Shown: positions 1 through 64,000, numbered from the stretch's first letter. The stretch is 64,000 nucleotides of DNA from Limnochordia bacterium (GCA_050951545.1 JBMNJG010000011.1:32001-96000), one strand, 5' to 3'. Made by a program: numbers and translations. The notes: generated by a model from the letters alone, not told the origin.

Positions 1-424
1 ACTTCTACCGCAGCTCGGGGCGCGCCTTACGAGTGAACCTCCACTTCCCCAGCAGGACATCGTGGCTTTGCTTGAGTGGCCCGGGCAATTGGCCCGGATG
101 AACTCAGGGACGATGGATCTCATGGAGATCATGCAGAGGGGCATAGCGATGGGGTTGGTAGGCGAGGTAGAAGATGCTGTTCGTGAAGGCTTGGGGCTGG
201 ATGATTTCCGTCTAGAGCCAGATCTGACGCAAAAGCGCGTCCGGCTTTCAATTGGCAAAGCGTTGCTGCCGCGTATTTATCTGACATATGAGCAGTCGCT
301 GTTCTCAGAACCACGAGGCGATCTCAGCCTAGAATATGACCTGGACAATGGATGGAAGCTCTCTGCTGGTGTGGGGGACGGAGGTGACGTGCGCTTGGGG
401 GTTAAGGCGAAGAAGCGTTTCTGA
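1..424 (+). CDS. tamB: TamB/translocation-assembly module protein, C-terminal part (5' truncated by window)
   Basis: Frame open from position 2: LTSEPPLPQQDIVALL...LSIGKALLPRIYLTYEQ...VKAKKRF, typical TamB C-terminus; directly upstream of bamA. Confidence 0.8.
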   Translation, partial: LLPQLGARLTSEPPLPQQDIVALLEWPGQLARMNSGTMDLMEIMQRGIAMGLVGEVEDAVREGLGLDDFRLEPDLTQKRVRLSIGKALLPRIYLTYEQSLFSEPRGDLSLEYDLDNGWKLSAGVGDGGDVRLGVKAKKRF

Positions 425-552
425 TAATCCATCCGGCGCCAGCCTTGCCGTAATCCGGGAATATGACCATGAAGTGCTGCAGCCATAGCAGCAGGTAAGG
501 CCTCCTGTAAAGCAGAAGAGGCACATGCAGTTTCAAAGGGGGTTCGCATGCA

Positions 553-2283
553 ATGCACCATTCAAAGTATCGCCTTTTTCGGGTCGTTCTTGGTGTGCTT
601 TTCATTCTCACACAGGCCTTGCAGCCAGCATTGGCGGCAGATGCCACCAATGCACCCAAGGCGATCCGCCAGCCTGCCGCAAAGACAGAAGAACCCATAG
701 TGCGGGCTATAGCCGTAGAGGGGTTGCGCACTCTCTCGTCTGATGTGGTTCTCAAGGTGGTCAAGAAGACCGTTGTGGGCGAGCGGCTAGACCCCCAACG
801 TGTGCAGGAAGACCTGCAGGCCATCATAGACACGGGCTTTTTCAGCAATGTAGAGGCAGCCTTGGCTCCTGCAGATGATGGCGTCAAGATCATCTTTCTT
901 CCCACAGAGAACCCGCTCGTTCAGAGTATCAAGATCGAGACTGAGGTGCTCAAGCCGGAGTTGCTGCGCCCGTACTTTGCTCAAAAAGATGGCGAGGTGC
1001 TCAACTACCATCAGCTAGAGCGGGATCTTGATTCGCTTGAGGAGCGCGTGGCGGAAGCCCATGGTTACGTGGTGCAGCCTGTCAATGTGGCCATGTCACA
1101 GGCTGGCGAGCTTGGCATCTCTCTTTCGGCCGCCAGGCTGGGTGAAGTCACAGTCACGGGGAACACCAAGACTCGTGAGAAGGTGATCCGAAGAGAGCTC
1201 ACAGTCAAGCCTGGCGACTTCCTGAACATGTATCAGCTCGAAGGGGATCTACGCCGTGTGCTGCACCTTGGTTTCTTCGATGAGGTGCGTAGGTCGTTCA
1301 AGCCAGTTCCTGAGACCGACAAGTTCGATGTCGAGATTGAAGTGGTGGAGCGTTTGACGGGTTCGGCTGGTTTCGGTGCGGGGTACAGCACAGCAGACGG
1401 CCTTCTAGGCTATGTAGAGTACGCTGAAGAGAACTTCCTTGGTCGTGGCGAGCGCCTGAGCATCCGCTCCGAGTTTGCTCAGAGAAAGACTAGCTACGAT
1501 TTGGGGTTTTACGAGCCCTATCTGATGGGTTCGAGGACCTCATTCGGTGTCAATCTGTACAACAAGTCCTCAGATCTTGTTGAATACGAGAACGACGAGG
1601 AGCTTGGCTACCACGAACGCCGCGCTGGCGGGGATATTTCTCTCGGTCGGCCCATCGGTCCATACACTCGGGGGCTGATGACCCTCAAGATCGAAGACAG
1701 TGACATCACTCCTGACGTTGTCGGCAGCATAAAGGCCACGAGTAACAAGACGCGCAGTCTGACGCTGCAGTCGCGCACAGATACGACAGATCATCCTTTC
1801 TATCCGTTGTCGGGTATGCGGGCGAACCTCAGCGTGGAGTCAGCAGGCCACTTCCTTGGTGGCGATACTCAGTTCACCAAGTGGGTGGGCGAGACTAGCC
1901 GCTACTTTAAGGTGGGTCGAGCAGATCAGGTGTTGGCGCTGCGTCTCGTGGGGGGATTGGCCAGCGGCAATCTTCCGTTGCAGGACGAGTTCCGTGTGGG
2001 TGGCGCTGAGACCTTGCGAGGCTACAAGTACAGCGAGCTACGTGGTGATCGCATGGCCTATGCCAATGCCGAGTATCGCTTCAAGATAGCGAAGATGCTG
2101 CAAGGAGCGTTCTTTGTGGACGCTGGGCAGGCCTGGAGAAACGCGCAAGGACAACCCGATCGTCTCAAGGTTGGCTACGGGGCTGGGCTTCGTCTGGATA
2201 CGCCCTTGGGCATCATGCGTTTTGACTACGGCATTGGTGAAAGAGGCGGCGGCGTGTTCTTTAGCATCGGTCCATCATTCTAG
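553..2283 (+). CDS. bamA: Omp85/BamA outer-membrane protein assembly factor (about 3 POTRA domains + barrel)
   Basis: Signal peptide, POTRA motifs (GNTKTREKVIRREL, LGFFDEV), GAGYST, LRGY motif, C-terminal FSIGPSF. Confidence 0.93.
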   Translation: MHHSKYRLFRVVLGVLFILTQALQPALAADATNAPKAIRQPAAKTEEPIVRAIAVEGLRTLSSDVVLKVVKKTVVGERLDPQRVQEDLQAIIDTGFFSNVEAALAPADDGVKIIFLPTENPLVQSIKIETEVLKPELLRPYFAQKDGEVLNYHQLERDLDSLEERVAEAHGYVVQPVNVAMSQAGELGISLSAARLGEVTVTGNTKTREKVIRRELTVKPGDFLNMYQLEGDLRRVLHLGFFDEVRRSFKPVPETDKFDVEIEVVERLTGSAGFGAGYSTADGLLGYVEYAEENFLGRGERLSIRSEFAQRKTSYDLGFYEPYLMGSRTSFGVNLYNKSSDLVEYENDEELGYHERRAGGDISLGRPIGPYTRGLMTLKIEDSDITPDVVGSIKATSNKTRSLTLQSRTDTTDHPFYPLSGMRANLSVESAGHFLGGDTQFTKWVGETSRYFKVGRADQVLALRLVGGLASGNLPLQDEFRVGGAETLRGYKYSELRGDRMAYANAEYRFKIAKMLQGAFFVDAGQAWRNAQGQPDRLKVGYGAGLRLDTPLGIMRFDYGIGERGGGVFFSIGPSF

Positions 2284-2392
2284 CACTTGCCAGTGGATGG
2301 GCGCCCGAAACCACGCACGCGTCACGAGCAGCGTGAATGAAGGGCGCCTATGCGGATGATGCAGCGTATATGGTTCTTGGGAGGCATTCATT

Positions 2393-2827
2393 GTGGAAAA
2401 GAAGGGCAGAGTGGTTCTTACAGCATTCTTATTGCTGGTCACAGTGGTCAGTGTTCGTTGGGGGATATCCCGGGCGGCTGTGAAGGATGAATTTGGTCTT
2501 GTCGATATGCAGGTAGTCGCACAACGCTACATGCAGCCTGCGCTTGAGAAAGACCTCGAGCCGGAACTGCAGAAGCTTCAGAAAGAGTTCGATGCCAAGG
2601 CCAAGAATGCAAGTGACCAGGCCAAGGCTGAGCTTTTTACCACGTATCAGGGACGTCTAAACGCCAAGGAAGAGGAGATGCTAGAGAGTCTGCTGGCCAA
2701 GGTCTCTGCCGCGGCAAGTCAGGTGATGAAAGAGCGCGGGATGACCATCGTTTGCGATAAGGCAGCGGTAGTGGCTGGAGGTACTGACATCACTAGCCAG
2801 GTGCTGGCCAAACTGAAAGTGAAATGA
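2393..2827 (+). CDS. skp: OmpH/Skp periplasmic chaperone
   Basis: GLVDMQ N-terminus, helical coiled coil, VVAGGTDITSQVL C-terminus; bamA-skp-lpxD synteny. Confidence 0.85.
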   Translation: MEKKGRVVLTAFLLLVTVVSVRWGISRAAVKDEFGLVDMQVVAQRYMQPALEKDLEPELQKLQKEFDAKAKNASDQAKAELFTTYQGRLNAKEEEMLESLLAKVSAAASQVMKERGMTIVCDKAAVVAGGTDITSQVLAKLKVK

Positions 2828-2860
2828 TGGGCATTGCCGCATGTGAAGAGGTGCAGTGAC

Positions 2861-3970
2861 GTGTACCGGTTAAGTGAATTGGCGCGTCTAGTGCAAGGTG
2901 ACTTGTCGGGTCGGGCCCCAACTAAGGCCATAGAGGAGACAGAGATCACAGGAGCTGCCTCCTTGGAGGATGCCGGCCCGACAGAGATCACCTTCGCTGC
3001 GGAAAAGAGAATGGTAGAACTGGCTCAGGCGACGCGCGCTGCGGCCGTTATCGTGACGCCGGATTTCCCGGAGCTCGACAAGCCAGTGATTCGGGTGATG
3101 CATGCTCGTCTGGCGTGGGCAAAGGTACTCGAGGTGTTTGCTCCCATTGCGGATGTTCCCCTTGGCGTACATGAAAGTGCCAACGTTGGCGAGGCCGTTG
3201 TGCTGGGAAAGGATGTCTCAATACAGGCACACGTTGTCGTGGGAGCTCGTACGCGTCTGGGCGAGGGAGTGGTTCTTTGCCCAGGCGTCTACATAGGCGA
3301 GGATGTCTCAATCGGCAGCGGTACCGTGGTCTATCCCAACGCAGTGATCCTCGATCGGGTCAAGGTAGGCAAGAACTGTCTTATTCATGCAGGAGCAGTG
3401 CTGGGTGCTGATGGTTTTGGTTTCGTAAGCACGTCAAGTGGCCATCGCAAGGTGCAGCACATCGGTAGTGTTGTCGTGGAGGATGAAGTAGAGATCGGGG
3501 CCAATAGCACAGTCGATCGGGCCACAACTGGAGTGACTACTGTAGGCCGAGGAACAAAGATCGACAATCTCGTGCAGTTGGGGCACAACGTGCAGATTGG
3601 ATCCGAATGCCTCATCGTGGCTCTGAGCGGCGTGGCAGGCAGTGCTGTAGTCGAACGCAGAGTAACCTTGGCCGGGCAGAGCGGAGTGGCTGGACACCTC
3701 CGCGTAGGTGAGGGCAGCACAGTGGCCTCTCGCGGTCTTGTCGCTAAGGATACACCGCCGGGCTCTTTTGTTTCCGGGTTTCCGGCTCGTCCACATGCGG
3801 AGAATATGCGCATGCTGGCGGCACAACAACGCCTACCTGCCTTGCTTAAGGATTTCGACCAGTTGCGGCGTCGGGTGGCTCGTCTGGAAGAGGAGAAAGA
3901 AGAGACTGTGGCGCTGCTGTACGAGCTGGAGGCGGAGCTTGAGAAACTGCGAGAGGGGGGGCCTGTGTGA
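2861..3970 (+). CDS. lpxD: UDP-3-O-acylglucosamine N-acyltransferase
   Basis: Hexapeptide repeats, GADGFGF, EIGANSTVDRA, KIDNLVQLGHNV; GTG start at 2861 after GAGGTG. Confidence 0.95.
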   Translation: MYRLSELARLVQGDLSGRAPTKAIEETEITGAASLEDAGPTEITFAAEKRMVELAQATRAAAVIVTPDFPELDKPVIRVMHARLAWAKVLEVFAPIADVPLGVHESANVGEAVVLGKDVSIQAHVVVGARTRLGEGVVLCPGVYIGEDVSIGSGTVVYPNAVILDRVKVGKNCLIHAGAVLGADGFGFVSTSSGHRKVQHIGSVVVEDEVEIGANSTVDRATTGVTTVGRGTKIDNLVQLGHNVQIGSECLIVALSGVAGSAVVERRVTLAGQSGVAGHLRVGEGSTVASRGLVAKDTPPGSFVSGFPARPHAENMRMLAAQQRLPALLKDFDQLRRRVARLEEEKEETVALLYELEAELEKLREGGPV

Positions 3971-5886
3971 GCCTGGTACGGCTCACCGGAGTAGAGCGTT
4001 ATTTTGGTGGTCAGCGACTCTTCGGTCCGGCGAACTCTGTGATGCACGCAGGGGACAAGATCGGACTGATCGGGCGTAACGGTGTGGGCAAGACCACTCT
4101 GCTGAGACTCATTGCTGGCTTGGATCATCCTGATGAAGGCGAGGTGCTGGTTGCAGCTCGGGCCAAGGTGGGTTTCTTGTCCCAAGGCGTGGCGCTTGAT
4201 TTTCGCGGTGCCCTGTGGGAGTACGCGCTGCAAGCCAGAAGCGACGCTCTGCATATGGCTGAGCGTTTGCGGCAGCTGGAGGCGGCAATGGCTGATCCGG
4301 TCGTGCACTCGGATGAGGCAAGGCTTGCTCACGTTCTGGATGAATACGCTCGGGTTCGAGGCTGCTATGAGCAAGCCGACGGTTACAGCAGTGAAGCCGC
4401 GATCCGTGCCGCGCTCTTTGGGGTTGGTTTCTGCGAGGCTGATCTTACACTACCTGTATCGGCCCTGAGCGGAGGCCAGAAAGCGCGGGCAGCATTGGCC
4501 CGTTTGCTCTGCAGCTCGCCGGATCTGTTGCTCCTTGATGAGCCTACAAATCATCTCGACATGGCGGCGACTGAATGGCTGGAGAACTATCTGAAGGAGT
4601 ACAGGGGTTCGCTGATCGTAGTCTCGCATGACAGGTCCTTTCTGGATGCAGCGGTCAACCACATATGGGAACTTGAAGAGAACCAGCTCCATACCTATCG
4701 AGGCAACTACTCATCGTCCAGAGTGGTGCGTGAGGAAAGACGAGTGCGAGCTGCCAAGGAGTATCTGTCGCAGCAAGAACAGATCACTGAGCTCGAGGCG
4801 TACGTCCGCCGCTACAAGGCGGGTAATCGGGCCACCATGGCTAGAAGTCGCGAGCGCGCTCTGGCGCGTCTCACGCCTGTCGACAAGCCGATGAATGAGG
4901 CGGGACCGATGCGCCTGCGTCTAGCGGCAGGTCCTCGCTCAGGGCGAGAGGTCGTCTGGCTAGACGGAATATCCAAGGTCTACGGTAACAAGCCAGTGCT
5001 CGATATCGATCACCTTCGTGTGTCTCGCGGCGAGCGCATAGGTGTCATTGGGCCCAACGGCTCGGGCAAGAGCACATTGGTCAAGATCATCGCCGGATTG
5101 CTAGCGCCTTCTGCAGGGAAAGTGGGCTATGGCAAGGACGTGGTGATCGCCTATTTCAGTCAGGAACTGCTTGATCTGAACGCTGACCTGACAGTGATCG
5201 AGGAGCTCCTTCAGGTCCGCGACATGAGTTTCTTCGAGCTCCGGAGTCACTTGGCTCTCTTTCTGTTCCAAGGGGATGACGTATACAAGAAGGTGGGTGT
5301 GCTGAGCGGGGGCGAGCGCAACCGGCTGACACTGGCGAAACTGGTCTTGTGTGAAGCGAACCTCCTGTTGCTAGATGAACCCACCAATCATCTCGATATC
5401 CCCAGCCAGGAGGCTGTTGAGGCAGCGCTACAGGAGTACGAAGGCACGCTGATTTTCGTATCACATGACCGGTTTTTCTTGAGTCGGTTGGCCCAACGCA
5501 TCTGGTCTCTTTCGGACACCGAACTCCAGGATTTCGCCGGAGGCTACCAGGAGTTTCGCATGTCGCAACAGGCATTGTCGCCAGAGCCAGACCCGCAGAG
5601 AGTGAGAGTGAAGCGGTCAGATTCTGATGCAGAGGAGCTTGCGCGGCGCCGGGCATTGCATAGGGCACAGGCTGAGCTCGAGGAGTTGGAGCAAGCAATT
5701 GCTGTGGCTGAGGAGCAGAAGCATTCCCTAGAGGCCGTCCTTGCCGATACCACTGTGTATGCGGATGCCGAGCGGGCTAAGCAGACAGCTCAGGCACATC
5801 GAGAGATTGTAGCCAAGCTTGAAGCTTTGTATGGGCAATGGGAACAGCAGGCGAGTGTCGTAGATGACAGCATCATGGGCTGCTAG
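3967..5886 (+). CDS. ABC-F family ATPase with C-terminal coiled coil
   Basis: Two ABC cassettes (GRNGVGKT/LSGGQ/LLDEPTNHLD; GPNGSGKS/LSGGE), arm and linker, no TM segments. Confidence 0.93.
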   Translation: MSLVRLTGVERYFGGQRLFGPANSVMHAGDKIGLIGRNGVGKTTLLRLIAGLDHPDEGEVLVAARAKVGFLSQGVALDFRGALWEYALQARSDALHMAERLRQLEAAMADPVVHSDEARLAHVLDEYARVRGCYEQADGYSSEAAIRAALFGVGFCEADLTLPVSALSGGQKARAALARLLCSSPDLLLLDEPTNHLDMAATEWLENYLKEYRGSLIVVSHDRSFLDAAVNHIWELEENQLHTYRGNYSSSRVVREERRVRAAKEYLSQQEQITELEAYVRRYKAGNRATMARSRERALARLTPVDKPMNEAGPMRLRLAAGPRSGREVVWLDGISKVYGNKPVLDIDHLRVSRGERIGVIGPNGSGKSTLVKIIAGLLAPSAGKVGYGKDVVIAYFSQELLDLNADLTVIEELLQVRDMSFFELRSHLALFLFQGDDVYKKVGVLSGGERNRLTLAKLVLCEANLLLLDEPTNHLDIPSQEAVEAALQEYEGTLIFVSHDRFFLSRLAQRIWSLSDTELQDFAGGYQEFRMSQQALSPEPDPQRVRVKRSDSDAEELARRRALHRAQAELEELEQAIAVAEEQKHSLEAVLADTTVYADAERAKQTAQAHREIVAKLEALYGQWEQQASVVDDSIMGC

Positions 5887-5906
5887 CAGGGAAAGAGGCA
5901 GGCAAT

Positions 5907-6989
5907 ATGCGTGTGCTTGATCGTTACACCTTCAGGGAATTCAGCGCGCCGTTTGTCGCCTGCGTGGCTGGTTTCACCGTGATGCTCTTGTCGGGTATTG
6001 TCTTTGAGTTGGCCGACCTCATTGTCAGCAAGAGAATGCCAGTCTGGATCGTGCTCCGCCTTCTTCTGTACAAAGTGCCGAGCGTCATGGTGATTACCCT
6101 TCCCGCAGGAGCCTTGTTTGCCACGCTCTTGAGTCTGGGCCGCTTTGCCAAAGACAGTGAGCTTACAGTCATGCGAGTCACTGGCTGCTCGTTTCGCCGT
6201 CTGGCCTTGCCCGTGTTCGCGGCAGCAGCCATGGTCAGTGTAATGACCTTTGCTCTAAATGAGTCTGTAGTCCCTGCGGCGAATCACCAGGCAGAGAATC
6301 TCTATCGCAAGGCGATTCTGCGTGACGCTCTAACTCAAGTGCAAGCGAATGTGTTCATGCGGGGACCGGAAGGTCGCACGTTTTTCGTGGGTGAGGTGGA
6401 CCGTAAGACGCGTCGCCTCCGGTCAATCATGATCTTTGAGCCACTGCGGGGTGCTGACTCGCCTTTTCCTGCGGTGATCACTGCTCGGGAGGGGTCGTAC
6501 ACGGAGGAGACCTGGCATCTGCTCGCTGGAGTACGCCGTGTGCTTGATGAAGATGGCTATGTACTTCAAGAGACGGGCTTTGATAGGCTGGATATTCCTG
6601 TGCAAGACAGCGAGAAGTTGTTTGGAGAGCAGAAGACGACCGATGAGATGACCCGACGTGAGCTAGGTGATCACGTTCGCCTATTCCAGAAAAGTGGCAT
6701 TGACGTTCAGCGGTTTGTGGTCGATTACCATCTGAAACTCGCCTTGCCTCTGGCTGCAGTGATCTGGGTCTTGGTGGCAGCACCCATGGCTGTAGCTTCT
6801 GCGCGAGGGGGCCGCTTCTATGGTGTGGTGGTCAGCATTGTTGTGGCGTTTGGCTACTACGTGGCAGTGGGCATCTTCCGTTCGCTTGGGGGCAATGGCG
6901 CCATCCCACCAGTGTTGGCCGCATGGAGCCCCAACGTGCTTTTTTCTCTAATGGGCCTAGCCCTTCTCATCTGTGTGGAACGCGTTTGA
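5907..6989 (+). CDS. LptF/LptG family LPS export permease
   Basis: MRVLDRY start, DSELTVMRVTG, 3+3 TM layout with periplasmic domain, PPVLAAWSPN. Confidence 0.9.
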   Translation: MRVLDRYTFREFSAPFVACVAGFTVMLLSGIVFELADLIVSKRMPVWIVLRLLLYKVPSVMVITLPAGALFATLLSLGRFAKDSELTVMRVTGCSFRRLALPVFAAAAMVSVMTFALNESVVPAANHQAENLYRKAILRDALTQVQANVFMRGPEGRTFFVGEVDRKTRRLRSIMIFEPLRGADSPFPAVITAREGSYTEETWHLLAGVRRVLDEDGYVLQETGFDRLDIPVQDSEKLFGEQKTTDEMTRRELGDHVRLFQKSGIDVQRFVVDYHLKLALPLAAVIWVLVAAPMAVASARGGRFYGVVVSIVVAFGYYVAVGIFRSLGGNGAIPPVLAAWSPNVLFSLMGLALLICVERV

Positions 6990-7054
6990 CAGATCTTGAG
7001 ACAAGGCGACCGCGATTCTTTATGGAATTTCTCGCTGGGAGGGGGCGGCAACGC

Positions 7055-9241
7055 ATGTTGGTCGACGCACGCATGCTGGCAGTGTTCAGCATCATAGCCC
7101 TCTTGGTGGTGCCGAGCTTCGCTGCTACTGTGCAGATCACTGGCGAGGAGTTCGCTGTAGTAGATATTGCATCCGGTCAGTTTACCTTCAACGGGCCAGT
7201 GACGGTCACAGATGGCGCGACAACGATCAAAGGCACTCAGCTGGTGTACCAGAGCAAAGAGGAGATCGTACAGTTTATTGGAGAGGTCACCATTGAGCAG
7301 GACGGAACCTCTATTCAAGGGAAAGATCTCGTCTATGATGCTAGCAAGGGTGAAGGTATGCTCGCAGAGGCCCTGGCGTCGACCGTCCCAGCGGGGGCGG
7401 TATCTCCGGTCTATGTCTCTGGCACACAGGTGACTGCTTGTCGCAGCCTAACCGTAATCGACGATGCTTCACTTACCACGTGCGATCCTGATCAGCCGGG
7501 GTACTTCTTGGCGAGCAAGCGCATCGAGATCCGACCTGGCGATCGCTTGGTTCTCCACAATGTGCGTTTTGTAGAGAGTGGTATGACCCTTTTTTACTGG
7601 CCTCGGGTGACCTTCTCTTTGAAACGAGCCGATCCCGACACCGCTTCTGAAGACGTGGCGTTGCCTCGCATAGGGTACTCGGCCGCCGAAGGCTGGTTCG
7701 TGAAGTCGTCTTTCGGCTATCGTGGACCGGCGGCCCAGCGGGGGCGTCTGTTGATTGATTACATGCAGCTTTTGGGCTGGGGGTTTGGCATCGACCATAC
7801 CCTTCGTGCCGACGGCGCGGGTAGTGAGGGAATCTACCTTTATGCACAACCAAACGTAAATACGGGGCACACGGATCTGCAGCTAAGCTTACATGGCGAG
7901 CGTGTACTGCCGGGTGACCTCGAGGTGTCGGCGAGTAGTACGATCTCCTCTGAGTACGATGAAGGGGAGGAACTGTGGCGTCATCATGAGCTCAGTCTAG
8001 CACAGCGACGTTCGGGAGGTAGCAGTCTGCTGCGCTATAGCGACAAAAGAGTGACGGGCGCCAAGGTGGGGCACGAGACGTATGCCACTCTGTCGCACAC
8101 CCAAAGGAGTGCGGGCGGATGGCGCTTCAGAGTCAATGCCAACGCTGATGTGCGAGATATGCCCGGCCTCGCGCACCGCAACTTGGTGGGCTATTTGGCG
8201 GACCTGGGACGCGAAACACCAAACTGGGGCTTTGACCTAACCGCAGAGGACCGCTTCAACCCTGAACTGGCCAAGGATGTCCCTTCGGATATTACCTGGA
8301 GCAGGGCGCAGCGTCTACCTGAGCTTCGTGTACGGATCAACCGTCTCTATCTTGCTGGCCGTGAGAGTCCATTCGCCGCAGACCTGGCATGGGGCAACCT
8401 CACTGAGGATCGGTTGTCGTTGCCGGCTCATGTGCGTACGAGCACTGACAGGCTGCATGTGACGCTCAAGATGAAGCCCTCTCAGCTAAGTCTCGGATCC
8501 TGGGGACGTTGGCGTTGGGGAGGTTCACTAACTAGGCGTGTGTATGGCACAGGAGAGAGGCAGTGGGTGGCTGCCGCTCAAAGTGATTACCGCTTGCCCA
8601 TCTCTTCGAAACTTGCGCTAAGCGCGGATTACCGCTATGAGCAGGGGTTAGGTGACCTCTCGCCCTTTCGATTCGATAGGGTGATCGACGAGGAGACACT
8701 CACTGCAGCCCTGAAGTATGATGCGAAGAACGCGGGGTGGCTACTCTCCGGGGGCTATGATCTGCTTAACGAGGTTCCTACCGATGTTGTGGGCAGTCTC
8801 CGTCTACAGCTGTCTTCGGCACTCAAGATGCAGGTGCAGGCTGCATATAGTGTGGTGGACTCGGATTGGATCTACACGATAGGTACGGTGCAGTACGTGC
8901 CTGACGAAGCCTTTACTCTACAGCTGGGCTCGAAATACAACATGCAGTCGAGGCGGTCTGAACGTGTGGATGCGGTTTTTCGCTGGGACCTGCAGAGCTG
9001 GAAGGTGGCCTATACTGGCATCTATGACGGGATCAAGAACGTGTTCGACCTTGGCGATTTCACGATCACGAGGGATCTTGGTTGTCGGGCGATCGATCTG
9101 CGCTACAACCAGAACCGCAAGGAGGTTTGGTTAGAGTATAGAATTCCAGCATTCCCGGCAGCAAGTGTAAAAGTAGGGGCCACAGAGAAACACTTGATGT
9201 TCGATGCCAAAGGCTGGGAGGAGGTCTTGGCAACCGAGTGA
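7055..9241 (+). CDS. lptD: LptD-like LPS assembly outer-membrane protein
   Basis: Signal peptide, beta-jellyroll (OstA-like) N-terminus, LTTCD motif, PRIGYS, barrel ending in RDLGCR-type motif. Confidence 0.8.
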   Translation: MLVDARMLAVFSIIALLVVPSFAATVQITGEEFAVVDIASGQFTFNGPVTVTDGATTIKGTQLVYQSKEEIVQFIGEVTIEQDGTSIQGKDLVYDASKGEGMLAEALASTVPAGAVSPVYVSGTQVTACRSLTVIDDASLTTCDPDQPGYFLASKRIEIRPGDRLVLHNVRFVESGMTLFYWPRVTFSLKRADPDTASEDVALPRIGYSAAEGWFVKSSFGYRGPAAQRGRLLIDYMQLLGWGFGIDHTLRADGAGSEGIYLYAQPNVNTGHTDLQLSLHGERVLPGDLEVSASSTISSEYDEGEELWRHHELSLAQRRSGGSSLLRYSDKRVTGAKVGHETYATLSHTQRSAGGWRFRVNANADVRDMPGLAHRNLVGYLADLGRETPNWGFDLTAEDRFNPELAKDVPSDITWSRAQRLPELRVRINRLYLAGRESPFAADLAWGNLTEDRLSLPAHVRTSTDRLHVTLKMKPSQLSLGSWGRWRWGGSLTRRVYGTGERQWVAAAQSDYRLPISSKLALSADYRYEQGLGDLSPFRFDRVIDEETLTAALKYDAKNAGWLLSGGYDLLNEVPTDVVGSLRLQLSSALKMQVQAAYSVVDSDWIYTIGTVQYVPDEAFTLQLGSKYNMQSRRSERVDAVFRWDLQSWKVAYTGIYDGIKNVFDLGDFTITRDLGCRAIDLRYNQNRKEVWLEYRIPAFPAASVKVGATEKHLMFDAKGWEEVLATE

Positions 9242-9271
9242 GTGTTTCGAGGAGACGGGGAGGTGTCTTTT

Positions 9272-9925
9272 GTGCGGCGCGAGCATCGGAATCGGTGGAT
9301 CATGGCGGGTGTTCTCGTTCTTGTGGGGCTTTGCGCGGGCTCTGCGCTGCTACTGCTACGGGATGAAGCGATTCCGGTGACAGATACCAAGCTGACGCAA
9401 ACCACGGAGTTCTCTCGGCCTCGTTTGGTGGGATGGTCTAAGGGTCAACGTCAGTGGTCCCTGGAAGCCAGAACCATGAATGATGCGGGCAATGTAGTGA
9501 CATTAGAGAAGATCGAACATGGTGTTATTTACCGTAATGAGCGAGAGTTTCTCACTTTCAACGCTGGAAAGGCTGTATGGCAGAAGAAGGTGGGCAGTCG
9601 AGATAGCAGCGACCTGTCACTTTCCGAGGGGGTCACTGTTTTGCAGAACGGACAGCCAGTCATGGAGACTGCCAAACTGGAATGGAAAGAGGCCACCAGC
9701 TTGCTTATCGCTCCTGAAACCGTCTACTTCACATACGATGGCAGTAAGGCTCGGGCTTCGCGTCTGACTCTCAACTCGGTAACCGAAGACGTCATCTTGG
9801 AGGGTGATATCGATCTTGCCCTGCAAGATGGGACGCTCATTGCGGTACAGGGTAGGCTCGTCTACAACATGAAAACAGGATCCTTCCGCATAGAAGGGAT
9901 GCAACAGTTCGACATCAGCACTTAG
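9272..9925 (+). CDS. lptC: LptC-like LPS export periplasmic protein
   Basis: Single N-terminal TM, GQRQWSLEA motif, beta-jellyroll pattern; lies after lptD. Confidence 0.75.
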   Translation: MRREHRNRWIMAGVLVLVGLCAGSALLLLRDEAIPVTDTKLTQTTEFSRPRLVGWSKGQRQWSLEARTMNDAGNVVTLEKIEHGVIYRNEREFLTFNAGKAVWQKKVGSRDSSDLSLSEGVTVLQNGQPVMETAKLEWKEATSLLIAPETVYFTYDGSKARASRLTLNSVTEDVILEGDIDLALQDGTLIAVQGRLVYNMKTGSFRIEGMQQFDIST

Positions 9926-9988
9926 ATGGCAGTAGCTTCCTTTGTGTGAAGATAGTGCTGGGCAGCCCGACAGCCTTCGCATGGTATA

Positions 9989-12100
9989 ATGCGAGCTGGA
10001 CGGGGGTGTAGGGCTTTGCGGCAGCTATGGCGTTCAGGCTTTGGACGTGATATATCGGTTGTTCTTCTGGTCACTATTGTTGTTGGTAGTCTAACCGCTA
10101 GCGGTCTCTCCATAGCTGCTGACAGGTATTTCACTGCCAGTGTCAATCATTTGGTTGGCGACTATGGAGAGTATGATCTTATTGTGCATGTGCGGGAGGA
10201 AACGCAAGAGGCCTTCAACAAGACCCTCCGTCCTGTGATCGATAAGCGTATTCCGGGCTCGCGCGTGAAACGCGGCCCCAACGTGGCCGGCAAGGCCAAC
10301 TTCTTTGTGGCTGTAGCTGACAAACACAAATCGCGTCACGTTTTCGAGAACTTGGGCAAGTGGATGTCAGATCTGCCTGGCTATGCAGGGGTGACGTTCA
10401 TCACTGAACCAAGCGTAGTCATGCGTAACGTGCATTCAGGTGTACGTGAGACTTTCACAAACGAGCTTACAGCCATGGAGGGTGTGCGTTTCGTCTTCCG
10501 CGACGGGGGTAGTCTCGTAGCCATCGTCGATTCCCCAGGCCGAGCGGAAGAGATCTACAAAGCGGCTCGCGAGCTGGCGGCGCGGCATTCGATTCTTGAA
10601 GTACGTTTTCCTTTCGAATATCAGGCGGCTGCTAGTTTTGACCAAACCGCGACTGATGTGGAGAAGGCCCTGCAGGGCATGTGGGGCAGAAGTGCCGTCC
10701 GTGACGTGAGTGTAGCAGATCAGCCAGACGAGATGGATTCGTTTGTGGCAGCACTACGTGAGATGAAGCGATTCCTGCTGAGTTACGCCACGCAAGCTGA
10801 AGTGCGGCTGGCAGGTACGAGCGCTGTAGGGGTGAATGATGTCTTGGAGCTTGCTGAGACAGCATCCTCTACCAATAGAGCCGTCATGCGAGTGACAAAT
10901 GTAACGGGAGATCTGGCGCGGGGTTACGTTGAGAGTGGTGACGCTACCCCCTTTTTGGCTAAAGGGGCGGAGGCGTATGTGCGGGCTACGAGTGAACGCC
11001 GCAGTGTCGGATGGGCGGTACTGACCAATGAGCGTTTGCAGCTCGTGGAGGCTATCGACACGAGTCTCAAGCTTCTGGGTCAATTGCAGGCACTCGCCGA
11101 TGATGCGCAGGGCGCTGTACAGAATGCCGAGACAGTCTTGACCACCTTTGAGGCGGCCCTTGTGCAACTCGATGAGGTACAAGAGCAGGTCCGTCAGATC
11201 AACGAGGAGCTGACTACGAAGAGCAAGATCGATCCGGGCCAGATTCTCATGTCGGTTCTGCTTTCCGGTGTCGTCAAGAAGCTTCAACCGCAGGAGACGA
11301 AACCAGCGGATTTGGAGACTGTCGACGTGCCTGGTATGCAGGTAGCATTGCAGCAAATGTCAGATCGTCTGACGGCGATAGCTGCCCTAGACGTGGCGAC
11401 CATCGTGCGGGAGGTTCGTCGTGTACGTGATAACCTACCGCAGCTTAGCGATGAGGAAATCGGGGACTCATTGCGGCTAATCGACAGATACCTAGAAGGT
11501 CAAGTTGTGCCGGGTGATCGTCTGCAGTATGTGGTGCGGCAGCAGGTAGACGCTGAACAGAGCGCAGCTCTGATACGAGGCGTGTTGAAGCGCTCTGACG
11601 TGGCGCTTTTCACGTCGCCAGCGGCACTAGTCAATCCCGATGCGAGAGCGACTCTGTTTGGCGTGTTAGGTCAAGTGCGACGAACGATAGCCGGGATCGT
11701 AGCGCTCGTTCTTGCTCTCTTTGCGCTAATCGCGGACCAGGCTACCATCTTCTCTGCGGCACGAGTGTTACAGCAGGCCAGTGGGCGCAAACGTCGCTGT
11801 CTCGATGCTGAGGACGCCTATGCGGCGCTGATCGGCCTGGTTCTGCTGGCTGGCATCTATGCGAGTAGTCGGGCCGCCATTCCGGGAATGACCTTGTGGC
11901 GCATGCTACCAGTCGGGGCGCTCCTAGGCTTTGGTGTCGGCAGGCTGTCGCGACGGATCAGTCCAGTCGATGCAGATGAAGTGGTAGCTGCTGAGGCGCT
12001 GGGGCTAGATGCTGCGCAGCTGATGCGTGAGATTGTGGTGCCTGCGAGTCGTCCTGGACTCCTGTGGTTACTGAATCGACCGCAGCAGGTCTTTCGTTGA
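9989..12100 (+). CDS. Uncharacterised ABC membrane protein with large periplasmic domain
   Basis: N-terminal TM, about 520-aa soluble region with coiled coil, 3 C-terminal TMs then EAA-like motif (EVVAAEALGLDAAQLMREIVVP); start uncertain. Confidence 0.7.
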   Translation: MRAGRGCRALRQLWRSGFGRDISVVLLVTIVVGSLTASGLSIAADRYFTASVNHLVGDYGEYDLIVHVREETQEAFNKTLRPVIDKRIPGSRVKRGPNVAGKANFFVAVADKHKSRHVFENLGKWMSDLPGYAGVTFITEPSVVMRNVHSGVRETFTNELTAMEGVRFVFRDGGSLVAIVDSPGRAEEIYKAARELAARHSILEVRFPFEYQAAASFDQTATDVEKALQGMWGRSAVRDVSVADQPDEMDSFVAALREMKRFLLSYATQAEVRLAGTSAVGVNDVLELAETASSTNRAVMRVTNVTGDLARGYVESGDATPFLAKGAEAYVRATSERRSVGWAVLTNERLQLVEAIDTSLKLLGQLQALADDAQGAVQNAETVLTTFEAALVQLDEVQEQVRQINEELTTKSKIDPGQILMSVLLSGVVKKLQPQETKPADLETVDVPGMQVALQQMSDRLTAIAALDVATIVREVRRVRDNLPQLSDEEIGDSLRLIDRYLEGQVVPGDRLQYVVRQQVDAEQSAALIRGVLKRSDVALFTSPAALVNPDARATLFGVLGQVRRTIAGIVALVLALFALIADQATIFSAARVLQQASGRKRRCLDAEDAYAALIGLVLLAGIYASSRAAIPGMTLWRMLPVGALLGFGVGRLSRRISPVDADEVVAAEALGLDAAQLMREIVVPASRPGLLWLLNRPQQVFR

Positions 12101-12135
12101 GCCATGTCTTGAGAATCCGCGTCTAATCCCTGGCG

Positions 12136-13059
12136 ATGATGCAGAGTAGAATGATGCGCAGGAGGGTGAAGCCAGTGTTGCAGGTGTATGATCTCCGCAA
12201 GGAATACGGTAATGAGGCAGCCTTGGTTGGCGTCACGCTCTCCGTCGCACGTGGTGAGACAGTGGTACTCATGGGCCCCAGTGGCTGCGGAAAATCCACT
12301 CTCCTGCGGTGCATAAACAGGCTCGTAGAGCCCGATGCAGGCGAGATCTGGTTTGAAGGTCAGTCAGTACGCGACATGAACGACGAGCAGCTGCAGGTCT
12401 ACCGCCGCCGCTTGGGTTTCGTGTTTCAGCATTTCAACCTGATCACCCGTTTGTCTGTATTGGAGAACGTGGCTCTAGGGCTGATCATGGCTGGCGCCCA
12501 GCGAGAGGTCGCCCTGCAGGCGGCAGAGGTAGCTCTGGAGAAAGTAGAGATCGGTCGTGTATTGCACCATAGGGTCCCTTCGGCTTTGAGCGGAGGGCAG
12601 CGCCAGCGGGTGGGGATTGCCAGGGCCATTGTCGCCCAACCCGATCTGATGCTATGGGACGAGCCGACGGCCTCCCTAGACCCTATTTTGGTGCAAGAGG
12701 TTCTGGCAGTCATGGAAGAGCTGGTGGTCTGCACTGGGGCTGGAATGCTCATTGTCACCCACGAATTGCCTTTTGCTCTTCGCCTGGCTGATCGGTTGGT
12801 GATCATGGAACAGGGCCGCATTGTGGAGCAAGGCGCTCCTCAGGCGGTTCTCACTGCACCAGTGTCCGAAGTGGGCGCGGGCTATCACCGACTCTGGCAG
12901 GCGCGCTATCTTGAGGGAGGCGGCCACAAGCAGGCGTATCGACACCGTACGGGTCACTCGCTACAAGTGGCGGCAGGATCGCCACTGAGCGTGCAGAAGA
13001 AGTGGGCGGCTGGACCTCAGGTTGGCAGGCGGCATGCGCCTGTCGAGATCGGGACATAG
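12136..13059 (+). CDS. ABC transporter ATP-binding protein (GlnQ/MetN-like)
   Basis: GPSGCGKST, VFQHFNL, LSGGQRQRVGIARA, DEPTASLDP, VTHE; true start may be GTG 12166. Confidence 0.9.
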   Translation: MMQSRMMRRRVKPVLQVYDLRKEYGNEAALVGVTLSVARGETVVLMGPSGCGKSTLLRCINRLVEPDAGEIWFEGQSVRDMNDEQLQVYRRRLGFVFQHFNLITRLSVLENVALGLIMAGAQREVALQAAEVALEKVEIGRVLHHRVPSALSGGQRQRVGIARAIVAQPDLMLWDEPTASLDPILVQEVLAVMEELVVCTGAGMLIVTHELPFALRLADRLVIMEQGRIVEQGAPQAVLTAPVSEVGAGYHRLWQARYLEGGGHKQAYRHRTGHSLQVAAGSPLSVQKKWAAGPQVGRRHAPVEIGT

Positions 13060-13090
13060 GCGGGAGTGTAATCACAGGAGGGCGAACTGC

Positions 13091-13963
13091 TTGGATTGGC
13101 AGCAGACGATCAGGCAACCCTTCAGCGTAGAAGGCGTAGGTGTGCATTCTGGCACAGTGTGCAGGCTGGGTTTTCATCCAGCGCCAGCTGGTTCAGGTGT
13201 TGTGTTTCAGCGTATCGACCTGCCTGGTCGGCCATTAATTCCGGCACATATCGGGAATGTCGACAGCAGTCTACGCTGCACGCGTATCGCCAAGGGGAGA
13301 GCTTCAGCATCTACCGTGGAGCATGTCATGGCGGCTTTGTATGGTATGGGCGTTGACAACTGCCACCTTACATTGGACGGTCCGGAAATCCCTATCGTCG
13401 ACGGAAGTGCAGCGACCTTTTCGCGCGAGCTGAAGGCGGCCGGGGTCGTGGAACAGATGCTCCCCCGCCAGTACATCGAGCTAATGCAGCCTCTCTGGGT
13501 TAGCGATGCTGACCGTCATATGGTGGCTCTTCCCAGCGATAGGTTGCGCGTCAGCTTCACTTTTACCAACGACAAAAGACACCCAGCACTGTCGGATCAA
13601 TATGCAGAGTTTGACGTGACCCCGGAGGTCTTTGAGGAGGAGATTGCCCCAGCGCGCACCATGGGATGGCTTGCAGAGGTGGAGGCTTTGCGTCGCCAAG
13701 GGCTGATTCAAGGCGGCAGCAGCGATATTGCTGTTGTTATTGGGGAAGAATCTATTCTGACACCACTGCGCTATCCCAACGAGCTCGTGAGACATAAGAT
13801 CTTGGATACGATCGGGGATCTAGCGTTGGTAGGCCGCCTGCATGCCCATGTGATATGCATTCGCAGTGGGCACGAGATGAATGCATTGCTGGGGCGAGCT
13901 ATCCAGCGGGCAATGCGTCCCGAAGATTCGTGTGTCTCACTGGCGCCGAAAGGGAGCGTGTAG
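13091..13963 (+). CDS. lpxC: UDP-3-O-acyl-GlcNAc deacetylase
   Basis: QQTI, GVGVHSG, TVEHVMAAL, EIPIVDGSA, HKILDTIGDL, SGH; TTG after AGGAGG. Confidence 0.96.
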   Translation: MDWQQTIRQPFSVEGVGVHSGTVCRLGFHPAPAGSGVVFQRIDLPGRPLIPAHIGNVDSSLRCTRIAKGRASASTVEHVMAALYGMGVDNCHLTLDGPEIPIVDGSAATFSRELKAAGVVEQMLPRQYIELMQPLWVSDADRHMVALPSDRLRVSFTFTNDKRHPALSDQYAEFDVTPEVFEEEIAPARTMGWLAEVEALRRQGLIQGGSSDIAVVIGEESILTPLRYPNELVRHKILDTIGDLALVGRLHAHVICIRSGHEMNALLGRAIQRAMRPEDSCVSLAPKGSV

Positions 13964-13979
13964 AGAGGAAGATCTCCGA

Positions 13980-14969
13980 ATGAAAGCTATTCTGCCGGTG
14001 GCGGGCATGGGCACTCGTCTACGTCCGCTTACCCATACCACCCCAAAGGCTCTGGTGCATGTCGCTGGGAAACCGATCCTGGGACACATTCTTGATGCTC
14101 TAGTGCCCTTGGGGATCGATGAAGTTGTGCTTATCGTGGGGCATCTCGGTGAGCAGATTGTCCGTTATGTGCAGTCCGCTTACCCCATTCGGGTTCGGTG
14201 CGTGGAGCAGCCTGAACGCCGCGGTTTGGGGCATGCGGTCTTCTTGGCGAAGGAGGCCTTCAGCGAGGATGAGCCCACACTTATTGTGTTGGGCGACACT
14301 ATCTTCAGCGCGGATCTTGGCAGTGTTCTGGCTGCGGGAGAAAGCGCCATCGGTGTTCATGAGGTGGAGGATCCCACGCGCTTCGGGGTTGTGGAGCTGC
14401 ACGGGTCACGTATCCGTCGCCTCGTGGAGAAGCCCGCTGTTCCGCCGAGCAACTTGGCTATCGTGGGTGTCTACTACCTGGCAAGTAGTAGAAGGCTTTT
14501 CTCGGCCTTGCAGGAGATCATCGATCGAGACATCAAAGTCAAAGGTGAGTACCAGCTTACTGATGCGCTACAACTGCTTATCGAGCGTGGTGAGAAGATA
14601 AGCAGCTTTCCAGTACCAGATTGGCTGGACTGCGGCAATCCGGAGACGCTGTTGGGCAGCAATCGCTTGCTGCTTGACAAACAGAACGGCAATGGTGAAT
14701 TGAAACCAACTCAGGAGTGCATCATTGTTCCCCCCGTATCGATTGCACCATCTGCGAAGATCACCCAGTCGATCATTGGCCCCTATGTCAGCATTGCTGA
14801 GGGTGTTGAGGTACATCAGTGTATCATCCGCAACAGCATCGTCAATCGCGAGGCGCATGTGGCCAACGTTCTTCTCAGCGATTCGATCATCGGGGAACGA
14901 GCGGCTGTCGGAGGCACCTACACACAGGTAAATGTAGGAGATTCCTCTGATATTCGAGTGGCGGGCTGA
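13980..14969 (+). CDS. Sugar-phosphate nucleotidyltransferase (RmlA-like long form)
   Basis: AGMGTRLRPLTHTTPK, EKP, GEYQLTDAL, WLDCG, C-terminal hexapeptide repeats. Confidence 0.9.
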   Translation: MKAILPVAGMGTRLRPLTHTTPKALVHVAGKPILGHILDALVPLGIDEVVLIVGHLGEQIVRYVQSAYPIRVRCVEQPERRGLGHAVFLAKEAFSEDEPTLIVLGDTIFSADLGSVLAAGESAIGVHEVEDPTRFGVVELHGSRIRRLVEKPAVPPSNLAIVGVYYLASSRRLFSALQEIIDRDIKVKGEYQLTDALQLLIERGEKISSFPVPDWLDCGNPETLLGSNRLLLDKQNGNGELKPTQECIIVPPVSIAPSAKITQSIIGPYVSIAEGVEVHQCIIRNSIVNREAHVANVLLSDSIIGERAAVGGTYTQVNVGDSSDIRVAG

Positions 14970-15001
14970 GCAGTATCTTCCTGAGGTGCCAATGGCTTGC
15001 C

Positions 15002-15031
15002 TTGACAGGCTGTTTGGCTAGGCATTACAAT
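15002..15031 (+). promoter_or_regulatory. Internal sigma-A/70 promoter upstream of fabZ
   Basis: TTGACA-18-TACAAT followed by AAGGAGG RBS. Confidence 0.7.
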
Positions 15032-15055
15032 GACCTTCAAAAGGAGGTGTGCCCT

Positions 15056-15496
15056 GTGATTTTCGACATCAGTGCCATTCGTAGGTTTCTGCCACATCGC
15101 TATCCGATGCTACTGATCGATCGGGTTTTGGAGTGGGAACCCGTGACACGTGCTGTGGCATTGAAAAACGTCTCAATTAACGAACCATTCTTCTCAGGGC
15201 ACTACCCCGATTCACCCATCATGCCAGGGGTGCTGATTGTTGAAGCCATGGCTCAAACTGGCGGCATCGCGATGCTGACAGGCGATGAGAGTTCTGCTCT
15301 GCCGATTCTCGCTGGGATTGATGCAGCTCGTTTCCGCAAGCTAGTCGTGCCCGGAGATCAATTGCGCCTTGAGGCCACGGTGATCCGCGGCGGGAGTCGG
15401 ATGGGGAAAGTGTCTGTTGCTGCCACTGTGGATGATGGACTTGTGGCCCAGGCTCAGCTTCTGTTCACTTACATGGAGAACCCTCTCCACTCATGA
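15056..15496 (+). CDS. fabZ: 3-hydroxyacyl-ACP dehydratase
   Basis: LPHRYPMLLIDRV, NEPFFSGHYP, PGVLIVEAMAQ. Confidence 0.96.
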   Translation: MIFDISAIRRFLPHRYPMLLIDRVLEWEPVTRAVALKNVSINEPFFSGHYPDSPIMPGVLIVEAMAQTGGIAMLTGDESSALPILAGIDAARFRKLVVPGDQLRLEATVIRGGSRMGKVSVAATVDDGLVAQAQLLFTYMENPLHS

Positions 15497-15655
15497 CCGA
15501 CAAATAACAGGTTGTTTCCAGTGTTTTCGGTAACAATGCTCTATCCATATGCTCAGTGATCTTGTATAGTCGCGGGTTGGGTATTCATAACCCGATTAGT
15601 AGAGGATGTCTTTGAAAGGGAGGAAGTTACCGGAATCGTCCGGTGACGCCGTGGA

Positions 15656-16477
15656 ATGAGCTCTGCCGAGCGCAAGGTGGACACTAAAGTCATACCGCTT
15701 CATACTCGAATCCATCCCAGTGCCATAGTCCACTCGAAGGCGCAGGTAGGGGCAGGGGTGGAAATCGGGCCTTTTTCGATAGTTGGGGAGAACGTAGAGA
15801 TTGGCGACGGAACGGTAATAGGTGCTCAGTGCGTGGTCGATGGGTGGACGAAGATCGGACGAGAGAACAAGATCTATACGGGAGCAGTGGTGGGTAGCGA
15901 GCCACAGGATCTCAAGTTTCGCGGTGAGAAGACCTACCTGTCCATCGGTGATAATAACATCATAAGAGAGTATGCTACCATCAGTCGGGGTACTGAAGGC
16001 GGAGGCGGAGAGACACGCATTGGCAACGATAATCTCGTGATGTCGTATGTGCACGTAGGACATGACGTGCAACTGGGCAACCATTGCGTCATCGCCCACG
16101 CAGCCGGTATCGCGGGGCATGTTACCATTGAGGATCGCGTGGTTCTTGGGGGTATCGTAGGCGTACACCAGTTCACCAAGATCGGTCGAATGGCCATGGT
16201 TGGTGCGCACTCTATGGTCACCAAGGACGTTCCACCCTACACGTTGGTGGACGGCGACCCAGCGAGGGTCTATGGGATAAACATCGTAGGCCTGCGCCGC
16301 AACGGATTGTCACCCGAGACACGCATGGAGATTCAGCGGGCCTATAAGATTCTCTACCGGTCGGGCTTGAATATCTCGCAGGCGATAGAGCATATGGAGA
16401 GGGAGTTAGCAGGGAGTGAGGAAATTGATCACTTTCTGCGCTTCCTACGCAGTGCCGATCGCGGTATCTGTCGCTAG
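15656..16477 (+). CDS. lpxA: UDP-GlcNAc acyltransferase
   Basis: IHPSAIV, PQDLKF, IREYATISRGT, HVGHD, VHQF, GINIVGLRR. Confidence 0.96.
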   Translation: MSSAERKVDTKVIPLHTRIHPSAIVHSKAQVGAGVEIGPFSIVGENVEIGDGTVIGAQCVVDGWTKIGRENKIYTGAVVGSEPQDLKFRGEKTYLSIGDNNIIREYATISRGTEGGGGETRIGNDNLVMSYVHVGHDVQLGNHCVIAHAAGIAGHVTIEDRVVLGGIVGVHQFTKIGRMAMVGAHSMVTKDVPPYTLVDGDPARVYGINIVGLRRNGLSPETRMEIQRAYKILYRSGLNISQAIEHMERELAGSEEIDHFLRFLRSADRGICR

Positions 16478-16596
16478 AGCGGAGGCGTATGCAGCACCTA
16501 GACAGTCTTCTGTGGGAAGCGTCTAGCGGGCCAGGTGTTTGCTTCTGCAGGCACCTGGGTTTTTATGCTGATCTTTGGTCAAGGAGGCTGAGCACT

Positions 16597-17424
16597 TTGG
16601 CCGATCGGATTGGGATATTGGCTGGCCATGGCCGCCTACCTGTGTGTTTTGCTGCAGAGGCTAGGAAGCAAGGGCTGGAGACGGTAGCAATCGAGCTAGC
16701 TCCTGGTGCCGATCCCGAGCTCACCACACTCGTAGAGCATCTGTACCCGGTGTCCATGGGATGCTGGCAAGAGGTAATAGACACATTGCACGAGCTTCAG
16801 GTGAGAGAACTCTATCTGTTGGGCAAGGTAGACAAGCGTTTTCTGTTTAGCGGTGCACAGATGGATGCTCGCTTCTTGCGCCTGGTTGCGTCTTTACCCG
16901 AGAGAAACGATGACAGTGTGATTCTCGCCTTTGTGGCTGATCTGGAGCGAGAGGGTTTCGCAATCGGTGACCAACGCTATCTTTTGAGTGATCTCTTGGC
17001 CGGAAGCGGCCCTCTATCTCAGCGTCATCCTACGCCCCAGGAGTGGAGTGACATTGCCTTTGGCTTCCGCATGGCCAAGGGCGTCGCTGGGTTGGACATC
17101 GGTCAAACCGTGGTGGTGAAAGCTGGCGCCGTTCTGGCTGTCGAGGCCATCGAAGGTACCGACGAGTGCATCATGAGAGGCAGTGCGCTAGGAGAGCAGG
17201 ATGTCGTTGTGGTGAAAGTAGCCAAACCGCATCAGGACCTGCGTTTTGATGTGCCGACGGTCGGGGTCAACACTATAGCCACCTTAGCGAAGGCTCGAGC
17301 GCGGGTGTTCGCCTTTGAAGCAGATACTACCTTTGTGATGGATCGGGCCGAGACTGTAGCCTTGGCTGATCGATACGGCATATCCTTGTTTGGATATGCA
17401 GACGAAGGAAGTGCTTCTCGATAG
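16597..17424 (+). CDS. lpxI: UDP-2,3-diacylglucosamine diphosphatase LpxI
   Basis: IGILAGHGRLP, LDIGQTVVV, AVEAIEGTD, KPHQDLRFDVPTVG; between lpxA and lpxB. Confidence 0.93.
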   Translation: MADRIGILAGHGRLPVCFAAEARKQGLETVAIELAPGADPELTTLVEHLYPVSMGCWQEVIDTLHELQVRELYLLGKVDKRFLFSGAQMDARFLRLVASLPERNDDSVILAFVADLEREGFAIGDQRYLLSDLLAGSGPLSQRHPTPQEWSDIAFGFRMAKGVAGLDIGQTVVVKAGAVLAVEAIEGTDECIMRGSALGEQDVVVVKVAKPHQDLRFDVPTVGVNTIATLAKARARVFAFEADTTFVMDRAETVALADRYGISLFGYADEGSASR

Positions 17425-17448
17425 GCGCAGCGGACGGAGGGTGATCGT

Positions 17449-18654
17449 GTGAAGGTCATGATGGTGGCGGGCGAAGCATCTGGTGATATGCACGGTGCGC
17501 GCCTGGCTCGCGAGATCATGGCCATCGAGCCGACGGCTCGCTTGTTTGGTATGGGCGGAAGTCGCATGCGTCAAGCCGGGGTACGTCTGCTCTATGACCC
17601 GACGAGTATCAGTGCCCTTGGTTTCGTGGAAGTACTAAGGAATGTCCAGCTCTTGCGACGGGTTCTCTTGCGCCTGGGTCAGGTGATGGAGCGGCAGAAA
17701 CCCGATGTCCTCGTGGTGATCGACTTCCCTGATTTCAATATGCGTTTGGCAGAGATGGCCCGTGGACGGGAGATTCCCGTGGTCTACTATATTAGTCCAT
17801 CTGTCTGGGCGTGGCGTAAAGGCCGAGCGGAGAAGATTGGCCGCATAGTCAACTGCGTCTGCGCCGTCTTCCCTTTTGAGGTACAAGTATATCGTGAGGC
17901 GGGCGCGCCAGTCTGTTTTGTTGGGAATCCACTTGTGGATAGTGTGCGGGCGAGCGTCGGGCGTGAACGCTTGCTGTCAGAGTTAGGGCTTGATCCGCAG
18001 GCCCCCTTTTTCGCGCTGTTGCCCGGAAGTCGGGAGCAAGAGATTCGTGCTTTATTGGAACCGATGCTGAAGGCGGCAGCCCTTATCACGGACCAGATGC
18101 CGCGAGCCAATTTCGGTGTTGCTCAAGCCCATACTGTCTCGGGAAAGCTGGTGGAACGCCTGGCGCGGACCACGCGAGGGGTTAGCGTGACTGTTGTGGA
18201 AGACCGCACCTATGACGTGTTGGCCGCGGCCGATGCGGCGATTGTGGCCAGTGGCACTGCTACGCTCGAAGCAGCCCTGTTGGATACGCCGATGGTGATG
18301 GTCTACAAACTGGCCTCCAGTACCTACCATATCGCCAAGCTATTGGTGAAGACACCCTACGTGGCCCTGCCCAACGTTGTGGCCGGGCGGGCAGTGGTCA
18401 GGGAGCTGCTTCAGCATGAGGTTCAGCCAAATGCGATGGCTGCTGAGATTCTCTCTTTGTGGCATGATCAAGAGCGCAGAGAACAGATGCGCAGTGATTT
18501 GGCTGAGGTGCGGCGCCGTCTTGGCAAACCGGGGGCAGTAGCTAGGGCGGCCCAGGTCGTCATGTCTGTGGCCCGGGGCCAGGATTTCGCGCCGCACTGC
18601 TTGGAGCTCAACGCGGAGGCGGATGACCATGGACGTTGTTTTGACCGCGAATAG
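17449..18654 (+). CDS. lpxB: Lipid-A-disaccharide synthase
   Basis: AGEASGDMHG, IDFPDFN, SPSVWAWR, LLPGSR, SGTATLE, LPN. Confidence 0.96.
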   Translation: MKVMMVAGEASGDMHGARLAREIMAIEPTARLFGMGGSRMRQAGVRLLYDPTSISALGFVEVLRNVQLLRRVLLRLGQVMERQKPDVLVVIDFPDFNMRLAEMARGREIPVVYYISPSVWAWRKGRAEKIGRIVNCVCAVFPFEVQVYREAGAPVCFVGNPLVDSVRASVGRERLLSELGLDPQAPFFALLPGSREQEIRALLEPMLKAAALITDQMPRANFGVAQAHTVSGKLVERLARTTRGVSVTVVEDRTYDVLAAADAAIVASGTATLEAALLDTPMVMVYKLASSTYHIAKLLVKTPYVALPNVVAGRAVVRELLQHEVQPNAMAAEILSLWHDQERREQMRSDLAEVRRRLGKPGAVARAAQVVMSVARGQDFAPHCLELNAEADDHGRCFDRE

Positions 18655-19906
18655 CCCCGGTGAGGTAGCGGCCTGGTTAGCCCCTGCAGTCGAGGGCTTG
18701 CGTCGAGTGGCGCCACACTGCACCATCTCCGTATTCGTTCCTCCGTGTACCTTTGCCAGTGGTGCCGAGTGCGCGGTAGTGGCAGCTATGGTCGGGGTGG
18801 ACGGCGTCTACGGGCCGCGGGAGTTTGTCAAGTTTGTGCTGTGGGGAGCTCGTCCGGAAGGTTTCCGCCCAGGTAGCATCGGTGCGGTCTGTTTTCTGGG
18901 AGGCGACCTTCTCTCCGCAGTTCTGCTAAGTCGTCGCCTAGGTCTGCCTGCTGTGGCCTACACGGAGGGGCGTGTCGGCTGGAACAAGAGCTATCGCAGG
19001 TTTTTTCTGCCTGATGAGAGGGCACGACGTCGAGCTCTACATAGGGGAGCATGTCCGGAGCAGTTGGAAGTGATCGGCGACCTCATGCAGGATGCCGTGC
19101 GGCCAATCTGTAATAGCAGGAGTGAGATTAGAGAACTCCTGGGCATTCCTGACAATCGGTTGGTAGTATCGCTATTTCCCGGCAGCCGGCCGTTTGAGCT
19201 GCGCTTCATGCTTCCCTTTTTTCTGCGAACAGCGGAGCGTCTGGTCCAGGAGACAGAGTTTCCCCCGTATTTCCTGTTGAGTGTGGCTCCTTTTGCTGAT
19301 GATGAAGCGTTTGCTCACGCGGTGAAGGAGGGCGCCAACTCGCGGATGCAGATCACGGCCATGGAGCCGTCAGCCTGTGGACCAGCTACATCAGCTTGGT
19401 GGCTGAACAGTGGCACAGTGAGTGTAGCGGCGTACAAGGGAATGCAGTATGACATCATGCTGGCCAGTGACTTGGCGCTCACTGTTCCTGGCAGCAATAC
19501 GGCGGAGATGGCTTTTCTCGGGCTACCGATGGTGGTGGTGCTGCCTCTCAACCGGGCGGAAGAGATACCTCTGGAGGGCATTTCCGGGCTGATCGGTCGC
19601 CTACCGCTCGTGGGCAGGCTTCTGAAACGGGCTGCTGTGCTGGCGGCGGCAGAACGGGTAGAGTTCGCGGCGTTGCCCAATCGCAAGGCTGGAAGGCTGT
19701 TGGTTCCCGAGGTGCGGGGGCACATTGATCCGGAAGACGTGCTCGCTCCTGCCGTGGCTCTGCTGTGTGAGCCAGAGAGAAGACAGGAGCTTGGCCAGCA
19801 GCTCCGGGAGGCGATGGGGCAGGCGGGGGCATCTGATCGGCTGGCTGAGGCCATCGTAGCTGTGGCGAGCGAATCGCGCAGGGAAAGAGTAAAGAGTAGT
19901 CCTTAG
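18629..19906 (+). CDS. LpxB-like GT-B glycosyltransferase (paralog 2)
   Basis: ANSPGEV, LFPGSR, TVPGSNTAE, ALPN motifs; divergent N-terminal domain. Confidence 0.8.
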   Translation: MDVVLTANSPGEVAAWLAPAVEGLRRVAPHCTISVFVPPCTFASGAECAVVAAMVGVDGVYGPREFVKFVLWGARPEGFRPGSIGAVCFLGGDLLSAVLLSRRLGLPAVAYTEGRVGWNKSYRRFFLPDERARRRALHRGACPEQLEVIGDLMQDAVRPICNSRSEIRELLGIPDNRLVVSLFPGSRPFELRFMLPFFLRTAERLVQETEFPPYFLLSVAPFADDEAFAHAVKEGANSRMQITAMEPSACGPATSAWWLNSGTVSVAAYKGMQYDIMLASDLALTVPGSNTAEMAFLGLPMVVVLPLNRAEEIPLEGISGLIGRLPLVGRLLKRAAVLAAAERVEFAALPNRKAGRLLVPEVRGHIDPEDVLAPAVALLCEPERRQELGQQLREAMGQAGASDRLAEAIVAVASESRRERVKSSP

Positions 19907-19921
19907 CGGGGAGGCATTGTT

Positions 19922-21655
19922 ATGAAACGCAGCACGCCGATGCGCTTGCTAGGTCTTATGGCACCCTACCTGTGGGCGGTTGTACTGGGTGGAGCCATGG
20001 TAGCGTTCTCAGCGTTCATACAGCTTCTCCTACCCATTGCCCTAGGGAGAGGTCTCGTGCAAAGGGTACTGATTGAGAAGCAGGATGTGCAGTTTCTCAA
20101 CCTCTTGGCTGTCGGCACCATTGCCCTATATGCCGTCAAGGGGGTGTTTCAGTACGGACAGATCTACATCTTGGCTTACTCCGGACAGTGCTTAGTTCAC
20201 GATCTACGTAATGCCGTTTTTGAGCATCTGCAGCGGTTGTCGTTAAGCTTTTATGAACGCAGTCGTACGGGTGAGACCATCGCTTGTCTGACCAATGATC
20301 TCACAGTCTTACAGGAGGCAGTGACCTCCGGGTGGCGCGACTTCATCCACGATGTGCTCTTGCTTGTTGGTGTGATGGTTGCCGTTTTCTGGCTGCATTG
20401 GCGTCTGACCGTCGTGGCCCTGCTGGTCTTTCCCTTGGTGGGGTTTACGATCAACGTTTTTGGTGGCAAGATCCGATTCTTCTCGGGTCAAATGCAGGAG
20501 AAAGTGGCGGAGATTGCGTCCCAGCTACAAGAGACTTTAACTGGCGTGCGTGTGGTCAAGGCATTCACCATGGAAGAGGAAGAGAGAGCTCGCTTTGCAG
20601 GTAAGAACGAGCAGACCTTTGCAGCAGGCATGAAATCAGCGCAGATGATCGCCACTGTCTTTCCTATGGTGGAGCTATTCACGGTCTTGGGCATGGTCGG
20701 TGTCCTTTGGTATGGTGTACGCGAGGTGGTGGCTGGCAGTCTTCTCGAAGGCGACTTGATCGCCTTTGTCGGTTACCTGGGTATGACCGCTGCTCCCATC
20801 AACGGGATTACGCGAGCTCTCAACCAGTTTCAGCAAGGGTTTGCGGCTGCCGATCGTGTCTTCGCTCTTTTGGATGAGGAAGTCGAGGTCAAAGAGATCC
20901 GCCGTCCTCTCGAGCTGAAGCCCGCCAAAGGGCGCGTGGCCTTTGAGAACGTTACGTTCGCCTACTGCCCTGGCGTTGAAGTGCTGGAGGACATCAACCT
21001 GGTGGTCGAACCGGGGGAGGTGGTTGCCCTGGTTGGGCCCAGCGGAGCAGGCAAGAGTACACTTGTCAATCTGGTCCCCCGTTTCTTTGATCCTTCCAGC
21101 GGTCGGGTGACGATCGACGATATTGACATAGCTACTGTGTCTTTGCGCTCGTTGCGCTTTCAGATCGGTCTCGTACCTCAGGAAACCATTCTTTTTGGGG
21201 TGAGTGCTGCTGAGAATATCCGCTACGGCCGACCCGACGCCAGTATGGAGGAGATTGTCGAAGCTGCCCGTTTGGCCAATGCCGACGAGTTCATCTCTGC
21301 GTTGCCAGAAGGATATGATACGCTGGTTGGGGAGCGTGGAGCCTCTCTTTCTGGTGGTCAGAAGCAGCGAGTAGCTATTGCGAGAGCGGTGTTGCGAGAC
21401 CCTCGGATTCTGATTCTTGACGAAGCGACATCTAGTCTGGATGCTGAATCAGAGGCACAGGTACAGGAGGCGTTGGAGCGATTAATGCATAATCGCACAA
21501 CGTTTGTCATTGCCCACCGACTTTCCACGGTGATGCACGCGGATCGGATCATTGCGATGGAGGGCGGCCGGATCGTGCAGGAGGGTAGCCACACAGAGTT
21601 GATGGCTGTTGACGGGCTCTACAAGCGCCTCTACGAGGTGCAGTACTCGCTATGA
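19922..21655 (+). CDS. msbA: Lipid A flippase MsbA-like ABC exporter
   Basis: 6-TM domain fused to NBD (GPSGAGKS, LSGGQKQR, DEATSSLD); inside lpx cluster. Confidence 0.85.
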   Translation: MKRSTPMRLLGLMAPYLWAVVLGGAMVAFSAFIQLLLPIALGRGLVQRVLIEKQDVQFLNLLAVGTIALYAVKGVFQYGQIYILAYSGQCLVHDLRNAVFEHLQRLSLSFYERSRTGETIACLTNDLTVLQEAVTSGWRDFIHDVLLLVGVMVAVFWLHWRLTVVALLVFPLVGFTINVFGGKIRFFSGQMQEKVAEIASQLQETLTGVRVVKAFTMEEEERARFAGKNEQTFAAGMKSAQMIATVFPMVELFTVLGMVGVLWYGVREVVAGSLLEGDLIAFVGYLGMTAAPINGITRALNQFQQGFAAADRVFALLDEEVEVKEIRRPLELKPAKGRVAFENVTFAYCPGVEVLEDINLVVEPGEVVALVGPSGAGKSTLVNLVPRFFDPSSGRVTIDDIDIATVSLRSLRFQIGLVPQETILFGVSAAENIRYGRPDASMEEIVEAARLANADEFISALPEGYDTLVGERGASLSGGQKQRVAIARAVLRDPRILILDEATSSLDAESEAQVQEALERLMHNRTTFVIAHRLSTVMHADRIIAMEGGRIVQEGSHTELMAVDGLYKRLYEVQYSL

Positions 21656-21674
21656 AGCACAAGGGAGCCAGCAT

Positions 21675-22865
21675 ATGAGCACTCGTTTGCTTGTCATCAG
21701 CAATGGTCATGGTGAGGACACCATGGGTGTCTTGCTGGGATGCGCTCTGCGTGGGCGTGGTCTGGCGGTCTCGGCCTTTCCTCTTGTAGGTGAGGGCCGG
21801 GCCTATGTCTCTGCTGGTCTACCCGTGGTTGGCGTGCAGGCGGCCATGCCTTCAGGCGGTTTTGTATTGGAAGGGATACATGGCCTGTGGCAGGATGTAC
21901 GTGCAGGCCTGCTGAAGCTCACCTGGCGGCAGACACAGGCGATGCGTCAGCTTTCTAGCGAGTCAGATTGGGCCGTGGGGGTGGGTGATATCTACCCTCT
22001 CTTGATGAATGCTCTTTTCCTGCGCCGGCCCTTTTTGTTTGTGCCTACTGCGAAATCCGATTACATTCGGGGCCACTTTGGTTGGGAGGTCGCCCTGATG
22101 CGGGCCCATTGCCGGGCCGTTTTCCCTCGCGATTCTCGCACAGCGGCTGCTTTGGCCGCTCAAGGGGCGCCAGCGGAATATCTTGGTAATCTGATGATGG
22201 ATGCCCTACACATTACCGGGTACGACTTTGGGGTAGGTGATCGGCCTATCGTCGCCCTGCTACCAGGGAGCCGAGAACCTGAGGCCTATCGCAACACACG
22301 GCTCATGCTGAGCACCGTGCAATCTTTGTGCAACGATCCTGACATGGTCGGGGCGCGGGCGCCCGTCTTTCTGCTGGCACTAGCTGGGGGACTCTCAGAG
22401 ACGGAGCTGGCGGCTGTGGTTGGTCAAGGCGGCTGGCGGTGGCAGTCAGAGACGGCTGGCGGAGGGTCTCTCATATCTGGCGATGGCGGCTGTCGGGTGA
22501 ATGTCGTCCGAGGCCGATTTGGCGACGTGGTGGCCCAGGCTTGCGTGGTTCTGGGTATGTCGGGTACGGGCAACGAACAGGCGGCAGGTTTGGGCGTGCC
22601 AGTGGTGGCACCCATCGGGCCGGGACCTCAGTTCACCAGACGCTTCGCGCTCGATCAACAGCGGCTGTTGGGGGAGGCTGTATGGGTTGTTGAGCAGGGA
22701 GCGGAGGCGGCTGCTGCGGTACGTACCCTGTTGCTTGATGAGCAGAGACGTCGGCGTATGGGTCGCGTAGGCGAGGAGCGCATGGGCGTGCCCGGGGCTA
22801 CGCTGCGGATGGTGGAACGTATGCTGGCGGTAATGAGCTCTGAGACGGTAGGGGGAGAGGTGTGA
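21675..22865 (+). CDS. Lipid-A-disaccharide synthase-related protein (paralog 3)
   Basis: SNGHGED, PLVGEG, PSGGF, GNLMMD, LLPGSR, GTGNEQAAGLG, GPQFT - cyanobacterial-type LpxB-related family. Confidence 0.82.
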   Translation: MSTRLLVISNGHGEDTMGVLLGCALRGRGLAVSAFPLVGEGRAYVSAGLPVVGVQAAMPSGGFVLEGIHGLWQDVRAGLLKLTWRQTQAMRQLSSESDWAVGVGDIYPLLMNALFLRRPFLFVPTAKSDYIRGHFGWEVALMRAHCRAVFPRDSRTAAALAAQGAPAEYLGNLMMDALHITGYDFGVGDRPIVALLPGSREPEAYRNTRLMLSTVQSLCNDPDMVGARAPVFLLALAGGLSETELAAVVGQGGWRWQSETAGGGSLISGDGGCRVNVVRGRFGDVVAQACVVLGMSGTGNEQAAGLGVPVVAPIGPGPQFTRRFALDQQRLLGEAVWVVEQGAEAAAAVRTLLLDEQRRRRMGRVGEERMGVPGATLRMVERMLAVMSSETVGGEV

Positions 22866-23806
22866 GTCAGCATCAGGTGTTGCCAGTGATCAGCGTGGTG
22901 ATCCCCGTCTATAATCGGCGCGTGATTATGGCGAAGACACTAGGCTATCTGAGCCAGCAAACACTAGACCCGACGCGGTTTGAAGTGGTTGTGGTAGATG
23001 ATGCCTCTACGGATGGTACCGGAGAGATGATCAAGAGTCTCAAGCCTCCCTACCTCTTGCGTTACTTTTCTATGCCCGAGCGTGGCGGCCCTGCGGGGGC
23101 ACGCAACAAGGGGGTGCGTGAAGCACAGGGGAGTCTGATCGTTTTCATCGATAGTGACTTGGTGCCAGCTCCTGAGCTGCTCGAGGCGCACCTGGAGGCG
23201 CATCAGTCGGCAGACAACGTGATAGGGCACGGGCCAGTGATTCATACCACTGATTTGGACAACCCTACGGCCACGCGCATGAAGCTGACTGACATGTCGC
23301 GAGCTTTCTTTGCGACGGGCAATGTGTCAATTCGGCGTGAGCACTTGCTGAAGGCTGGGTTGTTTGATGAAGAGTTTCGGGAGTACGGCTGGGAAGACCT
23401 GGAGCTAGGCCGACGTCTACGGCGTTTGCAGCTGCAGGCGGTACCAGTTCCTGAGGCTAAGGGCTATCATTATAAGGCATCTCTGCAACTCTCTCAGCTG
23501 CCCGCGCTCATGGAGCGCGAGCGGCAGCGGGCTCGCACTGCTCTCATCTACTACCGCAAGCATCCGGAACGTGGCGTGCGCATGTCCATTGAGCTGAGCC
23601 CGGTTTTCTTCTGGCTAGATCGCTCGTTCAGCGCCGGGGGCTGGACTGAGCGAGAGTCTACACAGACGTTTCTCAGGCGTCTGGAAGCGCGCGGCTGTCA
23701 CTTGCCTCTGCGAGTTCTGGTACGACTGATCACCCATCATGCTTACATGGATGAGCTGCGGAAGGCTCTTCCACCCGAAGATCCAGCTCGGCGCTGGGTA
23801 CGTTAG
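22862..23806 (+). CDS. Glycosyltransferase family 2
   Basis: SVVIPVYNR, VVDDASTD, ARNKG, FIDSD, YGWEDLELG. Confidence 0.92.
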   Translation: MSQHQVLPVISVVIPVYNRRVIMAKTLGYLSQQTLDPTRFEVVVVDDASTDGTGEMIKSLKPPYLLRYFSMPERGGPAGARNKGVREAQGSLIVFIDSDLVPAPELLEAHLEAHQSADNVIGHGPVIHTTDLDNPTATRMKLTDMSRAFFATGNVSIRREHLLKAGLFDEEFREYGWEDLELGRRLRRLQLQAVPVPEAKGYHYKASLQLSQLPALMERERQRARTALIYYRKHPERGVRMSIELSPVFFWLDRSFSAGGWTERESTQTFLRRLEARGCHLPLRVLVRLITHHAYMDELRKALPPEDPARRWVR

Positions 23807-23824
23807 GCGAATCGAAAAAGGAAG

Positions 23825-24760
23825 GTGACCCTGTTGCAGTCATCACGAGTTCTGGTGACCGGAGGCGCTGGTTTCATAGGTTCTCACATCGTGGATGCGG
23901 CTCTGGTCGCGGGCCATGAGGTAGCGGTAATCGACAACCTGTCGACTGGGTATGAGAGGAACCTCAACGGTCAGGCTCGGTTCTTTCGAGCGGATATTAC
24001 CGATCGAGCCAGAGTCGGGCAGGTTTTCTCTAGCTTCCGTCCTGAGTACGTCATTCACCATGCCGCGCAGATTGATGTCCGCCGCTCTGTGTCCGATCCT
24101 GCCCATGATGCCCGCGTAAACATTGAGGGTTCTATCAATATCCTCGAGGCGTGTCACACACACGGTGTGCGTAAAGTGGTGTATGCCTCTTCAGCTGCTC
24201 TTTATGGTGATCCTCGTTATCTGCCTGTCGACGAGGAGCACCCTGTAGCCCCATTAGCGCCCTATGGAGCTTCGAAACATACGGTGGAGCATTACCTGGA
24301 GATCTTCAACAGCTTGTATGATTTGTCGTACACAGCACTGCGTTACTCGAATGTCTACGGACCGCGCCAGGATCCAAAAGGTGAAGGTGGCGTAGTGGCT
24401 ATCTTTACCGACCGCCTCCTGAAGGGGGAAGGGGTGCGCATCTATGGCGATGGTGAGCAGACTCGAGATTTCGTGTTTGTGCATGACATTGCCCGGGCGA
24501 ACTTGCTGGCTTTGGCATCATCGTACTGCGGTATCATCAATATTAGTGGGGGAAGCGAGATCAGTGTCAACGCGCTTTTCGAGACCATGGTGCGCGTCCA
24601 TGGCCAGTCAGTCTCCTGTACGCATGCCCCTGAGCGCGCGGGCGAGATTCGACGCAGTATTCTCGCCAATAACCGAGCGAAAGAGGCTATTGGATGGGGA
24701 CCCGCCGTGGATCTCGAGGATGGTCTGCGGGAGACCTTGACCTACCAGGCGCGTGGCTAG
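23825..24760 (+). CDS. NAD-dependent epimerase (UDP-glucose 4-epimerase-like)
   Basis: VTGGAGFIGS, HHAAQ, YGASK, NVYGPRQ, GDGEQTRDF. Confidence 0.92.
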   Translation: MTLLQSSRVLVTGGAGFIGSHIVDAALVAGHEVAVIDNLSTGYERNLNGQARFFRADITDRARVGQVFSSFRPEYVIHHAAQIDVRRSVSDPAHDARVNIEGSINILEACHTHGVRKVVYASSAALYGDPRYLPVDEEHPVAPLAPYGASKHTVEHYLEIFNSLYDLSYTALRYSNVYGPRQDPKGEGGVVAIFTDRLLKGEGVRIYGDGEQTRDFVFVHDIARANLLALASSYCGIINISGGSEISVNALFETMVRVHGQSVSCTHAPERAGEIRRSILANNRAKEAIGWGPAVDLEDGLRETLTYQARG

Positions 24761-24857
24761 TCTGTTTCTGCCAGCTGTGCCAGGAAGTGAATAGAGGTTG
24801 CGGTACTGGAGGGCGAGAAAAGTAGATGATGGGACAGCAGTAGAAGAGGACTCCAAC

Positions 24858-25577
24858 ATGAAAATCGTAGCTGAGGGCTTGGTCAAATCGTACCACGGGC
24901 GCCGCGTGGTAGACGAGGTAACCCTGTTCGTGGAACGAGGCGAAGTGGTGGGGCTGCTGGGGCCCAACGGTGCTGGCAAGACCACCACATTCTACATGAT
25001 CGTCGGCTTGGAGCGTCCTGCAGCCGGCAGAATTCTCCTTGATGGAGAGGAGATCACTCGGGTAGCCATGTACAAGAGGGCTCGTATGGGCATTGGCTAT
25101 CTGGCGCAGGAGTCGTCGGTATTTCGCAAGCTGACCGTCGAAGAGAACATCCTTGCTATTCTGGAGGTGCGTGGGCTATCTCGTGAGATGCAGCGGCAGC
25201 GCTGCGACGAGTTGGTGGAGGAGTTTGGCCTGGGTGAGGTGCGCCATCACAGGGGCTTCATGCTCTCCGGAGGTGAGCGGCGGCGAACCGAAATCGCTCG
25301 AGCGTTGGCCGCTGAACCATCCTTCATCTTGCTGGACGAGCCGTTTGCTGGGGTTGATCCCATAGCCGTGGCAGACATCCAACAGATTGTGGCCCTGCTC
25401 AAAGAGAAAAGCCTCGGTGTTCTCATCACCGATCACAATGTCCGTGAGACTCTTGCTATAGTCGATCGGGCCTATATCATGCACCAGGGAAAGATCTTGG
25501 TGGAGGGATCTAGCGAGGCGATTGCTAACGATCCTGTGGCCCGCAAGTTTTACTTGGGCGAGAGGTTTGCGCTATGA
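24858..25577 (+). CDS. lptB: LPS export ABC ATPase
   Basis: [58 protein letters not shown]. Confidence 0.96.
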
Positions 25578-26659
25578 GGATTCTTTCGCGACATCTGGTT
25601 CACGAGATGACTATGCCCATGCTCTTTGGCGTGTGCGCCTTCACGAGCCTGTTCGTCAGTGGTGACCTCCTCAACCTGGCGAATCTTGTGGTCGAGACGG
25701 GGGCCCCCATAGCAGCTGCGCTTAAGGTTTTTCTACTGAAGCTGCCTCAGATAGTGGTCTGGACCTTCCCTATGTCCGTTTTGTTGGCCGCCCTACTGTC
25801 TCTCTCACGGCTCTCCGCCAACAGTGAGATTGTGGCGATGCAAGCTGGTGGAGTCAGTTTCGTACGCATGATAGCGCCCTTGCTGGCAGTGGCTCTGCTC
25901 GTCAGTGTAGCGACATTTGCTATCCAGGAGGCAGTGGTACCAGCGGCCAATACCAAGGCGCACCGAGTGATGGTTCAGGAGATACATGGGGGGCAGCTAC
26001 CCACAGTGACCAGACACGTCGTCGTGAAACGTTTCCAGGGCGGTGATCTTGACTGGCTTTTGTACGCAAGAAACCTGGATGGCAAAACGCAGGTGCTCTC
26101 TGACGTTACTATTATGCGAATGCAACAAGGCAAGCCACAGCAGGCAACGTATGCCGGGCGTGTGGTTTGGGAGAAAGACACCTGGTATATGGAGGAAGGC
26201 CGTACCTGCATCTTTGGTGAAGAGTCGGCCTACACCATGGAGTTTGGCTCTGGCAGGCAGCCCATAGTCTTGGGACACACTCCTCAGGAGCTAGCGGCAG
26301 TGCAAAAAGACCCTGAGCAGATGAGTCTGGCAGAGTTGCGCGAGCATATAGGCATCTTGCGCTCACAGGGTGCGGAGGTCGATGGCCTGGAGGTCAAGAT
26401 GCATCTGAAGTACGCGATACCTCTGGCCAGTCTGGTCTTTGCTTTGGTTGGAGTGCCCCTTGGCATTCAGCCGCATCGCTCGGGAACGTCTATTGGTTTT
26501 GGCTTGAGCATTATCGTTATCTTCATCTACTACACACTGATGACCCTAGGCTCTGCTTTGGGACAGGGTGGATACCTTGTACCTTGGTTAGCCGCTTGGA
26601 TACAGAACATTGTGCTCGGCGTTTTTGGTATCGTGCTCATGATACGTCAGAGACGATAG
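25574..26659 (+). CDS. LptF/LptG family LPS export permease (second copy)
   Basis: [31 protein letters not shown]; start overlaps lptB stop. Confidence 0.9.
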
Positions 26660-26724
26660 GATCGCACGGACGGAGCATCTTCGCACCGGAGGCGGGCTAC
26701 ACAGCCACGAGAGGTGCGACCCTC

Positions 26725-27945
26725 ATGTCCGGTCTGCAGCTAGTTCTCGGCCTGATCACGGCCGGGGCCATCATTGCCTATATTGGCGACCGCATCGGCA
26801 TGAAGGTGGGACGAAAGCGTCTCACCCTCTTTGGCCTGCGACCCAAATACACCTCCATCGTTATCACCCTGATCACGGGTGCTCTTATCTCAGGCGCTTC
26901 GATTGGCCTGCTTACCTTCGTGTCGCGAGACATTCGGACGGCGCTGTTTCGGATGAAGGAGATACAGACGGAGTTGGCGCAGAACCGAAGGAGTCTGCGG
27001 GACAGTCTAGAGAGTCTCAAAGACTTGGAGGCCACCGTAGCAAGCCAACGGGCGGAGTTAGGCGCTATAGAAAAGAGCCGGGACAGCGCCCTGCGGGAGA
27101 AGGATCTCGCGCAAGCTCAGCGTGATCAGCTCAAAAGCGAGCATGACAAGATGGCGGCCAACCTGGGCGAGCTTCAGGATGAGGTGGAAAGCTGGAAGAG
27201 GCAGGTGGCGGAGCTACAGGAGCTCGCGAGCACATTGGAGGACAGCGTGACGCGCATGCGAAGTACTGAGCAGCAGCTGCGACGAGACGTGATCGCTTTG
27301 ACGGACCAGTTTCTGGCGTTGGAGAATCAGATGCGTGCGGGCAATTTCATCTTTGCCAAAGAGGAGATAATTGCTGCTGCAGTGATCGAGGCCAAGCGCT
27401 CACTACCACAGGTAGAGAAGGATCTCTTGACCCTACTGGAGACCGCCGATCAAGTAGCGTTAGGTCGGGGGGCGAGGATTAGCGGCAAAGAGCGGGCCGT
27501 AGTTTTGGCCCGCGACGAGTATTTTTTTGAGGCGGCGAACGTTCTCGCTGGTACCAAGGAGCGTTGGGTGGTACGCGTTGTCGCCTCCCGTAACACAGTG
27601 AAAGGGGAGCCTGTGCAGGTCTACTTCCACCTGTTCCCCAATGAGCTCATTTATCGCCGGGGCGACGTGATCGCTACAAAGGTGGTAAAAAGGGGGGGAG
27701 CGGATAATGAACAGGCACTTCTTTCCCTTTTGCAGGAAGTGAACCGGATTGTGATCAACAAGGGTATGATCACTGGTGACCGTGGCGATGTGGGCAGTGT
27801 GGCGGGTGAGCAGTTTGTTGAGGCCATTGTACGTTTGCGTCGTCTGGGGGGGCAAGCCCAAGTCTCAGCTGTGGCTGCTGATGATGTCTATCTGACAGAA
27901 GGTCCGTTACGGTTGGAGTTACGGGTGGAGACCAGCAAAGGCTGA
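26725..27945 (+). CDS. DUF3084 family membrane-anchored coiled-coil protein
   Basis: IAYIGDRIGMKVGRKRLTLFGLRPKYTS signature, long coiled coil, N-x-V-x-GE motif; follows lptB-lptG. Confidence 0.85.
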   Translation: MSGLQLVLGLITAGAIIAYIGDRIGMKVGRKRLTLFGLRPKYTSIVITLITGALISGASIGLLTFVSRDIRTALFRMKEIQTELAQNRRSLRDSLESLKDLEATVASQRAELGAIEKSRDSALREKDLAQAQRDQLKSEHDKMAANLGELQDEVESWKRQVAELQELASTLEDSVTRMRSTEQQLRRDVIALTDQFLALENQMRAGNFIFAKEEIIAAAVIEAKRSLPQVEKDLLTLLETADQVALGRGARISGKERAVVLARDEYFFEAANVLAGTKERWVVRVVASRNTVKGEPVQVYFHLFPNELIYRRGDVIATKVVKRGGADNEQALLSLLQEVNRIVINKGMITGDRGDVGSVAGEQFVEAIVRLRRLGGQAQVSAVAADDVYLTEGPLRLELRVETSKG

Positions 27946-27969
27946 AGTAGTACGCAGAGGAGGGGAGTC

Positions 27970-29520
27970 TTGTTTGATATCCTGTTACGTGGGGCTCGCC
28001 TGGTAGATGGCACTGGAAATCCTTGGCGTTGGGCGGATGTTGGCGTTGTGGACGGTAAGATCGCGGCGGTAGGTCGCCTTTCATCGCTTGGAGGACAGCG
28101 CGTGATAGAGGTCGATGGCCGAGTACTGGCGCCTGGCTTCATTGACGCGCATGTGCACCTAGATACGGCCTTGTTAGTGGAACCAGATGCCTCGCCCCTG
28201 TTGGCCCAAGGAGTCACCACAGCCATTTTAGGGCAGGACGGTCTTGGTTTTGCTCCGGCCAGTCAGGCCACCCTGAGGTATATGGAGGAGTATGTGGAAG
28301 CTTTCAACCCGCCTTTCAGTTTTCAGGAAGACGCTGAAGGGCTTAGCGTGGCCCGGTATCTGACGCATTTTGACAAGCGGGTGGCCGTCAATGTAGGTTA
28401 TCTGCTACCTCACGGGACGATTCGCTACAACGTGTTGGGTGCTGCAGATCGGCTACCCGATGACAGTGAGTTGGCCACAATGGTGCGGCAGATAGGCGAG
28501 GGGATGGAGCAGGGAGCGTTGGGTCTTTCAACGGGCTTGGAGTACATACCAGCTGTCTTCTCTGATACCGCGGAGATCACTGCTCTATGCAGGGAGGTGG
28601 CCCGTTACGATGGACTCTATGTCACGCATATGCGCAACTATAAGAAATGCAGCAAGGAGGCCGTGGCAGAGGTGTGTGCGATAGCGCAAGGGGCCGATGT
28701 AGCTGCACATATCTCGCACTTTAACCTGCCTGCCAGAATCGGTCTACCCTTGATCGATGCCGCTCGGGGCAACGGCGTGGATGTCACCATCGAGAACTAC
28801 CCCTATCTCGCTGGGTGTACAGTGCTCTCGTATTTCCTACCCGGTTGGGTGTCGGAGGGCAGCCCGCGGGAGACCATGGCTCGACTGGCTGACGCCGAGG
28901 TGCGCCGACGACTGGAGCCAGCTCTAGCGGCAGTGGATTGGTCAGAGGTACTCTTCTCATACGTCCCCGGAGAGACGAACCGCGGATTGGAGGGCCAGCG
29001 GGTGGCAGAGGCTGCCGTGCAAGCTGGCAAGAGTGTGACGGATTTCGTGTGTGATCTGCTCGTAGCGACTGACCTGTGTGTGGGGATCATCCAGTTCCAT
29101 ACAGAGCGCAACGAGGACGACTTGCAGGCTACGATGCGCCATCCTGCTCAGTTGTTCGGTAGCGACGGCATTTACCGTGGACAGAGAGCTCATCCGCGAG
29201 GCTGGGGCGCTTTCGCTAGGGTGCTCGCACGTTATGTGCGAGAGAAGCAGGTGCTGATGCTATCTGACGCCATCCGCCGGATGAGCGCTCACCCCGCGAC
29301 GCGCTATGGACTGTGGGATAGGGGCTTGGTGAGAGAGGGCTATGCGGCTGATCTGGTCGTCTTCGATCCAGAGCGTATAGAGGATCGGGCCACCTTCCAG
29401 GATAGTCGACAACTGGCCGCAGGCATGGATCTGGTCTTGGTGAACGGCCGTGTTGTGTGGGATGAGGGGCGTCATACCGGAGAAATGGCTGGGCGGGCTT
29501 TGAAACGCAAGCCTCAGTAG
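27970..29520 (+). CDS. N-acyl-D-amino-acid deacylase (amidohydrolase)
   Basis: DGTGNP, PGFIDAHVH, GLSTGLEY, HPRGWGAF, GYAADLVVFDP. Confidence 0.9.
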   Translation: MFDILLRGARLVDGTGNPWRWADVGVVDGKIAAVGRLSSLGGQRVIEVDGRVLAPGFIDAHVHLDTALLVEPDASPLLAQGVTTAILGQDGLGFAPASQATLRYMEEYVEAFNPPFSFQEDAEGLSVARYLTHFDKRVAVNVGYLLPHGTIRYNVLGAADRLPDDSELATMVRQIGEGMEQGALGLSTGLEYIPAVFSDTAEITALCREVARYDGLYVTHMRNYKKCSKEAVAEVCAIAQGADVAAHISHFNLPARIGLPLIDAARGNGVDVTIENYPYLAGCTVLSYFLPGWVSEGSPRETMARLADAEVRRRLEPALAAVDWSEVLFSYVPGETNRGLEGQRVAEAAVQAGKSVTDFVCDLLVATDLCVGIIQFHTERNEDDLQATMRHPAQLFGSDGIYRGQRAHPRGWGAFARVLARYVREKQVLMLSDAIRRMSAHPATRYGLWDRGLVREGYAADLVVFDPERIEDRATFQDSRQLAAGMDLVLVNGRVVWDEGRHTGEMAGRALKRKPQ

Positions 29521-29623
29521 AGACGCCGGCTACTCGAGGGCTGGGTGCCGATTCCCGCTTTGTCAGAATCTGTGCCCAGCCTCTGAGCAGGACAACAGGA
29601 GGTAGGAGCGAAATATTGAATCG

Positions 29624-29643
29624 TGACTAACAGGTGTTAGTCA
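29624..29643. promoter_or_regulatory. Perfect palindromic putative operator
   Basis: TGACTAACA-GG-TGTTAGTCA in intergenic DNA. Confidence 0.5.
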
Positions 29644-29803
29644 TGCACTTGGTTTGACGAGGGAAGGAGGTGTGGGTAGCAAGGACAGGAGTCATCTCGC
29701 GATCGATGTTAGGCAGACGGCATGTCTTCACACCAGCTGACACAGCAAAAGCCAACAGACACATCGACTCCTGAAAGGGCATACACCAGACACAGTAAAC
29801 CTT

Positions 29804-30697
29804 GTGCGTCTTGAGGACCAGCCGCGACGTGAGGAAACATGGACACTCACGAATGGGTGTGGGCTCTGCGCACAGATCAGAGCGCCGCCGCGGTGCTTTG
29901 AAGTCCCTCTCTATGGATCACAGATGTTGCCGCACGGTGTATGCCTTCCTTGCTTCCCGGCGATGAATCGCTTTTTTGCAGCAGCGGCCCCCAGAAACCT
30001 CCGCAGTTTTGTTGTAGCAGCAATGGTACTAGCCGCAGCCCTCCTTCCCCTCTCACCAGTGCAGGCCTTGGCTTCGCCGGTTGCCTCTGATAGTCGTTCG
30101 CCTTATGCGAATCTCGGTGTGGACGAGCTCTCCCAGTATCTCAGGCATCAGAAGAAGCGGATGCAGGCGGATGTTGGCCTAGAGGAATCCGTTGTGAAGG
30201 GTACCTCCTCAGATAATGCTGGGCAGGTTCACATCCTAAGTGCGCCGTTGCCGTGGGGAGCGTCGGCATCAGTCAGTGCCCGTCTTGAGCCAGTCGATTT
30301 GGACAGGCTGCGGGCGATTACGGCCAATGCACCGGAGCGGGCCCGAGAACAGGAGACTCGGGTCGGCGTTGATGGAGCTGTGCGTCTGGGCGACGTGGGT
30401 GCCTTGCGCATTGGCTATGAAGTGACACAATGGCAGGATAAGGGGGCAGCCAAGGTAGCGACGGTGGCGGATGCAGGTCTGGAATACAGTCTTACTGAGC
30501 GGGCGCTGCTTGCTGCGGGCTATAATCTGGACCGAGATCACACCGGTACGACGGCTACAACGAATGTTGATGTTGGCTATGCTATCACTAAGGGTGCTAC
30601 GTTTCGTGCGGGCTACCAGCTGGTCAGCTTCAGTGATGCTGGCAGCCGCGAGTACAAGGCGAATGTGGCTCGGGCGAACCTTACGCTGCGCTTCTAG
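29804..30697 (+). CDS. Hypothetical exported protein with small beta-barrel-like C-terminus
   Basis: Signal-like hydrophobic stretch, alternating amphipathic strands (GLEYSL, VDVGYAI, FRAGYQL), terminal Phe (ANLTLRF); real start probably near 29963 or later. Confidence 0.6.
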   Translation: MRLEDQPRREETWTLTNGCGLCAQIRAPPRCFEVPLYGSQMLPHGVCLPCFPAMNRFFAAAAPRNLRSFVVAAMVLAAALLPLSPVQALASPVASDSRSPYANLGVDELSQYLRHQKKRMQADVGLEESVVKGTSSDNAGQVHILSAPLPWGASASVSARLEPVDLDRLRAITANAPERAREQETRVGVDGAVRLGDVGALRIGYEVTQWQDKGAAKVATVADAGLEYSLTERALLAAGYNLDRDHTGTTATTNVDVGYAITKGATFRAGYQLVSFSDAGSREYKANVARANLTLRF

Positions 30698-30712
30698 CCC
30701 GGAGGTTGCCAC

Positions 30713-30742
30713 TTGACATAGCAGGGGTTTGTGTGACATAAT
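30713..30742 (+). promoter_or_regulatory. Sigma-A promoter of rnpB
   Basis: TTGACA-18-CATAAT with extended TGn. Confidence 0.7.
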
Positions 30743-30785
30743 GCCGATGCGCACCGATGGTGCGTCTGTATTGTGTCTTCATTCT

Positions 30786-31120
30786 TGAAAGTACGATGGA
30801 TGGTCGCTGGTATGTCCCTTGCGACGTACTAGAGGAAAGTCCGGACTCGGCTGTTTCGCGCAAGCGAGCAGAAAGTTGGTGCCCGGCGCAAGCCGGGGCG
30901 GAGCGATCCGACGGAGGCGAACAGAGACCCTTTGGGCTCTTATTAGCTATAAAAGGACCATAGAGACGAGCTTGTCCGGCAACGGACAAGGTGGAACGCG
31001 GTAACCCCCTCCACCGAGCAACCCAAATTATGGTAGGGGCAGCCCCAATGGGGCCAGCAGGTTCGCCTGCTGAGAGAGATGACCATCCTCGACAGAATCC
31101 GGCTTACAGTCGTGCTTTCA
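30786..31120 (+). ncRNA. rnpB: RNase P RNA
   Basis: GAGGAAAGTCCGG ... ACAGAATCCGGCTTAC (P4), P1 TGAAAGTACGA/TCGTGCTTTCA, GGAACGCGGTAA, GAGCAACCCAAAT. Confidence 0.93.
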
Positions 31121-31258
31121 GGGCTTTGATTGGGCGCAAAGGCTGCTTGTAGGCCCGTGTGGCTCCAATGGGAGGTGCGCGGGCTTCTGCGTTTTAACAG
31201 GCCAGCAATTGGGGCTTGAGGAGGAAAGGGTAGATGTGGTAAGCTAGCGATGCGTAAT

Positions 31259-31334
31259 GAGCCCGTAGCTCAGGTGGCAGAGCACCGGACTTTTAATCCG
31301 GGTGTCCAGGGTTCGAGTCCCTGCGGGCTCACCA
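31259..31334 (+). tRNA. tRNA-Lys(TTT)
   Basis: 76-nt cloverleaf: GAGCCCG/CGGGCTC acceptor, CCGGA-CTTTTAA-TCCGG anticodon arm, GTTCGA, encoded CCA. Confidence 0.97.
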
Positions 31335-31701
31335 AGAAAAAACACCTCCACGAAGCGGTTTTCGGGAGGTGTTTCTTGTTTGTTGGGGGTGATCCAAACG
31401 GCGTTTTACGACCAAAGTACGACCAATAGAATCTAGCGAGCGCCTTTCTCCTTGCTGAAAAGCTCATCGAGTTTGGCGGCGGCATCCCTCTGCAGTGTGG
31501 GCATGACGTGGCTGTAGGTGTCCAGGGTGAGGTTAATGCTAGAGTGGCCCAGACGTTCCTGCACGATCTTGGGGTGAACCCCCTTGGCGAGAAGCAACGT
31601 GGCAGCGGTGTGGCGCAGATCATGAAAGCGAATGTCGGGAAGCCCGGCTTCTTTCAGCAGAGGTTTGAACGAACGACGCACTAGATTCTGCTTGCGGATA
31701 G
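31289..31701 (+). repeat. 413-bp direct repeat, copy 1 (copy 2 at 37638-38050)
   Basis: Same sequence from ACTTTTAATCC to GCGGATAG; one mismatch seen (CTTGCTGAAA vs CTTGCCGAAA). Confidence 0.92.
31337..31383. terminator. Intrinsic terminator between tRNA and integrase
   Basis: AAACACCTCC...GGAGGTGTTT hairpin flanked by A and T runs. Confidence 0.75.
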
Positions 31702-32572
31702 GGCCACCTTCGGTGTCGCAGAAAACCCATGGCGAAGCTGTGAGTCCTTCTGCTAGCATGTGTTTCCTGTGTTCACGTAGGGCTTGCACGGCTAGCTCTG
31801 GCAGAGTGATAGACCTTCGTCCTGCGGCGCTCTTGGGTTCGCCCACAACCAGAGCGCTACCCACGTTCTTCAGTGTTCGCTGCACTGATAGCGTAGCCTG
31901 TGCAAGATCAATGTCGGACCACTGTAGGCCAAGCAGTTCCCCTTGGCGCATCCCTGTTGTCGCTGCCAACACGTAGAGGGCATAGAGGCGATCCTGTTCT
32001 GCTACCTGCCAGAACTGCTCCACCTGCTCAGGTGTAAGAAACTGCATCTGCTTCTTTGGCACCTTTGGACGATCCACGGCGGCAGCTACGTTCTGCGGTA
32101 CCATATCCCACCTGTGGGCTTGCCTAAGAGCACGATGCAAGACAGCATGAATGAACTGGACACTTCGTGGCGACAGCCCCTCTTCGAGCTTGCGTGAGTA
32201 GAGCTGTTGCAGGTGAAGAGGCGCGAGCTTGTTAAGGCGCAGGTGGCCAATCTCAGGGTTTATGTGCAGGCGAACGAGCTGTTCGTACCTCTCGTAGGTG
32301 GTATCCTCTATGGTTGGCCTGGCAGTATCCTCCAACCATCTTGTCATGTACGTGGCCACGGTGAGCTTCTCCATGTCTGGCGGTAGGCCAGTGCTTGGGT
32401 CCTGCTTCAGCTTTTCGAGCTTCTCCTGCACTTCGGCCTTCGTCTTGCCGTAGACGGTCTTGCGTATGCGCTTGCCTTGGGCATCGTAACCAAGCGAGAG
32501 CTTACCCTCCCATCGACCGTCATCCCTCTGAGAGATCGACCCTTCTCCCCTTCCTCTGCGAGCGCGGGCCAT
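31433..32572 (-). CDS. int: Tyrosine integrase
   Basis: RGRGEGSI arm-binding N-terminus, TGMRQGE (R), PKS (K), FHDLRH, ERLGHS, TLDTYSH (Y). Confidence 0.96.
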   Translation of the reverse strand: MARARRGRGEGSISQRDDGRWEGKLSLGYDAQGKRIRKTVYGKTKAEVQEKLEKLKQDPSTGLPPDMEKLTVATYMTRWLEDTARPTIEDTTYERYEQLVRLHINPEIGHLRLNKLAPLHLQQLYSRKLEEGLSPRSVQFIHAVLHRALRQAHRWDMVPQNVAAAVDRPKVPKKQMQFLTPEQVEQFWQVAEQDRLYALYVLAATTGMRQGELLGLQWSDIDLAQATLSVQRTLKNVGSALVVGEPKSAAGRRSITLPELAVQALREHRKHMLAEGLTASPWVFCDTEGGPIRKQNLVRRSFKPLLKEAGLPDIRFHDLRHTAATLLLAKGVHPKIVQERLGHSSINLTLDTYSHVMPTLQRDAAAKLDELFSKEKGAR

Positions 32573-32608
32573 GGCTCATCTCCCCTTCCTGTCAGTCGCG
32601 TTTGCAAC

Positions 32609-33475
32609 CTACTTCGTTGCTTTCGTGCTAGCCCTACGGCGGTGCTTGGCAACCTGCACCTTGTTGTTACAGGCGCGATTACAGTACTTCGCGCGCTTGT
32701 TTGCGGGGACAAAGACTCTACCACAACCAGGGCACTTGCGGATGCGATGCGGCGCTACCATATCTAGGACGGTGCGAAACCTTATCCAATCGAGCAGCGA
32801 GCGGCACTGCCCACCCAATTCCCACTTACTAGCGTCCTTGTCATACACTGGGGCAAGCTGGCATCCGTGTAGGGTGAATAGGCGGCATACTTCCGGTGCC
32901 TCCCAGGTGTTGCCTTCCTCTGCCGCGCGAACGGCCCGGTCCACGTCACGCTGATAGGCTCCCGCCGCGGCACAGAAGGTTTCAAGCGGTTCGCAAAACG
33001 TGTGCAGGTACTTGCCTGAGGGGTTCACTCCCTCAGGGGAGGGTCTGTAACGTTCGCTTAGATACCATCCGGAGCAAGGCCGGTCTTCGAATCCCTTGGG
33101 TGGCTTTTTTTCCTCAGCAAGGAATGGCTCCAGATTGCGGTACTCAGGAACCTCCCAGAGTCCAAGCAACCCCCACTTGTTGACGAACTCTAATATGGCG
33201 TCCCTACTAGAAAGATCAAGCCGCGCCAAGTGCATGTGTGGAGTGCTTTGGTAGGCGCTGTCCTCGTCGCGGTATGCCCCTTGAATTGCTGGAAGTTCCC
33301 CTTCGTGAAGAGGGTCATACCATTCCAGTTCGGATTCCTCCAGCGCCGTGATGACAGGCACGGTGGGTTCATGTGATTCGGGTGGCTGCGGTTCCTCAAC
33401 AATCTCATACTGCAAACGCCACCAACTATCCCTCCTTTGGAAAGCATCTCTCCCCTGTTCCTCGGCTTCGAACAT
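32609..33475 (-). CDS. CGNR zinc-finger protein, putative element regulator
   Basis: C-terminal IRKCPGCGRVF...KYCNRACNNKVQVAKHRRR; ATG 33475 after GGGGTGA RBS. Confidence 0.8.
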   Translation of the reverse strand: MFEAEEQGRDAFQRRDSWWRLQYEIVEEPQPPESHEPTVPVITALEESELEWYDPLHEGELPAIQGAYRDEDSAYQSTPHMHLARLDLSSRDAILEFVNKWGLLGLWEVPEYRNLEPFLAEEKKPPKGFEDRPCSGWYLSERYRPSPEGVNPSGKYLHTFCEPLETFCAAAGAYQRDVDRAVRAAEEGNTWEAPEVCRLFTLHGCQLAPVYDKDASKWELGGQCRSLLDWIRFRTVLDMVAPHRIRKCPGCGRVFVPANKRAKYCNRACNNKVQVAKHRRRASTKATK

Positions 33476-33528
33476 CCCTATCACCCCTGCCATGCAGTGT
33501 CGCCGCATTCGGCGCGATGTAAGCTGTG

Positions 33529-33590
33529 TGTAATCTTTACAGGTTACATCCCCTGTCCTATAGTGTAGGCGAGACGTGGCTATTATGCAA
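33529..33590. promoter_or_regulatory. Overlapping divergent promoters with operator palindrome
   Basis: + TTTACA-17-TATAGT (33536-33564); - TTGCAT-17-TACACT (33590-33562); TGTAATCT-ttac-AGGTTACA at 33529-33548. Confidence 0.65.
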
Positions 33591-33619
33591 GCGCACGAAC
33601 AAGGAAAGGGGTTAAGCCA

Positions 33620-33877
33620 ATGAGTGACGCGAAGCAGCGAGACGGACTAACGACAGTGAGAAAAGCGGCTGACTACCTGGGGCTATCGAGGGCGGCGGTG
33701 TATCGCTTAATGGACCGCGGTGACTTGCCATATGCCAAGTTGGGATATGCCAGGCGAGTGCGATGGGCAGATGTGGAGGCCTACGTAGAGGCAAGCATGG
33801 TGCGGCGTCGATGGGTAGCTGGCATGTTGAGCAACGACAACAACGACAAGCGCCACCGTGGCAAGCGGTGGCGCTAG
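33620..33877 (+). CDS. Excisionase-like HTH protein (HTH_17)
   Basis: LTTVRKAADYLGLSRAAVYRLMDRGDLPYAKLG..RRV. Confidence 0.88.
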   Translation: MSDAKQRDGLTTVRKAADYLGLSRAAVYRLMDRGDLPYAKLGYARRVRWADVEAYVEASMVRRRWVAGMLSNDNNDKRHRGKRWR

Positions 33878-33888
33878 GAGGTGCCTTC

Positions 33889-34494
33889 ATGGAGACACGA
33901 CACACTACTAGTTTACCACAGACGAAAGCCAATGTGCACCTGTTCGCTGCCATGCTGCAGAACGGCGCACCTGAACCCGTAGCTGAACGCGTAGTCATGG
34001 ACCTGTTGCGCCAAGAGACCGGTGCCAGCGAGACGGCCCGGAAGGACGGTAAGCAGCGCCTTATCCATGTGGCTGAATGCCTGGCCCGGTATTTCGTACC
34101 GCGGCCTATTATTCGCGAGATTCTGACTGAGCTAGAGCAGCAGCATGGCCTTCTTCTAGGCGATAAGGAGCTGCAGAAGCTTATCACGGCGGCGATCACG
34201 GCGACAGGTGAACCCGACGAACCAAGACGGCAACCGGTTCCCCTGGCGCTGGAGCTGAATGCCCCTCCTGACGGTTGGAGGCGGCATGTCATTCTAGGAG
34301 CTACGGGCGATGACCGTCACAAGACGATTCGTTCTCTGGCAGGAAGCCTGTTGGCCCGGGGTGTCGATCCATACGTTACCGCGGCATTGGTGACTGCTTG
34401 GGCATGGATGCGATGTGAGCCACCTGTTCCTGCTAACGAGGTGCTTGGCATCGTCAATTGGGTCGCCAAGCGCCATGCAGAGGGGGTGGCGTGA
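33889..34494 (+). CDS. Stand-alone primase C-terminal (PriCT-1-like) domain protein
   Basis: RHKTIRSLAGSLLARG...CEPPVPANEVLGIVNWV; ATG after GGAGG. Confidence 0.7.
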   Translation: METRHTTSLPQTKANVHLFAAMLQNGAPEPVAERVVMDLLRQETGASETARKDGKQRLIHVAECLARYFVPRPIIREILTELEQQHGLLLGDKELQKLITAAITATGEPDEPRRQPVPLALELNAPPDGWRRHVILGATGDDRHKTIRSLAGSLLARGVDPYVTAALVTAWAWMRCEPPVPANEVLGIVNWVAKRHAEGVA

Positions 34495-36242
34495 TGCAAG
34501 AGCTGGACGGACTGGATGCATTGGCCAAAGCGAAGGAGCAGCAAGACGACGAATCCGCGAAGGGCAAGCCTACTCAAAGGGAACTGCTGATTGAGATTGC
34601 CAAGACAGCGGAGCTATGGCACACGCAGGACTTCGAGCCTTGGGCGACTGTAACTTGTGATGAGCATCGGGAACATTGGCCCGTGATGTCTAGCGGCTTT
34701 AGGCGATGGCTAGAGGCGACCTACTACGCACAGCACGAGAGCGGCCCATCGAGCCAGGCAATGACCGATGCACGAAACACCATTGCCGCGATGGCTTGCT
34801 ACAGCGGCCAGCAGCACGAGGTGTTTATGCGTGTAGGTGAGGTGCAGGGGCGCATCTATATCGATCTAGCCAACGATGCTTGGGAGGCGGTGGAGGTTAC
34901 GGCCACAGGCTGGCGGGTGGTGTCGAATCCTCCTGTGCGCTTTCGGCGGGGGCGTGGCGTGGCTCCTCTCCCCCGTCCTGTGGCGGGTGGCAGCATTGAA
35001 GAGCTTTGGCCTTTCGTCAACGTACCAGATGATGAACAACGGGTAATGGTTGTATCTTGGTTGGTAGCGGCCCTGCGGCCTACAGGTCCCTATCCTGTGT
35101 TGATTTTGCAGGGCGAACAGGGTTCGGCGAAAAGCACAACAGCGCGCGTCCTACGTTCGTTGGTAGACCCGTCAAGCGTATCGCTAAGGACGGCACCGCG
35201 GAACGAACAAGATTTGGCCATACATGCTAACAACGCATGGGTAGTGAGTCTTGACAACCTTTCAGGTGTTCCTGTGTGGCTGTCGGATGCGATTTGCCGC
35301 GTGGCAACGGGCGGCGGTTTCGCTACTCGGGAGTTGTACACAGATGGCGAAGAGGCCCTGTTCGACTACCAGCGGCCCGTGATTCTTAACGGCATCGACG
35401 ACGTTGCTACCCGCCATGACTTAGCAGACCGTTCGCTGAATCTGGTTCTACCACCCATCCCCGATGCTGAAAGAAAAACCGAGGCAACCTTCTGGCGAGA
35501 TTGGGAGCTTGTTCGCCCGCGGGTATTTGGTGCGTTGCTTGATGGCGTATCGACTGCGCTTCGGCGGGTGGATTCTGTCCACCTGCCGCGCAAGCCGCGC
35601 ATGGCTGACTTTGCGGTGTGGGCAACGGCAGCAGAGGAGGCTTTCGGGTGGCCCGAGGGCACAGCGCTTAAGGCGTATGCCGAGAACCGCGCCGAAGCGG
35701 TAGAGCTAGGGATCGAGAGTGACGCAGTAGCCTTCACTGTGTGCGAGCTGTTGAAGCACAAACCGGACGGCTTCGAGGGCACCATGACCGAGCTGTTGGA
35801 TGAGTTGGAAGACCACGCGAGCGAGAAGATGCGAAACGCCAAAACGTGGCCCGGTTCGGCCCGGAGTCTGTCTAACCGGTTGCGGCGGAGTTCTACGGCT
35901 TTGCGACAGGTTGGCATTAATGTTGACCTGGACAGGCGCGCCGGCGACAAAAAGGGGACCCGACTTGTGAGGATAGATAGTACCCACAAAGTAGCGTCAG
36001 ACACGTCAGATGCGTCAGATGTGGCCCCTAAAGGCGATAACAACGGGGTTTCTGCGTCTGACGCAACGTCTGACGCAAACCCATCATCGAACATACTTGC
36101 GTCAGATACATCGTCAGACAGGAAAAGCCCTTCGTTGCGCGGTTTACAAGGTATGTCTGACGCAACTGACACATCTGACGCAAGAAAACACACACTATCT
36201 GCCGCGGAGGGGAATAAGGCTTCGGAGGTGTTCGAGCTATGA
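34494..36242 (+). CDS. Phage/plasmid-type replicative P-loop ATPase/helicase
   Basis: YPVLILQGEQGSAKST Walker A, LDN, TGG...RELYTD, NGID, DLADR, RMADF, C-terminal winged-helix-like region. Confidence 0.8.
   Translation: MQELDGLDALAKAKEQQDDESAKGKPTQRELLIEIAKTAELWHTQDFEPWATVTCDEHREHWPVMSSGFRRWLEATYYAQHESGPSSQAMTDARNTIAAMACYSGQQHEVFMRVGEVQGRIYIDLANDAWEAVEVTATGWRVVSNPPVRFRRGRGVAPLPRPVAGGSIEELWPFVNVPDDEQRVMVVSWLVAALRPTGPYPVLILQGEQGSAKSTTARVLRSLVDPSSVSLRTAPRNEQDLAIHANNAWVVSLDNLSGVPVWLSDAICRVATGGGFATRELYTDGEEALFDYQRPVILNGIDDVATRHDLADRSLNLVLPPIPDAERKTEATFWRDWELVRPRVFGALLDGVSTALRRVDSVHLPRKPRMADFAVWATAAEEAFGWPEGTALKAYAENRAEAVELGIESDAVAFTVCELLKHKPDGFEGTMTELLDELEDHASEKMRNAKTWPGSARSLSNRLRRSSTALRQVGINVDLDRRAGDKKGTRLVRIDSTHKVASDTSDASDVAPKGDNNGVSASDATSDANPSSNILASDTSSDRKSPSLRGLQGMSDATDTSDARKHTLSAAEGNKASEVFEL
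35995..36180. repeat. Iteron-like heptamer array (CGTCAGA/TCTGACG), putative ori
   Basis: Forward copies at 35995, 36004, 36013, 36100, 36112; reverse copies at 36057, 36069, 36156, 36174 plus a variant at about 36165. Confidence 0.8.
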
Positions 36243-36673
36243 CACCCATGCAGTTGCTGATGGAGTGTAGACGGCGTGGCATCGAGCTATCGGTAAACGG
36301 CGACAAGCTCCGCGTGGTAGCTAAGAAGGGCACCATGACCGACGAGCTGCGGGCGGCCTTGCAGCAGCACAAGGCTGCGCTTATGGAGCTGTTGCGTGGG
36401 CCAACAGACGAAGACATAGCTGAGGCCATGCAGCAGCTAACCGCTAGAGGTTGGGCACTGATGGATTCGGCTGCACTAGGTGAGCAGGTGGCGCTATGCA
36501 AGGACGTGGCGACCGCCAGACAACACCTAGCCAGTGGCACGGTAGCCTTCACGTTGGAGGAAGCCCTGTCAGCCATTGATGCGAACCTGTCAGTAATCGA
36601 GCTGCACGCCGTCGTCAAGGCAAAGCTGCTGCTAAACGGGACAATGACAGGCACTAGGGAGGTGCAATCATGA
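36239..36673 (+). CDS. TubC-N-terminal-docking-like domain protein
   Basis: LLMECRRRGIELSVNGDKLRVVAKKGTMTDELRAALQQHKAALMELL; ATGA-coupled to helicase. Confidence 0.7.
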   Translation: MTPMQLLMECRRRGIELSVNGDKLRVVAKKGTMTDELRAALQQHKAALMELLRGPTDEDIAEAMQQLTARGWALMDSAALGEQVALCKDVATARQHLASGTVAFTLEEALSAIDANLSVIELHAVVKAKLLLNGTMTGTREVQS

Positions 36674-36852
36674 GGGAGAGGCGCTACGAAGTCCGAGATA
36701 GTTTCGGCAGGTGTCCGGAGTGCGATAGGGCTTCATTCCGACGGCGGGAACGTTACGACAAGCTACGGGACAAGCTGCGGATCGAGCAGCGGTGTCTAGA
36801 CTGTGGCCATAGGCGCTTCAGCGTCAAGGAGGGGGTGCCAGCATGGCTGTAA
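36670..36852 (+). CDS. Small zinc-ribbon protein
   Basis: CPEC...CLDC, GGAGG RBS, ATGA overlap with upstream gene. Confidence 0.65.
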   Translation: MRERRYEVRDSFGRCPECDRASFRRRERYDKLRDKLRIEQRCLDCGHRRFSVKEGVPAWL

Positions 36853-37120
36853 CCTATGCGTGTCCAACATGCAGGCGTTCGTTGACCGTGTACGTTGGCA
36901 AGAGGAAACCTGTCTGCACTCGTTGCTGCAAACCCATGGAACGCAAACCGAAGCGAAAGGCAAAGACGGCGTAGTTGCCAGCCAGCCTCGCGCGCGCGCG
37001 TACTGGTCTGCAAACCCCGCGTGTGGCGTTGTGCAAACCAGCCTCGCGCGCGCGTAGGTGTGCCATTCGCGGCACCTAAAACCCCTCTTGATAAAATTAT
37101 ACAAATCGGCCTGCACACTT

Positions 37121-37149
37121 TAGACTGATATTTTCTGGCCAGCTATAAT
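37121..37149 (+). promoter_or_regulatory. Sigma-A promoter with AT-rich upstream element
   Basis: TAGACT-17-TATAAT preceded by TTGATAAAATTATACAAAT. Confidence 0.6.
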
Positions 37150-37637
37150 GCATGACGGCTGCATGTGTAAGAAGGGGGGGTGGGGGGGCGGGGGTACCCT
37201 CCTGCTTGCCCGTGTCACGTTGCGTGCCACAACGGGCGAAACCGCGACACCATACGTGCCAAGACTGGCGAAGGCATCCCTGCTGCAGGCGTATCATCAC
37301 ACCAGCGGCACGAGGAGGGCCCTATAAGCGACGCAAACCCTGTACGGGTGTATTTGTACCCGCCACCTGTCTGCGCGGCTAAACAGGGCCTTAAAACGCC
37401 TCGCCAAACACTCCCGCCTTCCTTGGGTTGATTTACGACCAATAGCTTTCGGGAACACCAAACCAAGCGCTTCACGATGGGCATTAGCAGGTGTGGTCTT
37501 CTACGACCAAAGTACGACCAATGGGCAAGAAACGGGCATGAAAGCACGGACGCAGAGAGAATCCAGAAATGGCCTTAAGCGCAGGTAGAGTACGGTATGG
37601 AACGTGTATAGACGTTGTGGGAAAGCAATCCAACCGA

Positions 37638-38050
37638 ACTTTTAATCCGGGTGTCCAGGGTTCGAGTCCCTGCGGGCTCACCAAGAAAAAACACCTCCAC
37701 GAAGCGGTTTTCGGGAGGTGTTTCTTGTTTGTTGGGGGTGATCCAAACGGCGTTTTACGACCAAAGTACGACCAATAGAATCTAGCGAGCGCCTTTCTCC
37801 TTGCCGAAAAGCTCATCGAGTTTGGCGGCGGCATCCCTCTGCAGTGTGGGCATGACGTGGCTGTAGGTGTCCAGGGTGAGGTTAATGCTAGAGTGGCCCA
37901 GACGTTCCTGCACGATCTTGGGGTGAACCCCCTTGGCGAGAAGCAACGTGGCAGCGGTGTGGCGCAGATCATGAAAGCGAATGTCGGGAAGCCCGGCTTC
38001 TTTCAGCAGAGGTTTGAACGAACGACGCACTAGATTCTGCTTGCGGATAG
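37638..38050 (+). repeat. 413-bp direct repeat, copy 2: tRNA-Lys 3' half, terminator and integrase 3' end
   Basis: Matches 31289-31701. Confidence 0.92.
37782..38050 (-). pseudogene. Integrase C-terminal fragment truncated by IS3
   Basis: FHDLRH...TYSH tail nearly identical to int 31433-31701; homology ends at the IS end. Confidence 0.9.
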
Positions 38051-38076
38051 CGCGCTAACCCCCTATAATTGGACAC

Positions 38077-38984
38077 CTAGAGCCGGATAGCGGTTGGTCT
38101 CGCAGTATTGCTCACACATGCTTCATGGTACTCGGCCGGGGGTACATCCCGCAAGGAGCCGTGAAGCCTGCGGTGGTTATAGTAATCCATGAATTCAACG
38201 ACTGTCACGTAGGCCTCAGCGAAGCTGTTGAACTCGTACCGGCTGAAGCATTCATCTTCCAGTATCGAGTGAAAGGCTTCGATGTGGGCGTTTTTGTTCG
38301 GAGTCCTTACTGGTATGCATTCATGCTCCAATCCGAGTCCCTCGCATGCTGCTTGGAAGCGATGGCTCACGAATTGCGGTCCGTTATCCGAGCGGATAAT
38401 CACGGTAGCATCGCCAGTCTCAGTAGCTCGGCGCTGGCAGGCCCCCTGAATGCTTGCAGCGGCTTCCTCGGCCGTGCAACTGAGCCCAATGTGATAGTCG
38501 AGCACCATGCGATCGTACACATCTATCACCGTCTGTACGAAGAAGAAGCGACGTTCTTCGGCAATGTAACCATACTTGATGTCAGTCTCCCACAGCTGGT
38601 TGATACCTGTGATTTCCCTGTTCGTGGCTACCTTGCGTTTCGCAAGGCGAGGCCGCAATCGACGTTGAGTCTGCTTGATTCTGAGCCCGTGCTCTCTCTC
38701 TAACCAGCTCGTCAGCTTGCGATAGCCATAGGGGCAGCCGTCGCCGCTGATGGCAGCCAAGAGAAGCTCCTTTATGCACTCGTCACTAACGATCTCGCCT
38801 TTCGTGGTGAAGGAGAATCCGGGAATTGGTCGCCCACGCGAGCCGCCTTGCTTTCGCTTTTTGCCTCCTTTCGGGTTTTGGAGGCGCCAGTAGTACGTTG
38901 AGCGCGAAACACCCGCGAAGCGTAGAACCCAAGACACTGGGTAGCCTTTTGCGATCCATTTGTTGGCTACCTCGAGACGCTCAT
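38077..38984 (-). CDS. IS3 transposase OrfB (DDE), probably with an internal deletion
   Basis: YGYRK, WETDIKY, RSDNGPQF, NAHIEAFH, YNHRRLH; the NxKKVxRL segment after GLRI is missing. Confidence 0.85.
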
Positions 38985-39298
38985 CTAAAGATGGGTCCCC
39001 TTTTCTCGAGGTCACGCAAAATGGCAATCTTGAGGTCTTTCTCGCCCAGAAGGCGCTTAAGCTGGTCGTTCTCCCGCTCAATCCCCTGCGTACGTGGATC
39101 AGGCCCCCCGCTAGAACGCGAGCGCTCTAGCGGGGAGGTAAGGGCGTCAACACCATGCTCTTTGTAGCTTCTGGCCCATCGGTTTACGACTGCGGGGGCG
39201 AGTCCGTAACGTCTGGCCACAATACTCCCGGTGGCAGTTTCGATAGCCTCCTGAACAACTCGGACCTTGAAACCGACATCGTACTTTTGGCGGCTCAA
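38981..39298 (-). CDS. IS3 transposase OrfA (HTH)
   Basis: KYDVGFKVRVV...VARRYGL...LKRLLGEKDLKIAILRDL. Confidence 0.85.
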   Translation of the reverse strand: MSRQKYDVGFKVRVVQEAIETATGSIVARRYGLAPAVVNRWARSYKEHGVDALTSPLERSRSSGGPDPRTQGIERENDQLKRLLGEKDLKIAILRDLEKRGPIFR

Positions 39299-39665
39299 GA
39301 TAAACGCTCCCTCCGTCTTTTCAAGCGAGAGGCGAAGGGGGTGTGACACGGTTTCAGCTCGCCTCCCCCGGGGGAGGCGAGGACCCAACACCCTTCTTCC
39401 ATACCTTACCGTATCTGGTCCGATTGTCCAATTCCATTAGGGGGCCTAAGAGGACCAACTCTCGGGTAGGGTTTCCGGTAAGTGTGCCCATCGTGCGGAT
39501 GCCTACCGTATGCAGAGAAATCCTCGTACGTGTCAATGTTGAAAGCCGTGTTCTGCGTCGCCGATAGATGACAGCTCCAGACTTTGGCCCGGAGCTATTT
39601 CCTTGGTTGGGCAACGTAAGATAGGAATATGAGCACACAACTGAAACTAAGAATTATGGTAGACA

Positions 39666-39983
39666 GTGAGCAACAAGCAGCAGGTGAAGCTGGCCAGGGA
39701 AGGAAGATCTCAACTGCGACGGTTAGGAAAACGCTTTTTGGCAGGGCTTGTCAGTCGCCGAAATGTGGGTTATGATGAAGAACATGAAACGGCAGAGGGG
39801 AGGGAGTCCCTGGTGGCTGAGTTGATCGAGAAGTTCCGCCGGGTACAGTTGCCGCCACATCAGGAAAGAGGGATGGGGCTTCAACCCAACTGGAAAGACG
39901 CTATAACCAAGGAGTTCGCAGAGAAAGTGTTCGACGCTGCGCAGAAGCACCGTGACGCTATCAGAGAGCTCGAGAAGCACTGA
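39666..39983 (+). CDS. Putative antitoxin of the Doc toxin
   Basis: Small ORF directly upstream of doc; C-terminal amphipathic helix KHRDAIRELEK resembles Doc-antitoxin tails. Confidence 0.55.
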   Translation: MSNKQQVKLAREGRSQLRRLGKRFLAGLVSRRNVGYDEEHETAEGRESLVAELIEKFRRVQLPPHQERGMGLQPNWKDAITKEFAEKVFDAAQKHRDAIRELEKH

Positions 39984-39996
39984 TATTAGTGCTCAA

Positions 39997-40500
39997 ATGA
40001 GTGCGGTTTACCTACCCCATGTTCTTTTCATCCACTTTGTCGGCATCGACATAGTGTTCGAAGGGTATGGTTCTCCGAAGGAAAGCCGTGGGCTTCGCGG
40101 TAAAGGTGAACTCCTGCAATCTGCTCTTGCTCAACCCTACCAGACTTTTGGTGGGGTTGAGCTATATCCCAAGACCTTAGACAAAGCCGCCGTCTTACTC
40201 TTCGGGCTGACTAACAACCATCCATTCGTGGACGGTAACAAGAGGACAGCGCTGCTTACTACAGCTACATACTTACTGCAAAACGGGTATGATATTAGGG
40301 CAACTGAAAAGCAATGGGTAAGGCTGATGCTTGAAGTGGCCTATGGGAAATCGCAGCGAGGTATCCGTTTATGGTTGAAGAAGCATACGATCTTGATTAA
40401 GGATTTGTCAAAACATAAGGTGCTCGATCCGAAACTGGCAAAACGCAAGGTGACATTCCTGGAGGCTTTTGTGAGGTTTCTCGGTAGAGATCGTCAATAG
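39997..40500 (+). CDS. doc: Death-on-curing (Fic/Doc) toxin
   Basis: LLQSALAQPYQTFGG.ELYP...KAA, HPFVDGNKRTA. Confidence 0.9.
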   Translation: MSAVYLPHVLFIHFVGIDIVFEGYGSPKESRGLRGKGELLQSALAQPYQTFGGVELYPKTLDKAAVLLFGLTNNHPFVDGNKRTALLTTATYLLQNGYDIRATEKQWVRLMLEVAYGKSQRGIRLWLKKHTILIKDLSKHKVLDPKLAKRKVTFLEAFVRFLGRDRQ

Positions 40501-40503
40501 GAT

Positions 40504-40536
40504 GCCCCGGGCCCTGACTGTCCGGGGTTCCTATTG
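40504..40536 (+). terminator. Hairpin after TA operon
   Basis: CCCCGGG...TCCGGGG stem immediately after the stop codon. Confidence 0.5.
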
Positions 40537-41014
40537 TGTGGTAGATTAGCCATACCCACCGCAGCGCCCATCCAGGAGTCGTGTCCACCCGCCAGTCCAT
40601 CGCGCCCGTCATATGGCGAACTCATTGAGGCCCGTCAAATCGAGCTAGGCTTTGACTGAAAAGGACGCCGGCCGAGATCCCAGGTTTGGTAGATGGGAGG
40701 GAAGAGGGTGGTCGTCCCTCTGGTACTAGTCTTGCCTGGCGCTAGTGGCGCGTTCCTACTTCGCCTCCGGCCAAGCGGGGCATGTGTATGGGTGACGAGA
40801 TTGATGTCGCGTGATCGGACGGCCACGCTTGGATGGCAGGTGAAGGTGCCAGAGCCCTTCGCCCTTCGGGGGCAAAAGCTTGGTCATGAGTTGGTCATGA
40901 CTCGGACCGCACGGGGCAAGATGGGGCCGCTCTAGGCGGACCGGTTGTAGGCAACGGGCCAGCGAGACGCATTACGAGTAGCCGCGGCGGCATACACCAG
41001 ACTCGGGCAATGCA

Positions 41015-41110
41015 ACCTCTAATGCGGGTGTCCTGGGTTCGAGTCCCAGCGGGCTCACCAAACGAAAACGCCTTCCCTAAGCGGTTTCTGGGAGGGTGTT
41101 TGGCTTTGTT
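41015..41110 (+). other. Third diverged att site: tRNA 3'-half fragment plus homologous terminator
   Basis: CCTCTAATGCGGGTGTCCTGGGTTCGAGTCCCAGCGGGCTCACCA then AAAACGCCTTCC...GGAGGGTGTTT. Confidence 0.8.
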
Positions 41111-41447
41111 GGGGGGGGTGGACAAGGTGACGATCTCAGATCTGCCATCCGGTCTGTCCTCCATTTGCGCTGGTCCCTGTGGGTACACGCAAGCTCGCCG
41201 GGCGTATCTGCCTACAAGGGCATGAGGCTCCTGCTAGTGAACCTCAGACGATGGTAATACACAAAGCAGTAAGGAATGGGGCAAGACGAAAAGGAAATAA
41301 ACACGCCGCTCGTAAATAATAAATAGTCATTGAGTATCCATGGCATGAGACATACCTGATAATGCGGGCTGTCTTGCAGCTCCTTGACGGACTAATGTCC
41401 CTTTGCCATGAAGGATGCCTCAAGAGTGATACCATAGGAGGGGTATT

Positions 41448-41634
41448 ATGCAGCGGTCATGCTCAATGTACTGGCTCAGATTTCTGCTCGTGTTACTTAT
41501 CGTTGTTGGGGTTAGCCATTTCGCTGCCGCAAAGACCACGATCACTCTGCTTGCTGGTAACGTTAACGAAAACATCTGGAGTGCGGCACTTGCGTCGTTT
41601 GAGCGGGACAATCCGGATATCGAAGTGCGGTACG
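41448..41634 (+). pseudogene. Sugar ABC solute-binding protein N-terminal fragment
   Basis: AGGAGG RBS, signal peptide, FERDNPDIEV motif, cut by IS. Confidence 0.75.
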
Positions 41635-43208
41635 TGTCAAGCCCTGTGAGACACCTACATACAAAGTTTAACTGAACTGACGAGGTCACATCATCTCCTT
41701 GGGGCGGGTTGATCCACACGGCCGTTGGAACTGCAGCGGATCGGGGGGGCGGGCCCCCACGAAACGCTCCGGATGTGCCGCATAGGCGGCGTCAAGGATC
41801 TGCTGCCTTCGGGGCCAACACCTCATCGGCACGGCCGTAGTGTAGCGTTTCCGGGGTGAGAAGGCCAATTCCGGAGTGCCGATGACGCTTGTTTGTACCA
41901 GTCGAAGAAGTGCTGGCAGAAGGCTCGGGCGTCCTGAATCGAACCGAAACGTTTGGGGAAATCAGGCCGATACTTCAGCGTCTTGAACTGGGCCTCTGAG
42001 AACGGATTGTCGTTGCTGGTATGGGGTCTGCTGTGCGTTTTCCGTGATGCCCAGGTCCGCCAGCAGGAAGGCAACAACAGCCTTGGAGGTCATCGCTGAC
42101 CCACGATCGGCGTGTACTGTAAGTTGGCCAGGCGAAACCCCCTGTTTGTCCACGGTGAAGGCAATAAAGCGTTCGGCAAGAGCTGCGCTTTCACGTTCGG
42201 CTATCATCCAACCGACGACGTAGCGGCTGAAGATGTCCATGATGACATAGAGATAGTAGTACGTCCATTTGGCTGGTCCAAGCAGTTTGGTGATGTCCCA
42301 GGACCACACCTGGTTTGGGCCTGTGGCAAGCAGCCTCGGGCTTTTGGTAGTTGGATGGCGCAGTTGGTCACGGCGCTCTCGCACCTCGCCGTGTTCCTCC
42401 AGGATGCGGTACATGGTCCTGATGGAGCAGAGGTAGATCCCGTCCTCGTCGAGTAAGCGTGGCGTAGACGCTAGCAGGGGCTTGATCGACAAAAACGCTC
42501 TGAGCGAAGCACTTTGAGCACCTCTTCCCTTTCGTCATCACTTAACGCCCGGGCCGGCTTGGCCCTTACCGCATCGCCTGTCTGCTGCCTGGGATTGCGC
42601 GCTTCCGGTACACGGTCGCCCGGGGGACACCTAGCACACGGCACGCCTCCGCTGTACCGACAAGGCCTGAAAGCTCCTCTACACCCTCGATCAGCTGCTC
42701 CCGCCACTGGAGGAGCCCTGAGTCGGAAAGCCAAGCAGATCTGAGATTTTTTTTTGCACCTCGATGACCGTTTCGGCTTTCTCTAGCCTCGCCTTTAGCT
42801 GCTCCACCTCACGCTCTAGTTCAGCAATTCGGCGTGCCTTGGCCCGATCGGCGTCTTGCTTTGGGCCCCGGTTTCTGCGTGGCTAGTCCCGCTAGCAGAA
42901 CCCTTTTCCCTCTGCTGCCGCCAATAGGTCAGATGTGAGGCATACAGTCCTTCGCGGCGCAGCAAAGCGCCCCTTTCCTGGGCCGTACAAGCCTCCGCTT
43001 CCTTTAGGATTCGTAGCTTGTACTCCGCTGTGAAAGTCCGTCGCGGTTGCCCGCGGCACCACCTCCGGGTTTGGTGGTACCTCTAGACCTCTGGCCATGC
43101 CTTGTCCGTACACCCTTGTTAACGTCCGCCCTTGCTGTTCATGCCATCCACCTCTCCCACCCTCTACACTAAATTCGGGATGGAAGGGTGGTCTCACCTA
43201 TCTTGGCA
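41635..43208 (-). mobile_element. IS3-family element with frameshifted transposase
   Basis: IRs TGTCAAGCCCTGTGAGAC / TGCCAAGATAGGTGAGAC; WSWDITKL, HADRGSAM, SNDNPFSEAQFKTLKY spread over several frames. Confidence 0.85.
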
Positions 43209-44408
43209 CAGAGGGTGGAACCGATTTTCGTCGCGTGGGATGCTGCCGACGATAAGTTCGTCACCATGGTAGCGGGTGGCTCTGCGCCGGATGTGTTCCT
43301 GGCAGAACTCAGTGTACGGGTGGCCTACATATGCATATAAGGGGCTGCTACTGGATCTCTCACCGCTTGTAAACAAAAACAAAGACCAGATCAAATACCA
43401 GGATGTCCTTCCCGTCGGCTGGAACAATGCCATGGTTGGAGGAAGATTGAGCGGCTTCGCTGGACTGTCTTCTGGGTTTGGCGTAAAGGTACAACGCTAC
43501 CCTATTTGAGGAAGCTGGCCTGTCTCTGCCGCCTACAGACTGGAACGATACCTCGTGGAACTGGAATACGATGGGTTGACTATGCTCGCAAAGTGACAGT
43601 GGTCAACAGCGATGGACAGGCCACTTGTATGGGTGTTGACTTCTGGGATGCTGACAATCTCATTGGTTACGCCTGGGCATTTGGAGGAGACTGGTTCAGT
43701 CCCGAGTCCTATCCAACAGGGGTTGTCGACCAAGTGACATTGGTCACGCCACAGAACATAGAAGCCTACGAGGCACTTGCCTCTCTGAAGGCTGAGACGG
43801 GGGTACGTCCGGGTGGTCGGATCCCGTCAGCTTTTCCGATAGGCGGAGCGAATAGCTTCTTCACAGGAAACGTGGGCATGTGGATCGATGCCACTGAGCT
43901 GGTAAGTGCGGCAAAGAACCCGGCGGTTGCCGATTTCAAATGGGGCCTGGCTCCTTTCCCATTTCCTGTCAATGGCAAGCGCGAGGGGACCTTCTCTTGG
44001 AGCGGAGCCTATGCAGGGATTTCAGCAGACAGTAGGCACCCAGATGAGGCTTGGCGCCTGATCGCGTATCTGACTGCCGACACGACCGATCAGGCAGTCC
44101 GTGATGCTTCGTACATGAATCCCCGTAGATCGTTTTGGATGCGGCGCATCAATGACTGGCTGAGTGAAGGTTTGTCAGCTTTGGGTTCGAGGGAGCTGCA
44201 GCAAGTGACCTTTGGTGCACTGGAGCGAGCCCTGCCGCTTCCTCGCGTCACCATGGTGGGTGCCGATGAGGTGTGGAAGAGCGTGCAACAGTTTGTCGTT
44301 CCAGCCTTGGGAGGTCGGACCAGTGTGAAAGGCGCCTTGGAGCAGGCACAGTCGGTTGCGGAAGGTAGAGTGGTGGAGTATACCAAACAGAACGTTGGAG
44401 GGAACTAG
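43209..44408 (+). pseudogene. Sugar ABC solute-binding protein (5'-truncated, frameshifted)
   Basis: KFVTMVAGGSAPDVF, LLDLSPLV, FEEAGL, F.TGNVGM, KWGLAPFP, HPDEAWRLI in shifting frames. Confidence 0.8.
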
Positions 44409-44789
44409 AGAAAGGGAGAAATCGGGGTATGCGCAGCATGTCGAGGACGACTCTGGCATGCCTGCTTGCATTGATCCTGGTTATCTCTGCCACCAGCATG
44501 TGCGAGCATTTGCTCGCACATGCTGGTATGAGTGCGGAATGGGATCCAGTGAGCAATGCAGGTTGGTTTCTGACACATCAAGGCACCTACATAGACGAGA
44601 GTGCGCTAGATCAAGGTCACGTGCTTTGGCGCACCAGTGAGTCGAGCAAGGCTTATCCTGCTGGACAGATGGCCTTCCCGTAATCAATAGGACGGGCGGT
44701 AACTGTAACAACGCACTTCTCCTTCGTCCCCTCTACAGGCGAGCATAAGATATGCCTTGCTGGTTTGGCAACCAGCCCCAGCTACTTGC

Positions 44790-45520
44790 TCAATGCGGGT
44801 TTTCCTCTAGGAAGGCGCGAATGCGCCGGCTGATCTCGCCTACAGCCGTCTTGGGCTCCGCCTGGTTAGCCCACACGGTGTTTAGTTCACCGTCAATGAT
44901 CCGCTGAAGATCCTGCCTGCCAAGCGCGACAACACGCGACGTGGTGGCCATCAGAATGTCAGGATAGATCCCCGGGTTGATAACAGTTTTCGAAAGCCAG
45001 GACAACTGAATGGGACGCGCCGGGGTGCGCCCCGCTAACCGCGCGTTCTGCGCTGCTCCGACTGGCCCTGCCGTATAAGCCACCAAGCGCCACGCGGCGT
45101 CGACATAGCGCGTTGCTCGAGTGATCGAGATACTCCAACTACCGAGATCTGACGTATAACGGCGGTCGTAGATCATGTAAAAAGCGCTCATCAGCAAAAA
45201 CTCATGATAACCGGCATGTCGATGTTCACTACATGGCGAACGGTAGCAGCAGCTATAAGCGCCACCAAACCGATCACGATAGCCCGATTGCACACGCATG
45301 CGCTCAACTCTGATGTCCGGGTTGTCCTTTTCGAAAATAGCGATGCTTTCCGCAGCCGCCTGTTCAGTAGCCTCGACTCCCGCCTGGTACATGTACTCAA
45401 TGACATGGTTGACCCCCCTCCCGACCAGGCAACCACGCCTGCACCGATTTGCAGACACGGCAAGCGGTGCCATGACATAACCAGCAGTTCGCCGCCATTT
45501 CCCGTGTGCGCCCGAGTGAT
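44790..45520 (-). pseudogene. Sugar ABC solute-binding protein remnant
   Basis: FEKDNPDIRVER N-terminus joined to AAWRLVAY C-terminus, with frameshifts and most of the middle missing. Confidence 0.7.
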
Positions 45521-45859
45521 CGCAGCCTGTTGTGTTCTCCTCGTACGCAGGCGCAGGACAACGCGCCCAAGCCAGGGAACGATCCCACGGCTGCGCTGTG
45601 AAAGCTACCGAGAGTTGCTTCGTAGCGATGCCGCCGGATGAGAACATTTTCCAACATGGAAGGTGCTTGGAAGGCATTTGAATAAGGCGGGATTCCTATG
45701 CCAACTTCTGTCCCTGGGCGGCTCCCTCGATTGTACCTCATCGCTCTATTGTGCTTTGCCGCATTACTGCCACTTGTCGCAAGTTGCGTGTCCTTCTCGA
45801 CGAGCAGGACGTCCCCGAATCCCTGGAGGTGAGACTCCCCGCTGGCAGCTATTACCCTC

Positions 45860-47589
45860 GTGGTAGTTTGTGAAGCGGAAACCAATGCATTGGTGCTTCC
45901 CTCAGAGCAACAGCTTGAGGTGATAGCCGGCCAACAGGATGTAGGAGATACCCCGCATGACTTCAGTCTGGCGCACGGATTCTACCCCCATGCGGCAGGC
46001 GTGTGGCGCCAGGGCTTGGTGCAGCTATCTCTCGCTGTCTTCTTGCTCGCTTGGGAGCGGTACCTGGTCCAGCGCCACAGGCAGTCACCTGGGGTTCTGG
46101 TAGGCAGGGCAGTGGCTCTCGCATCCATTCTGTCTGTGGCTACTTTCGGTCAGCATGCGTACCAGTGGCAGCAGTGGTGCTCACTGATGTCCGCAGGAAC
46201 TGAATACTACTTTGGTAGTACGGGATCTCTTCTGCGAGATTGGCAGAGCGTGGGAGGAACCACTTCATTGCTGCCCACTGGCGAAAAAGAGCCTACCTTC
46301 AGTGTAACGGCCTACGATATCGATCTGGTGCTGCCACAGGACGATGAAGAACCATCGGCCATAGTGATAATGGCAGTGACCACAAGCGGCGAGGAACGCT
46401 TGTTTTTCACGCTCGCACATGCCATGCACGTGGAATCGGTGGAGTACTGCTCCGATACCAAGGCGCATCTTGCAGAGCAGGATTCCTTGGCCTGGCGAGA
46501 AGCTGGCGGTTCCTGAGATGGCTGGCGCAGAGGGCAATGTGGCTTTGCGCATGAAGTACTCAATAGCAACGGAACAGCTCTGGCGAGGAGTTCAGGGTCG
46601 CCAGCTCATGCAGTTTGCAGGCGATCAAGGTGCGTATTTGAACGCCCGATTGGGCTGGTATCCTTTGGCGGGAGGGTGGTGTCTGGCAACAACAATAACC
46701 GCTATCTTTCGTCCAGGCAAACCAGTGCATGTGATGCCCGGCCTACAGGTCTTGGACCGCGAAGAGACACACCGGCACTGGCTGAACGCGGATTTCCAGC
46801 TTAGGGTGAAGGCAGCCCCGGGCCAGCTGGTGGGCGACCAACCTGTCGCCCAAGGGGGCTGGGTCAGATGAGTGGCGAGGACATGCAGGCGGCGTGTCAC
46901 TTTATGTGGCGTCGATGAGTGCCTTCACAGCTCCTGGTCTAGAGATAGTCGCTCCGAAGCAGGCCTTGCGGAATGCCGAGGTCATGCGTGATGTCTTTGG
47001 GGTGCTCGAGGGATTCTACCGCGACGTGTTGGCGATTGACCTGCCACCCGTACGCGTCACAGTGATACCGCGCTGGCTTGATCGTACTTACTCGCGTTGG
47101 ATTGCTGGCAGTACGGGGCACTTGAGGGTTAGTACTCTCCTGGGTACTGAAGCCTGGCGTGAAGAGGAGACGGCGATTGTCCTGCGAGATGCTGAGCGAT
47201 GGATGGTTGCAGGCAAGCCGAAGGGCAACTTGCTCGTCTGGGCCAGTCGATCGCTCCATGCGGCTATCCACAAAGCCCTGTGGAGTGGCCTGGACGCGCA
47301 AGGGGACTACACCCGCAACCCAGTTGCCGAGGGCGTAGTGCAGTATCTCTCAACTCTCTGGTTGGACTATGCATTGGGCGCGGACGGACCTGCTGAGTAC
47401 CGTCTTTCCCTCCAGCACTACCGATCACAGGCTGAGCTGGGCAGTCAGGTGGCACAAGTTGTCATGCGATTGGGCGAGGAACGCCAACGCGGTGGTGAGG
47501 CACCTGTGGGGCTGCTACTGCGCCAACTGAGAAGCCAGAACGACAAGGGCGAGCTGTCTTGGGGAGACTGGGTCCGTCTGACGCAATAG
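45860..47589 (+). pseudogene. Fragmented ABC-2 permease/M1-aminopeptidase-like membrane protein
   Basis: TM segments, YDIDL, FFTL, GWYP and degenerate HAAIHKALW...AEGVVQY across three ORFs. Confidence 0.45.
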
Positions 47590-47933
47590 GGTGCCCGCGG
47601 GTTGCAGAACTCGTGCGAGGTGGTTGAGCATGGCTTGGTGGCAGTGCTTTCGTTATACTCTACGCATATGTTGGGCTTCTCACCTGTGGCTGCTGCTCGC
47701 TGTGATGGCAGTGGCTACGACAGCGATTGTTGTGGAAGGGTACGCGGAACCACTAGCCAGAGCTCAGGCGTGGGCGTTGACGCTTGTGGAGGTGGTAGCT
47801 CCCCTGGTAGCTATGGCGGCTATGAGCCATGTCTTGACGATCGACTCTGATGCTGGATTCCTCGAGGTGCTGAGGAGTCACTCGTTGAGTGGCATGCGGT
47901 TGGCTTGGGAGCGACTAGCTGCAGACTGATTCA

Positions 47934-48375
47934 GTGAAAGGCAGGGCTGGTGTGGAGGGAAGTGCAAGGGCCCTCAACGACGAGGATATCGTAGCAGCCT
48001 TGCGTCAGCGCAGTGACGTTGGCGTAGAACAGTTGCTGGCCACATACCATGCGCCACTGCTGGCCTGCGCTTTTCGTCTCTTGGCTGATCGTCATGCCGC
48101 GGAGGATGTGGTGCAGGAGTCGCTTCTGCGCTTCCTCAATTACCTAGATGATCTGCGTGATCCCGCCAGGCTGCGTGCTCAGGGAGCTTGCTCCCGCACA
48201 TGCTGAGGTCCTGATCCTTCGTTTCTACGAGGACATGGAGTTGGAGATGATTGCAGACATTCTGCGACTGCCAGTGGGCATAGTGAAGTCACGACTTCAC
48301 TATGCCCTGAAGCGCCTGCGGTGCTTGAGTCAGGCAAGGGTAGCAGAACAGAGGGTAGGGGGGGTGGGCTCATGA
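47934..48375 (+). pseudogene. ECF sigma factor with internal deletion/frameshift
   Basis: Region 2 (AEDVVQESLL) joined out of frame to region 4 (LRFYEDM...VGIVKSRLHYALKRLR). Confidence 0.8.
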
Positions 48376-48593
48376 GCCGTAAACTGCAGCGTATGTATGT
48401 CGAAGCGGGCCTACCGAACGTTGACGAGCAGACAGCAACCTACCTGGAACTGGGCTTGGAGAATGAGAGAGTGCCCCAGCCAAGAGCAGCGGAAACGTCC
48501 CACTTACAGGCTGTGCTAAGCGAGCACATGGCTACTGCCCAGCCGCTTCGCTACCGCAAGCTCGTGGAGAGAGAGCGCCCTCTGGCTGAGTAG
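48372..48593 (+). pseudogene. Probable anti-sigma factor fragment
   Basis: ATGA-coupled to the sigma gene, short and truncated. Confidence 0.35.
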
Positions 48594-48782
48594 CGCAGTG
48601 GTGATAGCATCTGACCCCGGGGCAATGGCTGGAGTACCTAGCCCGCTTGAACAGGCGCGAGGGCAGGTATGGCAGCCGCCCGGTGCCGCAGCAGTCATTC
48701 CCACTCTTGATGATGTTTGTGAGCTCTTGGCGGAGGGCCACTTGACCACCACTGGAGCAGATAGCGAGGACTAGAACAGAAA

Positions 48783-48817
48783 GCGACGGCCCAGCATAAG
48801 CTGGGCCTCGTCTTTCT
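48783..48817. terminator. Terminator between convergent genes
   Basis: GGCCCAGC-ATAA-GCTGGGCC hairpin followed by TCTTT. Confidence 0.6.
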
Positions 48818-48847
48818 GTTGGGGGGTGAGACTGGTCCAGATGCGCC

Positions 48848-50188
48848 TCACTGGTGCGCGCCGGGCAGAGCCAGCCCAGCCCGACTGAGTGGGAAAGGGG
48901 GCATAGCCAAGGGCTTTACCGCCAGCGAGAGTAGGAGCAGCTCGTTGTCATCGGCAGCGATTCTGTTGGAGGCCAGCGTGCCGCATTCGCTGCAGCGATG
49001 AATCACAGCCCACTCCCCGCCATGTCTAATCCAGATCGCGATGGGCTCCATCTGCCCTTCGCAGTACGACGCCCTATCGCCGGGTCGTCTGTCGAGGTGC
49101 ACACTCCACAGGCAGTGGGGGCAATGGTTGCGGTGGCGGGTACCTGCCCCTTCTGGGACTACGTGGGCCCCGCAGTGCGCGCACTCAAAGGAGCTGTCGC
49201 TGCAACTGTCCGCATGGGTGTGGCGCTGCTGGGTGGCCTCGCCAGTGTCTGCGCCACAGAGCAGCTTCCGGTAGCTCTCATAGCGCAGCCGAGGGATGGC
49301 TCCCTGGCTTACTCCGGCTTTCACCTGGCAACCGGGTTCGCCCACATGTGTGCAGTTGCCGAAAGCACACTGACCAGCATAGGGCGCAAACTCCGGGTAG
49401 TATTGCTGTAGTTCGCAGGCTGTTACATCACCCAGACCGAACTCGCGGAAGCCTGGGGTATCGATGACTCTTGTGTTGGGGCCGAGTTGCAGAAGGGTGG
49501 AGACCGTGGTGGTATGCCGCCCTTTTCCATCTGCCCCGCGCACCGCGCCGACTCGCTGCTGCACCGAGGGATTGAGGGCGTTTAGCAGCGAGCTCTTTCC
49601 TACTCCGCTATGACCGAGCAGCACCGATGTCTTGCCGCACAGCAACCTCAGCAATGCGTCAAGCCCGAAGCCAGTGTGCGTTGAGCATGCCAGTACGGGG
49701 ATCCCTAGTTTCCTGTAGGGCTGAAGAACGGCTAATTCGGTTTCAAGCGCGTGATCATCGAGCAAGTCCACTTTGTTGACGCATACCGCTGGCTCAAGTC
49801 GACCTCGATAGACCGCTACAAGGCAACGGTCGATGAGCCGTGGACGCAAGGGCGGGGCGACAACAGAGACCACAATGACTGCTAGGTCTGCGTTCGCCGC
49901 GATGGCTCTTTCCGTGCTCAAGTGGGGGTCGGCCCGTGTAAGCACCGTGCGCCGAGGCCGGGTCTCCACCACGGTATACTGTTCTGACATTCTGGCAACG
50001 ACGACGTTGTCGCCTGTCACTGGTTTTGTCATGGCCTTCTCAGCGTCACGACGCAGGGAACAGGTCACTAACTCGTCCTTTAGAGCCACTCGCCAACTGT
50101 GGCCATAAGTGGCTACCACTAGGCCCTCCTCCAGCACGGTGGCTGTATGCTTTGCTTTGGCCGTAGTCTTAGGGGAATGCTTAGCCAA
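48848..50188 (-). CDS. rsgA: RsgA-type circularly permuted GTPase fused to RNHCP domain
   Basis: NKVD, GHSGVGKSS, GRHTT, DTPG, CAFGNCTH..EPGC; C-terminal HRNHCPHCLWS...NRIAADDN. Confidence 0.9.
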   Translation of the reverse strand: MAKHSPKTTAKAKHTATVLEEGLVVATYGHSWRVALKDELVTCSLRRDAEKAMTKPVTGDNVVVARMSEQYTVVETRPRRTVLTRADPHLSTERAIAANADLAVIVVSVVAPPLRPRLIDRCLVAVYRGRLEPAVCVNKVDLLDDHALETELAVLQPYRKLGIPVLACSTHTGFGLDALLRLLCGKTSVLLGHSGVGKSSLLNALNPSVQQRVGAVRGADGKGRHTTTVSTLLQLGPNTRVIDTPGFREFGLGDVTACELQQYYPEFAPYAGQCAFGNCTHVGEPGCQVKAGVSQGAIPRLRYESYRKLLCGADTGEATQQRHTHADSCSDSSFECAHCGAHVVPEGAGTRHRNHCPHCLWSVHLDRRPGDRASYCEGQMEPIAIWIRHGGEWAVIHRCSECGTLASNRIAADDNELLLLSLAVKPLAMPPFPLSRAGLALPGAHQ

Positions 50189-50483
50189 CTCTTGTCCTCC
50201 TCGAATGCATGAACTACGGGGTTCAACGACAACAGCCGTAGGCGCGTGATCCTGCGCCTACGGCCGAGGAGAACACAAAGACCGTCCCTGTGGACGGCCC
50301 GAGTATCAAGGCAGGTGGTGGTGGTACACAGCTGACCTTCAGGCTTCCCTCGAGACGAGGCGCAGAGCATATTCTACCTGGCGGTAGACAAGCACAATGA
50401 CCGTATCCATACTCTACGTCTCTCCTCGACTGTCTGAGATCTCCTTGCGCACCCATTATAGATTCCGGTTGCCCTGGCGTCAA
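50189..50483 (-). promoter_or_regulatory. Promoter and putative leader-peptide attenuator of rsgA-RNHCP
   Basis: TTGACG-17-TATAAT (50483-50455); uORF 50410-50339; hairpin GGCCGTCC-ACAG-GGACGGTC+TTTGTGTT; second long hairpin. Confidence 0.65.
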
Positions 50484-50616
50484 CAGGGCAATCGGCTATC
50501 TTGGCACGCAAGCCGTACTTACGAATAGTCAAGCCTTCTCATTCCCTCCGATCGCGCATCACCGTATATATGTGTTGCCAAGAGGCAAGCCCCAGAGTCT
50601 CAGGAGGTGCATGCAA

Positions 50617-51138
50617 GTGGGATTCCAGTCGCCGCAGTTTGATTTCATCGACAACCGGTTTCTCCATCGGCGGATCAAGACCCTTGAGGTAATCTGCTCG
50701 GAGCAAGTGCAGGCCACGCTTGATGATCCGATAGGCCCCAACCCCATCGGTGGTATTCTCGACCCTTCAACAGGTGAGTTGCTCCCCGGTCTGAGGATCG
50801 TCGTCACCGACATCGACCCTGGCGTGGGTGTAGTACCCAACAAGGTATGTAACGTGTTCGTGATCTCCTTCCAGATCGTTAACCCTTCCGGCGTGGTTCT
50901 GCTCGGAGCCACTGCGACGGTGTCAGATGCAGTGCGTTGTCCTGGCGCAGGTACGGGCCCTGGACAGACGGTGGTCCAGAAGCACGATATTCAGGTTGGC
51001 TTCTGTCTGATCCCTGTCGATACCAACGAGGACGGCATCTTCGACGCCTTCTTCATCACCCTTGACATTGAGTACTGCCTAGTCGTAGCCAAGGAGACCG
51101 TTCTTAAGATCAACGCCGCGGCTCCCTTCTGCCCATAA
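50617..51138 (+). CDS. Cys-rich hypothetical protein, tandem copy 1 (possible spore coat/SPOCS-like)
   Basis: AGGAGG RBS, GTG start aligned with the paralog, DTNEDG motif, ends in PFCP. Confidence 0.7.
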   Translation: MGFQSPQFDFIDNRFLHRRIKTLEVICSEQVQATLDDPIGPNPIGGILDPSTGELLPGLRIVVTDIDPGVGVVPNKVCNVFVISFQIVNPSGVVLLGATATVSDAVRCPGAGTGPGQTVVQKHDIQVGFCLIPVDTNEDGIFDAFFITLDIEYCLVVAKETVLKINAAAPFCP

Positions 51139-51227
51139 CGACAATACCAGGCAGAGGGTCCGACACGAGGCGGGGCGGACCAGGTGGCCCGCCTCGCAAG
51201 CCCCAAACCTTCAGGAGGTGCATATGA

Positions 51228-51749
51228 ATGGGATTTCAGTCGCCGCAGTTTGACTTCATCGACAATCGGTTCATGCATCATCGGATCAAGACCCTTGAGG
51301 TAATCTGCTCGGAGCAAGTACAGGCCACACTCGATGACCCTCTGGGCCCGTTTGGCACGAGCGGTATACTCGACCCCTCAACAGGTGAACTGCTCCCCGG
51401 CCTGAGGACAGTCGTAACGGACGTTGATCCCGGTGTAGGCGTGAAGGCCAACAAAGTGTGCAACGTGTTCGTAGTCGCCTTCCAGATCGTCAACGCCACT
51501 GGTGCCGTACTGCTGGCGGATACCGCGACGGTGTCAGATGAGGTACCTTGCCCTGGCGCAGGTATAGGCCCTGGGCAGACCGTAGTGCAGAAGCATGACA
51601 TCCAGATTGGTTTCTGCCTGATCCCCGTCGACACCAACGAAGACGGCATCCTCGACAGCTTCTTCATCACCCTTGACATTGAGTACTGCCTTGTGGTGGC
51701 GAAGGAGGCCATCCTCAAGATTAACGCCGCAGCTCCCTTCTGCCCATAG
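51228..51749 (+). CDS. Cys-rich hypothetical protein, tandem copy 2
   Basis: Highly similar to copy 1 over the full 173 aa. Confidence 0.75.
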   Translation: MGFQSPQFDFIDNRFMHHRIKTLEVICSEQVQATLDDPLGPFGTSGILDPSTGELLPGLRTVVTDVDPGVGVKANKVCNVFVVAFQIVNATGAVLLADTATVSDEVPCPGAGIGPGQTVVQKHDIQIGFCLIPVDTNEDGILDSFFITLDIEYCLVVAKEAILKINAAAPFCP

Positions 51750-51838
51750 CAGCAACACTGGGCCAAGGGATACGCACGAAGCAGGGCGGGTCAGGTGGCT
51801 GGCCCGTCCTCTTATGGTTAGGTATCCTCACACTAGTA

Positions 51839-51874
51839 GAGGCCCCTGGTGGAACCCAGGAGCCTCAGCTTTTC
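51839..51874 (+). terminator. Intrinsic terminator
   Basis: GAGGC-C-CCTGG...CCAGG-A-GCCTC hairpin followed by TTTT. Confidence 0.55.
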
Positions 51875-51977
51875 CAGCCGTGTTCCTCTGACACCAGTTG
51901 ATCCGTGGTCCTAGCGTGCTTTGCCCCGCGGGGTCCTAACCACTGTGGTGACCCGCACTCCTTGCGCTGCGGCACTC

Positions 51978-52913
51978 CTAGTCCCCGCCCCGGGGCCAGA
52001 CGAAGCCACTGAGCCGACGGCTCCTTGCCCGGGCTGGCAAACCCGTCGGTGGCTGCGCTGGCCAGGACGGCAGAGATGCAGGTAGCACCCCCCCGGCCTG
52101 TGCGCTTCTTTCTGTACTGCGAGAGGTTGGCGGGTCTACACGCATCTGCATCACCGGGACGACGCGCACAGGGCGAGGGGAGGCCTGGCGTGTTGGCGCC
52201 TCGGTCTCGGCTCTCTCAACCTCTGGGGGCTCTGGCATCGCCTCAGCGGGCTCTGCTGGTCTGGCTTCTGTAGACGCTGGCGAAGCCGATTCGAAGGCCG
52301 CGTCTCGGTCTCTCCTCACAAATGGGGTTGCTTCTTCCACCTGAGCAGCAGCGACTTGCTCACTGTGCCAAGCGGCTAGTCCCGTCGCTATGCCCTCTGC
52401 AGCTCTACTGATCCAATCTGCACTCTTCAGCAGGGCCTCGTCTTTTCGGCTCGAGATATGGCCTAGCTGGACTACGATGGCAGGGACACGGGCTCCTTTC
52501 ACTTCTAGCAGGCCGAGCACTGGCACAATACCCAGATCGGATAAGCCTCCCGATGATAGCACCAGGTTCTTTTGCACGGATTGCGCCAACAGAGCACTGA
52601 AGCCATCACCGCGGGCGTAGAGCGTACTGATACCGTCGACGCTTTCATCGCTGGCCTTCCCACAGTGCATACTGACGAAAGCCTCGCTACCGGTCGCATT
52701 GGCCCTGGTTACCCGAAGGCGCCGGTCCTGCGAGGCGTCTTCTGACAAGGCGCTGTCGTCTTCACGGGTGAGCAACGCTTCGTGCCCGAGCTGTGCGAGC
52801 TTGTCCCGCAAGCTAAGGCATGCAGTGAGTGCCGCATGGGCCTCACTAAGCCCCGTTGGTCCCATCACCCCAGGGTCTTCTCCACCGTGTCCTGGGTCCA
52901 AACACACCCTCAT
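51978..52913 (-). CDS. N-acetylmuramoyl-L-alanine amidase (Amidase_3)-like protein with Pro/Ala-rich tail
   Basis: LDPGHGGEDPG, LTRE, R...AN, FVSMH, PAIVVQLG. Confidence 0.88.
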   Translation of the reverse strand: MRVCLDPGHGGEDPGVMGPTGLSEAHAALTACLSLRDKLAQLGHEALLTREDDSALSEDASQDRRLRVTRANATGSEAFVSMHCGKASDESVDGISTLYARGDGFSALLAQSVQKNLVLSSGGLSDLGIVPVLGLLEVKGARVPAIVVQLGHISSRKDEALLKSADWISRAAEGIATGLAAWHSEQVAAAQVEEATPFVRRDRDAAFESASPASTEARPAEPAEAMPEPPEVERAETEAPTRQASPRPVRVVPVMQMRVDPPTSRSTERSAQAGGVLPASLPSWPAQPPTGLPARARSRRLSGFVWPRGGD

Positions 52914-52951
52914 TTTCTCACTCCTCTGCCAATCCTTCTGTCACACAGGTC

Positions 52952-52979
52952 ATCATATGAGAGGCATTGGTGGTTGGTC
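52952..52979 (-). promoter_or_regulatory. SigK-like sporulation promoter
   Basis: Minus strand GACC-16-CATATGAT matches the AC-N16/17-CATAnnnT consensus. Confidence 0.5.
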
Positions 52980-53053
52980 CGAGCCTAGTCCAGTACTGGC
53001 GGGCGAACCTACCTTCAGGGTGTGCTTGGTGTCCACGGTCATGTCAGGATGCC

Positions 53054-56000
53054 TCATCTTTGGCGGTGTGCCGCTAGGAGGTTATCGATGAGCATTGCCG
53101 CGTTAGCGGGATTTTGGCTGCCGAACATCTCGTGTCCGCCACTGTAGCCCAAGTTGGAGCTGGTGAGATACAAGATGCCCTCGCCTATGTCCAGGCGTAG
53201 CAAATAGGATAACAGTTCGTCGTTGCTCATGCGCATTCTGGCCATTACCGACCAGGCATCGGTCAACGGACGGTAGCCTGACGATGGGGTGAGCCTCTTC
53301 TCAATCACGGTGCTCAGTGCATGCGGCTGGCGCTGCCAACCACCGTTGTCATGCCACGCGGTGACTCGGTTGGGGTGAATACCCCAGCCACCCCACTGCA
53401 CGGCTGCCCCTGGACCGAACCATCTTTCGAAGGGTATGGCCCCAGTAGCGGCCATGAGTACCATGCCGCCCTTCTGAAGAAAGGGTCCCAGATGGTCGTT
53501 CGCAAACTCGTCGGATAACCTGGATCCGGAGGGATGTCTTAAGACGACGACATCAGCGCCTCCTCGTAGGGCGGAAATAAGTTCCGCTTCTCCTATCGGT
53601 ACCTTGGCGGTCGTGAAGCCCAATTTGGCCAGTTCGGCTCCCAAAGCATCTGCGCGCATCGGATCGCCCTTGCCACTGACATCATACAAGAGCAGGCGCT
53701 TTTGCTCGGGAATGGTTTCTACCAGCGTTACTGTGCCAAAACCAGCTGTGTTGTGGTACGAGGCATCGGGCCAGCCTGTGTTTGGACGGCGACTCGCTCC
53801 TGACCGCTTGAAGGACATTTTCCAAGAGAACGGTGGGAAGCCCTTTGCCGCCTGCTGGCGCTTAATGCCAAACGACTCAAATGGTAGCTCGACATCGAGA
53901 ATCCATGCGGACTCACCGATACTGGTCTTAGCCGTCCAGACCGGGTCGCAGGATGTGTCGAAATCCATCGTGCCATCTGAGCGGGCGTCGTAGCGTACCC
54001 CCTTGGCGTTAGCTACCATGTGGAAATAGGCGGCGGGATGGTTCGGATCAGCTAAGAAGAACTCAATGCCGTCGTCCCCGAACATGCTGGCATCGTGGTG
54101 CTCACCTGTAATCCTCAGTTGCTCGATCTGCGCATCGTGATTGACGAAACGCAGGTAGAGCGCTCTCTCGTCCCACAGAGCGTATGCGTCGGTTGCTTCA
54201 AGAGCATCAGTGCCCTGGTTGTCTTCGAACGAGGGCAGTCGAGCGGCGTGCTTCCACGCAGGATCGTCGGCTCGCCCGTCCATGGCAGGCTTGACGGTAG
54301 CCAGGGGCGCATAGACTGCAAAACGTGCGGCTCTTCCCTGCTGGAGGAGATAGTCCTGGCGCCACTTGTCCAGCATGGCTGCTTCTAGCGTGATCTGAGC
54401 CTCGATGCGCTCGCGCGTTTCGGCGTCGTTAACGCTCCCCAGGGCCTGACGTGCCAGCTGAAAGTACCCATCGGCCTTCTGCAAAAGCTCGCTTGAGATG
54501 AAGGTGCTCGCAAAGCCCGAGGGCGGCTGCAGGAAATAGGTCAGTTGCTGGGGATTCGAGCGCCAGGCGTGATCCATCAACTCGTAGTAGGCAGCCATTG
54601 CGTTCGCTGCTGGTCCGAAGACGTGCTGTGCCCAGTCGCGCATGATCTCAGATGGTTTGATCTCGGTATTCCACATGGCTTGGGCCGCAGCATATAGCGG
54701 CATGCGGTTTGTCACCCAGTTTTGGTTCTGAGGCAACGTGCCAACCGGCCAGCCGAAGGGGGTAACCTCTGAAGTCCAGCCCTTTAGGCCCTGCTGTTGG
54801 GCCCAGGCGATCTCCTCGACGATGAGCGAAGTAATAGGCGAAAGCATTCTCTCATTGAAGTTGATGAACTGGTAGCCGCGGATGCCCACTGGCACTCCTA
54901 GGTCTTGCCAGGCCTTGATTTCTTCCCTGACTTTGGCGTTCGAAGCGTCGGTGATCGGTTTGGTGTAGTTGATGTTGTACGTCGTATAACCAACCATATC
55001 GAACGGGGCGACTTCGGTGGGCACATCGCGATAGGCTTGGTAGGCTAGAGTCTCGTACTTTTTTCCGGGATGAGTCTGGTTGACCAGCTCGATCACGGTT
55101 CTGGAGAACTTCTGCCAACGAGTACTGACATCGGGGGCATAGGCCAGGCAATCGTCGCACTCGCAGAAGTGAGTGTGGTCTGCACCAAAGAATCTAACAC
55201 GGTCAATCTCTGGGTTGCGGTCCCACCACTGAGCGATCACTTTGGCCAGGGCTTCTTGCACACCTGGGTTGGACCAGCACAGATGCGGTGGATGCGAGGA
55301 GGGCTTTTGGCGCCGGCCGCCATACTCGGCCATGTACTCCGGATGGGCGTTCAGCACTGCCTGCGGGAGCACGGCGTTATGACCGCCTATGACGACCTGG
55401 AACCCCCGTCTTTTCATTGGGGGAATCCGCGAAGCTGATCCCTGCAGGTTGTGCACGTTCATCCGGTTGCGCGCCATCCAGATCAGGGTGCTCTCATCAT
55501 AGTGTGGGCTGTTGATCGCCAGCGAGCGTACCTCAAGGCTTGGTATGTGCCGGAGATCCAGCTCCTCAATGGCAATGCGCTCTTGTTGCGGCACATACTC
55601 GCCGCTCAGACCCGGCCAAAACCAACGCATGCCCAGGCACTCTTGCAGAAACGTGTAGGTCGCATAAAGCGCTGCCCGCGGCGTGGGCCCAGCCAGAGTA
55701 CAGCAACTCACCGCTTCTGACAACGCGCACCTCTGTCTGGGTTGTCGGCTGCAAATAGGTCAGCAGTCTCGATGGCGGTAGAGCTCTGCGGCGTGCCAAT
55801 GAGTATGTGGAAAGGAAGACCTTCCTGCGGCTGGTCAGTGATAGGCACTTTTGCTCCACACATTTTGTGAAGGGCGCGCTGTAACTCTTCCGCGGCATAC
55901 TGCTCGGGACCAGCGGCCGCTGCACCTACGACGATCTGCGCTTGGGGCTGTCCATTGCCGGCCACTACGAAGCTGCTGCCGGGGCTCGCCGCTTTTACGG

Positions 56001-56061
56001 CGACAGATGGCAGTAGCAAAACGGCGATGGAACCGAGCCAGACCAAATGATACCTGAGCAT
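53054..56061 (-). CDS. DUF4838 domain protein with CBM9-like module; frameshift near 55715
   Basis: Signal peptide, AAEELQ, ALYATYTFLQECLGMRWFWPG, LCWSNP, CECDDC, AYQAY, CBM9-like DGIEFF; two overlapping ORFs. Confidence 0.75.
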
Positions 56062-56087
56062 CTCAGACCTCCTCAGCATTGTCCAAT

Positions 56088-59012
56088 TCAGTAGTTGTAC
56101 CCTGTGAAGACCACTTTGCCGATCTGAACGGCTTCCTTGGCGATGGCGTCAGAGAGCGTGAGTCGGAACTGGTTCCATGTGCTATCATCCCTATCCAGGA
56201 AAAGCTCGATCTCCAGGCGATCCCATTCAGCGCTATCCTTTGTGCGTAGCTGTGAGTAGGGCACCCGCTGCCACTGATCGCCACAGGCCGATACCTCCAA
56301 GAAAAGGCCTTTTTCAATCGGAGTGTTGGGGTGTGCGTACAGTGTTATCGTGGCATCTCTTAGATGTGGCGTCTCCCAAATCAGGTATTCGGAGGCGTCA
56401 GTGGCTCTGACCAGGCGCTCGCGATCGCCAAAAAAGAGCTCCGGTTGATCGGTTGCGTATATCCAGCCCTCGGAACGGCTGGCTGTGTCGAGGTAATCGA
56501 ACGTCTCAGAAAGACCGAACCAGGCGTAGGTTGCTGGCGGGCGCATGTCCTGCACCAACTCCCACAGGTTCTCCACCACAATCTTCAGTGACTGGCGAAA
56601 CGGCCCCCACTCCTGGTGAATGACCCCCACTGTGACAGTGTGAGGACCCTCTTCCAGCGTACGAGTATCGATCTCTAGTTCATCCGGTTGCGGGAGCTCC
56701 GTTCCTTCGTAGAGGATGTTACCATCTATGTCGATGGTCACTTTGGTGAGAGCAGCCTCATGTGCAGCATGTAGAAGCGAGATCTCGAGGGGGATGACCC
56801 CTGATACTTTGGCGCCCTCACGCGGTGAACCAAATCGCATCCGTACGGTGGGGTGCTCGGGCAACCGTTCGTAGAGCATGTCCATGTAACCGCCAGTCCG
56901 AGCTCTTGCCAAGAGGGTCGCACCCCAAGTGCCATACCAGGCGTAGCCCGATTGCCGTTCTTGGTCAATCTCAGAGATGTCGTAACGGATGATACCATCT
57001 CTCCCAACGAAGATGGGACGGTTCGTACCGATCTCGTAGAAGCGAGCCCAGCGATCATCAGGAAGCCGGACCTCCTCCAACCACTCCAGTGCGCAGAGAA
57101 TGGCTTGCGACACTTCGGGCGAAGGATCTGGAATGGACTGTAGCAGCTGCACGATACCCACCGACTCGCCTCCCGAGATAGCCGCAGGTTCGAAGACGCG
57201 GTAGGGCCGCGGTTCATAGGAGAAAGGATCGTGTTGCTGTCCCCAGGCAGTGAGACGACCATCTACCTCGATTTGTGCTTTCAGGATGAAGTCCACAGCC
57301 TTCATATAGGCTTGGTCAAGGCGCGCCTTGTAGACATCCGTGATAGATCCAAAGGGAGGTCTGCCCTGTAGAATGTCTTGAATGAAGTGCATTACCTCAG
57401 CCATGGCATCGTCATTGAAGGTCACGTAGATCCCATTGCCTTTGGGATCGGGGAAGTCATTCGGCCAACCGCCGGATGGATATTGGGCAGCGAGAAGGTA
57501 ATCCAAGCCTCGGTAGAAGCCCTCTACGTAGCGTTGCTCGCCTGTCGCTTCGTACACCCTGGCCAGGAAGCGCATGGGGTTGAGGGTACCGTTTCTTCCA
57601 GGACGCCCTCGCTCGATCTCCCCCAGAGCTGCTCCTGTGCGAGTCATATTCCCGGGCGAATAAGGCAGAACCGCCCACGCTTCGTCCCTAAACCACCCTC
57701 CACTGGGCAACTGCCACGTCAGAAGGTTGTCACCAATGTACACTGCTTCCTCCGACTGCCACCACGACGGGCTGCGCGACGCATAGTCTGCATACCGAAA
57801 GCGTTTAATGCTTTCCTTTGTCGGAATACGAGCCATGGCTGTCTCTAACGCAGAGTAGTCTAGTGCGGAGATAATGTCGGTATCGAAGGGAGGACGCTGG
57901 TTTGAGATGTCCCCTAGCAACGACGGAATGGCACTCCATGTCGCTTGGGCGTACATGTCTAGGTGCAGATCGCGGTTCTTGTACTTGGGGTAGACTGTCG
58001 GCCAGCCACCACTGGCATACTGGGCTTTTAGGAGAGTATCTAGACCCTTGCCAAAGGCCTCTTTGTATCTCGGTGCGCCAGTTGTGGCATATATGTGAGC
58101 CAACACGCTTAGTTGGGTGGCCAGTATGCCGTCTGGTACGGTTAGCGCGGCCAAGGGGATGTCAATGGTGATCTCATCAGACTTCATCCTGTGGACAATG
58201 CGCTCTGCAAGAAACTGAGCCTCATCTGTTTTCCACCACTCTGGGGGCCGCTGAGCCACATCGCTGTACTCAATCCAGATGGGACCAGCTTGCTCGGCCC
58301 TCCGACGCAGATCCTCCTCAGCATTGGGCCCAAGGCTCCACACCTTTACATCCCCATAGACGAACTCACCCTTGACCGCTTGGCTCTGGGCGAAGACCAG
58401 CTCAGCACCAGCCCATGAGTCAATGGCTCTGCCAAAGGTCAACGGTTCACTGAGCGGCACCTGCATGTCGTTAAGGTGAAAGACGACTTCCTGTTTTTCG
58501 ATATCGGCTACAAGACGGATGCGGTTCCAGCCCTCTTGGAGCTTCCCGAGCATGACCGCACTCCGCTGTGCCCCAACCCCTTGGTTGAAGTACAAGTGGT
58601 CAGCAGCGACCCACCAGTGTAGCCGGTGACTGCCCGCTTTGCTGATATACATATTGTTCTTTTCCTGTGAAGATCGAATGCGGTGTTCGATCACGATGGT
58701 CTTGGCTTCATGTGCTGGCGGATCCGACAACGGAGCACTGATAGACGTGTTGTTCAGCTTCGGATCGGATGTGATGCGGACTGCTCGCCCCGTGTTTAGT
58801 TCGGCAGCAGGGACGACGGTGACATGTCCGGCTCCGGCGTGAATGGTCCATCCTGCAGGTGGATCCCCAAACTGATCCTCGGCAAAACGATCTGTGAACA
58901 GGAGTCTCGCAGCAGAAACCGCCGACTCCTGGGCGAGCGAGTTATATCCCAGAAAACTGATTAGCACGGCAGTGAGGATGACCGAGACAGCAACCTTTTG
59001 AACACTTGGCAT
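56088..59012 (-). CDS. Multidomain pectate lyase (PL10/PelA-like)
   Basis: WQLPSGGW, AQYPSGGWP, TFNDDAM, WGQQHD, R.FEP, ES, WARFYE, ERQSGYAW. Confidence 0.85.
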   Translation of the reverse strand: MPSVQKVAVSVILTAVLISFLGYNSLAQESAVSAARLLFTDRFAEDQFGDPPAGWTIHAGAGHVTVVPAAELNTGRAVRITSDPKLNNTSISAPLSDPPAHEAKTIVIEHRIRSSQEKNNMYISKAGSHRLHWWVAADHLYFNQGVGAQRSAVMLGKLQEGWNRIRLVADIEKQEVVFHLNDMQVPLSEPLTFGRAIDSWAGAELVFAQSQAVKGEFVYGDVKVWSLGPNAEEDLRRRAEQAGPIWIEYSDVAQRPPEWWKTDEAQFLAERIVHRMKSDEITIDIPLAALTVPDGILATQLSVLAHIYATTGAPRYKEAFGKGLDTLLKAQYASGGWPTVYPKYKNRDLHLDMYAQATWSAIPSLLGDISNQRPPFDTDIISALDYSALETAMARIPTKESIKRFRYADYASRSPSWWQSEEAVYIGDNLLTWQLPSGGWFRDEAWAVLPYSPGNMTRTGAALGEIERGRPGRNGTLNPMRFLARVYEATGEQRYVEGFYRGLDYLLAAQYPSGGWPNDFPDPKGNGIYVTFNDDAMAEVMHFIQDILQGRPPFGSITDVYKARLDQAYMKAVDFILKAQIEVDGRLTAWGQQHDPFSYEPRPYRVFEPAAISGGESVGIVQLLQSIPDPSPEVSQAILCALEWLEEVRLPDDRWARFYEIGTNRPIFVGRDGIIRYDISEIDQERQSGYAWYGTWGATLLARARTGGYMDMLYERLPEHPTVRMRFGSPREGAKVSGVIPLEISLLHAAHEAALTKVTIDIDGNILYEGTELPQPDELEIDTRTLEEGPHTVTVGVIHQEWGPFRQSLKIVVENLWELVQDMRPPATYAWFGLSETFDYLDTASRSEGWIYATDQPELFFGDRERLVRATDASEYLIWETPHLRDATITLYAHPNTPIEKGLFLEVSACGDQWQRVPYSQLRTKDSAEWDRLEIELFLDRDDSTWNQFRLTLSDAIAKEAVQIGKVVFTGYNY

Positions 59013-59227
59013 GGTCACACGCCCCTTTCGTGTTGGCTGTTTCAGCGGCACGACGTTCTTCGCACCGTGATAACAGGGTTCCTGCGTCGCGATCTATTCT
59101 TCCTGTTGTTTCGTTAGTAAGAAGCTCAGGGGGATCGCCGCTAGTCGGCTTAGCCAAAAGAGGAGCAGGAGAGGGGCATCAAGACTAGAATTGCGGCTAT
59201 GGCAACTTAGACCAAGATCAGTTAGGG

Positions 59228-60511
59228 GTGTTTGGTGTGAGTAGAGAAAAGTCTGCGTTTCTGGTAGTCTTGGGAGCAACAATCCTTACAATGGTCCTTA
59301 TGATGGGAGCAGCTGCGAAGGAGAGCATTGCTTACAGCTTCTGGGGTCAACCAGAACAGGTTGACTTGATGTTAAAGGTTCTGAGTCGATTCGAGGAAAA
59401 ACACCCGAACATCAGCGTAGAACCCCGTTATTCGGTTTTTGGGACGTATCATGAGAAGCTGTTGGTAGAGATGACATCCGGGTTGGCAGCCGACGTGATT
59501 CTCGTCAGTCCGGCTTACTTCCCGCAGTTTGTCGACCACAATGTCTTTATGGACCTTACGGATTTGGCCAAGCGAGACCTGAAGATGAATGATTACTTCC
59601 CTACTGCCCCGGTTTACTATGAAGGGCGCTTGTACGGTCTGCCTCATATCCTTGACGTTGAGATGATGTACTTTAACCAGGACCTCTTTGAAGCCGCTGG
59701 TGTTGATCTGCCTCACGAGAGTTGGACCTGGGACGAGGACTTCCTGCCCGCAGTACGGAAGCTGACGCGGAAAAACGGCGAAGGTGCGGTTACGCAGTTT
59801 GGCGCGTTTCGCAACGCAGGAAGCATCTATACCCTGTGGTCCGCTATGACGGCCCGTGGCGGTGGGTTCTATGACGTGGCGCAGAAGAAGGTGCTGGTGA
59901 ACCAGCCCGAGTCGATCGAGACCCTACGCTTCTTTCATAGCTTGGCGCATGTCTATGGCGCAGCCGCGGCCCCGGGCATCCCCACCGCTGGGGGTGGCAA
60001 CTGGACCAACGGGACTGTGGCCACGAACATCGGATGGAATAGCGGGATCGGCTACAACCATGCTCGCAATTTGCCCTTCGAATGGCATGCATCGGTGATG
60101 CCCGGATGGAGTGGTGGCAAGCGAGTCACGGAATCCCATGCGACGGCGTTCATGATCAACGCCTCGACGAAGAAGGTAGAGACAGCCTGGACGCTGGCAA
60201 AGTACCTTGGCTATGAGCCGGAGGCTACTCTGGTGGCTGAGGGGGCGTGGGGACCAGCGAAGCGGCAATCCACGTGGCGGAGCTTTCTGCCTCAGATCGA
60301 GCGAGTGGTTCCTGGCCATCAACAAGACTGGGAGGCCGTTTTTCGCTCCTTTGAGTTTGGCCAGAAGTTCCCTTGGACAGCGGAGTACACACAGGTGCAA
60401 CAGGCCCATAGCCGTCATCTTGCAGTTCTGTGGGCGAACACAAGCGGTCCTGAGACTGTGGCAGAGCAGTTTGCGGACAGCCTCCAGGCTATCCTATCCT
60501 ATAGCAGATAG
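59228..60511 (+). CDS. Sugar ABC transporter solute-binding protein
   Basis: Signal peptide, FEEKHPNISVE, DLTDL, LYGLP, FNQDLFEAAGV, WTWD. Confidence 0.9.
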   Translation: MFGVSREKSAFLVVLGATILTMVLMMGAAAKESIAYSFWGQPEQVDLMLKVLSRFEEKHPNISVEPRYSVFGTYHEKLLVEMTSGLAADVILVSPAYFPQFVDHNVFMDLTDLAKRDLKMNDYFPTAPVYYEGRLYGLPHILDVEMMYFNQDLFEAAGVDLPHESWTWDEDFLPAVRKLTRKNGEGAVTQFGAFRNAGSIYTLWSAMTARGGGFYDVAQKKVLVNQPESIETLRFFHSLAHVYGAAAAPGIPTAGGGNWTNGTVATNIGWNSGIGYNHARNLPFEWHASVMPGWSGGKRVTESHATAFMINASTKKVETAWTLAKYLGYEPEATLVAEGAWGPAKRQSTWRSFLPQIERVVPGHQQDWEAVFRSFEFGQKFPWTAEYTQVQQAHSRHLAVLWANTSGPETVAEQFADSLQAILSYSR

Positions 60512-60524
60512 AGAGGTGATACTG

Positions 60525-63440
60525 GTGATTGGGCAACGCTTGATGAAGGCCACCGTGGTGCTGGCCTTGGTCCTTGGTCAGGGGGCCCACGCATCTGATG
60601 AGGTTGGCCTAAGGGGACTGAACTTGGTGCGCAACGGTGGTTTTGAAGTGCTCAGCGGCCCGCATCGACCCGATGAATGGAATCAACGGATTGAACCGAA
60701 GGGTGGCCAAGCCTACTCTATCTGGGTAGATGAAGAAAACATCGTGGAAGGTCAGTATGCCCTGCGGCTGGAGGGAGCATCGACCGAGGGCCGGGCGCAT
60801 GTCATTCAGCAACATATTCGTGTCACGGACTACCGTGGCAAGACTCTTGTACTCCGCGGTTGGTACAAGGGCGAAGACGTGGTTAAGGGCCCCAGCGCAC
60901 AGCTTTACCTGAACGTTGAGTTCCTGAACGAGGCACAGAACAAACTGATCGCCCCATCGGTGGTGATCACTCCGCCCAGTGGCTCGACAGACTGGGTGTT
61001 GCTCGAGCAGGAATTGACGGTTCCTCCCGAAGCGGTCTATGTCTGGATTAATGCGAAAATCCAGAACGCCAGAGGGACGGTGTGGTGGGACGCTGTGGAA
61101 CTGCGAGAAGGGAAGCTGCCACAATCCGCTCACCAGCTGGGGGTACCGCCATTGAGTTTTGATCTGACGAAGGCCACCTTTGACGTGCCGCCTCTTTCTG
61201 AACTGCGCGGCCAGATTCCGTCTGCACACCCGCGCCTGTTTGTGCGTCCCGAAGGCCTGGCTGATCTGCGTGAGAAGCGCCAACGCAGTCTGTTCACACA
61301 GATGATCTGGAGGAACATTACTACCGAAGCGCTCAAGGCACGTGTAGCGGTGATGCCTCCTGAGCCACCCAACGCTAAGCCCGGTGGGGAGCTAGAGATC
61401 ACGGCCTGGCGTGAGGGTATCACGATCGCCAGTGATGTTCTCCAGAGATTGCATGCTCTCGGGTTCGCCTACTTGATCACTGACGATGAGAGCTATGGAC
61501 AAGCTGGCAAGGAGCTTCTCCTGCACGTGGCTGCTTGGGATCCCTATGGAACAAGCGGTCGGGCGTTGAATGATGAGATATCCATGCGTCTGCTGTACGG
61601 TATGAGTCGGGCCTATGACTGGCTGTATCCCCTGCTTAGCGAACAGGAGCGCGAAGTCGTCCGACAGACGATGCGTGAGCGTGGTAACGACGTCTACTTG
61701 ACGATGCGCCGCCGCGATTTCGAGGATCATCTGCTGGACAATCACCTTGTCCGCTCAATGGGATTCCTGGGTGAAGCCGCTATCGCCTTTATGGGTGAGC
61801 TTCCTGAGGCGGAGGCCTGGTTTGACTACATCGTCTCGCTTCTTGTGCTGAAATACCCAGCCTTTGGCGGCGATGAGGGTGGCTGGTCGCAGGGGGTCAG
61901 TTACTGGCAGTCTTACATCTCTTGGGTCTTGGAGTTCCTGGATGCCTTCAAGCTCGCCACCGGGGTTGATCTCTATCAGAAACCCTTCTTCCGCAACACA
62001 GGGTATTTCAAGCTATACGCGCACCCACCGAAAAGCAAGTTCGGCGCGTTTGGGGACCATAGTGATAGCCCGCCGGGCCAGGGAGCAGCACAGGTCGTTG
62101 GTTGGCTAGCTACTGCTTTCCATGACCCAGCATACCAGTGGTACGCGTCAGAGATCTCCGGGATGGGGCGCGTACCAGTGCTGCCTACGAACAACTTCCT
62201 GGGGTATGTCAAAGCACCTGAGACTAACGATGACCTCATTGATCCAGCTCTGCCGGAGGACTTCCCACAGTCGCGGCTGTTTAGCGACATCGGCTGGGCC
62301 TTGATGAACGTGGATATGCGCGACTGGGACAACAACGTCCACGTTAAATTCAAGAGCAGCCCTTACGGTTCACATAACCACAGCCATGCTGAGCAGAACA
62401 GCTTCATGATTGAGGCGTATGGTTCGCCTCTGGCCATACCATCTGGGTATTACCCCTGGTATGGTAGCCCCCACCACAAGACGTGGACCTGGGAGAGCAA
62501 GTCCAAGAACACCATTCTGGTGGACGGTCAGGGTCAGGGCGTCCAGAGCATACAAGCGAATGGCGACATCGTGGCGGCGAGCTTCGGGTCACAATTCGAC
62601 TATGTGCTCGGCGATGCCACACCTAGCTACCAAGGGCGTCTTCAGCGCTTCCTACGCCATCTGTGGTTTGTCAAGCCCAACCTAATCGTCATCTATGACC
62701 AGCTTGAGTCAGGTCGTGCGGGAACCACCTACGACTGGTTGCTTCATTCCCTTGACGAGATGGTTGTGGAAGCTGAGTCTAATCGGGTCCGTGTGCCAGC
62801 CAAGACGGCGGAGATGTGGGTGTCGTTTGTTACGCCGAAGCAACTGGCCCTTAGCCTGACCGACCAGTTCACTGTGCCTCCAGAAGATCGAGATGCCCAC
62901 AAGCCCAATCAGTGGCATCTCACTGCCAGGGCTAGCTCTGACACAGGAGAGGGCAGGTTCCTGACAGTCTTGGTACCGCGGCCGATCGCTGAGGCCGAAG
63001 AGGCGCCACCTGTGGTGCGTGCAGTGACGGCGACCAACGGACATGGGGTGGCAGTGGATCTGAGGGAGCGCTCCCTCACGATCGCTTTCCGGGACGATGC
63101 GGCATCGCCGCTGGCCGTACAAGCTTTTGTCGCTGAGGCCACTGCCCTGGCCGTCTGGCAGGAAGGTGTCCAAGAGGGCCTGATGGTGGTCGGCGGGCAG
63201 CGGGTCGAGAAAGACGGGAAGCTGCGTATGTCAGCAAACTACCCAGTAGACTGCGGTGCGACGTGGCAGTGTGCCGGCGAGACGGTGGGCCTTGAACTGC
63301 AGATAGCGGAGGGGACAAGGGCCACGATGGTGGAACTGGCCGTAGCCTGCAAGCCAGACACTGTAATCGTCAACGGTCGGTTGATTGACACCTGGACGTA
63401 TGAGGCAGGCCTCGTTCGGATAGAGTTGCCATTGCCGTAG
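60525..63440 (+). CDS. CBM4/9-like + DUF4962/heparinase II-III family polysaccharide lyase
   Basis: NLVRNGGFE, HPRLF, AYDWLY, NH, GGWSQGVSYW, FGD, HSHAEQNSF, NTILVDGQGQ. Confidence 0.85.
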   Translation: MIGQRLMKATVVLALVLGQGAHASDEVGLRGLNLVRNGGFEVLSGPHRPDEWNQRIEPKGGQAYSIWVDEENIVEGQYALRLEGASTEGRAHVIQQHIRVTDYRGKTLVLRGWYKGEDVVKGPSAQLYLNVEFLNEAQNKLIAPSVVITPPSGSTDWVLLEQELTVPPEAVYVWINAKIQNARGTVWWDAVELREGKLPQSAHQLGVPPLSFDLTKATFDVPPLSELRGQIPSAHPRLFVRPEGLADLREKRQRSLFTQMIWRNITTEALKARVAVMPPEPPNAKPGGELEITAWREGITIASDVLQRLHALGFAYLITDDESYGQAGKELLLHVAAWDPYGTSGRALNDEISMRLLYGMSRAYDWLYPLLSEQEREVVRQTMRERGNDVYLTMRRRDFEDHLLDNHLVRSMGFLGEAAIAFMGELPEAEAWFDYIVSLLVLKYPAFGGDEGGWSQGVSYWQSYISWVLEFLDAFKLATGVDLYQKPFFRNTGYFKLYAHPPKSKFGAFGDHSDSPPGQGAAQVVGWLATAFHDPAYQWYASEISGMGRVPVLPTNNFLGYVKAPETNDDLIDPALPEDFPQSRLFSDIGWALMNVDMRDWDNNVHVKFKSSPYGSHNHSHAEQNSFMIEAYGSPLAIPSGYYPWYGSPHHKTWTWESKSKNTILVDGQGQGVQSIQANGDIVAASFGSQFDYVLGDATPSYQGRLQRFLRHLWFVKPNLIVIYDQLESGRAGTTYDWLLHSLDEMVVEAESNRVRVPAKTAEMWVSFVTPKQLALSLTDQFTVPPEDRDAHKPNQWHLTARASSDTGEGRFLTVLVPRPIAEAEEAPPVVRAVTATNGHGVAVDLRERSLTIAFRDDAASPLAVQAFVAEATALAVWQEGVQEGLMVVGGQRVEKDGKLRMSANYPVDCGATWQCAGETVGLELQIAEGTRATMVELAVACKPDTVIVNGRLIDTWTYEAGLVRIELPLP

Positions 63441-63465
63441 CTACGGTACAAGTGATCCCGAGTAG

Positions 63466-64000
63466 TCATTCCTTTGGAGGCTCGCTGAGTTCTAGCCCCA
63501 TGATCTTGGCGAGCCTCTTGGGAACCTCCGTATTGGAGTAGACGCCCCCCTCAAAGGCCGTCGCTCGGGCCCCCAATGCATAAAGGGGCACGTCGGTTGC
63601 CGTGTGCCCAGCCGTACTCCAGTGGAAGCCTCCTCGTTTGCCGATGATCTCGTGCACGGCTGCCCTTACGGCCTTATTGCCAGTTGCTGTCCGCAAGAGC
63701 GATCTTTCCAGCGAACTCAGAGAGCCAAGACCAGCGTGTTTTCGCAGAAGAGACTCTGCTCCAGAAGGATTGGCAACCACTTGACTGACGAGGCGGTTGA
63801 TGGAGCTCTTCAAGCCGCGCAGCACTTCACCGTTCACTTTGGCCTCGAGTTGCAGACCGCCTGTCTCGTGATCAGCCGTGACAACCAACAGAGTGTCCGG
63901 GTGCTGATTCACGTAGGCAACAGCGACGGCAACTGCCTCATCAAAGGCTAAGGTCTCGCCGATACTGTAGAGGGCATCGTTGTCATGGCAGGCCGTGTCG
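63466..64000 (-). CDS. Alkaline phosphatase, C-terminal part (5' beyond window)
   Basis: DTACHDND, FDEAV, VTADHETGG, GHTATDVPLYA, NTEV. Confidence 0.9.
   Translation of the reverse strand, partial: DTACHDNDALYSIGETLAFDEAVAVAVAYVNQHPDTLLVVTADHETGGLQLEAKVNGEVLRGLKSSINRLVSQVVANPSGAESLLRKHAGLGSLSSLERSLLRTATGNKAVRAAVHEIIGKRGGFHWSTAGHTATDVPLYALGARATAFEGGVYSNTEVPKRLAKIMGLELSEPPKE

What the first reader, a model, noticed from the sequence alone, without database searches (positions are those of the whole stretch)
31289..37637. Minimal capsid-less phage satellite with a CGNR zinc-finger in place of a repressor
Seen: a 6349-bp unit with int and a CGNR zinc-finger gene leftward, and xis-PriCT-helicase-TubC_N-like-Zn ribbon rightward, mostly coupled by overlapping stop/start codons. 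It has no capsid, terminase, relaxase or cI/Stl HTH gene. Established: PICIs have an int-stl/str-xis-pri-rep layout, and CGNR-finger proteins are known mostly as putative chromosomal regulators. Inference: a possibly undescribed family of small satellites/integrative replicons controlled by a CGNR protein. This is the strongest candidate for a new system in the window.
Basis: partly seen in the sequence, partly recalled or inferred. Interest (0 to 1): 0.82.

Follow-up and report, generated by a model that had tools for sequence, protein, structure and literature searches.

The report
Minimal tRNA-Lys integrative replicon, zinc-finger regulator
A 6.3-kb mobile element sits in a lysine tRNA gene and carries only integration, regulation and DNA-replication genes; its likely master regulator belongs to a widespread, never-studied zinc-finger protein family that occupies the repressor position in many phages, satellites and mobilisable islands.

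Summary
Window 31289-37637 holds an intact integrase, a 299-aa CGNR-zinc-finger protein, and a coupled rightward operon: HTH_17 excisionase, PriCT-like protein, 582-aa helicase, TubC_N-like protein and two Zn-ribbon peptides. No capsid, terminase, relaxase or cI-type HTH gene was found.

Three corrections apply.
- The "unit" is the first member of a tandem array. The direct repeat is 413 bp (tRNA 3' half, terminator and integrase 3' end), not a bare att site. Copy 2 is cut by an IS3, and a third diverged att copy lies at 41014-41115.
- The same genome holds a decaying 10.3-kb element at tRNA-Val. Its PriCT and helicase genes are 92-93% identical in protein to the window's, and it also carries TerS and TerL.
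- The CGNR protein is not private to this element. It belongs to a large family with an ABATE-like fold (3H0N, Z 6.8). That family lies divergent from the HTH/replication operon in 15 of 19 sampled loci, which include prophages, capsid-bearing satellites, relaxase-bearing islands and other minimal elements.

Best reading (0.55): a functional, helper-dependent minimal integrative replicon of the PICI-like lineage, repressed by a dimeric CGNR-family regulator. The main rival is a decayed packaging-less remnant. I rate it a new variant of a known kind, with moderate interest.

The parts
31259..31334 (+). tRNA-Lys (anticodon UUU), the integration target. Its 3' 46 nt (31289-31334) form the att core, which is supplied by the element.
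   Evidence: ARAGORN; Rfam tRNA at 70.3 bits; the repeat starts at 31289.
31407..31426 (+). Two TACGACCAA repeats between the tRNA terminator and the integrase stop codon. Candidate integrase arm-type sites (P' arm).
   Evidence: all 7 of the 7 exact matches in the 64-kb window lie beside att copies. Chance expectation is 0.28, and 0 of 100 shuffles reached 7.
31433..32572 (-). Tyrosine integrase, 379 aa, intact.
   Evidence: PF00589 at 1.6e-29 and Phage_int_SAM_3 at 2.2e-13; phrog_1 at 5.9e-88.
32609..33508 (-). CGNR-family protein, 299 aa (the true start may be Met12). It has an ABATE-like body, a 4-Cys treble-clef finger (C259, C262, C276, C280) and a basic C-terminal helix. Proposed master regulator.
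   Evidence: zf-CGNR at 24.2 bits against a cut-off of 24. AF2 model with pLDDT 88. 3H0N ranks first in both structure searches. Family profile results. Synteny. Homodimer model.
33516..33564 (.). Divergent control region. It holds an inverted repeat, GATGTAAGCTGT-N11-ACAGGTTACATC (33516-33550), which overlaps the -35 of a rightward promoter-like site (TTTACA-17-TATAGT, 33536-33564). Candidate operator.
   Evidence: the only two zero-mismatch half-sites in the window.
33620..33877 (+). Excisionase / AlpA-like HTH_17 protein, 85 aa. First gene of the rightward operon.
   Evidence: HTH_17 at 6.4e-12; TIGR01764 'excise' at 44.5 bits; phrog_66.
33889..34494 (+). PriCT-like protein, 201 aa. It has no recognisable primase catalytic domain.
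   Evidence: PriCT_1 at 17.4 bits, below the cut-off; phrog_695 polymerase/primase at 2.6e-4. In relatives this position is filled by CHC2, Prim-Pol or DnaG-type primases.
34494..36242 (+). Replicative helicase/ATPase, 582 aa, with a Walker A motif GEQGSAKS. It belongs to a widespread helicase family of mobile elements.
   Evidence: 373 relatives in species genomes and 59 IMG/VR loci. The nearest named Atlas clusters are PriCT_1, DUF5906 and VapE. dN/dS is 0.11 against the copy on contig C3.
36239..36673 (+). TubC_N-like protein, 144 aa.
   Evidence: PF18563 at 1.6e-16. The same domain follows the helicase in C3, L040, L041, L107 and L108, and in 15 of 80 genomic loci.
36670..36974 (+). Two overlapping 4-Cys zinc-ribbon peptides: 60 aa (36670-36852) and 43 aa (36843-36974).
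   Evidence: Only sub-threshold Pfam matches. Homologues at 41% and 55% identity lie between TerS and TerL in the C3 element.
36975..37636 (.). Non-coding right arm, 662 bp. It contains two 23-nt repeats (36976, 37032), a promoter-like site (37121-37149), a G-run, and three TACGACCAA arm-type sites (37434, 37502, 37513). It is the candidate P arm, and possibly the ori or pac region.
   Evidence: The region is unique in the genome and carries no trace of decayed packaging genes.
37638..38050 (.). Second copy of the 413-bp repeat: att core, terminator, arm sites and the integrase 3' end (remnant ORF 37782-38030).
   Evidence: 1 mismatch.
38051..39452 (-). IS3-family insertion sequence that truncates the second integrase copy.
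   Evidence: rve and HTH_Tnp_1 domains. Other copies lie on contigs C14 and C7.
39666..40500 (+). A 105-aa ORF plus a Fic/Doc protein (182 aa). Cargo of an older array member.
   Evidence: Fic at 4.2e-16; PADLOC PDC-S23 candidates.
41014..41115 (+). Third copy of the tRNA 3' half plus terminator, 79% identical. Probably the distal end of the array.

Best explanation
The element is an intact 6.35-kb integrative, self-replicating but non-autonomous mobile element, in other words a minimal phage satellite or 'hitcher'. It belongs to the PICI-like lineage of Bacillota-type bacteria and is inserted in tRNA-Lys(UUU) as the newest member of an accretion array.

Proposed working:
- In the integrated state, a dimer of the CGNR/ABATE-family protein, co-transcribed leftward with int, binds the inverted repeat that overlaps the -35 of the rightward promoter. 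This keeps the xis-PriCT-helicase-TubC_N-Zn-ribbon operon silent.
- An inducing signal relieves repression. The most likely signal is a protein of an infecting or induced helper phage, sensed by the ABATE-like body.
- Xis and Int, with Int bound to the TACGACCAA arm sites, then excise the circle.
- The helicase, with its PriCT-like partner and a borrowed primase, replicates the circle.
- The DNA leaves the cell in a helper's capsids as concatemers. It has no packaging genes of its own, as in PICMIs.

Shown from sequence: the anatomy, the att array, the arm sites, gene intactness, purifying selection on the helicase, the fold and family of the regulator, and its conserved position.

Inferred: repression, the inducer, excision, replication and helper-dependent transfer.
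For: (1) Integration system.
- An intact integrase abuts tRNA-Lys.
- The 46-nt core is repeated at 37638 and 41014.
- The TACGACCAA motif occurs 7 times in the window, and all 7 flank att copies on both arms. Chance expectation is 0.28.
- The 413-bp repeat has 1 mismatch, which points to a recent second integration at the same site.

(2) Intactness.
- All 8 genes are open, and 4 of the 5 junctions in the rightward operon overlap.
- The helicase has dN/dS 0.11 (dS 0.35) against its paralogue on contig C3.
- By contrast, the C3 element has a broken integrase and a split CGNR gene.

(3) No trace of decayed packaging genes. tblastn with all proteins of the related loci against 36600-37700 found only the two Zn-ribbon genes and short chance matches, some of them from ORFs that overlap tRNA genes.

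(4) The layout recurs independently.
- L102 runs about 7.2 kb from int to the CGNR gene with no packaging gene.
- L193 is a 6,108-bp tRNA-Lys-bounded element with int, helicase and a small protein after the helicase that looks TubC_N-like by eye. My TubC_N seed search did not flag it.
- L187, L217, L235, L168 and L214 carry int and/or the CGNR gene divergent from xis and/or the helicase. They come from Rubrobacteraceae, Dehalococcoidia, Eubacteriales, Tepidanaerobacteraceae and Chloroflexota records.
- Among the 80 best helicase loci, an integrase lies within 10 kb in 43, while TerL does so in only 4 (sensitivity is limited by my seed proteins).

(5) Kinship with satellites. Att-bounded relatives of 8-10 kb carry an HK97 capsid gene (L087, 8,225 bp) or TerS/TerL (C3, 10.3 kb; L042, 10,035 bp). 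IMG/VR relatives include helicase-TerL-protease::capsid (L145) and a 7.9-kb contig with a 123-bp terminal repeat (L106).

(6) The regulator.
- Family profile: 182 representatives at E<=1e-10.
- AF2 model: pLDDT 88, pTM 0.87.
- 3H0N (ABATE plus CGNR) ranks first in Foldseek (E 6.8e-3, prob 1.0) and in VIA-align (Z 6.8, rmsd 5.1, 152 residues aligned; the next hit has Z 3.5).
- 15 of 19 sampled loci place the gene divergent from an HTH_3/HTH_17/replication operon.
- 17-19 of 92 family members carry an extra C-terminal HTH.
- The homodimer model scores ipSAE 0.58 against a best control of 0.00. Runs agree in at least 74% of contacts, and the partner pLDDT is at least 75. That mark was reached by 20 of 30 solved homodimers and 1 of 23 monomers.
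- A unique 12-nt inverted repeat overlaps the -35 of the rightward promoter.

(7) Precedent. PICMIs spread with only three core proteins for excision and replication and without packaging genes (abstract and section 7 of PMC10803314).

(8) Weak hint. Contigs of one RNA library lie on the int 3' end, on the int/CGNR junction and on bins within the CGNR gene. Such contigs do not prove transcription.
Against: - There is no direct evidence of excision, circular forms, replication or packaging.
- No helper is visible. The 94%-complete genome has no PF05065 capsid and no PF04860 portal match, and its only TerL is that of the decaying C3 element.
- No cos or pac site, and no similarity of the right arm to anything else in the genome, was found.
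- The element lacks a recognisable primase catalytic domain, whereas relatives have Prim-Pol, DnaG-type or CHC2 modules.
- In C3 the two Zn-ribbon genes sit between TerS and TerL. Here they may be the last remains of a lost packaging module.
- No CGNR/ABATE protein has ever been shown to regulate anything. Its position is also compatible with other roles, such as a sensor or exclusion factor.
- The zf-CGNR score is barely at the threshold, and Pfam's ABATE and DUF6076 models do not match this protein.
- The homodimer pass may reflect likeness to the solved 3H0N crystal.
- Close relatives of the whole element were not found. There is only one 53%-identical CGNR homologue, and the metagenome and genome scans found none.
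Confidence: 0.55

Rival explanations
1. Decayed remnant. The element is the left arm (int-regulator-xis-pri/rep) of a cfPICI-like satellite or small prophage that lost its packaging and capsid module. It may still excise, but it can no longer spread.
For: - A paralogous module in the same genome (88.6% DNA identity over 2.84 kb) is followed by TerS, the same two Zn-ribbon genes and TerL.
- Helicase relatives in IMG/VR carry TerL and protease::capsid genes.
- The 662-bp gene-free right arm could be eroded DNA.
- The array is visibly decaying: an IS3 cuts the second integrase copy.
- The SatelliteFinder authors warn that int+AlpA+primase sets may be defective PICIs or other elements (passages of PMC10085698).
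Against: - No pseudogene trace of TerS, TerL or capsid genes is found in the right arm.
- Deriving the element from a C3-like ancestor needs two separate clean deletions: one of the 79-aa gene plus TerS, and one of TerL and everything after it.
- Outside the exchanged 2.8 kb, the two elements are only 40-75% identical in protein.
- All genes are intact and coupled, the arm sites are kept on both sides, and the helicase is under purifying selection.
- Other elements without packaging genes recur in unrelated genomes.
Confidence: 0.27
2. Integrative mobilisable element or integrated plasmid. The element excises, replicates as a small plasmid and is moved by a conjugative helper (through a cryptic oriT) or by vesicles, with no link to phages.
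For: - The CGNR-family gene also heads relaxase-bearing islands: CGNR<->HTH_31-HTH_17-RepA_N-int-NikA-relaxase in L090 and L091.
- The genome has no visible phage.
- Tandem accretion at att sites is also typical of ICE/IME/CIME arrays (recalled, not from a call).
Against: - No relaxase, NikA/MobC, coupling protein or FtsK-like Tra gene is present.
- The helicase family is found in IMG/VR viral contigs next to terminase and capsid genes, and in Microbacterium phage Zeta1847.
- The closest paralogous element carries TerS/TerL.
Confidence: 0.12
3. The CGNR-family protein is not the repressor. Control would rest on the HTH_17 protein (AlpA-like activator) alone, as in Gram-negative PICIs and PICMIs. 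The CGNR protein would have another task, such as helper interference, exclusion or partition.
For: - PICMI activation is governed by AlpA (section heading in PMC10803314).
- No CGNR/ABATE protein has a tested function (12 papers hold the terms and none concerns regulation of a mobile element).
- Many loci also carry a small Cro-type HTH_3 gene.
Against: - The divergent head-to-head position is conserved in 15 of 19 loci.
- Family members carry added HTH tails.
- An Atlas cluster joins DUF6076 with HTH_3 in one protein. This is a lead only.
- The treble-clef finger plus basic helix was judged likely to bind DNA in 3H0N (abstract of PMC2954205).
- The dimer model fits the inverted repeat.
Confidence: 0.25

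Closest known systems
PICIs / SaPIs and the SatelliteFinder PICI model (PMC10085698; passages read)
   Same: Both have a site-specific integrase next to an att site, a divergent regulatory region, an excisionase/AlpA-type HTH, a primase-helicase type replication module, no tail or lysis genes, and a small size.
   Different: This element has no terS and no capsid-morphogenesis or interference gene. At 6.35 kb it is smaller than typical PICIs. The regulator is a CGNR/ABATE zinc-finger protein, not an Stl/cI-type HTH. By the paper's wording, an int+AlpA+primase set is only 'Type C', a class the authors excluded as possibly defective.
cfPICIs, Firmicute variant with fused protease-capsid (PMC10085698)
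   Same: Relatives that share this helicase family carry TerL followed by a protease::capsid fusion (L145), an HK97 capsid gene (L087) or TerS/TerL (C3, L042, L163).
   Different: The window element has none of the cfPICI-specific genes: terL, portal, capsid or head-tail connectors.
PICMIs of Vibrionaceae (PMC10803314; abstract and section 7 read)
   Same: Both have a minimal gene set for excision and replication only, with no terS, sid or ppi homologues. PICMIs give a precedent for packaging as concatemers in a helper's capsids.
   Different: PICMIs integrate next to fis, not in a tRNA gene. They occur in Vibrionaceae and depend on virulent phages. Sequence homology was not tested here. No CGNR regulator is reported in the parts of the paper that I read.
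VEIMEs, marine virion-encapsidated integrative mobile elements (bioRxiv 10.1101/2022.07.26.501625; abstract only)
   Same: Both are small integrative elements with integration and replication genes.
   Different: VEIMEs were recovered from virions as concatemers, and no such evidence exists here. The hosts and gene families differ. A gene-level comparison was not made.
Tycheposons (bioRxiv 10.1101/2020.12.28.424599; passages read)
   Same: Both are tRNA-targeting tyrosine-recombinase elements with xis and a primase/helicase. Both form tandem arrays separated by partial tRNAs, with fragmented integrases, and both include PICI-like and packaging-less forms linked by shared integration and replication modules.
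   Different: Tycheposons are defined in Prochlorococcus and other marine bacteria by their own hallmark gene set, and homology was not tested here. This element carries no cargo module.
phi1207.3 orf15 and Tn6164 Orf6 (PMC4260502, PMC3485107; table passages read)
   Same: These are members of the same CGNR-finger family in published mobile elements. A family member from L093 matches phi1207.3 orf15 at E 2e-16. In phi1207.3 the gene also lies beside the replication module.
   Different: Those are roughly 385-400-aa proteins in a 52-kb phage and a 100-kb island. They are annotated only as zinc-finger or unknown proteins, with no function tested.
Jann_2411, PDB 3H0N, the ABATE + CGNR (DUF1470/PF07336) prototype (PMC2954205; abstract read)
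   Same: It is the best and only clear structural match (Z 6.8; 152 of its 184 residues aligned). Both have a C-terminal treble-clef 4-Cys finger.
   Different: Sequence identity is 16%. The window protein has an extra N-terminal beta region and insertions, and it is not matched by Pfam's ABATE model. 3H0N is a chromosomal protein of an alphaproteobacterium.

Membership tests
Tyrosine-recombinase integrative element at a tRNA gene | Tyrosine integrase next to a tRNA gene whose 3' part is repeated at the far end | tested here: met
   arm-type sites.
PICI (SatelliteFinder sense) | Integrase | tested here: met
   PF00589 and phrog_1.
PICI (SatelliteFinder sense) | AlpA-type regulator/excisionase | tested here: inconclusive
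   HTH_17 and TIGR01764 match clearly. Phage_AlpA scores only 19.8 bits, under its 21-bit cut-off.
PICI (SatelliteFinder sense) | Primase/replicase | tested here: inconclusive
   The helicase belongs to a primase-helicase-type family and has a PriCT-like partner, but no catalytic primase domain was found.
PICI (SatelliteFinder sense) | Small terminase (terS) | tested here: not met
   No terminase family was hit in Pfam or PHROGs. The paralogous C3 element does have Terminase_4.
PICI (SatelliteFinder sense) | Capsid-morphogenesis / packaging-redirection gene | tested here: not met
   No such family was hit. TubC_N and the Zn-ribbon proteins have no known role. SatelliteFinder's own profiles could not be run.
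cfPICI | terL, portal, capsid and head-tail connector genes | tested here: not met
   None in the element. None of PF05065 or PF04860 in the whole genome.
PICMI | Integration next to fis in Vibrionaceae | tested here: not met
   The element is inserted in tRNA-Lys. The host has a class-B RNase P RNA.
PICMI | Helper-phage-dependent induction and packaging as a concatemer | not testable with these tools
   Contigs of public runs cannot show it, and the 413-bp repeat masks the junctions.
Prophage | Virion (capsid, portal, tail), terminase and lysis genes | tested here: not met
IME / ICE | Relaxase, with or without a coupling protein or T4SS | tested here: not met
   No relaxase or Mob family was hit. 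Relatives L090 and L091 do have them.
ABATE + CGNR family (PF07336 + PF11706) | C-terminal CGNR treble-clef zinc finger with four Cys | tested here: met
   zf-CGNR at 24.2 bits against a cut-off of 24. C259 and C262 are invariant and C280 is nearly invariant in 92 sequences.
ABATE + CGNR family (PF07336 + PF11706) | N-terminal ABATE domain | tested here: inconclusive
   There is no Pfam ABATE match. However, 3H0N aligns over model residues 64-292, with Z 6.8 and 152 residues aligned, and with Foldseek prob 1.0.
DUF6076 (PF19553) | Match to the Pfam model | tested here: not met
   The window protein does not match at E<=0.01. 9 of the 92 family members do.

The most novel reading that the evidence does not exclude
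CGNR/ABATE-fold proteins (the DUF6076-like family found here) are a widespread, unrecognised class of master regulators of integrated mobile elements. They would be functional analogues of cI/Stl, built on a zinc finger and a sensor domain instead of an HTH. They would control temperate phages (the phi1207.3 type), capsid-forming and minimal satellites, and mobilisable islands across several phyla. The window element would be a working example: a minimal, packaging-gene-less satellite of Gram-positive anaerobes, a counterpart of the marine PICMIs.
Probability: 0.35. Interest if true: 0.75.

Novelty: new variant of a known kind. Interest (0 to 1): 0.55.

Why it matters
If the reading holds, it has three consequences.

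- It would extend 'minimalist' satellites to anaerobic Gram-positive bacteria of digesters and landfills. So far such satellites have been shown only in marine Vibrionaceae and plankton. They have nothing but integrase, excisionase, regulator and replicase.
- It would give a first function to the CGNR/ABATE fold. The structure has been known since 2009, yet no experiment has addressed its role. The function would be a lysogeny-type switch protein used by phages, satellites and mobilisable islands alike. That would improve annotation: 47 of 400 sampled genomes of this phylum carry a family member.
- It offers a compact test system. One protein, one 35-bp inverted repeat and one promoter could be assayed directly.

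If the reading fails, the locus is an ordinary decaying tRNA island.

Tried and rejected
- **Structure model with a shallow alignment.** AF2 of the CGNR protein with a 6-row alignment gave pLDDT 41 and was unusable. It was repeated with 92 rows.
- **Alignment-based locus scans.** The search for related loci with alignments A3 and A2 was not possible because no stretch was conserved enough. I used the genome search with A3 instead.
- **Search for close relatives of the whole element.**
  - The 35-nt operator found 0 matches in JGI metagenome contigs.
  - The two-sequence CGNR alignment A5 found no confirmed relative in metagenome contigs or genome contigs.
  - tblastn of the window CGNR protein found nothing in 50,697 phage records.
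  - The word-indexed protein search gave only 3 hits.
  - So I could not test whether the exact 8-gene set is conserved in a diverged sister element.
- **Public runs.**
  - 14 DNA runs from 13 studies (anaerobic digester, bioreactor and landfill metagenomes) hold at least 59% of the sampled words. One of them may be the source.
  - All four runs I laid (three DNA, one RNA) are contigs, so depth and coverage gaps say nothing.
  - No contig spans the element, and no excision or circle junction can be read, because the junctions are identical to the chromosome for 413 bp.
  - The two 'goes back' joints in run X13 are, respectively, a diverged integrase relative and an in-register att hybrid with only 52 nt on one side. 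Neither is evidence of a circle.
  - The RNA library has almost no listed contig over xis-to-TubC_N.
- **Right arm, 36975-37636.** It has no Rfam family except a marginal tRNA-like hit that includes the att core. It has no similarity to the C3 element or to the rest of the genome, and no protein-level remnants.
- **Half-site motif.** With 2 mismatches allowed, the operator half-site is not enriched: 8 matches against 6.7 expected. Only the single inverted repeat stands.
- **Helicase.** Sequence search against the PDB gave no hit, and NCBIfam gave none.
- **Defence cargo.** PADLOC found nothing in the element except an HTH-only match of the excisionase.
- **Earlier findings of this scan.** Nothing relevant turned up.
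- **Locus L089.** It was fetched, but my ORF/HMM pass found no family ORF there. It was left out of the 19-locus count.
- **Att-repeat search at 16 tRNA-adjacent helicase loci.** 6 had an exact repeat of 30-70 nt, and 10 had none of at least 14 nt.
- **Errors.** One search had a coordinate error, redone. One search had a frame error in my script, redone.

Full report
**1. What is in the window**

tRNA-Lys(UUU) lies at 31259-31334, just downstream of a class-B RNase P RNA. It is followed by a tyrosine integrase on the minus strand, 31433-32572 (PF00589 at 1.6e-29; phrog_1 at 5.9e-88).

After a 36-nt gap comes a 299-aa ORF, 32609-33508. Its only Pfam match is the CGNR zinc finger at residues 255-292, scoring 24.2 bits against a cut-off of 24.

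Across a 111-bp spacer, a rightward operon starts:
- an HTH_17 excisionase, 33620-33877 (TIGR01764 at 44.5 bits);
- a 201-aa protein from ATG 33889, with a sub-threshold PriCT_1 match;
- a 582-aa P-loop protein, 34494-36242;
- a TubC_N-domain protein, 36239-36673 (60.6 bits);
- two 4-Cys peptides, 36670-36852 and 36843-36974.

The junctions are a 12-nt gap with GGAGG, then TGATG, ATGA, ATGA and a 10-nt overlap. No capsid, terminase, portal, tail, lysis, relaxase or Cro/cI-type HTH family is hit in Pfam or PHROGs. No defence system is hit in PADLOC beyond an HTH-only match of the excisionase.

**2. The 'unit' is the head of an array**

The direct repeat is not a short att site. Positions 31289-31701 equal 37638-38050 with one mismatch. 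That stretch holds the 46-nt tRNA 3' part, the terminator hairpin, two arm-type repeats and 269 nt of the integrase 3' end.

The second copy is cut by an IS3 element at about 38051-39452 (rve and HTH_Tnp_1 domains; ends located). Unrelated DNA follows, with a 105-aa ORF and a Fic/Doc gene. A third copy of the tRNA 3' half and terminator, 79% identical, lies at 41014-41115.

So at least two, and probably three, integrations happened at this tRNA, followed by an IS-linked deletion.

The nonamer TACGACCAA occurs 7 times in the 64-kb window. All 7 lie beside att copies: two on the integrase side of copies 1 and 2, and three at the right end of the element. Chance expectation is 0.28, and 0 of 100 shuffles reached 7. 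This is the pattern expected of integrase arm-type sites on both arms of an attP.

One practical consequence follows.

**3. Relatives in the same genome**

The genome is 3.64 Mb in 16 contigs and 94% complete.

*A second element on contig C3.* It shares 88.6% DNA identity over 2,841 bp, covering the xis end, PriCT, the helicase and most of TubC_N. Protein identities are:
- PriCT 92%, helicase 93%, TubC_N 75%;
- xis 40%, the Zn-ribbon peptides 41% and 55%, integrase about 35-43%.

The C3 element is bounded by tRNA-Val(GAC) and a 47-nt repeat of that tRNA's 3' part, giving 10.3 kb. It additionally carries a small terminase (Terminase_4 at 2e-11; phrog_83) and a large terminase (TerL_ATPase; phrog_9). 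The two Zn-ribbon genes lie between them. It has no capsid or portal gene. Its integrase is split over two frames, and its CGNR-family gene is split into 176-aa and 106-aa ORFs.

The helicase pair has dS 0.35, dN 0.038 and dN/dS 0.11. The gene has therefore been kept under selection since the two copies diverged.

*A third island on contig C10.* It has an integrase 73% identical to the window's, sits at tRNA-Lys(CUU), and carries PadR, ArsP-type permease and methyltransferase genes as cargo.

*No visible helper.* The genome has no match to the HK97 capsid or Phage_portal families, and its only TerL is the one on C3.

**4. The helicase family**

Occurrence:
- With the window protein, 17 of 400 other genomes of the phylum matched at E<=1e-10.
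- A profile of 8 members found 373 relatives among one-per-species genomes (the best 80 were kept) and 59 loci in IMG/VR.
- Record titles span Bacillota (Tepidanaerobacteraceae, Thermosediminibacteraceae, Fervidicola, Thermovorax), Rubrobacteraceae, Chloroflexota, Planctomycetota, Acidobacteriota, Alphaproteobacteria and others.
- Among isolated phages, only Microbacterium phage Zeta1847 matched, at 32.5% identity, annotated as helicase or primase.

The protein has no Pfam family above threshold. The nearest named Atlas clusters carry PriCT_1, DUF5906 (NrS-1-type helicase) or VapE (leads only).

In relatives the helicase is often fused to, or preceded by, a real primase: Prim-Pol in L039 and L044, DnaG-type in L053, a CHC2 ribbon in L040 and L042. 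The window and C3 copies have only the PriCT-like protein.

- an integrase in 43;
- a TubC_N-like gene just downstream in 15;
- an HTH_17 gene in 14;
- a CGNR-family gene in 10;
- TerL in 4;
- capsid or protease in 1.

Att-bounded sizes were obtained as follows:
- L193 6,108 bp;
- L244 7,930 bp;
- L087 8,225 bp;
- L197 9,177 bp;
- L168 9,681 bp;
- L085 9,966 bp;
- L042 10,035 bp;
- L186 10,169 bp;
- L094 10,364 bp;
- L180 12,922 bp.

In one search, 10 of the 16 loci tested gave no repeat.

Some relatives are clearly satellite-like or phage-like:
- L087: int, CGNR, HTH_17, D5 helicase and an HK97 capsid gene, in 8.2 kb.
- L145: helicase, TerL and a protease::capsid fusion. The SatelliteFinder paper describes this fusion for Firmicute cfPICIs.
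- L163: int-CGNR<->helicase, HNH, methylase, TerS, TerL.
- L106: a 7.9-kb contig with a 123-bp terminal repeat, holding int, the helicase and a prohead-protease fragment.

Others are as bare as the window element:
- L102: int, small ORFs, two TubC_N genes, primase-helicase, and HTH_3<->CGNR, in about 7.2 kb.
- L193: 6.1 kb.
- L187: int, two small genes (one looks like a PIN-domain toxin by eye, not tested), then CGNR<->xis-helicase.

**5. The CGNR-family protein**

*Family.* BLAST among the proteins at the same position in helicase loci showed weak but consistent similarity: a shared xFxNxxGLLG motif and a C-terminal CxxC...YCxxxC finger. A 6-sequence profile searched against 1.84 billion representatives gave 182 hits at E<=1e-10 and 4,736 at E<=1e-3. 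Many of the weak hits match the finger alone.

In a 92-sequence alignment, C259 and C262 are invariant, and F108, G113, L238 and C280 are nearly so. Of the 92 members:
- 22 match zf-CGNR;
- 19 match HTH_23 and 17 match HTH_28, as a C-terminal tail that the window protein lacks but the C3 copy and the 53%-identical P0002 have;
- 9 match DUF6076.

The family profile hits 47 of 400 other genomes of the phylum.

*Fold.* With this alignment, AF2 gave pLDDT 88.1 and pTM 0.87. The 6-row attempt had failed. The only clear structural neighbour is 3H0N, the ABATE + CGNR prototype:
- Foldseek: E 6.8e-3, prob 1.00, 130 columns.
- VIA-align: Z 6.8, rmsd 5.1, 152 aligned of 184, model residues 64-292. The next hit is the YacG finger at Z 3.5.

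The tool notes that Z under 8 can be a common arrangement. Here the hit stands well clear of the rest, covers most of the chain and agrees with the Pfam finger.

*Synteny.* I fetched 20 loci around the best genomic hits. 19 had a called family ORF; L089 had none and was dropped. Pfam annotation of neighbours within 5 kb shows the gene head-to-head with an operon led by an HTH_3/HTH_19/HTH_31 and/or HTH_17 gene, and/or carrying replication genes, in 15 of the 19. The 15 loci are:
- L084 (RepO-DnaC);
- L085 (DnaG::DnaB);
- L087 (HTH_17-D5);
- L088 (HTH_19-HTH_17-DnaD-like-DnaB, then ClpP);
- L090 and L091 (HTH_31-HTH_17-RepA_N-int-NikA-relaxase);
- L093 (sigma-like, DUF2800, SSB, PolA);
- L094 (HTH_17-CHC2-D5);
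- L095 (HTH_3-HTH_17);
- L096 (HTH_17, Prim-Pol::DUF927);
- L097 (Prim-Pol::AAA_25, TubC_N);
- L100 (HTH_17);
- L101 (HTH_3);
- L102 (HTH_3-primase-helicase-TubC_N);
- L103 (HTH_17).

Four are unclear: L086, L092, L098 and L099. The same arrangement holds in the window, C3, L053, L040, L039 (identical in L043) and L041.

The gene thus sits at the classical repressor position of phages, satellites, mobilisable islands and minimal elements alike.

*In published elements.* The L093-type member matches phi1207.3 orf15 at E 2e-16. [quoted passage not shown] In the record it lies between the LlaJI restriction genes and the polymerase module. Tn6164 Orf6 is listed as unknown with a C-terminal CGNR motif, next to a sigma factor.

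*Dimer and operator.* A homodimer model passed:
- ipSAE 0.58 against a best control of 0.00;
- runs agree in at least 74% of contacts, and the partner pLDDT is at least 75;
- the mark was reached by 20 of 30 solved homodimers and 1 of 23 monomers;
- my own alignment was used, so these counts hold only roughly.

The interface (residues 192-255) adjoins the finger. The spacer between the CGNR gene and xis holds one perfect-but-one 12-nt inverted repeat with an 11-nt spacer, 33516-33550. It overlaps the -35 of the best rightward promoter-like site.

An Atlas cluster that joins HTH_3 with DUF6076 in one protein hints that the body domain is a regulator module with exchangeable DNA-binding heads (a lead only).

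**6. How it most likely works**

Shown: the att array and arm sites, intact coupled genes, selection on the helicase, the fold and conserved position of the CGNR protein, and kinship with terminase- or capsid-bearing small elements.

Inferred: the CGNR-family dimer represses the rightward promoter through the inverted repeat. A helper-derived signal acts on its ABATE-like body. Xis and Int excise the circle. The helicase and its partner replicate it with a borrowed primase. The DNA is packaged by a helper phage without element-encoded packaging functions, as shown for PICMIs.

I put this at 0.55.

The main rival (0.27) is a packaging-less remnant of a cfPICI-like element.
- For it: the C3 element, the Zn-ribbon genes that sit inside the C3 terminase module, and the gene-free right arm.
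- Against it: no pseudogene traces, the need for two clean deletions, intact genes and arm sites, and recurrence of bare elements elsewhere.

Conjugative mobilisation (0.12) lacks any Mob gene here.

Independently of those, the CGNR protein may not be the repressor (0.25).

**7. Comparison with known systems and novelty**

The element works like a PICI or PICMI but fails the PICI membership features terS and capsid morphogenesis. It also fails all cfPICI-specific features and the PICMI integration site. By the SatelliteFinder paper's own wording, an int+AlpA+primase set is 'Type C' and was excluded as ambiguous. Its array architecture matches what was described for tycheposons.

The element class is therefore known. 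What is new is the regulator: an ABATE/CGNR-fold protein used at the repressor position across many kinds of mobile element.

I found no paper on this:
- 'DUF6076': 0 papers.
- 'CGNR zinc finger', 'ABATE domain' or 'DUF1470': 12 papers, none on regulation of mobile elements.
- 'CGNR' with 'prophage' or 'zinc finger': only the two annotation tables.

The searched library lacks most subscription journals, and I read no supplements.

**8. Distribution**

Pieces of the element, with 0-1 differences over 1.3-kb and 0.9-kb contigs, occur in anaerobic-digester, landfill and other metagenomes. One of these runs may be the window's source. Contigs of one RNA library lie on the int 3' end, on the int/CGNR junction and within the CGNR gene. 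That is a weak hint at best.

**Verdict**

- Observation: confirmed.
- Novelty: a new variant of a known kind.
- Interest: 0.55.

Noticed in passing
G000 contig C3:116754-127127 (L010 4755-15128): A 10.3-kb element at tRNA-Val(GAC). It carries int (broken), a split CGNR-family gene, xis, PriCT, the helicase, TubC_N, TerS, two Zn-ribbon genes and TerL, plus two unknown ORFs. It has no capsid or portal gene. A similar 10.0-kb TerS/TerL element without a capsid gene lies at tRNA-Lys(CUU) in L042. These may be truncated cfPICIs or a terminase-only kind of satellite.
   Followed up: partly
G000 contig C10 (L011 7292-12600): An island at tRNA-Lys(CUU) whose integrase is 73% identical to the window's. 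Its cargo is PadR, an ArsP_1 permease and a SAM methyltransferase, which may be an arsenic-related module.
   Followed up: no
window 36239-36673; L097 13890-14243; L102 5752-6400; L107 4016-4366; L108 2736-3152: Small TubC_N-domain proteins recur directly downstream of the replicative helicase, whatever the helicase family (this family, or AAA_25/DnaB-like RepA). The L108 copy also has a sub-threshold TrmB-type wHTH match. No role is known for this domain in replication modules of mobile elements.
   Followed up: partly
window 37611-37680: The right end of the element together with the att core scores as a complete tRNA in Rfam (29.5 bits against a gathering score of 29). ARAGORN does not call it. 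It may be a pseudo-tRNA or an attP that mimics more of the tRNA than the core.
   Followed up: no
window 30792-31111: A class-B RNase P RNA (186 bits) lies immediately upstream of the target tRNA-Lys.
   Followed up: no
window 39666-40500: A 105-aa ORF overlaps a Fic/Doc-domain gene. This is probably a toxin-antitoxin or candidate defence pair (PADLOC PDC-S23 models), stranded between IS3 and the third att copy.
   Followed up: no
L042 12786-14154; L053 86-1508: In two unrelated loci the large terminase is read as two consecutive ORFs (Terminase_6N, then Terminase_6C). This could be a natural split or a programmed frameshift. It was not examined.
   Followed up: no
L085 5831-5909: Three 23-bp tandem iterons lie downstream of the DnaG::DnaB gene in a 10-kb tRNA-Trp element that also has a CGNR-family gene. 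This is a likely replication origin.
   Followed up: no
window 41104 joined to 31379 (run X13): One metagenome contig follows the third att copy's terminator variant and then, in register, the integrase-side arm of copy 1 or 2. Only 52 nt lie on one side. It may come from a strain variant or a recombinant att, and is too short to interpret.
   Followed up: no
Atlas cluster, structure row 5: A Bacillota protein cluster (332 aa representative) combines HTH_3/HTH_19 (98-100% of members) with DUF6076 (88%). This suggests that the body of the CGNR-family proteins is also used with a Cro/cI-type DNA-binding head.
   Followed up: no
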